Below are positions 1 to 32,000 of a stretch of 32,000 bases of DNA, in pieces. This DNA comes from Okeania sp. (lineage in GTDB: Bacteria > Cyanobacteriota > Cyanobacteriia > Cyanobacteriales > Microcoleaceae), in the NCBI RefSeq assembly GCF_035285525.1, contig NZ_JAYKGW010000061.1, positions 55,085 to 87,084 of the forward strand. The letters run 5' to 3'. The notes below the pieces were generated by a model that was not told the origin of the DNA, made no database searches, and saw only the letters and a program-made list of their open reading frames with translations. The position numbers were made by a program, and so were the translations under genes. Positions within the stretch are counted from its first letter, which is position 1, and each line of letters opens with the position of its first letter.

Positions 1-288
1 GAATAAAGTCTTTTGGTTGAGGTAGGGAGGAGAGAGGATGGGGAAGTGTGAGCAGAATTTTCGCCCATTTTTTGTATAAAAAAGCACGCTTGTCTTGAGA
101 TTTTCTGCTGAACAGAACCTATCGCTCACCCCTTTGTTAAAAACCTACTCTTGTAAAGCCCCTGAAGGAACTCCTGAAACCCTTGTGGGAAAACCCCTAG
201 CCCCTCCCAGGAGGTGAAGGGGAGCAGAGACTAGGGGAGAAAGGAGTAACAATCATAGTCGCTAAGTAAAAATATTTAAGCGATCGCC
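1..288 (-). mobile_element. MITE-A copy, partial (runs off the window start), with extra GC-richer insert
   Basis: Begins aaagtcttttggttgaggtaggg (compare ggaaagtcttttggtaggagtcagg in copy 27761). It has an internal cttgagattttctgc block and ends atatttaagcgatcgcc. Weak alignment. Confidence 0.3.
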
Positions 289-600
289 AAAAAACGTGTT
301 TTTTCATACACTTTTCTCCCGATTTATTGGGAACCGTCAAAGCCGAACCAAGACTTATAGATAACTTGTCATTAATGCCGAAGTTTTATGTTCAGAAATG
401 TGTTGATCAAGCATAGCTTTGTCAAGGGGAAGGAGGGGGAGGAAAAATCCTGTCTACAGTTATCAAAAAAATATATTTTTCAATACACTTTTCTCCCAAA
501 AAACCTTTGAGAGGCTTGTCTATAATTTATCTATGTTTATCAAGTTTTATGCTCAGAAATGTGTTGATAAAGCATAGCTTTAAAAGAAGGGAAGGGGGAA
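287..600 (+). repeat. Two-copy direct repeat (about 140-155 bp units)
   Basis: Units 287-445 and 464-600 share ttt(c)a(t/a)acacttttctccc ... gttttatg(t/c)tcagaaatgtgttgat(c/a)aagcatagcttt ... ggaagg(a)ggggga. Confidence 0.7.
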
Positions 601-804
601 TTTTCTCTGCTTTCTGCCTTACATTCATGGGTAATCTCTTTTTTCAACCAGATTTAGTATTACTTGTTTCCTAAATATAGATTAAATTTTATTCTTTAAT
701 TCAGAAAATTTTTTATAATACAGTAAATTCCAGATTAATATGATAATATTGGGAAAAATACTTTTTTTAAGTTCCCCTCTAAATCACTTTCCCTATTTCC
801 TAAA

Positions 805-1572
805 ATGAGATTCAACATCTTTTCTACTGTTTTAATTTTCACTACAATTTCTCCTATTTTTCCAGCCATTGCTGAGAATATCCAACATACACAAAAATTA
901 TTATCTAGCAAACAATGTCCTAATTGTGAATTAACTGGTGCTGGTTTGGTATTAGCAAATCTTCAAGGTGCTAACTTAGAGGGAGCTAATTTGAGTGGAG
1001 CTAATCTCAGTCGTGCGAACTTAATAGGGGCAAATTTATCTGGGGCAAATTTGGCTGGAGCAAGTTTATTTGGGGCGAATTTAACGGGTGCAAATTTAAC
1101 AGGTGCGAATTTAGCTGGTACAGATTTAAGAAGTGCTTATTTAACTGGTGCTAATTTAACAGATGTTGACCTAAAAAATACTTTTTTATTAGGTGTTATT
1201 GGATTGTCTTCTGATGTTGGTGAAGCTGAAGATTTTTATCGGTTAGGCATTGCTGAAGCTAAAGCCGGACATTATAAAGATGCTGTCAAATATTATAATC
1301 AAGCTATTAGTTTAAAACCTGATTTAGCTGCTGCTTATTTTGCCAGAAGTATGGCTCTTGCTGACCTGGGAAGTCTAGAAAGGGCGCTGGTAGATGCAGA
1401 AAAATCTAGGGAAATTTTTATTTCTAAAGGTAGCCAAGAGGGTGAAGAATTATCACAAACTTTAGTAGAAATTATTGACTTACGTTTAAATCCTCCAGAA
1501 CCAAAAAAGCCTAATCAAATTGTACATGCTATTGGTTCGTTACTTCCTTCTTTATTAAGATTAGCGTTTTAA
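805..1572 (+). CDS. Pentapeptide-repeat protein with signal-like N-terminus and C-terminal TPR-like helices
   Basis: 255-aa ORF. Hydrophobic N-terminus MRFNIFSTVLIFTTISPIFPAIA. About 17 consecutive A(N/D)LxG pentapeptides (ANLQGANLEGANLSGANLSRANLIGANL...). C-terminal YYRLGIAEAKAGHYKDAVKYYNQAISLKPDLAAAYFARS looks TPR-like. Confidence 0.85.
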   Translation: MRFNIFSTVLIFTTISPIFPAIAENIQHTQKLLSSKQCPNCELTGAGLVLANLQGANLEGANLSGANLSRANLIGANLSGANLAGASLFGANLTGANLTGANLAGTDLRSAYLTGANLTDVDLKNTFLLGVIGLSSDVGEAEDFYRLGIAEAKAGHYKDAVKYYNQAISLKPDLAAAYFARSMALADLGSLERALVDAEKSREIFISKGSQEGEELSQTLVEIIDLRLNPPEPKKPNQIVHAIGSLLPSLLRLAF

Positions 1573-1699
1573 TCAACTTTTCAGTGATTAGTTATTAGTT
1601 GTTAGTTATTAGGGATTTTGGAAATACTAAAGTTTAATTTTTTCATCTTCTGAAAATGAGTACAAATAATATCAAATTCGTATATTTTAGACTTTGACA

Positions 1700-1762
1700 A
1701 GAAACCGGGGTTGTGAATAAAAATATCAGTCTGTTAAGGCATTTAAAACAAACCCGGTTTCT
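1700..1762. terminator. Long-loop hairpin between convergent genes (GAAACCCGGTTTC-type element)
   Basis: agaaaccggggtt-(about 40 nt)-aacccggtttct followed by acgcttttt. Same sequence family as the palindrome at 9804-9836. Confidence 0.35.
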
Positions 1763-1834
1763 ACGCTTTTTCCTATCAATGAAATTTATTCAAAGTAAGA
1801 ATTTAACTTTTAACTTCTGACTTCTAACTTTTGT

Positions 1835-2950
1835 TTAACCCCTTCCCGGTAAAAAACTACTACTCAACTTCTTAATAGCAGTATTAGCAATATCTGCATA
1901 ACTTAATTCCCCACACAAAATTTTACTCATTACCGTAGTAGCTGCTGGTAACTTAACTCCTACTTTATAAGCTACTTTAGGAAACCGATAAAATGCTCCT
2001 GCTAAACGACTCGCCCAAACCATATCTGCGCCCCATTCTTCATTAATTATTTGAGTATATTTTGACAGAGCATTTTTATTACCCCCTAAAGCTTCATCTA
2101 TAGCTTCAGCAGCTTTGACACCACTAAAAATTGAAGGGCGAATACCTTCTGCTGATAAAGGGTCTGATAAACTTGCTGCTTCTCCTGCTAATACAGCATT
2201 TTGAGCGTGCAGATTTTTATCTCCATCCCACAATGAAATATAACCTTCTAATAATTTATCTTTACTTACATTTACACCAATTTGTTGAACATATTCCAGC
2301 AAATTTTGAGAGAGATTTTTTACTTCTCCACCTCTAAAAGTAGCAATACTAATTGAATAAGAATCAGCCTTAGGAAAACCCCAAATATTTCCATTTTTAA
2401 CTGAACCAAATTCAAAGGTAGCTGTTTGATTTGATTGATTTAATGGTGCTTCTAAAACTAGACTTTGCCGTTTTTTAGACTCTTTAAAACCTAACCATTT
2501 AGCCATCGGACCTTTGGCACCATCGGCAGCAATTAAATAACGACAAGTAAGAGGTTCTAGAGTTGTTTGAACTTCCCAATAATCGCTTTTAAATTTAATA
2601 CCTGTAACTTCCGTTTTATCTCTTAATTCTGCACCTTTTTCTTGAGCTTTTTCGATGAGAAAATTATCAAAAATATCCCGTTTTACCATCCACATCGGAA
2701 CAGGCAAATCTGCTTCTACAGGATCTTCTAATTTCCAGGTATAACGAATTTTTTCCACCATCAGAGAAATAGCCGGAGTTAAATCAAAATCAAACCATTG
2801 AGCGATGGCTGGAGATACTCCACCACCACAAGCTTTAATTCTAGGCCAAGATTCTTTTTCTATGACTAAAACGGAACGTCCTTTCTTTGCTAAATGATAA
2901 GCTGCTGTTCCTCCTGCTGGACCTGCTCCGACAATTATACAATCAAACAT
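1835..2950 (-). CDS. FAD-dependent oxidoreductase, geranylgeranyl reductase family
   Basis: 371-aa ORF. N-terminal dinucleotide-binding fold DCIIVGAGPAGGTAAYHLAKKGRSVLVIEKE. Length and layout are typical of the GG-reductase/FixC-like family. It is shorter than canonical ChlP, so no symbol is given. Confidence 0.8.
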   Translation of the reverse strand: MFDCIIVGAGPAGGTAAYHLAKKGRSVLVIEKESWPRIKACGGGVSPAIAQWFDFDLTPAISLMVEKIRYTWKLEDPVEADLPVPMWMVKRDIFDNFLIEKAQEKGAELRDKTEVTGIKFKSDYWEVQTTLEPLTCRYLIAADGAKGPMAKWLGFKESKKRQSLVLEAPLNQSNQTATFEFGSVKNGNIWGFPKADSYSISIATFRGGEVKNLSQNLLEYVQQIGVNVSKDKLLEGYISLWDGDKNLHAQNAVLAGEAASLSDPLSAEGIRPSIFSGVKAAEAIDEALGGNKNALSKYTQIINEEWGADMVWASRLAGAFYRFPKVAYKVGVKLPAATTVMSKILCGELSYADIANTAIKKLSSSFLPGRG

Positions 2951-3098
2951 TTTTTTTCTAACTTTAATATTGATATTTTTGGTGGTTTGGTAAAACGTGA
3001 AAAAGTTAATTGAGTAGGGGTATTTCCTAATAAAATAGATAGTTAATTAACTTATTAAAACTATCTATCTATAGAACTACCCTTTGTAAAAAAAAAGT

Positions 3099-3282
3099 GT
3101 AAGCATTGAGCTATTAGCACCTCAGCAGTCAACCAATAGTCAAGCAAACATACAAGACTGATTAAAATTAGCTGACGATATTTTTCTTTAGGTTTCACTT
3201 TTTAGATATTAATTTATCCTTCAAAACAGGATAAATTAATAAGTCATAGCTGATGGCTAATAGTTGATGGCTAAATGCTTAT
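3099..3282. mobile_element. MITE-B copy (TIR gTAAGCATTCAGCTAT...)
   Basis: gtaagcattgagctattagcac ... gatggctaatagttgatggctaaatgcttat. Inverted termini about 184 bp apart. Confidence 0.65.
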
Positions 3283-3554
3283 GTAAAAGTTATGATTTTC
3301 TATTCTACCGAATAATTAATAATTAAATAATTCAGGTTCAAACTCTCCCTGGAAACGGAAAAAAGCAGTCGAGAGATAGCGAGGAGACCTCGCCATCTTT
3401 AAATTGACCAAGAGAAATAATTTTTTTCCTTTAAGGGTCAATCTTCTTCCTAAAAGGGAGAAGTAATTATCAATTATCTATTAATGAACTTTTCTTTTCT
3501 AAGATACTCCATTTTGAATGCCTTTGTCGATAAATAGAGGAGAGGGGTTTAAAA

Positions 3555-3654
3555 GTAAGGATTTCCAGCGGAATGCTGCGCAAACAGCTATTGTTCCTAG
3601 TTTTAGATAACAGTATTATTAATTAATAGACGACAAATTAGAGTTTACTACACT
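3555..3654. mobile_element. MITE-B fragment
   Basis: gtaaggatttccagcggaatgctgcgcaaacagc, followed by about 65 nt that is the reverse complement of 25310-25376. The motif GGAATGCTGCGCAAACAGC recurs at 6645 and 25622, and in reverse at 15508. Confidence 0.45.
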
Positions 3655-3713
3655 GATCCCACCTTTATTTCTGATAGCTGAATCCTGAGATTAGCTGACA
3701 GATAATTGCTTAC

Positions 3714-4262
3714 TTAAACCGTCATAATATCCTTCTCTTTTGCTGCTAATAATTCATCAATTTTAGCGATGTATTTATCAGTTTTCTTTTGAATTTTGTC
3801 TTGCAAATCTCGTGATTCATCCTTAGATATATCACTCTTTTTTTCTTGTTTCCTAACTGAATCTACTGCCTCACGACGAATATTCCGGATAGAAACTTTC
3901 CCCTCTTCAGCAAGTTTTGCTGCTAACTTAACCATTTCCTGACGACGCTCACTTGTTAGTGGAGGAATATTTAATCTCACAATAGAGCCATCATTGTTGG
4001 GAGTTAAACCAACATCTGACATATTAATAGCTTTTTCAATTAAACCAAGACTACTTTTATCAAAAGGTTGAATAGTAATTGTGCTAGCATCTGGGACACC
4101 AATATTTGCCATAGACTTCAGTGGAGTTGGAGTTCCATAATACTCCACTATTACTCTGTCTAACAGAGAAATATTAGCTCTTCCAGTTCTAATAGTATTG
4201 AAGGAACTTTTAGTCGCTTCAATTGCTTTTTGCATCTTCTCTTCAGCTTCTTCTAGATTCAT
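3714..4262 (-). CDS. frr: Ribosome recycling factor
   Basis: 182 aa. Matches Frr along its length, e.g. [25 protein letters not shown] and [36 protein letters not shown]. Sits immediately downstream of pyrH, the classical pyrH-frr pair. Confidence 0.95.
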
Positions 4263-4977
4263 TTGAACCTCCTACAATAGTTCCTATTTTTTCTCCCATA
4301 ACAGCTTTACGGATATTACCCGAAACTGACAGGTTAAATACAATAATTGGGATATTATTTTCTTTACAAAGAGCGATCGCTGTACTATCCATCACCCGTA
4401 AGTCTTGAGCTAAGACTTCGCTATAAGTTAGGGACTGGTATAGTTTAGCCTCTGGATTCTGATGTGGGTCAGAATCATAGACCCCATCAACTTTAGTGGC
4501 TTTAAAAATTACCTCTGCATCTATTTCTGCGGCTCTGAGAGCCGCAGTAGTGTCAGTGGTAAAAAAAGGATTACCAGAACCTGCACCAAAAACTACTACT
4601 CTACCTTTTTCTAAATGGCGAATAGCTCGACGACGAATATAAGGTTCGGCCACTTCCTGCATAGAGATGGCTGTTTGGACTCTTGTTGGTACTCCTGTTT
4701 GTTCCAGAGCATCCTGTAAAGTGATGGCATTCATCACAGTGGCAATCATACCAACATAATCTGCTGTTGCCCTATCCATTCCTTTAGAGGCTGCTTTTAC
4801 GCCTCTAAAAATATTACCGCCTCCGACTACAATTGCCATTTGGATTCCTGTGGCCGCTACTTCGGCCACTTCTTGAGCAATGCCTTGGACTACTGCTGGG
4901 TCAATGCCGTAGCCAAGACCACCCATCAGGGCTTCGCCACTTAATTTGAGTAAAACCCGTTGATAACGTGTCCCCAT
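4243..4977 (-). CDS. pyrH: UMP kinase
   Basis: 244 aa. [34 protein letters not shown] and [12 protein letters not shown] are hallmark UMP kinase (amino-acid kinase fold) motifs. The 3' end overlaps the frr start by 20 nt. Confidence 0.95.
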
Positions 4978-5027
4978 GCTGTCAGTATTTTCTCAACTAA
5001 AGTTGCTTTCACAATAAGATACCAGAT

Positions 5028-5400
5028 ATCAGTTATTAGTTAAAAGAGGGAGTAGGGAGTAGGGAGTAGGGAGTAGGGGGGGAATAATAGATGTCTAGTT
5101 ATTAGTCAAAAGAGGGAGTAGGGAATAGGGAGTAGAGGCAAATAATATATTTCTAGTTATTAGTTATTAGTTATTAGTTAAAAGAGGGAGTAAGAAGTAG
5201 GGGCGAATAATAGATGTCTAGTTATCAGTTATTAATTATTAGTTAAAAGGGGGAGTAGGTAGTAGGGAGTAGGGAGGAATAATAGATGTCTAGTTATCAG
5301 TTATTAATTATTAGTTAAAAGAGGGAGCAGGTAGTAGGTAGTAGGGAAGAATAATAGATGTCTAGTTATCAGTTATTAATTATTAGTTATTAGTTTTAAA
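5028..5400. repeat. Tandem array, about 5.5 units of 59-72 bp
   Basis: Unit is agttat(t/c)agtta...aaaagagggagtagg(g/t)agtaggg...gaataatagatgtct, built from AGTTATT-type and GGGAGTA-type heptamers. Lies between the pyrH start and the SpoIIM-like stop. Confidence 0.85.
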
Positions 5401-5452
5401 TTATCAGTATTTCTATAATTTTCTCCTGAATCATGACTCCCAACACACAGAA

Positions 5453-6421
5453 CTATAGATTTTGTTGATGCTCTTTTTTTCGACTACAATAAATCAATAA
5501 AAGCATCAATAAACCCATCCCAAAAATGTATTTAAAAATATTTGGTATTAATGGATTTGGAGAGAAAAAACCTTCAACAATTCCAGCAATAACTAACAAT
5601 CCGACTACACCAAAAATTAATTGTGCAGCTTGGAAACCATAAAACTTTAAAGCATCAACTCGACGATATTTACCCGGAAATAAAATTGCTCTTGCTATTA
5701 ATAAACCAGCTCCACCAGCGAAAAATATAGCAGGTAATTCTAAAGCGCCATGAGGAAATACAAATGCCCAAAAAGGAAATGCTAAATTATGCTGACCAAC
5801 TAAAGCGCTTATTGACCCAATTAATAATCCATTAAATACCAATAAATAAATTGTGTAAACACCACCACTAATACCACCAGCAACTACACTAAATGAAACC
5901 CGTAAATTATTAATTATAATATTACTAGAAGCTAGAGGTTCAATTCCTACTATTGACCCCATCCATAATTCCTGGCGATCGCGTACCTGAGAAATTAGAG
6001 ATTCTGGTACTACTAAAGACATAAACACTGGGTCTTGCCAACTATACCACCAAGCTACCAGTCCAGCCACTAAAAAAAATGCTGTCCCTACCGCAGTATA
6101 AGCCCAAGTTTCTTGTACAATTGCGGGAAATCCCCATTGACAAAATTCCCAAACTGCTAGCCATTCTTGCTTTCGTTTTCCTTGATAAATTTGAGTGTAA
6201 CTACGAGCGGTTAACCTTTGTAAGTCTTGTTCCAAAATAGTTCCCACTTGATGGGTTTTAGCACGAGCTAAATCTGCTGATACAGAACGATACAAACTCG
6301 CCATTTCTTGAATCTGAGTTGCGGACAATGATTTTAATCCTTTGTCTTCCACTTTTCTTAATAGACTGTCTAAATGTTTCCAATTTTTTTCCCGACGACG
6401 AATCCAACGATTAATATTCAT
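5453..6421 (-). CDS. SpoIIM/DUF95-like integral membrane protein
   Basis: 322 aa. Soluble helical N-terminal ~100 aa (RRREKNWKHLDSLLRKVEDKGLKSLS...LYRSVSADLARAKT) followed by 5-6 hydrophobic helices, including FPHGALELPAIFFAGGAGL typical of this family. Family call rests on motif recollection, not a search. Confidence 0.7.
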   Translation of the reverse strand: MNINRWIRRREKNWKHLDSLLRKVEDKGLKSLSATQIQEMASLYRSVSADLARAKTHQVGTILEQDLQRLTARSYTQIYQGKRKQEWLAVWEFCQWGFPAIVQETWAYTAVGTAFFLVAGLVAWWYSWQDPVFMSLVVPESLISQVRDRQELWMGSIVGIEPLASSNIIINNLRVSFSVVAGGISGGVYTIYLLVFNGLLIGSISALVGQHNLAFPFWAFVFPHGALELPAIFFAGGAGLLIARAILFPGKYRRVDALKFYGFQAAQLIFGVVGLLVIAGIVEGFFSPNPLIPNIFKYIFGMGLLMLLLIYCSRKKEHQQNL

Positions 6422-6486
6422 TAAGCTTTCCTCATAGTCATTTTTTCTACCTTAAGATCGGAGTAAAATTTAGGTAAGCATTCAGT

Positions 6487-6623
6487 TATAGCCATCCTAT
6501 TTTATTCATGTCAAAAATCTTCCCTTTTTTCGGGAATAGGTATGGAGGCAATAGGTAATGGGTAAAAGTTTCGGAACTTATTTCTAGTTTTTGATTTGTT
6601 ACAACCTATTTAGGATTGCTATA
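6487..6623. mobile_element. MITE-D copy (TIR TATAGC(C/A)ATCCTA)
   Basis: tatagccatcctatttta ... cctatttaggattgctata, 137 bp. The internal ggtatggaggcaatagg block also occurs in reverse at 11650-11680. Confidence 0.65.
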
Positions 6624-6790
6624 TTAGGCATCAGCTATTCCTGGGGAATGCTGCGCCAACAGCAAATCCTATTTAAACTTTAAAATTTATTTAAATGAAT
6701 ATAACTTTTAAAGTTGGCTTTGATAGCAAGATTCTATTTCCCTCAACTAATTCCCTCAACTAATTAAGATTTTATCTAAAACTAAAATAA

Positions 6791-6913
6791 ATATCGCAAT
6801 CCTATTTTATTTGTGTACAAAATTTCATTGCTTTTTAGGGAACAGGGAACAGCCCGGAGTTTCAGTTTTTTATTTATTTCTTAATTAGTCACAACGTATT
6901 TAGAATTGCTATA
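6791..6913. mobile_element. MITE-D copy
   Basis: atatcgcaatcctattttat ... cgtatttagaattgctata, 123 bp. Same termini and layout as 6487-6623. Confidence 0.6.
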
Positions 6914-6976
6914 GATAACCGCTGCTTGCTGAATGCTTAAAAATTTAGATTGTAAGTAATTAAAATAATTTTAATT

Positions 6977-7918
6977 ATGTCTCAAAACCAAACACCAATA
7001 GAACCTCTAAGTGTAGGAAATGTTGTTAGTGCTGGCTTACGAATTTATCGAGACCATTTTAAGTCATATTTTGGTTTATCTGTTATAGTAAGTTTATGGT
7101 CTTTTCTCCCTTTTGTGCTTTTGATTCCTATAGTTTTATTGTTTATTTTTAGTCAGTTAGAAAGCCAAGCTTTATTAATACTAATTCCCCTGTGTTTATT
7201 ACTTATTTTATATAGTTCAGGAAAATCAATAGTTAATGGATCAATAATTGCTAGATTAGTATTTAGTGAATTAACAAATCAACCAGAAACTGTGAGTGAT
7301 ATTCGGCAGATTCTCAATCCCAAAATATGGATTTTTTTATGGGCGTTTTTTCTGTTATTTTTAATTGGAATAGGAGCTTATATTGGATTTTCTCTGGGGT
7401 TCGGAATTTTTGCTTTTATTATAACTGCTGTGGGATTTCCCTTTCAGGATAATTTTGTTTTAACAGGAATTGTAGTTTTAATTGGGATTGTAATTTTTGT
7501 TATTGCTTTGAGCTTGATGATCCGATTATTAACTCGCTTTTTTATTTTTGATATGCCTTTGACTGTTGAAGAAAATATTACTGCAACTAAAACTTTAGGA
7601 CGAAGTTGGGAATTAACTAAAGGATATATAGGTAGAATTTTTATGATATTGCTGGTAGCAAATTTGGTAAGTATTCCTATTTACATAGTTATACAAATTA
7701 TTGCTGCAATAATACAGGGTATTGTATTTGTAAATATTCCAGTTGAAACCATCGATCCTAGTTTTCAGTTATTATCTTTTCTGGTTGGATATGCTATAGG
7801 TATATTAGGTAATATATTTTTATTACCTTTTTGGCAAGCAATAAAAGCTGTGATTTATTATGACCTCCGCACTCGTCGAGAAGGCATGGGTTTAGAGTTA
7901 AGAAAGCGGGAAATTTAA
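6977..7918 (+). CDS. Polytopic membrane protein (glycerophosphodiester-phosphodiesterase membrane-domain-like)
   Basis: 313 aa with at least six hydrophobic segments. N-terminal PLSVGNVVSAGLRIYRDHFKSYF and C-terminal YYDLRTRREG resemble the GPDPase_memb/DUF975-like architecture. The family assignment is tentative. Confidence 0.6.
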   Translation: MSQNQTPIEPLSVGNVVSAGLRIYRDHFKSYFGLSVIVSLWSFLPFVLLIPIVLLFIFSQLESQALLILIPLCLLLILYSSGKSIVNGSIIARLVFSELTNQPETVSDIRQILNPKIWIFLWAFFLLFLIGIGAYIGFSLGFGIFAFIITAVGFPFQDNFVLTGIVVLIGIVIFVIALSLMIRLLTRFFIFDMPLTVEENITATKTLGRSWELTKGYIGRIFMILLVANLVSIPIYIVIQIIAAIIQGIVFVNIPVETIDPSFQLLSFLVGYAIGILGNIFLLPFWQAIKAVIYYDLRTRREGMGLELRKREI

Positions 7919-8600
7919 TTTGGTTACAGTAGGATAAATTGATTGGTTTTAGGGAATAGGGAATAGGAAAAAAGTATAGAATAATTTTTGTTATAAAATT
8001 TTGAAAAGAATGAGACTTTAAAGAAACTGTTAGAGCTAGAGTTAGAAATAGAAAATATTAACATGATTAATAACGGTTGGTTTGACGAAAGGTTTTTATC
8101 TCAATCTTGATCAGAATATCAAATAGGTGAAAGAAGCGATCGCTTAGAAAAAATGTGTGGCTGATAACTAATAATTAATAACTGTAAAATAATGTATGGG
8201 TTGAAAATTAAGAAATGAGATTTTGAAGAAACTGTTAGAGCTAGAGTTGGAAATAGAAAATATTAAAGCGATGGCTTAGAAAAAATGTGTGGCTGATAAC
8301 TAATAATTAATAACTGTAAAATAATGTATGGGTTGAAAATTAAGAAATGAGATTTTGGAGGAAACTGCTAAAGCTAAAGTTGGAAACATGATTAACGACG
8401 GTTGGTTTGACGAAAGGTTTTTATCTCAATCTTGATCAGAATATCAAATAGGTGAAAGAAGCGATGGCTTAGAAAAAATGTGTAGCTGATAACTGAGAAC
8501 TAATAACTGTAAAATAATGTATGGGTTTAGAATTAAGAAAGTGGTAAATTTAGTTTTCTTAAAGTATAAGAAAGCAGGATAAATTAATTGATTTATATTA
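7885..8600 (+). repeat. Tandem array seeded by the 3' end of the 6977..7918 gene
   Basis: The gene end atgggtttagagttaagaaagcgggaaattta (7885) recurs at 8194, 8325 and 8521. The last copy matches at 29 of 32 nt and is followed by the same aggataaatt(g/a)attg flank. Units are about 8007-8209, 8210-8340 (lacking a 72-bp segment) and 8341-8535. Confidence 0.8.
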
Positions 8601-8610
8601 AGTAAGAAGA

Positions 8611-9396
8611 ATGAAAATTTTTAATCAAATTTCTATAAAAACTCCAGAAAGTGTAGAATTAGATTTTAAGTTGGCAGGAATTGGCAATCGTACTTATGCT
8701 CTAATTATTGATTATGTTATCTGGAGTTTGACTTTATTTTTAGTGCTAATTTTTGGCGTTTTTTTGTATTTCCAATTTGGAGATATTTGGGATAATTTCG
8801 GGTTAGATAGAGACCAGGTTTCACTGTGGATATTCTCAATTCAGTTATTAATTTTTTTCATTATATATGTCGGATATTTTGTTTTTTTTGAAACTATTTG
8901 GCAAGGGCAAACCCCGGGAAAACGTTATGTAAAAATTCGGGTAATTCGTGATGATGGTAGACAAATTAGATTGCAACAAGCAACTATTCGGGCTTTATTT
9001 CGTCCTGTAGATGATACTTTTTTTATTGGTATGTTATTAATTATTTTTAGTAAAAAGGAAAAGCGTTTAGGAGATTTAGTGGCGGGTACAATTGTTATTC
9101 AAGAAACAAAGGTTATTGCTGATATAGTTTCTACTTCGGAAACGGCAAAAAAATTAGCAAATTCTTTGTTGCAAGAGGCTAATATTTCAGAGTTATTACC
9201 TGAAGATTTTGCGGTAATTAAAGATTATCTTCAACGTTCTAAGTTAATGACTAAACAAGCAAATATAGAACTAAGTAAAAAATTAGCAAGTGAAATTCAA
9301 GCAATTATTAGTTTGACACAAATTCCCGAAAAAGTTTCTGCTACAGAATTTTTAGAAGCTGTTTATATTGCCTATCAGCAAAAATCAGAAAATTAA
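8611..9396 (+). CDS. RDD family membrane protein with C-terminal soluble helical extension
   Basis: 261 aa. Hydrophobic helices flank GQTPGKRYVKIRVIRDDGRQIRLQQATIRALFR, which carries the literal R-D-D signature, and LGDLVAGTIVI. About 90 aa of charged helical tail. Confidence 0.8.
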   Translation: MKIFNQISIKTPESVELDFKLAGIGNRTYALIIDYVIWSLTLFLVLIFGVFLYFQFGDIWDNFGLDRDQVSLWIFSIQLLIFFIIYVGYFVFFETIWQGQTPGKRYVKIRVIRDDGRQIRLQQATIRALFRPVDDTFFIGMLLIIFSKKEKRLGDLVAGTIVIQETKVIADIVSTSETAKKLANSLLQEANISELLPEDFAVIKDYLQRSKLMTKQANIELSKKLASEIQAIISLTQIPEKVSATEFLEAVYIAYQQKSEN

Positions 9397-9398
9397 AA

Positions 9399-9450
9399 CA
9401 GGACTTACGCAAAGGTACTACATATAGATATAGAACCCCTAAACGGGTCT
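9399..9450 (+). mobile_element. MITE-C solo left end directly after the RDD gene stop codon
   Basis: caggacttacgcaaaggtactacatatagatatag starts 3 nt after the TAA at 9394-9396. No matching right end lies before the next full copy. Another solo end, taggacttgcgtatgg, sits at 22858. Confidence 0.4.
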
Positions 9451-9670
9451 CCAAAATTAGTTGGGGAAATGGGGAGATGAGGAAATGGGGAGATGGGGAG
9501 ATGGGTTCTATAAGGCTATTTTTCTAGCTTTTTCCCTATTTCGCGTCCACGGTTAGGGTTAGGGGTGGGTTGACTCCTCACTTCTTTGGCAAAAAAACAC
9601 ATCTTTGTAAAGATACGGTTAAGGGTTCTATAGAGTCAAAAAACTATTGCACAATAGTTTTAAACACTAT

Positions 9671-9761
9671 CAGGACTTACGCAAAGGTACTATATGTAGA
9701 GTTAAAAAACTATAGCGCTATAGTTTTGAGCGCTATATTTAGGATCGCTGCGTAAGTCCTG
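9671..9761 (+). mobile_element. MITE-C copy (13-bp TIR CAGGACTTACGCA)
   Basis: caggacttacgcaaaggtactatatgtag...aaaactatagcgctatagtttt...gctgcgtaagtcctg, 91 bp. The core is a perfect 22-nt palindrome. Confidence 0.8.
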
Positions 9762-9803
9762 TTATTAATACCTGTATTTCATAATACTTGGAATCTAGTC
9801 CTT

Positions 9804-9836
9804 AGAAACCCGGTTTCTTAAAGAAACCGGGTTTCT
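9804..9836. terminator. Perfect 15-bp-stem palindrome between convergent RDD and DUF58 genes
   Basis: agaaacccggtttct-taa-agaaaccgggtttct. The arms are exact reverse complements. No flanking T-run, so this may be a dispersed palindromic element acting as a bidirectional stop. Confidence 0.45.
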
Positions 9837-9891
9837 GAACCTACGGTAACTAATACCCACACTTCCCACACCTCCCTACTCCCTACTCCCT

Positions 9892-11223
9892 CTAGAGTAA
9901 ATTCCGAGATTTTAGCTGTAAATATCTATCTACCAACTCTGTACTAATCTGATTTGCAGGTGCATCCAAAACCAAAACTCCTTTTTGTTTCAACTCAGCA
10001 AAAGCAACCTCTCTTTGACATAACAAATCTATTGCCACCCCACGAGAATAAGCAGCAGAAATTTTTTCATGTACCTGCTGATTTTCCCCAAAAGTTTCAG
10101 CATGAGCTAACTTATCCACTAAAGGGTCGCGCAAAGTCACGCAAAACGGTAAATAACGAGGCGTTAACTTTGCCAATGCTGATAATAACTCTCCAGAAGC
10201 AGTCCTATCCACAATATCTGTAATCATAACGATCAAAGCACGACGACTTTGTTGATTAACCACTCTGCTCACAGCTCCCACATAATCTGCTTCCAATAAA
10301 ACTGGTTGAATAGGAGTGAGACTTTCGACTAATTTTGATAACCGATATTGACCTCTCTCTGGTGGTATCCAAGTACTAACTTGGCGGTCGAATACTCCTA
10401 CCCCCACGCGATCGCCCCGACTCAAACCTGTCAATGCTAAGGACAAAGTAGCATTTAAACCCCAGTCAAACCGTTTTAAACCTTGCACTTGAGCAGTCAT
10501 CAACCGACCTCGATCTAGCAAAATAATTAAAGTTTGCTCGGTTTCTGGTTCCAAAACTCTCACCAGGGGACGACTGCGACGAGCTGTTGCTTTCCAGTCT
10601 ATTAAACGAGTATCGTCTCCAATACCATATTCTCGGAGTTCAGAAAATTCTGTTCCTATGCCCAGTGGTCGGTTTTGACGAATAGTGCCAGTGTTTTCTA
10701 GAGCAAGACGGATAGAGAGCGATCGCAGTCCTATTAAATCTGGATAAACTGCTACCTGTTGACTGGCAGAAATTTGCCATTGATGCCAAGTTAATCGCCA
10801 TTTTCCCAACTGTCTGACTTGAATATTACCCCATTGAAATTCACCACGTTTATTCGGGTTGATAATATAAGTTAATTCTTGACTTTTATTTGGTTCAATT
10901 TTTGCTGATAAAGTAGGAGGAGAAACAGTAAATTCTGAAGGATAATTATCGCGCAAGATAATGTTGGCTTTTTGTTTGCTAGATTCGACTAAGAAAGTAA
11001 TGTTATTATCGCGACCAATGGAAAGTTTGTTTAAAGGATGGCGGGTTATTTTAACTCTATTAGGTTTGACTGTTATTCCATCCCAAATTGCTAAACTACA
11101 GAGAATAAAATCAAACAGTGCTAATATTATTAAACTGATCGATTGATTAAATAAAATAGCAATTACTGGGGAAATTGCCATTCCTAATAATAATAGTAAA
11201 TATAAACGTTTTGAGGGAACCAT
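9892..11223 (-). CDS. DUF58 domain protein (vWA-like, membrane anchored)
   Basis: 443 aa. Two N-terminal TM helices. DUF58 signature REYGIGDDTRLIDWKATARRSRPLVRVLE followed by the vWA-like strand TLIILLDRGRLM. Lies downstream of a MoxR ATPase, as is usual for DUF58. Confidence 0.85.
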   Translation of the reverse strand: MVPSKRLYLLLLLGMAISPVIAILFNQSISLIILALFDFILCSLAIWDGITVKPNRVKITRHPLNKLSIGRDNNITFLVESSKQKANIILRDNYPSEFTVSPPTLSAKIEPNKSQELTYIINPNKRGEFQWGNIQVRQLGKWRLTWHQWQISASQQVAVYPDLIGLRSLSIRLALENTGTIRQNRPLGIGTEFSELREYGIGDDTRLIDWKATARRSRPLVRVLEPETEQTLIILLDRGRLMTAQVQGLKRFDWGLNATLSLALTGLSRGDRVGVGVFDRQVSTWIPPERGQYRLSKLVESLTPIQPVLLEADYVGAVSRVVNQQSRRALIVMITDIVDRTASGELLSALAKLTPRYLPFCVTLRDPLVDKLAHAETFGENQQVHEKISAAYSRGVAIDLLCQREVAFAELKQKGVLVLDAPANQISTELVDRYLQLKSRNLL

Positions 11224-11226
11224 TTT

Positions 11227-11338
11227 TTTTCATTTATCAGTTATCAGCGATTAATTTTCAGTTGTTAATTTTCAGTTATCAGGGATTAATTTTCAGTTAT
11301 CAACGATTAGTTTTCAGTTGTTAGTTTTCAATTATTAG
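11227..11338. repeat. 16 in-phase heptamers (TTTTCAG/TTATCAG/CGATTAA types), STRR-like
   Basis: Hand-phased as ttttcat ttatcag ttatcag cgattaa ttttcag ttgttaa ttttcag ttatcag ggattaa ttttcag ttatcaa cgattag ttttcag ttgttag ttttcaa ttattag. Starts 4 nt from the DUF58 start codon. Confidence 0.75.
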
Positions 11339-11341
11339 TTT

Positions 11342-11431
11342 AGGACTTAAGCAGTGACTCTAGATATCCTGCTTAAAACCCCATACGCAATAGTTTTTTG
11401 TTCTATATATAGCACCTTTGCGTAAGTCCTG
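11342..11431 (-). mobile_element. MITE-C copy, opposite orientation
   Basis: aggacttaagcagtgactc...acgcaatagtttttt...tatatagcacctttgcgtaagtcctg, 90 bp. Confidence 0.75.
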
Positions 11432-11824
11432 TAGTTATTAGTTGTTCAGGACTATTTTATTCTAAGTTACAGCATATCTTGGGCAAATGATGTACGAAGT
11501 AAATGGTGAAAAGATTAAGGAAAGAGGGAGCAGGGAGAGATACCTAATAGTTTAATAAAATTTACTGGTGTCAAATATTCTACATTTGATTTTGGCTACC
11601 TAGTTATAGTTGCAAAAATACTTTTTTCCTATTCCTTATTCCCTATTGCCTCCATACCTTTCCCCTGCTCCCTAAAAACAATAAATTTTGGCTTTCTTCA
11701 AAATTGAAATGCACCCGTTATAGTTAATATCACACCAAATCCAAAAATAAAACTAAACAGAAAATATTTTTTTCTATTACTTCTTCCTTCTCCCTTTTCC
11801 CTTCTTCCTTCTTGCTTCTAAATA

Positions 11825-12775
11825 TCACCTTGGCACAGAAACTTGTTTCAATATAGAACTAATTACCCCATCAATTATTACCCCATCTAAAAGCGATTCT
11901 GGTTTCAAAATTAATCTATGACGTAACAGAGGCAATGCCACCATTTTAATATCATCTGGAGTTACATAATTTCTATTATCCAACCAAGCTTGTGCTTTAC
12001 TAATTTTTAACCAAGAAACAGCAGCTCGTGGGGAAGCACCTAAAGCCAAATCTGGATGTTTTCGGGTTTGTTGAACTAATGCTAATAAATAATCTAAAAC
12101 TTTTTCTTGAAAATTAATAGCTTCTACTTCTTGTCTAGCTAAAATTATTTGTTCTACAGTTGCTACAGGTTCAATTTTATTTAAGTCGAAACTTTTAGCA
12201 CTAAAACCTTGTTGAGTATTTAGTAACATTTGTTTTTCTGCTGTTGTCTCTGGATAATCCATAATAATCTTAAATAAAAATCTGTCTAACTGTGCTTCTG
12301 GTAGAGGATATGTACCTTCAAATTCTAGGGAATTTTGAGTAGCAACTACCCAAAATAAATCGGGTAATTCTAAAGTTTTTCCGTCTAATGTTACTTGTTG
12401 TTCTGCCATTGCTTCAAGTAAAGCTGCCTGGGTTTTTGGTGGAGTTCGATTAATTTCATCTGCTAATAATATTTCTGCAAAAACAGGACCTTTTTTAAGA
12501 GTAAAATTCCGACTATTAAGGTCAAATACATTAGTTCCTAAAATATCAGATGGCAGAATATCTGGAGTTAGTTGAACTCGACGAAATTCGGCTTTAATTA
12601 ATTTGGCTAAAACTTTAACTGTCAGAGTTTTTCCTGTGCCTGGAACTCCTTCGAGTATTACATGACCTCCTGTTAATAGGGAAATTAATAATTGTTTAAT
12701 TGGTAAATTTTGACCGACAATTATTTGGATAATAGCTTGATAGAGTTGGGTAAATATAGAGTTAGTTTCTTTCAT
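11825..12775 (-). CDS. MoxR-family AAA+ ATPase
   Basis: 316 aa. Walker A GVPGTGKT. Walker B/sensor ILLADEINRTPPKTQAALLEAMAEQQVT. ATQNSLEFEGTYPLPEAQLDRF and GASPRA are characteristic of the MoxR (AAA_3) subfamily. Confidence 0.93.
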   Translation of the reverse strand: MKETNSIFTQLYQAIIQIIVGQNLPIKQLLISLLTGGHVILEGVPGTGKTLTVKVLAKLIKAEFRRVQLTPDILPSDILGTNVFDLNSRNFTLKKGPVFAEILLADEINRTPPKTQAALLEAMAEQQVTLDGKTLELPDLFWVVATQNSLEFEGTYPLPEAQLDRFLFKIIMDYPETTAEKQMLLNTQQGFSAKSFDLNKIEPVATVEQIILARQEVEAINFQEKVLDYLLALVQQTRKHPDLALGASPRAAVSWLKISKAQAWLDNRNYVTPDDIKMVALPLLRHRLILKPESLLDGVIIDGVISSILKQVSVPR

Positions 12776-13035
12776 TAATTTACTGACTATTTGTGAATAT
12801 TTTTTTTGTTTTAATTAGGGAATAGGTTATTTCAGTTATCAGTTATTAGTACCTCTCGCTGAAACATTAGGTATTAAAATACTGAAGTCTATTTTATCTA
12901 TAGATTAGATTCATTTAAATAAATACTTTACTATAAATCAATACAGTTCAGTTAAGGATTGTTCTAACATTTTTGTGGTCTGAAAAACCTATACAATGGT
13001 TCGATATCATAATAATTTTCGTATTAACTTATAAA

Positions 13036-13195
13036 TAAGGTTTGCTGAAAAATTCTTTTAGTAATGTGATTTATTCACCTAAAAATTGTTTGATAATTTG
13101 ACAGCATATTTCTGGCAAATCAGTTACAGAGTAAATTTATTTTAGGCATTTTGCCCGCCACAGATATACCTCTTTTTCAGTTATCAGCAAAACTC
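13036..13195 (-). mobile_element. MITE-A related short variant
   Basis: taaggtttgctgaaaaattctttt...ttatcagcaaaactc, i.e. inverted GGTTTGCTGA / TCAGCAAAAC ends. A further solo end aaggtttgactgaaaaagtctttt lies at 13221, and the block cttttagtaatgtgatttattcac repeats at 13056 and 13240. Confidence 0.35.
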
Positions 13196-13365
13196 TTTAA
13201 AAGAATACTTTACTATCAATAAGGTTTGACTGAAAAAGTCTTTTAGTAATGTGATTTATTCACTTGAAAATTTATGTATGATTTCCTCATAACTCCTGAC
13301 TCCTAATTTTAATGTGATTAATTAACCTAAAAAATTATATATAATCTTCTCCTGAATTCTAATTT

Positions 13366-14466
13366 TCATACTGACAAAATTTCCTCCCATTTATCTAACC
13401 AATCTACTAAATCTAATTCACTAATCTTTCCTTTTTTAAATTTAACTTTCAGCAGTTTTTCTAATTCTGTTGATGGCTGCCCAGTTTGTTGTATCCAAGC
13501 ATCTATTAACAATTGATCGTCAAGTAAAATTTTTCCTAATCCTAATTTATTTTGTAATTTTATTTGTTCTGCTTTTCCTATAGTTTCTAAAATAAATTCT
13601 GTACTTTCTGCTTTTTCTAATACCGTAGCTAAAGCTTGAATATAAGCTTTACTATTATCAATTACTGATGCTGATAATTTTATTGGTTTAGCCAACCGAC
13701 GATTTTCAGCAAAAATCAGAATAACTAAAATAATTAATCCTTGAATAAATATTGGGAATAAAGGAGTCTTAACTAAATAACTGATGATACTTTCTCCCAA
13801 CTCCTTTTCAATTACTTCTTTATCTTTATAACCATGAATATATTCATCTACTAAAATAGGTTGTTGATTTTGAGTAACAAGTTGAGCTAAAAATTCATAA
13901 TTTCCGATTATATCTTGATAAGCATTAGCTCCTAAAAATTGAGTAGTAGCTAAAATAATTTTCCCTCCCTCAAGCCGTTTTTCCCAAACTATAGCACCGT
14001 AGCGATCGCCTAATAAAACCTCATCTTTTTTTTCCTTAAATTTAATTGCTCTACGTCTGGTCTCAATCTTAACTTTTCCCACTTTTGTCTCATGGATAGT
14101 AGTAAAATCTGCTTTTGTTGGTTGGTTATTTATTCCTAAAATTACCAGAATATTTCCTTGCTTTACCCACTTATCTATCTCAGCAGAAATTACTGAATTT
14201 TTCAGTTTATTATTTACCCGTAATAAAGTTACTGGATAGTTAATATCTTGATTATTTATTAAATCTGTAAAAGATTTTTCCCATCGTTTAATCTCCACAT
14301 TTTTTTGCAACATAAAATTGTACCATGCACCATATCCACCAGGAGCGCGACTATAACTAGAACCACTATTTAATTGATTATTTGTTGGAGCTAAAAAAAT
14401 GCTAATTATTATAATTGAAATTATAGCGATCGCTCCCAATAACCATAATTTATTATTTTTCTTCAT
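13366..14466 (-). CDS. DUF4350-like membrane-anchored protein
   Basis: 366 aa. N-terminal TM (LWLLGAIAIISIIIISIFL), a large extracytoplasmic domain and a second TM (LFPIFIQGLIILVILIFA). Its position between the DUF4129-like gene and MoxR matches the usual DUF4350 context. The family call is from architecture and context. Confidence 0.6.
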   Translation of the reverse strand: MKKNNKLWLLGAIAIISIIIISIFLAPTNNQLNSGSSYSRAPGGYGAWYNFMLQKNVEIKRWEKSFTDLINNQDINYPVTLLRVNNKLKNSVISAEIDKWVKQGNILVILGINNQPTKADFTTIHETKVGKVKIETRRRAIKFKEKKDEVLLGDRYGAIVWEKRLEGGKIILATTQFLGANAYQDIIGNYEFLAQLVTQNQQPILVDEYIHGYKDKEVIEKELGESIISYLVKTPLFPIFIQGLIILVILIFAENRRLAKPIKLSASVIDNSKAYIQALATVLEKAESTEFILETIGKAEQIKLQNKLGLGKILLDDQLLIDAWIQQTGQPSTELEKLLKVKFKKGKISELDLVDWLDKWEEILSV

Positions 14467-15064
14467 CCTTGATTTGTTGATAAGCTTGTTGACATTCTTG
14501 AAACATAGAAGCAGAAATTTCTAAATCAGCAAATAATAACTGCTGATGAATTATAAATAACTTTTGGTATGGTTGAGATTGAGATAAATTTTGAATTAAT
14601 TTTAGATATTCTCCATCAGTGCGACTAGATTGGTGAAGTATAATTTCTCTATCATTTAATCCTTGCAACATTGCCATATATAAACAACGAAAAGCTTCTC
14701 CATAATTGCCTAGTTTTTGAAATTTTTGTGATTGATTTAACCAACCTGTAATTGATAAATCTGTCTCTAAATTTTCTCTAGTTTTTGTTGTTAAGTTGAT
14801 GCTATTACGAATATGATAAAAATAAGGATTTATAATTCTGATAATTTTTATAGCTAGCCAACTTAACAAACCAGCAAAAATTAGCCAAGCAACTATTTTA
14901 GCTATCATTAATATTGTAAAAATATCCCACCATGAAGGCAAATCTATTTCTGGTAAATCAGGGTCTACTTTAGCAATTTGTAGTTCCCACCATTCACTAA
15001 TTTGTTGTTGTATTTGTTGAATTTGCCAACCTAAACTATCCTTTTGAAACGAATTTTCAGACAT
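14453..15064 (-). CDS. DUF4129-like membrane protein
   Basis: 203 aa. One TM (ILMIAKIVAWLIFAGLLSWLAI) followed by a helical domain with HQSSRTDGEYL, compared with the T-x-x-E-Y motif of DUF4129. Its 3' end overlaps the next gene by 14 nt, suggesting translational coupling. Confidence 0.55.
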   Translation of the reverse strand: MSENSFQKDSLGWQIQQIQQQISEWWELQIAKVDPDLPEIDLPSWWDIFTILMIAKIVAWLIFAGLLSWLAIKIIRIINPYFYHIRNSINLTTKTRENLETDLSITGWLNQSQKFQKLGNYGEAFRCLYMAMLQGLNDREIILHQSSRTDGEYLKLIQNLSQSQPYQKLFIIHQQLLFADLEISASMFQECQQAYQQIKDEEK

Positions 15065-15182
15065 GGTTTAATCAAGTAATTTTTGTAAGCAAATAATCTT
15101 TGAATGTAAGCATTTAGCTATTAGTAGTCAGCTATCAGTTTTTAAACTAAGGTTGGCTGATGATCTTTTTATTTAGGGACTA

Positions 15183-15442
15183 CTGATTAGCTGATTAAAT
15201 ATCAAAGCATTAACAGAGAAAGAAAAGACTTAAAGAATTTTAGGTACTGATTTCTGGGAAACAGTAAAAGTACCAGCTTTTCAGTTTAGGGAGTAGAAAA
15301 AGTCAGGATTTTGAAGTAATTATGACAGAAAAACTAAGGGGAAATCATAAATAACAACTTCTTTTACAACTCCCCTAAATCCTAAATCTTAATTACTCCC
15401 TATTGTCGAAAAAGAGCAAAAAGATTTTTTCAGCAAAACCTA
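15183..15442 (+). mobile_element. MITE-A copy (degenerate left end)
   Basis: ctgattaaatatcaaagcatt...ttttaggtactgattt...aaaaagtcaggattttg...gacagaaaaactaagggg...aagattttttcagcaaaaccta. Colinear with the other copies. Confidence 0.6.
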
Positions 15443-15542
15443 TTTATATTTTACTTCTTAGAGACTAATTCCTTCTGACAAACAAAATGACTTAATAGCT
15501 AATAGCTAATAGCTGTTTGCATAGCATTCTGGAAGAAATACT

Positions 15543-15805
15543 TAGGGCTTGGGTGTGAAAATATGAAAGAATTGAAAAATAAAGATTTTAGCAACTTGTT
15601 TGTTGGAAAAAAGTATCAGCTTTTAGGTCAAAAAGATTAAAAAATTTAGGACAAAAACCTCGCACTTCAGAGAAAAATTAAGAGACAACTCTTCTAACTA
15701 ATTCCTTTATAACTCCTCTTCTTCCTGACTCCTGACTCCTGACTGCTGACCCCTAACTACTTCCTACTCCCTACCTCTACCATCAAACTTTTTCAGCAAA
15801 CCCTA
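15543..15805 (+). mobile_element. MITE-A copy
   Basis: TAGGGCTTGGGTG...cctgactcctgactcctgac...actttttCAGCAAACCCTA. Length 263 bp with TA at both flanks. Confidence 0.7.
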
Positions 15806-15944
15806 CCTACCTTTGGATTTTGATTTGCATAATACCGTTTATCAAAAGTATTGCTATACTTGGAAGCTAGTAAAATCACTTTTATTCATAACTGAAATTA
15901 CCGCTCTATCCAGAATTTGCTCGAACAAATAATATTTATAAATA

Positions 15945-16185
15945 AGATTGCCTAATTAAATATCAAATCATGAACATTAATCATGGTTTCAAAAATTTTA
16001 GGTACTGATTTATCGGGAACCGTAAAAGTAACATATTTTCCCTTGATCGAGTGGAAAAAGTGATAATTTTGGGGTAATTATGAAAGAAAAACTAAGGGAT
16101 AATTCTGAACGGTCGCTTCTTGTATAACCTCCCACTTCTCCTAACTCTTAACCACTCCCTACTCCTCCAACTCCCCTACTCCCTA
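15945..16185 (+). mobile_element. MITE-A copy whose right end abuts/overlaps the ureohydrolase stop codon
   Basis: agattgcctaattaaatatcaaatcat...ttttaggtactgattt...gaaagaaaaactaagggat...ctactcccta. The terminal cccta (16181-16185) read on the minus strand is TAGGG, which gives the TAG stop of 16183..17082. Confidence 0.5.
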
Positions 16186-17082
16186 TAATGCTTGATAACC
16201 AATTAGTTTATAAACTAATTTGGCTGCCGTAAACTCAGATACTACGGAATCATTAACCGGAGCCAACTCCATAATATCACAACCTATTACTTCATATAAT
16301 TGAAATATTCTGCGCAAAAATGTAGTCAAAGAATACCAATTTAATCCACCTGGTTCCGGTGTACCAACTCCAGGAATTAATGTTGGATCAATTCCATCTA
16401 AATCTATAGTTAAAAACACACGTTTAGTCGAAATACTCGCTATTGCTTTTTCCATCCAATCTGACTGAATAGCTATTTCTCTAGCTCTAAAAACAGTTAA
16501 ATTTTTCTCCTTAATTAAATCAGCTTCCTCTTTACAAATTGCCCGAATACCTATTTGTAATGTTGGTAAATCCATTTCAATTATTCGTCGCATTACGCAA
16601 GCATGATTATATATTGAACCTTCATATTCATATCGCAAATCTCCATGAGCATCTATTTGAATCACAGTAAAAGGCTCATCAAAATATAATTTTTTATAAG
16701 CTTTTACTATTCCATTTGTAATGCTATGTTCCCCACCAATAGCAATCACAAATTTTCCATCATTCACTAATTTTTCCACAGTTTCTTCAGTAACTTTCAG
16801 CATCTCTAATGGAGAAATTTTTTTGCCATTACGAGTATCCGCTATAGGTTCATAAGTGTAAATTCCAACTTCCAAACCTGTTTCTCTATCTAATTCTTCG
16901 TCATAACATTCTAACTGTTGAGACGCATCTAATAATGCTGTCGGACCATTAACACAACCTCTTCTATAAGTAGTAGTTGCTTCATAAGGAATTGGTAAAA
17001 TTACTACTTTAGCAGTCGTGTAATTTGGCTCAATTTCCGAACCAATAAATGGTGGTAATGATATAGAGTTAATTGCTGACAT
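16183..17082 (-). CDS. speB: Arginase-family ureohydrolase (agmatinase-like)
   Basis: 299 aa. Metal-ligand motifs GGEHSIT, QIDAHGDLR and LTIDLDGIDP match the GGDHS / DAHxD / SxDxDxxDP pattern of the arginase/agmatinase family. Substrate cannot be read from sequence alone, so the symbol is provisional. Confidence 0.8.
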   Translation of the reverse strand: MSAINSISLPPFIGSEIEPNYTTAKVVILPIPYEATTTYRRGCVNGPTALLDASQQLECYDEELDRETGLEVGIYTYEPIADTRNGKKISPLEMLKVTEETVEKLVNDGKFVIAIGGEHSITNGIVKAYKKLYFDEPFTVIQIDAHGDLRYEYEGSIYNHACVMRRIIEMDLPTLQIGIRAICKEEADLIKEKNLTVFRAREIAIQSDWMEKAIASISTKRVFLTIDLDGIDPTLIPGVGTPEPGGLNWYSLTTFLRRIFQLYEVIGCDIMELAPVNDSVVSEFTAAKLVYKLIGYQAL

Positions 17083-17213
17083 TTTTTTAACTATATTAAT
17101 TTTCTAGGAGCTTGCTTAAACAAGGTCAAAAATGATAAAATTTATCCGATTATTATAAATAATAAATTATACTTGCCTTATCTGAACAAGTAACTTATTA
17201 TAGTTCCAATTTC

Positions 17214-17394
17214 GTAAGCATTCAGCCGTCAGCTATAAGCTAGCCTCCTGCGGAGGAGCTGCACTAACAGCTATTCATAAAAGCTTTATGATTCAGAATT
17301 AATTTGACTACAAAATCCAGTTTTTAAGTCTATATTCGTTTAAATTTCCTTCTTAAGGTTTGCTGATAGCTGACAACTAATAGCTGAATGCTTA
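17214..17394. mobile_element. MITE-B copy in the divergent promoter region between the ureohydrolase and hydrolase genes
   Basis: gTAAGCATTCAGCcgtcagctataagc ... gctgatagctgacaactaataGCTGAATGCTTA, 181 bp. Contains the internal palindrome cctcctgcggagg. Confidence 0.75.
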
Positions 17395-17607
17395 TCCAAT
17401 TTCTTTCTCCCTACTTCCTCTTCCCTAACTTACAAGGGTATGTTTTTTTTAATTGCCCTTGGATGTGAAAACTGTAGAGAAATTTTTGAACCATTTTGTT
17501 TATAGACAAGCAAAATTTTGTTGATATTTTATACTAAATAAAGGTAGTTACTCACCTCTTTCTTAAAAAGACTCCTATTATCTACTCCCTACTCCCTAAA
17601 AAAAGAA

Positions 17608-18483
17608 ATGATTACCACAAAAACTTGGAAATGGCAAGGTCTACCAATATGTTATCAAAGCCAAGGCGACCAAGGACCTCCTGTAATCTTAATACATGGC
17701 TTTGGAGCTTCTTGGGGACATTGGCGCAAAAATATTCCCGTATTAGCCAAAAGTTGTCGCTGTTATGCTATTGACTTACTAGGTTTTGGCGGTTCAGCTA
17801 AACCTACCCCAAGTCAAGATGTCACCTACACATTTGCCACCTGGAGTCAACAAATTAGTGATTTTTGTAGAGAAATAGTTGGCGCTCCTGCTTTTCTCGT
17901 GGGAAACTCTATTGGTTGTATTGTAGCGATGCAGTCAGCAGTTGATAATCCTAATCTTGTTTTGGGGGTAGGAATTATTAATTGTTCTTTACGACTTCTA
18001 CACGAACGGAAACGCTCCACTCTTCCTTGGTATCGTAGTCAAGGCTCGCTAATATTACAAAAATTGCTAAAAGTCAAGTGGATAAGTCAGTTATTTTTTA
18101 ATCAGTTAGCAACTAAGAAAACTGTAAAGCGAGTATTATTGGAAGCATATAAACGTCCTGAAGCAGTAACAGATGAATTAATTGAGATAATATTGAAACC
18201 TGCAAAAGATGAAGGAGCGGTTGATGTTTTTGTAGCTTTTACTGGTTATTCTCAAGGACCTTTAGCAGAAGATTTATTACCAATATTGCCCTGTTCAGCT
18301 ATTATTTTATGGGGAGAAGAAGACCCTTGGGAAAATATTGAATTAGGAAAAGAATTTGCTAAGTTTAAAACTGTAGAAAAATTTATTCCTTTACCAGGAA
18401 TTGGTCATTGTCCTCAAGATGAAGCACCAGAATTAGTAAATCCTATTTTGCAAGAATGGATATTAGAAAAATGGAAGTGTTAA
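17608..18483 (+). CDS. Alpha/beta-fold hydrolase
   Basis: 291 aa. Oxyanion HGFGAS, nucleophile elbow GNSIGC (G-x-S-x-G) and catalytic His in GIGHCPQDE. The N-terminal WxWxG...YxxxG layout resembles plant/cyanobacterial pheophytinase/CLD1-type esterases (recollection). Confidence 0.85.
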   Translation: MITTKTWKWQGLPICYQSQGDQGPPVILIHGFGASWGHWRKNIPVLAKSCRCYAIDLLGFGGSAKPTPSQDVTYTFATWSQQISDFCREIVGAPAFLVGNSIGCIVAMQSAVDNPNLVLGVGIINCSLRLLHERKRSTLPWYRSQGSLILQKLLKVKWISQLFFNQLATKKTVKRVLLEAYKRPEAVTDELIEIILKPAKDEGAVDVFVAFTGYSQGPLAEDLLPILPCSAIILWGEEDPWENIELGKEFAKFKTVEKFIPLPGIGHCPQDEAPELVNPILQEWILEKWKC

Positions 18484-18557
18484 CTTGAACTTTCTCAAAA
18501 TAATTAAAAGTTAAATATTAGACTTTTTACAGAATTGGATAATAGGAAAAATATTTT

Positions 18558-18638
18558 GGGTACATCGCAATAAAGGAAAAAAGAAACAGGAAATAGGGAA
18601 TGGAAAAAAAGTCTTTTTGCAAATATTGAGATGCACCC
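18558..18638. mobile_element. Short MITE-F (TIR GGGT(A/G)CATC.CAATA)
   Basis: gggtacatcgcaataaagg ... gcaaatattgagatgcaccc, 81 bp. Related ends occur at 11704-11716 (ttgaaatgcaccc) and 26419-26450 (gggtgtatctcatatttacc). Confidence 0.45.
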
Positions 18639-18639
18639 A

Positions 18640-19011
18640 ATATTTTTAATAAAAATTACGAAAAAAATTTAACTTTAACTTTTTCTATAACTCTATTAGT
18701 CTGAATCTACTATTTTTTGATGAGCCAAAATATCCCTCAATCTCCATTCTTTAATTCTTAAATAGAAAAGAAAAATCAACATCAAATACTATGACAAAAA
18801 AATCTTCCACATCCGAAAAAAATTTAACTTTAACTTTTGCTGTAACTCTATTAAACATCTCCAAAAATACAAAGTAAAATTCAATTCTTATACATAAACT
18901 ATCAATTACTCTTCCCTGTTCCCAGTTAAGCATTCCCTCTTTTCTGGAGAAACCTATTAATTTGAGTATGCTGTTTTTTTAAGGAAATAAAATATCACTT
19001 AATCTCCATTT
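18640..19011 (-). repeat. Decayed tandem duplication of the GUN4-domain gene 3' end plus downstream flank
   Basis: 18751-18830 aligns to 19012-19090 (gene 3' end) at roughly 70-75% identity with an offset of 261 bp. aaaatatc(a/c)c(t)t(c/t)aatctccatt precedes both. A third partial unit lies at 18659-18750 (cgaaaaaaaatttaactttaacttttt). Confidence 0.6.
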
Positions 19012-19503
19012 TTAAATCTGAGATAAAAGCTCAAAATAAAAATCAGATACTAATATAAAAAATCCTCCATAACCTTCATTATCTATAAAAGTATCAATAC
19101 CCCAAAAAGTGGGAAGATGACCCAATGGTGCATCAAGATTAAAAGTATATTGAGATGGATAATTAAGCCAAACTCCTTCTTTGCACCAACCCACATAATC
19201 GGCTAATTTGCATATAATACCAACTTGCCAAAGATTTTCTTGATTTACTTGATTAAGTTTGTTAGCAGATATTATCTGCTTATGTATAGAAAAACCAAAA
19301 TGATTATTACTATATTTTAACCATAACTTATCAAGAGTTTTTATCTCTACAGACATTTCTTCAATATCTTCAACATCATATATTTCCATGAGTATTTTTT
19401 CTGTTTCATCATTAGCATATTGCCACTTTTGTTGTTCGAGATAATTATCTAAATTTGCAAATAATAAAAAGAAATTGTTATCTTCTGCTTCCATCTCTAA
19501 CAA
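19012..19503 (-). CDS. GUN4-domain protein (stand-alone core domain)
   Basis: 163 aa. LDKLWLKYSNNHFGFSIHKQI, VGWCKEGVWLNY and FNLDAPLGHLPTFW resemble the conserved GUN4 core motifs (W..YS.G.FGFS, GW, AP.GHLP). Assigned from motif memory. Confidence 0.65.
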   Translation of the reverse strand: MLEMEAEDNNFFLLFANLDNYLEQQKWQYANDETEKILMEIYDVEDIEEMSVEIKTLDKLWLKYSNNHFGFSIHKQIISANKLNQVNQENLWQVGIICKLADYVGWCKEGVWLNYPSQYTFNLDAPLGHLPTFWGIDTFIDNEGYGGFFILVSDFYFELLSQI

Positions 19504-19570
19504 CTCCTTTGATTTTAACTTATAAAGATGTTACCTACAAATTACGCTAATCACTCTTAATCTTCAACTT

Positions 19571-19685
19571 ATATCATGTTCGGATAATTCAGTGGAAAAA
19601 AAATTTCTCCCTTCTAACCTTTTCTTTCCTTCTCCCGTCTGCCTTACTTCCTACAAAGTGTTAAGTATTCAACCGAACATGATAT
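19571..19685. mobile_element. MITE-E (perfect 13-bp TIR ATATCATGTTCGG)
   Basis: atatcatgttcgg ... ccgaacatgatat, 115 bp, in the spacer upstream of the GUN4-domain gene. Confidence 0.6.
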
Positions 19686-19714
19686 TAAATATTAACTTAG
19701 AGAAAATATTAAAA

Positions 19715-19888
19715 TCAACCAATTGACAATATAATTAATAATGAAACTACACCAATAGCTATCAATATAATTCCTGCAAGTAAGACAAAATTTATATACA
19801 AGTTTAAATTTTTTTGAGCTGTAGGATTAAAAGTTATAAATAAACATATAATTCCCAAAAGCAAAAAAACAATAGGAATAATAAACAT
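19715..19888 (-). CDS. Candidate 57-aa two-helix membrane peptide (below the ORF-track cutoff)
   Basis: Hand translation gives MFIIPIVFLLLGIICLFITFNPTAQKNLNLYINFVLLAGIILIAIGVVSLLIILSIG*. Two hydrophobic helices joined by a polar loop. No obvious SD. AT-rich DNA readily yields I/L/F-rich ORFs, so confidence is low. Confidence 0.25.
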   Translation of the reverse strand: MFIIPIVFLLLGIICLFITFNPTAQKNLNLYINFVLLAGIILIAIGVVSLLIILSIG

Positions 19889-20088
19889 AATTAGAAGACA
19901 ATATTTTTTATTCTTTCTGTTCTATCGGAAAATAAAAATTGATAACAGAAGAGATACTAAAGCAAACTTTGCTGAAAAATTATTTTTTATTCAAGGAGTA
20001 GAGTAGAAGGGGATTAACTTTTTCTCCCTTGTCTACCCAAAATGTTAACCCTCACAGAACTATCTATCAATTATCAATTATTAATTAT

Positions 20089-20323
20089 GTAAGCATTCAG
20101 CTATCAGCTATTAATTTTGAAGAAGGTAAAACAACCCTTGAAATTGAGAAACAATAAAAAGTTACTGTCAAAGTTCCCTTCCCAAAGCTCAGAAATAATT
20201 ATTCATTACTAATTGCTTTTAACATTTTGCTTTTCGGCTGTCGCCGAGATAAAAAGCTGCAAACATATAGAGCATTCTGTCAGGAAAAAGCATTAGCGTA
20301 GCTGCTCCGCAGAAAATACTTAT
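20089..20323. mobile_element. MITE-B-like copy (right end degenerate)
   Basis: gtaagcattcagctatcagctattaa ... gcgtagctgctccgcagaaaatacttat. The inner ctgctccgcag block mirrors cctgcggaggagctgc of copy 17214. Confidence 0.45.
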
Positions 20324-20365
20324 TCCATTATTAATTATTAATTATTAATTATTAATTATCCATTA

Positions 20366-22384
20366 TTAATTATTTTTTGCCATTTGATTTTCAAATATTT
20401 CTAAAGTTCTGAGAAGAGAAACTGATGACCGAAAAGCTTCTTCAGTAAGCTCCATTTTTTCTTCAGGTGTGTCAACTATTTCATCAGCTAGTAATGTTAA
20501 AGAACCAATAATTGTATTCAGAAAACCACGAGCTTCATAGGATGCCTTAGCTAAAACTTGCTGGTCAATATATTTATCTGCTTCAGACTGGTCGCCAAAC
20601 TGTATAGAATAGAGACGATGATAGTAACCACCTTCTCTTGCTAAAAGTTCTAAATGAGTACCCATTTCCACTAACTTTCCCCGATCTAAAACAGCTATTT
20701 GATCCGCATTCTGGACTGTGGAAAGACGGTGGGCAATAACTAAAACCGTTCGATCAGAACTTAACTTATCAATGGCCTCTTGCACCAAACGTTCAGAAAC
20801 TGTATCCAGGGCACTGGTGGCCTCATCTAATATCAATATTTCTGGGTCTTGTAATAGCGCCCTAGCAATAGCCAATCTTTGTCGTTGACCCCCCGAAAGC
20901 ATAACCCCGCGATCGCCTATTTCTGTATCCCATTTTTTAGGCAAGTCCATAATAAAATCATAAGCATTAGCCTGTTTAGCCGCCTCAATAACCTCTTCCT
21001 CTGTAGCATTAGGACGGGCATAAATAATATTATTTCTGACTGTATCGTTAAACAGATGAGTAGTTTGACTAACAATACCAGTTTTCCTCCTCAGACTGGT
21101 AATATCAAAATCCCGCAAGTCAATGCCATCTATATCAATGGAACCAGAAGTAGGGTCATAAAATCTTGGTAGTAAGTCGGCAAATGTTGACTTTCCTGCT
21201 CCGGAACCTCCCACCAACGCTAAAGTTTTACCTTTAGGCACAGATATATCAATATTTTTGAGAATCAATTTAGTATTACCTGGGTAAGAGAAAGAAATAT
21301 TATTAAAATGAATGTTACTACTCACCTTTTCAAAAGGTATGGAACCAGGTTTCATAATTGGTTTATTATCTCTTCTCCATAAGTCTACGGCCATCTCAAA
21401 ACTAGCACTACCTTTGGCTATTGCATTACGACTGCTATTAATTTGAGAGACAATAGGTAGTAGGCGAAATAAAACTAAAAGATAAGTAAGTAGGATAGCA
21501 GAAACATTGGCAATTTGTTCGGCAAATAAATATCTACCCAATAGTAGAATACTAATTACCGTCATCATGCTTGTCACTTCATTTACCGGAGCTATTAAAG
21601 CAGAGTTCATTTGTGCTTTCAGCGCTATATCCTCTAGGGAAAGCATTAACTTTCTTATGGCTCTATACTCTCTATTTTCACTGCTTACTGATTTAATTAA
21701 CCGAATACCGCTCAGAATTTCAATTATCCTAATTGCATAATTTTTTTGTTCTCTATTTAAAATAGTACCAAATTTCTTTGACCGACGAATAAATAGCTGA
21801 TTAATTAATGCTATCAAAGCTACTAATAGAGAAGAAATTAAAGTAAGTTGCCAAGAAATAGAAATTAGTAAACTTACAAATACCGAAATAGTAATTAATT
21901 GAGTTGTTAAATTAACATAACCATTAATAGTTTGTATGCATTGAGCTGTATCCGAACCTAAGCGTTTTGCTAAATCTCCTACTTTGATTTTTGAGAAGAA
22001 ATCTAAATCAGTATCCATTAGTGTTTGTAACATTTCCGATTTAATCGTATTTGCCAGACTACGATTAAATGCTACTGTTAATAAACTTCTTAAATATGCC
22101 GTTAAATTTTTCAGAATAATAGTTAATATAACTGCTAACAGCATTACCACAAGGCGATATTTTTCTGGAACTCCATCGAAAGGAGATAGTAGAAATTTAA
22201 TGATAGGTGGTGAACCTTTCAGTGCAATTTCTTGACCAGAAATTTGCAGTAGTATAGGTACTATCAGAGCTGTATTAACTCCATTAAATAATCCGCCAGC
22301 AAATCCTAATATAATATTTCCAATAATTTGAATTTTGAAAGGTTTACGAAGAATAAATTTTAAGATAAATTCTTTTGCAGACAT
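20366..22384 (-). CDS. ABC exporter, fused permease-ATPase (MsbA/HepA-like) with a His-less HisKA-like C-terminal tail
   Basis: 672 aa. Six-helix TMD, Walker A GGSGAGKST, signature LSGGQRQRLAIARAL, Walker B ILILDEATSALD and H-loop IAHRLST. A 75-aa extension follows the NBD: LAKASYEARGFLNTIIGSLTLLADE... Confidence 0.93.
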   Translation of the reverse strand: MSAKEFILKFILRKPFKIQIIGNIILGFAGGLFNGVNTALIVPILLQISGQEIALKGSPPIIKFLLSPFDGVPEKYRLVVMLLAVILTIILKNLTAYLRSLLTVAFNRSLANTIKSEMLQTLMDTDLDFFSKIKVGDLAKRLGSDTAQCIQTINGYVNLTTQLITISVFVSLLISISWQLTLISSLLVALIALINQLFIRRSKKFGTILNREQKNYAIRIIEILSGIRLIKSVSSENREYRAIRKLMLSLEDIALKAQMNSALIAPVNEVTSMMTVISILLLGRYLFAEQIANVSAILLTYLLVLFRLLPIVSQINSSRNAIAKGSASFEMAVDLWRRDNKPIMKPGSIPFEKVSSNIHFNNISFSYPGNTKLILKNIDISVPKGKTLALVGGSGAGKSTFADLLPRFYDPTSGSIDIDGIDLRDFDITSLRRKTGIVSQTTHLFNDTVRNNIIYARPNATEEEVIEAAKQANAYDFIMDLPKKWDTEIGDRGVMLSGGQRQRLAIARALLQDPEILILDEATSALDTVSERLVQEAIDKLSSDRTVLVIAHRLSTVQNADQIAVLDRGKLVEMGTHLELLAREGGYYHRLYSIQFGDQSEADKYIDQQVLAKASYEARGFLNTIIGSLTLLADEIVDTPEEKMELTEEAFRSSVSLLRTLEIFENQMAKNN

Positions 22385-22607
22385 TAATATTTTCCTTGTG
22401 TCTAAGTTTAATTTCTACGAATATAGAATTCGGGTAATTAGTTATCCTAATTTGCAGTTCAGCCTTCGTTTGCTGTAACAATCTAGAAGATTGTGTTACA
22501 AAATTGAATATTGAAGTAATTATAGAGCTATAAACGTACACTATATAATCGGATTATATATAACTAATTATTGCGATTATTTTCATCTTCCCTAATCCCT
22601 ACTCTCT

Positions 22608-22685
22608 ACCCTAAAATAAATTCTAGGATAAATTATTTTGAGACATTGATATTTTTTTGTATCTAAGTTTAACTTCTACAAACTA
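22608..22685 (-). repeat. Duplicate of the ABC exporter 5' UTR, start codon and first ~13 codons
   Basis: 22608-22685 aligns to 22346-22425 at about 80% identity with a 262-bp offset. The copy keeps the ATG, but a 1-nt deletion gives ATG TCT CAA AAT AAT TTA TCC TAG. Confidence 0.6.
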
Positions 22686-22953
22686 TTACTAAAAAATCAA
22701 GGTATAAAGCTTCTCGTTTTAAGGAGAAAAAAAGTGCTAGGATATTTCCTTACTTTCAATTACCCCAAGTTTTTAACCAGACGTAATATAAGCATTTCCT
22801 GCCGAATGTGCTCCCATTCAGCAGTCAGCTATTAACTATCAGCAATGAGTTATTAATTAGGACTTGCGTATGGAAAACTAAAAGTATTTACCGAATAATT
22901 AATAATTAAATAATTAAATAATTCGCGCCTTTTCCCTATTTTAATTTTCTTTT

Positions 22954-24156
22954 CTATACTTTGATTAAATTTGATAAAATAGTTGCCATAGCATCAATAC
23001 TATAGTAATTAATGCACCTTTCTCTAGCTTTGATACCTTTAGCATTTGCTGTTATTAAATCATTAAATATTAACTCAATTTGTGCTGCTATTTGTTCAGG
23101 AGAATTAGGTTCCACCAAATAACCAGCGTCGCCTATTATTTGAGGAAGATCGGCTACTTTTGTTAGTATAACTGGTTTAGCCATCGCCATACCATCTAGA
23201 AGTTTTAAAGGAAACTGTGCTTGAGTTGCTAAATGATTTCTTTGAGGAACTACTACTATATGGGCGGCAGCTACAATTTCTGGCATAATATTAGGTGGAC
23301 ATTTAGGAATTTTAATTATCCAACGTCCCCATTTTTGCATTAATTGTTTATCATAATCATCATAAGGACTACCACCAACAATTACCAATCTTAAGTCTGA
23401 TTGATTCAGATTTTCCAAAGCTACTAAAACATCTTCTACTCCTTTGTAGGGTCGAGGAGCTCCTGGAAACATTAGTATCCTATAACTGATCAACCCGTAC
23501 TTAATCCTACTTTCTTGTGGATCGTACTTACTAGGATCGAATAGAGTTGCATCTTTTCCCATAGGAACATAAACTCCGCCAAAACGTTTTTTGATAAACT
23601 GGCTATTAGAAGTAACTTGGTCTGCCTGAGAAACTAAATTTTCCATCCTTTTTAAATAAAATGGATGGTCTGGTTGTCGCAAAGCTCCATTTGACTTAAG
23701 AATATCTCTAGCTAATTGTTTAATACTTGGATTGTATTTCCAATCATCTCCTCCATGCCAACTCATCTCCCAGTCACACATATCTAGAAATAGTGGGCGA
23801 CTGGTTTGGATTTTTTTGATTAAGCCTATACCAAATGTTGTAGTTTTTAGTTTAGAGGCATAAATAATATCTCCAGTAATCTTTTTCAATAGCTCTTGAG
23901 CAGAAAGTACAAATCCTGGATAATTTTTCTTCTGAGGAATAGAAATAATCGGAATTTCAGTCTGAGTGATAGTTGTAGGAGAGTTTTCATCAACAAAGCC
24001 AACTATTTCTACCTCATATCCAATCTTTTTTAAAGCTTGAGATAAGTAAAAGGGGCGTACTGCTCCTCCCCATCTACCTGCTCCACTACTGGATAGGTTA
24101 GCTATCATAGAAATTTTAACCAAGTTTACTACCCTCCAAATTACTAGGTTATACAA
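22954..24156 (-). CDS. Glycosyltransferase family 4 (GT-B, GT1-type Pfam)
   Basis: 400-aa maximal ORF. The C-terminal half has the GT4 pattern (VGGSPYDDY..., AAAHIVVVPQR, FPLKLLDGMAMAKPVI). The true start is probably internal, either TTG at 24123 or ATG at 24108, giving the typical (M)KISMIANLSSSGAGRWGG N-terminus. Confidence 0.85.
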   Translation of the reverse strand: MYNLVIWRVVNLVKISMIANLSSSGAGRWGGAVRPFYLSQALKKIGYEVEIVGFVDENSPTTITQTEIPIISIPQKKNYPGFVLSAQELLKKITGDIIYASKLKTTTFGIGLIKKIQTSRPLFLDMCDWEMSWHGGDDWKYNPSIKQLARDILKSNGALRQPDHPFYLKRMENLVSQADQVTSNSQFIKKRFGGVYVPMGKDATLFDPSKYDPQESRIKYGLISYRILMFPGAPRPYKGVEDVLVALENLNQSDLRLVIVGGSPYDDYDKQLMQKWGRWIIKIPKCPPNIMPEIVAAAHIVVVPQRNHLATQAQFPLKLLDGMAMAKPVILTKVADLPQIIGDAGYLVEPNSPEQIAAQIELIFNDLITANAKGIKARERCINYYSIDAMATILSNLIKV

Positions 24157-24201
24157 AAACTTTTAACTATTTTTCAAGTAGCGATCACCAATCAAATTTG
24201 C

Positions 24202-25080
24202 CTAATGCTTTTTTAATTTAAGCATAAATCTATTCAATGCTAACCTAGTTATACCAAAACTTATAAATCGTCCTATATGCCATCTGGCTAATCTTAAAGT
24301 TAGAAGATGTTGCAGATATTCTATATATTGCTTCCAGGTAACTTTGCTCTCTCCTTCCAAACGTTCCTGAAATACATAACCGACTTCTTGGATCAAACCA
24401 ATATGGCCTCTACCTAAAATCTCTATTAAGATTTTGTATCCTTTTGGGTTGAGAGTTTGGTTAGCGATCGCTCCTCGACGCACCATAAAATATCCACTCA
24501 AGGGGTCAGAAACTCGTCCCACTACTTCTGGTAAAATAACCAACCCCAAAATTTGTGCCCCACGAGACAAAAATCTTCTAACTATATTCCAGTCACTTAC
24601 ACCTCCATCAGTAATATGACGACTAGCTACTGCTAAATCAGCACCTTTCTCAATTTGTGCTAGTAGTTTTAAAATAGTCTCTAGAGGATGTTGTAAGTCT
24701 CCATCAATAACTCCTAATATATCTCCTTTTGCTACTTGCCAACCACGAATAACTGCTGTAGAAAGTCCTCTTTCTTTTTTTCTACACATCACCCGAAGTT
24801 GTGGGTATTTTGGTGTCATATTCTGAGCTATTTTCCAAGTTAAGTCTGGACTATTATCATCTACTACAATTAATTCATAAGTATTAGGAATTTTAGTATC
24901 TAATAGTTGAGTTAATTTTTGAATAAGTGTGGGAATATTTTGACTTTCTTTGTATGTAGGAATTACTAGAGAAAGTTTAATTTTTTTTGTGTTTAATTTT
25001 ATGTTTTTTTCTGCTATTGCTGTAACTTCTAATAAACCAGTTGGAGCTTTTATCCATGAATTTTCTTGACTTTTTATCAT
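24202..25080 (-). CDS. Glycosyltransferase family 2, polyprenyl-phosphate sugar transferase (DPM1/GtrB-like)
   Basis: 292 aa. LSLVIPTYKESQNI, ELIVVDDNSPD and DGDLQHP (DxD) are typical of dolichyl/undecaprenyl-phosphate glycosyltransferases. Confidence 0.88.
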   Translation of the reverse strand: MIKSQENSWIKAPTGLLEVTAIAEKNIKLNTKKIKLSLVIPTYKESQNIPTLIQKLTQLLDTKIPNTYELIVVDDNSPDLTWKIAQNMTPKYPQLRVMCRKKERGLSTAVIRGWQVAKGDILGVIDGDLQHPLETILKLLAQIEKGADLAVASRHITDGGVSDWNIVRRFLSRGAQILGLVILPEVVGRVSDPLSGYFMVRRGAIANQTLNPKGYKILIEILGRGHIGLIQEVGYVFQERLEGESKVTWKQYIEYLQHLLTLRLARWHIGRFISFGITRLALNRFMLKLKKH

Positions 25081-25270
25081 TAATTTATTTTTAGATTAAT
25101 ATCATTAATTACTGTTTATTTTGCTCATTTTACTGTGAATATTAAATTGTAAAATCAAGCTTTTTTTATGTATTAACTAAAGATTTATTTCAAAATAATT
25201 AGTTAGAAATTACTAATTAAATACCAAAGCATTTATAGATAAAGATAAAGGATTTAGAGATCAAGATTTG

Positions 25271-25414
25271 GTAAGGATTCAGCTATTAGCAATAAAGCCC
25301 ATATTTAGTGTAGTAAGTTCTAATTTGCTTCAATTAATAATACTGTTATTAAAACTAGGAACAATAGCTATTTTCGTCTACTGGATAGGAGACTAACTGA
25401 CGGCTGAATGCTTA
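25271..25414. mobile_element. MITE-B copy
   Basis: gtaaggattcagctattagc ... ctaactgacggctgaatgctta, 144 bp. Confidence 0.7.
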
Positions 25415-25591
25415 TAATATTTGAGCAATTTTAAGTCTGGAAAAGGTACTATATTTTGGGTATAAGCGATCTGAAAAAATGATAATGTTGTTCTAATTTG
25501 TTCTAACTATAGCAACAAAATTACTCTAAACTCCTGTATAAAAAAACACCCTCGCTACTTCCTAGTTCAGCCAAAATACTTTCCATAAGTT

Positions 25592-25792
25592 GTAGGCATT
25601 CAGCTATTAGTCGTCAGCTATTCCTGCGGGATGCTGCGCAAACAGCAATAATATCTAAATCTTAAAGAGGAGTTTTAAATAAATGTAGCCTTTAAAAGTC
25701 AGGTTTTATAGTGAAATTCAATTTAACTCATCAATAGAGGTTTTATTTCAAACTAAAATAAATAGCTGATAGCTGACGTGCAGAATGTTTAC
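25592..25792. mobile_element. MITE-B copy
   Basis: gtaggcattcagctattagtcgtcagctattcctgcgggatgctgcgcaaacagc ... agctgatagctgacgtgcagaatgtttac, 201 bp. Confidence 0.65.
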
Positions 25793-25862
25793 CCCTAGTT
25801 AAATATGAGCTATTATGATTTATTTTTTATTTATAAAAATCATTTTACCCAATGCTCTTATT

Positions 25863-26078
25863 TAGGGTTAGCTGAATAAATCTTAAAGCATTCATCTATA
25901 AAGATTTTAGACTTTTTAGCTAGGGAAAAAGTACAAGGTTTTTGTTCTTCAATTGCTAAAAAAGTTAGGATTTTGGTTGACGCGAGGCAGAAAAACTAAA
26001 GGATAATTTTTCCCCTTATCTTCTGTAAATTCTCTACTTATCCTGGATTCTGGATTATGACTTATGGCTCCTCTAAGG
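25863..26078 (+). mobile_element. MITE-A copy (right end decayed)
   Basis: TAGGGTTAGCTGAataaatcttaaagcatt...aaaaagttaggattttggttgacgcgaggcagaaaaactaaagga...cctggattctggattatgac. Confidence 0.55.
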
Positions 26079-26120
26079 TAATTATTAATTAGTTAATTAT
26101 TAAACATAAATTCAGCAATA

Positions 26121-26345
26121 CTATAAGCTTGACTGAGAATCATCAATCAAATTAATTTTACCTATTTGAATAAAATCAAATATCTGATTAATTTTATGTC
26201 GTTCTTGATTTGTTATGTTTTTTCCAGATAAAATTGATGAAGTAAGCTGTAGATATTCCTGACGGGTAAGTTTAGCTGATGTCATAATTCGGTTTACCAT
26301 TTGATTAATCGTTACTTTTGGTTGATTTTGCTCAGTCCATAACAT
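26121..26345 (-). CDS. Small conserved-looking hypothetical protein (74 aa)
   Basis: The only ORF in an otherwise repeat-filled spacer. LTRQEYLQLTSSIL...ERHKINQIFDFIQIGKINLID resembles a small cyanobacterial protein pattern I recall (TRxD/E..L.. / IN..FD.L..G.L). No function known. Confidence 0.5.
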   Translation of the reverse strand: MLWTEQNQPKVTINQMVNRIMTSAKLTRQEYLQLTSSILSGKNITNQERHKINQIFDFIQIGKINLIDDSQSSL

Positions 26346-26560
26346 AATTTATTATTCACTATACTAAATTTATAATTTATTGACCTTACATTTTATATTG
26401 GATTATATAGTTTTAGTAGGGTGTATCTCATATTTACCAAAATACTTTTTAGCAATTCAAAAGTCAAAAGTCAAAAGTCAAAATTGATAAGGATTGTATT
26501 ATTAATATAGATATACAACAAATATATCCTTATTGCCTATTCCCTAAAACAGATATTTTT

Positions 26561-27334
26561 ATGCAGATTTATCGACTATCGGCACTTTCGGATAACTATA
26601 TTTTCTTACTACATGACCCAACTCAAAATATTGTAGCTGTAGTTGATCCTGCCGAAGCAAGACCAGTGTTAGAAAAACTAAAATCATTGTCAGCTAAGTT
26701 GGTGGCCATTTTTAATACTCACCATCACGCTGACCATGTAGGTGCTAACCAAAGCTTAATCCAAAAATTTCCAGAACTAACTGTTTATGGTGGACTTAAA
26801 GACCGAGGTAGAATTCCTGGACAACAGGTATTTTTACAAGAAGGCGATCGCGTCCAGTTTGCCGAGCGAGTCGGAGAGGTTTTATTTGTCCCTGGTCATA
26901 CAAGTGGTCATATTGTTTATTATTTTCCTCCTGTAGTTGTTGGAGAAACAGGGGAATTATTTTGTGGTGATACTTTGTTTGCTGGAGGTTGTGGCCGTTT
27001 ATTTGAAGGGACACCAACACAAATGTTAGCATCTTTGACTAAGTTGCGTAGTTTACCTGACAATACACGAATATGGTGTGCCCATGAATACACTTTGAAA
27101 AATTTACAGTTTGCCATGACTGTTGATGGACAAAATACTGATTTACAGGCTCGTTTTGCTGAAGTTAAGGAGGCACGGAGTCGTAATCAAGCAACCGTAC
27201 CATCAATGATGGGTATAGAAAAACAGACAAATCCTTTTTTACGTTGGGAGCAACCTACTCTAAAATTAGCAGTTCAAAGTCAAGAACCAGTAGAAACTTT
27301 TGCCCGTTTGCGAGAAAAGAAGGATAGATTTTAA
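26561..27334 (+). CDS. gloB: Hydroxyacylglutathione hydrolase (glyoxalase II)
   Basis: 257 aa. Metallo-beta-lactamase motif THHHADHVG, then [25 protein letters not shown], and [13 protein letters not shown] plus NPFLR, typical of GloB. Confidence 0.93.
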
Positions 27335-27445
27335 CCTACATTTTGCACGAGATCTTGTCATGCAAAGTCCTCAAGCAAAATGTTAAAAAATGTAAAGAGT
27401 GTTAAGATTAAATTATAAATTAGAATAAAAAAACAATTTAGAAAA

Positions 27446-27763
27446 ATGCTAAACCCCAAACTGCCAGAACCAGATTTACTGAAAGCGGTACTGCAACCCT
27501 TGCTAGAAGATTTCGGGTATTGGTTTGAGCGCACCCGTCAGTTATTGGAGAGAGAAGAAATTACTTTTCTTAGTAGCAATAAGCAATTAGACTTACTTGA
27601 TAGAGTCAAGCAAGCTCAACAGGAAGTAAGTACAGCACAAGCTCTTTTTCAAGCAACCGGAGGTCAAGTAGGGGTAGAAATGACAGTGCTTTTGCCTTGG
27701 CATCAGCTACTGACCGAATGTTGGCAAGTCACAATGCGGTTTCGCCAAGAACAATCTAGATAG
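27446..27763 (+). CDS. Conserved cyanobacterial hypothetical protein (possibly DUF2605-type)
   Basis: 105-aa soluble helical ORF with non-repeat composition, directly downstream of gloB on the same strand. The DUF name is a recollection only. Its TAG stop lies in the terminus of a MITE. Confidence 0.6.
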   Translation: MLNPKLPEPDLLKAVLQPLLEDFGYWFERTRQLLEREEITFLSSNKQLDLLDRVKQAQQEVSTAQALFQATGGQVGVEMTVLLPWHQLLTECWQVTMRFRQEQSR

Positions 27764-28027
27764 GGTTTGCTGATGGAAAGTCTTTTGGTAGGAGTCAGGA
27801 GTCAGGGGTCAGGAGTCAGGAGTCAGGAGAAATGTGGAATGAGCGAGAAGTAGGGACATTGTATACAACATCAGTAAAGAAGAATAATCCCTTGATTTTT
27901 CTGCATCGCGTCAACCCAAAATTCTAACTTTTTGGTCACTTCAACTTAAAAAGGTTGCACTTTTTTTTAGATATAAAGGCTAAAACCTTTACCTATAAAT
28001 GCTTTGATATTTAATCAGCAAACCCTA
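27761..28027 (-). mobile_element. MITE-A copy, best preserved (13-bp TIR TAGGGTTTGCTGA)
   Basis: TAGGGTTTGCTGAtggaaagtctttt-(GGAGTCA heptamers x5)-...-aaatgctttgatatttaaTCAGCAAACCCTA. Length 267 bp. The first TAG is the stop codon of 27446..27763. Confidence 0.8.
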
Positions 28028-28187
28028 ATTAGTGGCAATACTACCTACTCTGAAAAGAATGATAGCATATGTAAATAAGATAATCTCTGCTTATAAAACT
28101 TATCCAGACTGAAAGTGATAAGAACCAAAAAATTGTTTAATCTTTTTTTAATTTGTTGAGTTGTAATTTAGCTTTAAGGAGAACACT

Positions 28188-28505
28188 ATGTTACATTTAC
28201 TTTATATCTTAGCCTTCACTATTATAGCTGTTTTAGCAGTTCATAATTTAATCCGTAGCCTTTTAACCGTAGGACTAGAGTCTCAATCTTGGCCTCAAAA
28301 TCAAGGGCAGTTCGGTCCTGGTTCCCATTCTCAGTATCGTAAAATTCCACATCCAGAACTATTAGATGAATCTGGTAATTTTATTGATGAGCCTTTGTTA
28401 GTAATACGTTCTGTTAATGTACAAGAAGCTCGTAAACAGTTGGATGCTATTTACAATTCTGAAATTGGTTCAACTGGTGAAAATAGAGATGAAAAAAATA
28501 AATAG
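28188..28505 (+). CDS. Small membrane-anchored hypothetical protein (possibly DUF2973-type)
   Basis: 105 aa. N-terminal TM MLHLLYILAFTIIAVLAVHNLI, then a hydrophilic tail. GGAG (aaggagaacact) lies about 7 nt upstream of the ATG. The family name is a recollection only. Confidence 0.55.
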   Translation: MLHLLYILAFTIIAVLAVHNLIRSLLTVGLESQSWPQNQGQFGPGSHSQYRKIPHPELLDESGNFIDEPLLVIRSVNVQEARKQLDAIYNSEIGSTGENRDEKNK

Positions 28506-28914
28506 ACTCCTACCATAAAACGTAAAAAATTTAAAATTTAGAATTGAAGCAACTATTCAGGTGGTGTGGTTGACAAATAATCATATCTATTTTTTTCTGA
28601 CTTTCCATAGATCTTTTAGTCTGATTTATAAATTATTCAGTATCCTTAATATACAGTTTTTGATTTTAAAACACTGAATTATGCACAAAATCAAGAATAA
28701 TGGAACCCCAAAACCTGAATGTTTACCATAAAACTAATAAAATGTCAAAAACTTGCTATTAGTTTCGTTCCTACCTAATGTCCCAAGGGGTCTCCTGTTA
28801 AAGTTAAAGATGATAACGGGAGCCACTTTCAAAAGTGTAGTGAGAATGTTAAATCAACTAATGTATATTTGATGTTATTAATGCAATAGGTGAAAAATAA
28901 ATATTAATCGCCAG

Positions 28915-30984
28915 ATGACCATTCCTAAATCTGTATTGGCAGAACTGGTGCTAGAGGTTCAGCATATCAAACCACAAATCTACTTCAAGTCATCCTTAAC
29001 TGCTCTCTCTCATGCAATGGAAGACCAGGTTTTAGCAAGCTCCGATCAACCTTTGGTAATAGCTACTTTTCAGAGAGAGCATTTTTATCGTCAAGAGGCT
29101 CACCGTTATCGACGAATTGCGAATCTTACATCCCAAGTATATGTGCTAGCTGCACCAGAAACAGAGTTTAAAAATTCTTCTGAATATTATGAAACAGTAG
29201 CTTTTAATTCTAAAGATGCTTTAAGTAGAGAATGGAATTTATTGGTACTTGGTCAACAATATTCAAGTTGTTTAATTTGTAATGAGTGTGATAATTCGGG
29301 TCTAGTTGATGAAACATCCCAATTCAATGGAATGGAACAAGCACGTCGGTTTGAGGGTATCTGGACTTTTGATCATCAGGTATGTGTCCAATCTGCTATT
29401 TTACTATTCCATCGAATTCTTAAGTATAGACCAGAGTTAAAGAAAAAAGTCCAACTAGCTACAGAAGTTTATGGTATTAATTTGGACTTAAAAAAGGGAA
29501 AAAAATCTCCTAAAAAGAAATCTCCTTCTAATGGTAAAAATAAGCAAACCTCAGCAGTAATTGGAAATACTAACTTTCACGATCCTTTTGCCCAACGTTT
29601 GGTGACTTATTTACAAGCAAGTCAATATAAGTTGATTAAGGCTTATCGCTCAATTGCAGCTCAAGAACAAAAACAACGCTTAATTAATATTATCTCTTCT
29701 TCTATGAGGCGATCGCTAGATCCGGATGAGATTATTAAAGTGGCAGTTGCCGAACTAGGAAAAGCACTTTTAGCAGACCGATGTTTAATTTATCAGTGTC
29801 GCCCTACAGATGAGATAGCTACGATTACTCATGAGTATTTACGGCCATCAGTAAAATCTTTGCTGAATCAGTTGTGGCCTCTAAAAGAGAATCCCTTATT
29901 TCAGAAAGTTATTCAAACTAAAGAGCGAGTTTATATAGAAGATACAATTTTACTACCTGAAGATTTGCTGGCCAAAACATCAGAAACTACTAAATCTCAA
30001 GGGAGAAATTCTATAGAAAACTTAATATCTCAATGGGAGATTTCGAGTTGGTTGATTATGCCTCTACTTTATCAGGGACGGCTATTGGGTATTGTAGAAT
30101 TGCATAATTGTGGATCGTGTTCCCATAACTGGTCTGAAGAACAAACAGATTTAGTAGAAGCGATCGCTACTCAATTAAGTATGACTTTAATTCAGGCAGA
30201 AACTTATACTCATCTGGAAGAATTAAATCAACAATTGGAGGCCCTTGATCGGACTCGCAGTAATTTAATTGCAATTACTGGCCATGAGTTACGGACTCCT
30301 TTATCTACTATCCAAGTTTGCTTGGAAAGTTTAAGTCAAGAACCAGATATGCCAGAAGAGTTGCGTCAAGTTATGCTAGAAACTGCTTTAGCAGATGCAG
30401 ATAGAATGCGCAACCTTGTGCAAGATTTCTTAACATTGTCTCATTTAGAAAGTGGTAGAGTTGAATGGAATATAGAACATCTACCTCTATTGGAATGTGT
30501 AGATTTAGCTTTGAGTAGTGTTCGTGCCCACAACTTAGAGAAGGAGTTGCCAAATATTACTACTCAGGTGTCTTCAGAATTACCTTTAGTATTGGCCGAT
30601 GGAGAATGGTTAGTAGAGGTTTTGTCCAAACTTTTGGACAATGCTTGTAAGTTTACTCAGGCGGAGGGAAAAGTAATAATTACAGCTACTTCTTCTAATA
30701 GTGAAAATATGTTGGAGGTGACTATTTCTGATACTGGTCGTGGGATTGAACCTGCTAGGTTAGAGGCTGTGTTTGACCGTTTTTATCAAGAAGAAGGTGC
30801 TTTACGACGGAGTGTGGGTGGTACTGGTTTAGGTTTAGCTATTTGTCGTCAGGTTATTACTCGTTTAGGGGGAAAAATTTGGGCTGAGTCGGCAGGTAAG
30901 GATCGAGGTAGTCAGTTTCATTTTACTATTCCAATTGTTGGTAATAGTCAAAAGCAACAAGAAATGCAAAAGAAACTTAATTAG
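28915..30984 (+). CDS. Sensor histidine kinase, DICT-like N-terminal domain + GAF + HisKA + HATPase_c
   Basis: 689 aa. N-terminal SLTALSHAMEDQVL...PLVIATFQREHFYRQEAHRYRRIA is DICT-like. The GAF region is at about 270-430. H-box ITGHELRTPLSTI, N-box LLDNACKF, G1 DTGRGI, G2 GGTGLGLAICRQ. Confidence 0.92.
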   Translation: MTIPKSVLAELVLEVQHIKPQIYFKSSLTALSHAMEDQVLASSDQPLVIATFQREHFYRQEAHRYRRIANLTSQVYVLAAPETEFKNSSEYYETVAFNSKDALSREWNLLVLGQQYSSCLICNECDNSGLVDETSQFNGMEQARRFEGIWTFDHQVCVQSAILLFHRILKYRPELKKKVQLATEVYGINLDLKKGKKSPKKKSPSNGKNKQTSAVIGNTNFHDPFAQRLVTYLQASQYKLIKAYRSIAAQEQKQRLINIISSSMRRSLDPDEIIKVAVAELGKALLADRCLIYQCRPTDEIATITHEYLRPSVKSLLNQLWPLKENPLFQKVIQTKERVYIEDTILLPEDLLAKTSETTKSQGRNSIENLISQWEISSWLIMPLLYQGRLLGIVELHNCGSCSHNWSEEQTDLVEAIATQLSMTLIQAETYTHLEELNQQLEALDRTRSNLIAITGHELRTPLSTIQVCLESLSQEPDMPEELRQVMLETALADADRMRNLVQDFLTLSHLESGRVEWNIEHLPLLECVDLALSSVRAHNLEKELPNITTQVSSELPLVLADGEWLVEVLSKLLDNACKFTQAEGKVIITATSSNSENMLEVTISDTGRGIEPARLEAVFDRFYQEEGALRRSVGGTGLGLAICRQVITRLGGKIWAESAGKDRGSQFHFTIPIVGNSQKQQEMQKKLN

Positions 30985-31259
30985 GGTTTGCGCTTCTTCA
31001 GTCTTTTTTAAGGGTAGGGACGCCCTTATGCAACGTCCCTACGGTAGGGGAGTAGGGAGTAGGGGAGGGGAGTAGAAAAGTAATTTTTTTTGCCCAAATA
31101 TGGGCTTAAAATGGTAATTGAGGAGCATTAAGAGCTGAAAACCATGTACTTTTATCCATGATTCAGATAACTTTTGAATTTTGACTTTTGAATTCTGACT
31201 TCTATGAGATAATCCTTTTGTAACAGAACCTTACAATTTCTTAAACCTGAGCAACCCTA
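30982..31259 (-). mobile_element. MITE-A copy between the histidine kinase and psaD
   Basis: TAGGGTTTGCGcttcttcagtctttttt...(gggagta-type heptamers)...aaacctGAGCAACCCTA. Length 278 bp. The first TAG is the kinase stop codon, and the right end is 39 nt from the psaD ATG. Confidence 0.7.
31220..31237 (+). promoter_or_regulatory. HLR1-like direct repeat (possible RpaB site) upstream of psaD
   Basis: GTAACAGA-AC-CTTACAAT matches (G/T)TTACA(T/A)(T/A)-N2-(G/T)TTACA(T/A)(T/A) at 13 of 16 positions, 61-78 nt upstream of the psaD ATG. It lies inside a MITE copy. Confidence 0.3.
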
Positions 31260-31297
31260 ATGATACCATGCCATAAAAAGGTTCATATAAGAAATCT

Positions 31298-31726
31298 ATG
31301 GCAGACGAATTAACTGGACAACCTCCAATTTTTGGTGGCAGCACTGGTGGCTTGCTAACCAAGGCCGAAGTTGAAGAAAAGTACGCTATTACCTGGACTA
31401 GCTCTCAAGAACAGGTGTTTGAAATGCCTACAGGTGGCGCAGCTATTATGAATGAAGGTGAAAACCTACTTTATTTAGCTCGCAAAGAGCAATGTTTGGC
31501 CCTCGGTACTCAACTACGGACTAAATTTAAGCCCAAAATTGAGGACTTCAAAATCTACCGGGTTTTCCCGGATGGTTCTAACGAGTACTTACATCCTGCT
31601 GATGGTGTTTTTCCTGAGAAGGTGAATGAAGGCCGTCCTTATGCAGGTAAAATTGACCGCAATATTGGCAGTAACCCAGAACCAGCTACTCTTAAGTTTA
31701 CTGGCAAAAAACCCTATGATGCATAG
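31298..31726 (+). CDS. psaD: Photosystem I reaction centre subunit II
   Basis: 142 aa. [61 protein letters not shown] and [16 protein letters not shown] are near-invariant PsaD sequence. Confidence 0.96.
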
Positions 31727-31830
31727 GATAGATTTATGAGTTAGAATTAGGGATAGAATGAGGCTTTAATAATATAGGCTTCATAAGATTTGCAATATTT
31801 TTTGCATTTTCTATTGCTTGATGATTAATA

Positions 31831-31875
31831 CCTCGGCTTTCAAACATTTTATGTAAAGCTGAGGTTTTTATTTTG
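31831..31875 (+). terminator. Rho-independent terminator of psaD
   Basis: cctcggcttt-(14 nt loop)-aaagctgagg forms a 10-bp stem with one G-U pair, followed by tttttatttt. Confidence 0.7.
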
Positions 31876-31882
31876 TAAAGGA

Positions 31883-32000
31883 AGGAAAAAGTAAGAAGGA
31901 AAAAGTAAGAAGGAAAAAGTAAGAAGGAAAAAGTAAGAAGGAAAAAGTAAGAAGGAAAAAGTAAGAAGGAAAAAGTAAGAAGGAAAAAGTAAGAAGGAAA
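31883..32000. repeat. Perfect 14-nt tandem repeat AGGAAAAAGTAAGA, 8 full copies plus a partial, running off the window
   Basis: Unit starts at 31883, 31897, 31911, 31925, 31939, 31953, 31967 and 31981, with a partial unit at 31995. No mismatch seen. Begins 8 nt after the psaD terminator. Confidence 0.95.

Follow-up and report, generated by a model that had tools for sequence, protein, structure and literature searches.

The Okeania locus and its products

In the 32,000-nucleotide window of an Okeania sp. contig analysed here, an initial annotation had described a seven-gene membrane-anchored MoxR/DUF58 cluster. The cluster is real: all seven open reading frames lie where that annotation placed them, their lengths are those of the consecutive Okeania sp. 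NCBI proteins MEB3340397-MEB3340403, and the translations contain the motifs quoted (GVPGTGKT, LLADEINR, DTRLIDWKATARRSRPLVR, VIRDDG, SRTDGEY and YYDLRTRREG). Five genes, SpoIIM included, are on the minus strand, not four as first counted. The cluster falls into two parts that can occur separately: the operon DUF4129-DUF4350-MoxR-DUF58, and a membrane triad made up of SpoIIM and a DUF975-like-RDD pair. The proposed families hold in profile searches, in which six of the seven products (SpoIIM, RDD, DUF58, AAA_3/MoxR, DUF4350 and DUF4129) exceed Pfam gathering thresholds, and transmembrane (TM) helices are predicted in every product except MoxR, in line with the description of one soluble ATPase plus six membrane proteins.

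The SpoIIM-family protein of the triad (5453..6421, minus strand, 322 aa; PF01944, 3.6e-37, 128.3 against a gathering cut-off of 26.9) has a cytoplasmic helical N-terminal domain (~1-104), listed as DUF8413 (PF28475) in precomputed annotation, followed by six TM helices, and its invariant polar intramembrane residues (N172, N197, H224, E228 and E283) hold across four phyla. Its AF2 model (pLDDT 82) yielded no fold match in the PDB (best E 0.42). The polytopic 313-aa protein (6977..7918, plus strand), with at least five TM helices, has no Pfam match itself; its GPDPase_memb-type assignment stands by way of homologues that carry PF10110 (GPDPase_memb), PF06161 (DUF975) and PF25231 (DUF7847), DUF975 being the name used by NCBI. 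A profile of the cyanobacterial DUF975-like proteins matches the corresponding actinobacterial cluster gene in Nonomuraea (E 7e-19) and Nocardia (3e-5). Co-directional with this gene is that of the RDD-family protein (8611..9396, plus strand, 261 aa; PF06271, 1.9e-22, 80.5 against 24.1), which has a soluble C-terminal region of ~100 aa.

The ATPase operon is headed by the DUF4129 gene (14453..15064, minus strand, 203 aa; PF13559, 8.2e-10, 39.0 against 24.8), the 3' end of which overlaps the start of the DUF4350 gene by 14 nt. Its product has one TM helix (~48-66), predicted N-out/C-in, and a C-terminal helical DUF4129 domain; Pfam detects no transglutaminase core, and the protein is too short to hold one. 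The DUF4350 protein (13366..14466, minus strand, 366 aa; PF14258, 9.6e-13, 49.2 against 30.4) has an N-terminal signal-anchor TM helix, an extracytoplasmic domain of ~210 aa and a second TM helix at ~235-253, which is therefore not terminal, as had been supposed, and which leaves a probably cytoplasmic C-terminal tail of ~113 residues. The extracytoplasmic domain has been described as GldG-like/flavodoxin-like, the GldG link having been made by HHpred (Makarova et al. 2015, PMC5898192); the Catenovulum orthologue gives a weak ABC_transp_aux match, and no sequence relative of DUF4350 was found in the PDB.

The MoxR-type AAA+ ATPase (11825..12775, minus strand, 316 aa) is soluble, matches AAA_3 (9.5e-62, 207.1 against 27) and AAA_lid_2 (2.8e-21) in Pfam, and has as its nearest solved structure the Cytophaga hutchinsonii MoxR 2R44 (3.5e-75). 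It matches bpMoxR weakly (3.4e-11) and falls far under the NCBIfam cut-offs for cobalto-/Mg-chelatase subunits, RavA and GvpN. Among 48 aligned orthologues Walker B (LLADEINR) is invariant, PEAQLDRF is kept in 47, and the glycine/lysine core of Walker A is kept, with the exact GVPGTGKT in 44; the commonest variants keep ATQN as the core of sensor-1 and, in the sensor-2-like motif, the core GAS.R. With the cores of Walker A and sensor-1 conserved alongside Walker B and PEAQLDRF, MoxR is predicted to be a competent ATPase.

The DUF58 protein (9892..11223, minus strand, 443 aa; DUF58, 1.1e-29, 103.6 against 23.4) also reaches VWA_2 at its cut-off (27.0 against 27). In its AF2 model (pLDDT 76) a TM hairpin at the N-terminus precedes an Ig/macroglobulin-like beta-sandwich (~57-160), after which comes a vWA-like alpha/beta domain (~195-440); Foldseek matched the model to beta-sandwich domains and ITIH1. 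The MIDAS motif is degenerate (LLDRGRLM in Okeania): D-x-G-x-x-[M/S] is present in all 86 orthologues examined and D-x-S-x-S in none. From hydropathy and the positive-inside rule, the two bases of the topology, the body of DUF58, the helical domain of the DUF4129 protein and the tail of DUF4350 are predicted to be cytoplasmic, like MoxR.

The region between the divergent SpoIIM (minus) and DUF975-like/RDD (plus) genes (6422..6976) presumably holds both promoters, given the gene orientation, and a promoter scan of it returned nothing above background. It measures 555 nt here, whereas other cyanobacteria have considerably less than 100 nt: ~80 nt separate the called genes in Tolypothrix, and in another locus (L021) the open reading frame limits are a few nucleotides apart, an underestimate because those limits precede the actual start sites. 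The expanded MoxR-DUF58 spacer (11224..11824), filled with tandem 7-, 14- and 21-nt repeats, and the DUF4350-MoxR spacer (12776-13365) contribute to an excess of ~3 kb over compact relatives, and the remaining gaps of the Okeania cluster are likewise enlarged. In a Microcoleaceae relative the four genes of the ATPase operon abut or overlap, and in Trichodesmium they are separated by small gaps.

Conservation and linkage across phyla

All seven genes recur in identical order and orientation in 19 of the 46 well-flanked cyanobacterial loci, complete sets spanning Oscillatoriales, Nostocales, Chroococcidiopsis and Waterburya; a shorter Trichodesmium contig, not among the 46, has the complete set as well. 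Of the 61 cyanobacterial loci whose upstream flank reaches 5 kb or more, 31 have DUF4129 upstream of DUF4350. No eighth conserved gene emerged in the cyanobacterial loci examined, nor any conserved neighbour that hints at a client. The flanks of the cluster consist of housekeeping genes and form no defence island.

Outside cyanobacteria, the complete set is found in 18 of 21 well-flanked actinobacterial-type metagenome loci, as well as in Nonomuraea and Nocardia. RDD is accompanied by SpoIIM in 25/25 cyanobacterial and 52/55 actinobacterial-type loci. Since the seven families recur in order in so many loci of both kinds (19/46 and 18/21), their co-localisation goes beyond chance or local synteny. 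Compact versions occur in Paracoccus and Rhizobium, as a co-directional operon DUF805-DUF4129-DUF4350-MoxR-DUF58-SpoIIM-RDD with overlapping stops, and in Catenovulum and Prevotella, which have complete co-directional versions. Two fusions were observed, one in Catenovulum, of a polytopic module with a TM helix and a weak DUF4129-like region, and one in Bernardetia, of SpoIIM with four extra TM helices. At least five of the seven genes co-occur within 15 kb across phyla, the linkage by which the initial annotation had proposed that the cluster be judged.

The actinobacterial arrangement, which the initial annotation had tentatively described as a side-by-side set, is borne out by these loci and by an M. 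chelonae RNA-seq table in which Rv3689 and Rv3691-Rv3695 are listed as membrane protein, DUF4350, MoxR, DUF58, SpoIIM and RDD. By annotation, M. tuberculosis Rv3689-Rv3695 (moxR2 being Rv3692) is the same seven-gene set, and its actinobacterial orthologues comprise the same seven families; from Nocardia and Nonomuraea, rather than from the M. tuberculosis sequences, we infer that Rv3689 is the DUF975-like protein and Rv3690 the DUF4129 protein. The actinobacterial clusters share the order DUF4129 > DUF4350 > MoxR > DUF58 with Okeania, RDD adjoins SpoIIM, and a DUF975-like polytopic gene is present, although it leads the ATPase operon and in cyanobacteria lies between SpoIIM and RDD. In M. chelonae every listed cluster gene drops together (log2 fold change ~-6 to -8), and in one co-IP table Rv3694c (SpoIIM) and Rv3695 (RDD) each co-purify with the divisome-associated Rv0954.

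Proposed role and competing explanations

The cluster had been put forward as an undescribed system. Parts of it were noted in 2012 and 2015: an archaeal DUF4350-MoxR-vWA neighbourhood was described by Makarova, Galperin & Koonin (2015, PMC5898192), who also noted that bacterial SpoIIM homologues adjoin vWA and COG0714 ATPase genes, and a related MoxR-vWA-transglutaminase (TGL) operon was described by comparative genomics (Zhang & Aravind 2012, PMC3495828). The claim is partly true, in that the full seven-component set is defined or experimentally tested in no paper found in our literature search.

We tentatively propose, with a probability of about 0.4, that all seven gene products belong to one conserved MoxR system at the membrane, the cyanobacterial counterpart of Rv3689-Rv3695, that remodels an envelope complex. 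MoxR ATPases and their vWA partners act on dedicated client complexes. Here, DUF58 would tether a cytoplasmic MoxR hexamer to the inner side of the membrane, acting as an adaptor whose TM hairpin bears the Ig-like beta-sandwich and the MIDAS-less vWA-like domain; DUF4129, with its single TM helix and cytoplasmic helical domain, and DUF4350, with its periplasmic GldG-like domain, TM helix and cytoplasmic tail, would supply the remaining parts of a transmembrane adaptor or sensor. ATP hydrolysis might then drive assembly, disassembly or switching of a polytopic SpoIIM/DUF975/RDD complex performing an envelope-facing job. We infer this mechanism from the linkage, the fusions, the M. chelonae co-regulation, the Rv0954 co-purification, the MoxR motifs and the DUF58 AF2 architecture. 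Our preferred guess for the client task is remodelling of the cell envelope or the septum rather than metal insertion or thylakoid biogenesis, as suggested by the SpoIIM analogy, the single co-IP table and some weak, scattered hints from mycobacteria.

That analogy is to B. subtilis SpoIIM, a scaffold for peptidoglycan hydrolases in the SpoIID/M/P engulfment complex, with which the Okeania protein shares the PF01944 membrane domain. Cyanobacteria do not form endospores, and the Okeania locus differs in having no SpoIID or SpoIIP genes and in a SpoIIM-like protein that adds the N-terminal DUF8413 and is linked to RDD and MoxR. Envelope-related phenotypes are reportedly associated with the Bat or RL3499-RL3502-type MoxR-DUF58-BatA-BatB operons (Bacteroides aerotolerance, a Rhizobium envelope-integrity operon, Borrelia BB0170-0176), which likewise have MoxR followed by DUF58 and membrane-associated partners; the Okeania cluster differs in its accessory set and has no BatA/BatB-type TM-vWA or TPR protein.

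A membrane-proximal quality-control or degradation system, in which DUF58 recruits, MoxR unfolds and a membrane component cleaves, possibly through the SpoIIM-like N/N/H/E/E residues, is unlikely but deserves some weight. The model is the MoxR-vWA(DUF58)-YebA operon, which also combines a MoxR-DUF58 pair with a membrane-anchored third partner, and for which degradation was predicted (Zhang & Aravind 2012, PMC3495828). The parent model is a prediction only, and the Okeania cluster differs from the YebA operon in having four more membrane proteins and no TGL catalytic domain, the DUF4129 protein being too short for a TGL core. In Pfam domain architectures DUF4129 is usually C-terminal in TGL proteins, so that its gene in this cluster resembles a relic or a relative of the TGL system. 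The invariance of the SpoIIM-like polar residues in four phyla, in a fold with no solved relative, would also suit a catalytic role, but profile searches found a peptidase domain in none of the seven proteins, and we know of no report of catalysis in the SpoIIM family.

It is quite unlikely, in our estimation, that a MoxR/DUF58/DUF4350/DUF4129 chaperone and a SpoIIM/DUF975/RDD complex are independent systems that are merely frequent neighbours. The modules occur separately in numerous cyanobacteria and also in Bernardetia, which has RDD and SpoIIM without the rest of the set; N. punctiforme and Okeania SIO2C9 have the triad without the ATPase operon, and the DUF58 gene occurs alone in 17 of the 46 well-flanked cyanobacterial loci. 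Such separate occurrence also speaks against a joint mechanism. However, the modules are joined in five bacterial lineages from four phyla with differing gene orders. In Paracoccus, Rhizobium, Catenovulum and Prevotella both lie in one operon, its genes co-directional and overlapping; 18/21 actinobacterial-type loci also combine the two modules, and they are co-regulated in M. chelonae.

We assign little probability to a system for secretion or for the assembly of surface structures, as suggested by the archaeal arCOG01314 set, a 'predicted secretion or membrane remodelling complex' (PMC5898192). The two sets have in common DUF4350 with its ectodomain, COG0714 MoxR and an Ig-like+vWA (DUF58) protein, and DUF4350 is similar to GldG, which belongs to the gliding/T9SS-associated ABC system. 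The bacterial set nevertheless adds SpoIIM, RDD, DUF4129 and a DUF975-like protein, and its clusters lack conserved secreted, S-layer-like or Ig-domain cargo genes, S-layer-like Ig-domain proteins being part of the archaeal set and absent from Okeania. The DUF4350 ectodomain is the sole sizeable extracytoplasmic domain, and there is no channel-forming or outer-membrane component. The Okeania DUF58 body is, moreover, predicted to be cytoplasmic and not secreted; the archaeal vWA protein was assumed by Makarova et al. to be secreted, which runs counter to that prediction.

A role in ion or metal homeostasis, as a transporter or a metal-cofactor insertion machine, is very unlikely. NorQ/NorD, CoxD/CoxE and chelatases insert metals, RDD proteins are reportedly cation/proton antiporters, one of them a Na+/H+ antiporter, and the Okeania pair resembles RavA-ViaA, CbbQ-CbbO and NorQ-NorD in joining a MoxR-family AAA+ ATPase to a vWA-fold partner. 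It differs in that the partner is membrane-anchored and MIDAS-degenerate and in having no gene for a client enzyme next to it; the surroundings of the cluster contain no conserved metalloenzyme or metal-transport gene; and MoxR is far below NCBIfam cut-offs for named AAA+ systems, reaching 31 bits against 681 for RavA, the only one of these three systems among the NCBIfam matches. The non-canonical MIDAS of all 86 DUF58 orthologues argues against MIDAS-type metal delivery, as presence in non-photosynthetic Actinomycetota, Alpha- and Gammaproteobacteria and Bacteroidota does against a thylakoid role, both of which the initial annotation had entertained.

A biogenesis factor specific to thylakoids, or a system of defence against phages, is scarcely credible: the host is a cyanobacterium, MoxR has its weak bpMoxR match and some MoxR-vWA systems act as conflict systems, but the system extends to those non-photosynthetic phyla, PADLOC yields generic AAA and RDD-domain matches only, the flanks are of the housekeeping kind, and gene order is kept across whole cyanobacterial orders.

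Gene content and layout of the cluster

All seven open reading frames of the cluster fall exactly where the initial annotation had placed them in this low-GC (about 33%) Okeania sp. window, and match MEB3340397-MEB3340403, a consecutive series of NCBI proteins. Six of the seven lie well over curated Pfam cut-offs: SpoIIM (5453-6421, minus strand; PF01944, E 3.6e-37), RDD (8611-9396, plus; E 1.9e-22), DUF58 (9892-11223, minus; E 1.1e-29, with VWA_2 at its cut-off), AAA_3/MoxR with AAA_lid_2 (11825-12775, minus; E 9.5e-62), DUF4350 (13366-14466, minus; E 9.6e-13) and DUF4129 (14453-15064, minus; E 8.2e-10). The remaining ORF (6977-7918, plus) gave no match in a direct Pfam search and was assigned as DUF975-like via its 1,221 homologues. 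Among these, PF10110 (GPDPase_memb), PF06161 (DUF975) or PF25231 (DUF7847) is present in many, and NCBI names them DUF975, so the GPDPase_memb-like label first given to this ORF is reasonable.

The cluster is arranged as three transcription units. DUF4129 > DUF4350 > MoxR > DUF58 (hereafter the ATPase operon) run on the minus strand, with a 14-nt overlap between the DUF4129 and DUF4350 genes; DUF975-like > RDD lie on the plus strand, convergent with DUF58; and SpoIIM, on the minus strand, is divergent from the DUF975-like gene. We refer to SpoIIM, DUF975-like and RDD as the triad. Transmembrane (TM) helices are predicted in six of the proteins and none in MoxR. Promoter and terminator scans of the window gave no signal over background, and scans with Rfam and for tRNA gave no matches.

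The MoxR protein scores 207.1 bits against AAA_3 (gathering threshold 27) and 75.5 against AAA_lid_2 (22.7), and its nearest solved structure is 2R44, an uncharacterised MoxR from Cytophaga hutchinsonii (E 3.5e-75). Walker A (GVPGTGKT), Walker B (LLADEINR), sensor 1 (ATQN) and the arginine-finger region (PEAQLDRF) are all intact. All of 48 orthologues share Walker B, 47 have PEAQLDRF and 44 GVPGTGKT, with the changes in Walker A falling outside its glycine/lysine core; the commonest variants of sensor 1 and of the GASPR motif preserve the ATQN and GAS.R cores, respectively.

For DUF58 the Pfam scores are 103.6 bits (cut-off 23.4) and, for VWA_2, 27.0 (cut-off 27), with position 1 of the VWA_2 profile aligned to residue 232. 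In the AF2 model (pLDDT 76), residues 5-50 form a TM hairpin and 57-160 a beta-sandwich, followed by a poorly ordered linker and, at 195-440, an alpha/beta domain; in Foldseek the model matches Ig/macroglobulin-like sandwiches and the vWA-containing ITIH1 (6fpy); Pfam, model and Foldseek agree on a vWA-like alpha/beta fold. The MIDAS position reads LLDRGRLM: the canonical D-x-S-x-S is found in none of 86 DUF58 orthologues from four phyla, all 86 of which have D-x-G-x-x-[M/S]. Sequence searches of the PDB with DUF58, DUF4350 and DUF4129 returned nothing significant.

The SpoIIM-like protein is modelled (AF2, pLDDT 82) as a four-helix N-terminal cytoplasmic domain (DUF8413) followed by six TM helices, and Foldseek found no meaningful structural relative in the PDB (best E 0.42). 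Residues N172, N197, H224, E228 and E283 are invariant in cyanobacterial, proteobacterial and actinobacterial members. By the positive-inside rule, the DUF58 body, the DUF4129 domain and the 113-aa tail of DUF4350 are predicted to be cytoplasmic; the 210-aa DUF4350 domain would then be the sole large extracytoplasmic part. A common docking domain among cytoplasmic parts was sought by comparing the DUF4129 C-terminus, the DUF4350 tail, the SpoIIM N-terminus, the RDD C-terminus and parts of DUF58, and was rejected, all hhalign probabilities being below 3%.

Linkage of the seven families across phyla

A scan of 185,579 species genomes, anchored on the DUF58 orthologue with a two-sequence cyanobacterial alignment, recovered 277 relatives, the best 80 of which are cyanobacterial save for a few evidently mis-binned MAGs. 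Gene content was read from six-frame ORFs, with the seven proteins of the window as queries, and was counted for the 46 loci flanked by 6 kb or more on either side. The complete set, in the order and orientation of the window, is present in 19 of these, including Microcoleus, Kastovskya, Oscillatoria princeps, Microseira, Anabaena/Dolichospermum, Cylindrospermum, Chroococcidiopsis and Waterburya; two shorter contigs beyond the 46, from Trichodesmium and a member of the Microcoleaceae, also carry all seven genes. The ATPase operon stands alone in four loci, DUF58 is accompanied by the triad in two, and four show other partial combinations. In the other 17 DUF58 is alone; these are chiefly Nostoc species, together with one other Okeania genome, and two further Okeania loci (SIO2C9 and L014) likewise show DUF58 alone, but with less than 6 kb on one side. 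Wherever SpoIIM occurs in these cyanobacterial loci, the DUF975-like and RDD genes adjoin it (25/25). The triad is alone in N. punctiforme and Okeania SIO2C9, and together with DUF58 in Tolypothrix PCC 7910. A search of the cyanobacterial loci for an eighth conserved neighbour yielded only antisense shadow ORFs and lineage-specific neighbours.

In sister Okeania species (loci L011-L014 and L092) the cluster is split, with DUF58 alone and the triad on separate contigs, so the contiguous arrangement varies even among members of one genus. A second, divergent DUF975-like paralogue lies directly downstream of DUF58 in several loci from Coleofasciculaceae, Waterburya and Cylindrospermum (L015-L020, L024, L051), on top of the copy flanked by SpoIIM and RDD. 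A 263-aa gene with a faint 2H-phosphodiesterase match adjoins RDD in Tolypothrix PCC 7910 (11923-12714 of locus L001) and N. punctiforme (7334-8125 of locus L090), and is absent from the Okeania window. Three MAGs labelled Actinomycetota, Candidatus Gracilibacteria and Acetobacteraceae (L027, L039 and L065) encode DUF58 proteins 63-71% identical to that of Okeania, the first within a complete cyanobacterial arrangement; all three probably reflect bin contamination by cyanobacterial contigs.

Other phyla were reached by tblastn of the SpoIIM-like protein against plasmid/replicon records, followed by annotation and Pfam/HMM checks. Paracoccus and Rhizobium carry a co-directional DUF805-DUF4129-DUF4350-MoxR-DUF58-SpoIIM-RDD series with overlapping stops, the DUF4129 and DUF4350 matches being weak; 50 Rhizobium replicons matched the query, and the arrangement was inspected in one, R. 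leguminosarum WSM1689. Catenovulum has RDD-SpoIIM-(515 aa)-DUF4350-MoxR-DUF58, and in Prevotella a SpoIIM-(336-aa, six-TM)-(204-aa, one-TM)-DUF4350-MoxR-DUF58 series lies next to an oppositely oriented RDD gene. Bernardetia has just RDD and SpoIIM, the latter fused to four additional TM helices. Nonomuraea and Nocardia show the actinobacterial form, their DUF975-like genes being matched by the cyanobacterial HMM (E 7e-19 and 3e-5, respectively). This form recurs in a metagenome scan anchored on an actinobacterial SpoIIM-like protein, from which the best 80 of 535 relatives were kept: the order is <RDD / SpoIIM> / <DUF58 <MoxR <DUF4350 <DUF4129 <DUF975-like, all seven families are present in 18 of the 21 loci with enough flank, RDD adjoins SpoIIM in 52/55, and DUF58 is present in 36/43. 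M. tuberculosis Rv3689-Rv3695 comprises the same seven families by annotation, and the window resembles it in holding them within about 10 kb, with the order DUF4129 > DUF4350 > MoxR > DUF58 and with RDD next to SpoIIM. In an RNA-seq table for M. chelonae, the cluster genes are matched to Rv3689 and Rv3691-Rv3695 of M. tuberculosis, and all of them fall together. MSMEG_6193/6195, considered as M. smegmatis orthologues, were rejected, as they are bagAB.

Other queries had a shorter reach. Against plasmids, tblastn with the Okeania and Nonomuraea DUF4350 proteins returned just the latter's own record, because the family is too divergent for tblastn, and phmmer with DUF4350 against 1.84 billion representatives gave 417 matches, of which those listed are close relatives and no help in reaching other phyla. 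Profile searches with cross-phylum alignments gave, among the matches listed, only cyanobacterial and rhizobial/Paracoccus sequences, and an alignment of six SpoIIM sequences from four phyla contains no stretch conserved enough to anchor a genome scan.

Taken together, these distributions show one conserved system of two separable modules, and we put the probability that the seven genes constitute a functional unit at about 0.9. The alternative, that two unrelated systems happen to be neighbours, is weakened by the single overlapping operons of proteobacteria and Bacteroidota and by the 18 complete actinobacterial-type loci. The initial annotation had staked its seven-gene module on family assignment, co-localisation and expression, and none of the three refutes it: Pfam/HMM matches support the families, linkage extends across phyla and the M. 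chelonae genes are co-regulated.

Relation to known MoxR systems and candidate roles

The cluster would belong with the MoxR-DUF58 membrane modules, as a well-defined and uncharacterised member. The MoxR-vWA-YebA system, the related MoxR-vWA-TGL operon covered by Zhang & Aravind 2012 (PMC3495828), has a membrane partner with a transglutaminase-like (TGL) peptidase domain, which the cluster lacks: a Transglut_core/TGL search of its seven proteins at E <= 0.01 gave no match, and the DUF4129 protein is just 203 aa. A membrane-proximal degradation system on the MoxR-vWA-TGL model is possible by analogy, though no peptidase domain is present. An archaeal-type 'secretion system' would draw on the arCOG01314 system, which shares DUF4350, MoxR and an Ig-like/vWA protein with the cluster and whose DUF4350-MoxR-vWA neighbourhood was described by Makarova et al. 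2015 (PMC5898192), where one sentence also notes bacterial SpoIIM homologues adjoining vWA and COG0714 genes. Against this model, the cluster has no cargo or surface-protein genes, and the S-layer-like/Ig-domain membrane proteins of the archaeal system (arCOG02884 and others) are found neither in it nor among the conserved cyanobacterial neighbours.

Bat/RL3499-3502-type operons have BatA/BatB TM-vWA and TPR proteins downstream of MoxR-DUF58, whereas in the window the MoxR-DUF58 neighbours are DUF4350, DUF4129 and RDD. The window's sole TPR-containing ORF (805-1572, a pentapeptide-repeat/TPR protein) is unrelated and lies about 4 kb outside the cluster. RavA-ViaA, CbbQ-CbbO and NorQ-NorD are recognised by an equivalog-level match with an adjacent client gene; among these systems only RavA appears in the NCBIfam matches of the window MoxR, at 31 bits against a cut-off of 681, and no Rubisco, NOR or LdcI genes lie near the cluster. 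The SpoIIM domain (PF01944) is common to the SpoIID/M/P engulfment complex, yet the 32-kb window contains neither SpoIID/SpoIIP autolysins nor a sporulation context. The degenerate MIDAS motif and the absence of a client metalloenzyme speak against metal delivery, which the initial annotation had entertained, and the phyletic spread speaks against a thylakoid-specific role. Anti-phage defence is disfavoured by the housekeeping gene context and by PADLOC, which made no defence assignment within the cluster and returned only generic AAA matches and an RDD-domain match to the PD-T4-6 C-terminus.

The most economical mechanism, since it follows the known logic of MoxR-vWA pairs, is one we advance tentatively, judging it somewhat short of an even chance. 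DUF58 would tether and adapt a predicted MoxR hexamer at the membrane, DUF4129 and DUF4350 would extend this assembly into a transmembrane adaptor, and a polytopic SpoIIM/DUF975-like/RDD complex would be the client or working part, perhaps with a role in the envelope. Several lines, each weak and none direct, suggest an envelope or division role: B. subtilis SpoIIM is a scaffold for peptidoglycan hydrolases; divisome-associated Rv0954 co-purifies with Rv3694c and Rv3695; slow growth of BCG requires and induces Rv3691; Rv3689 holds a strong CRP site; and an Rv3690 variant occurs in one cycloserine-resistant double mutant. If the mycobacterial link is true, the system could matter for drug-target work. 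A bolder version, which we consider unlikely, would have a pan-bacterial, seven-component, ATP-powered machine in which MoxR and a tethered, MIDAS-less DUF58 cycle or assemble a SpoIIM/RDD/DUF975 platform; the SpoIIM-like protein, whose invariant Asn/Asn/His/Glu/Glu residues are intramembrane, could then be a new intramembrane enzyme or channel that acts on the envelope as cells grow and divide, including in M. tuberculosis.

Of the AAA+ proteins with mostly unknown clients, MoxR ATPases rank with the most widespread. The cluster supplies a defined, strongly linked candidate client set for MoxR/DUF58 (SpoIIM-like, RDD and DUF975-like) that is conserved in organisms as distant as cyanobacteria, M. 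tuberculosis, Rhizobium and Prevotella, so the question of the target becomes directly testable in several tractable organisms. It would also provide an initial context for five large families whose function is unknown (DUF58, DUF4350, DUF4129, RDD and DUF975/GPDPase_memb) and to non-sporulation SpoIIM homologues. Full-text literature searches found no paper pairing MoxR with DUF4129, or relevantly DUF58 with cyanobacteria, and no functional work on Rv3689-Rv3695; an apparent 'DUF58' match in Anabaena was rejected as DUF583.

Spacers, repeats and unlinked genes

At 9.6 kb, the cluster is about 3 kb longer in the window than in its Trichodesmium and Microcoleaceae relatives (about 6.5-7.4 kb), because its intergenic gaps are 500-700 nt long and filled with repeats, both 7-nt-based tandem arrays and short dispersed elements. 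The tandem repeats (5017-5410, 9462-9505, 9860-9894, 11227-11341, 11780-11819 and 15723-15758) are built on heptanucleotides (AGGGAGT, TAGTTAT, CTTCTTC, TCCTGAC), with a 72-nt higher-order repeat, and resemble the short tandem repeats characteristic of filamentous cyanobacteria. The spacer preceding RDD, 693 nt long, contains a 156-nt direct repeat in three copies (8060-8540) and, next to these, a 58-nt copy (8516-8573) of the DUF975-like gene's 3' end (7881-7938), 79% identical and still encoding MGLELRK. This is probably the relic of a lost tandem DUF975-like paralogue, since Okeania SIO2C9 (L092) has four tandem DUF975-like genes there.

A dispersed repeat, CAGGACTTACGCAAAGGTAC, has three matches against 0.01 expected and occurs to either side of the DUF58 gene, in inverted orientation (9399-9418, 9671-9690, 9724-9764 reverse and 11412-11431 reverse). 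It also forms a hairpin with 41-nt arms (9668-9764) within the terminator region where RDD and DUF58 converge, and may be MITE-like or a bidirectional terminator. Unlinked to the cluster are a stand-alone GUN4-like gene (19012-19503) and a DICT-CHASE6-GAF histidine kinase (28915-30984).
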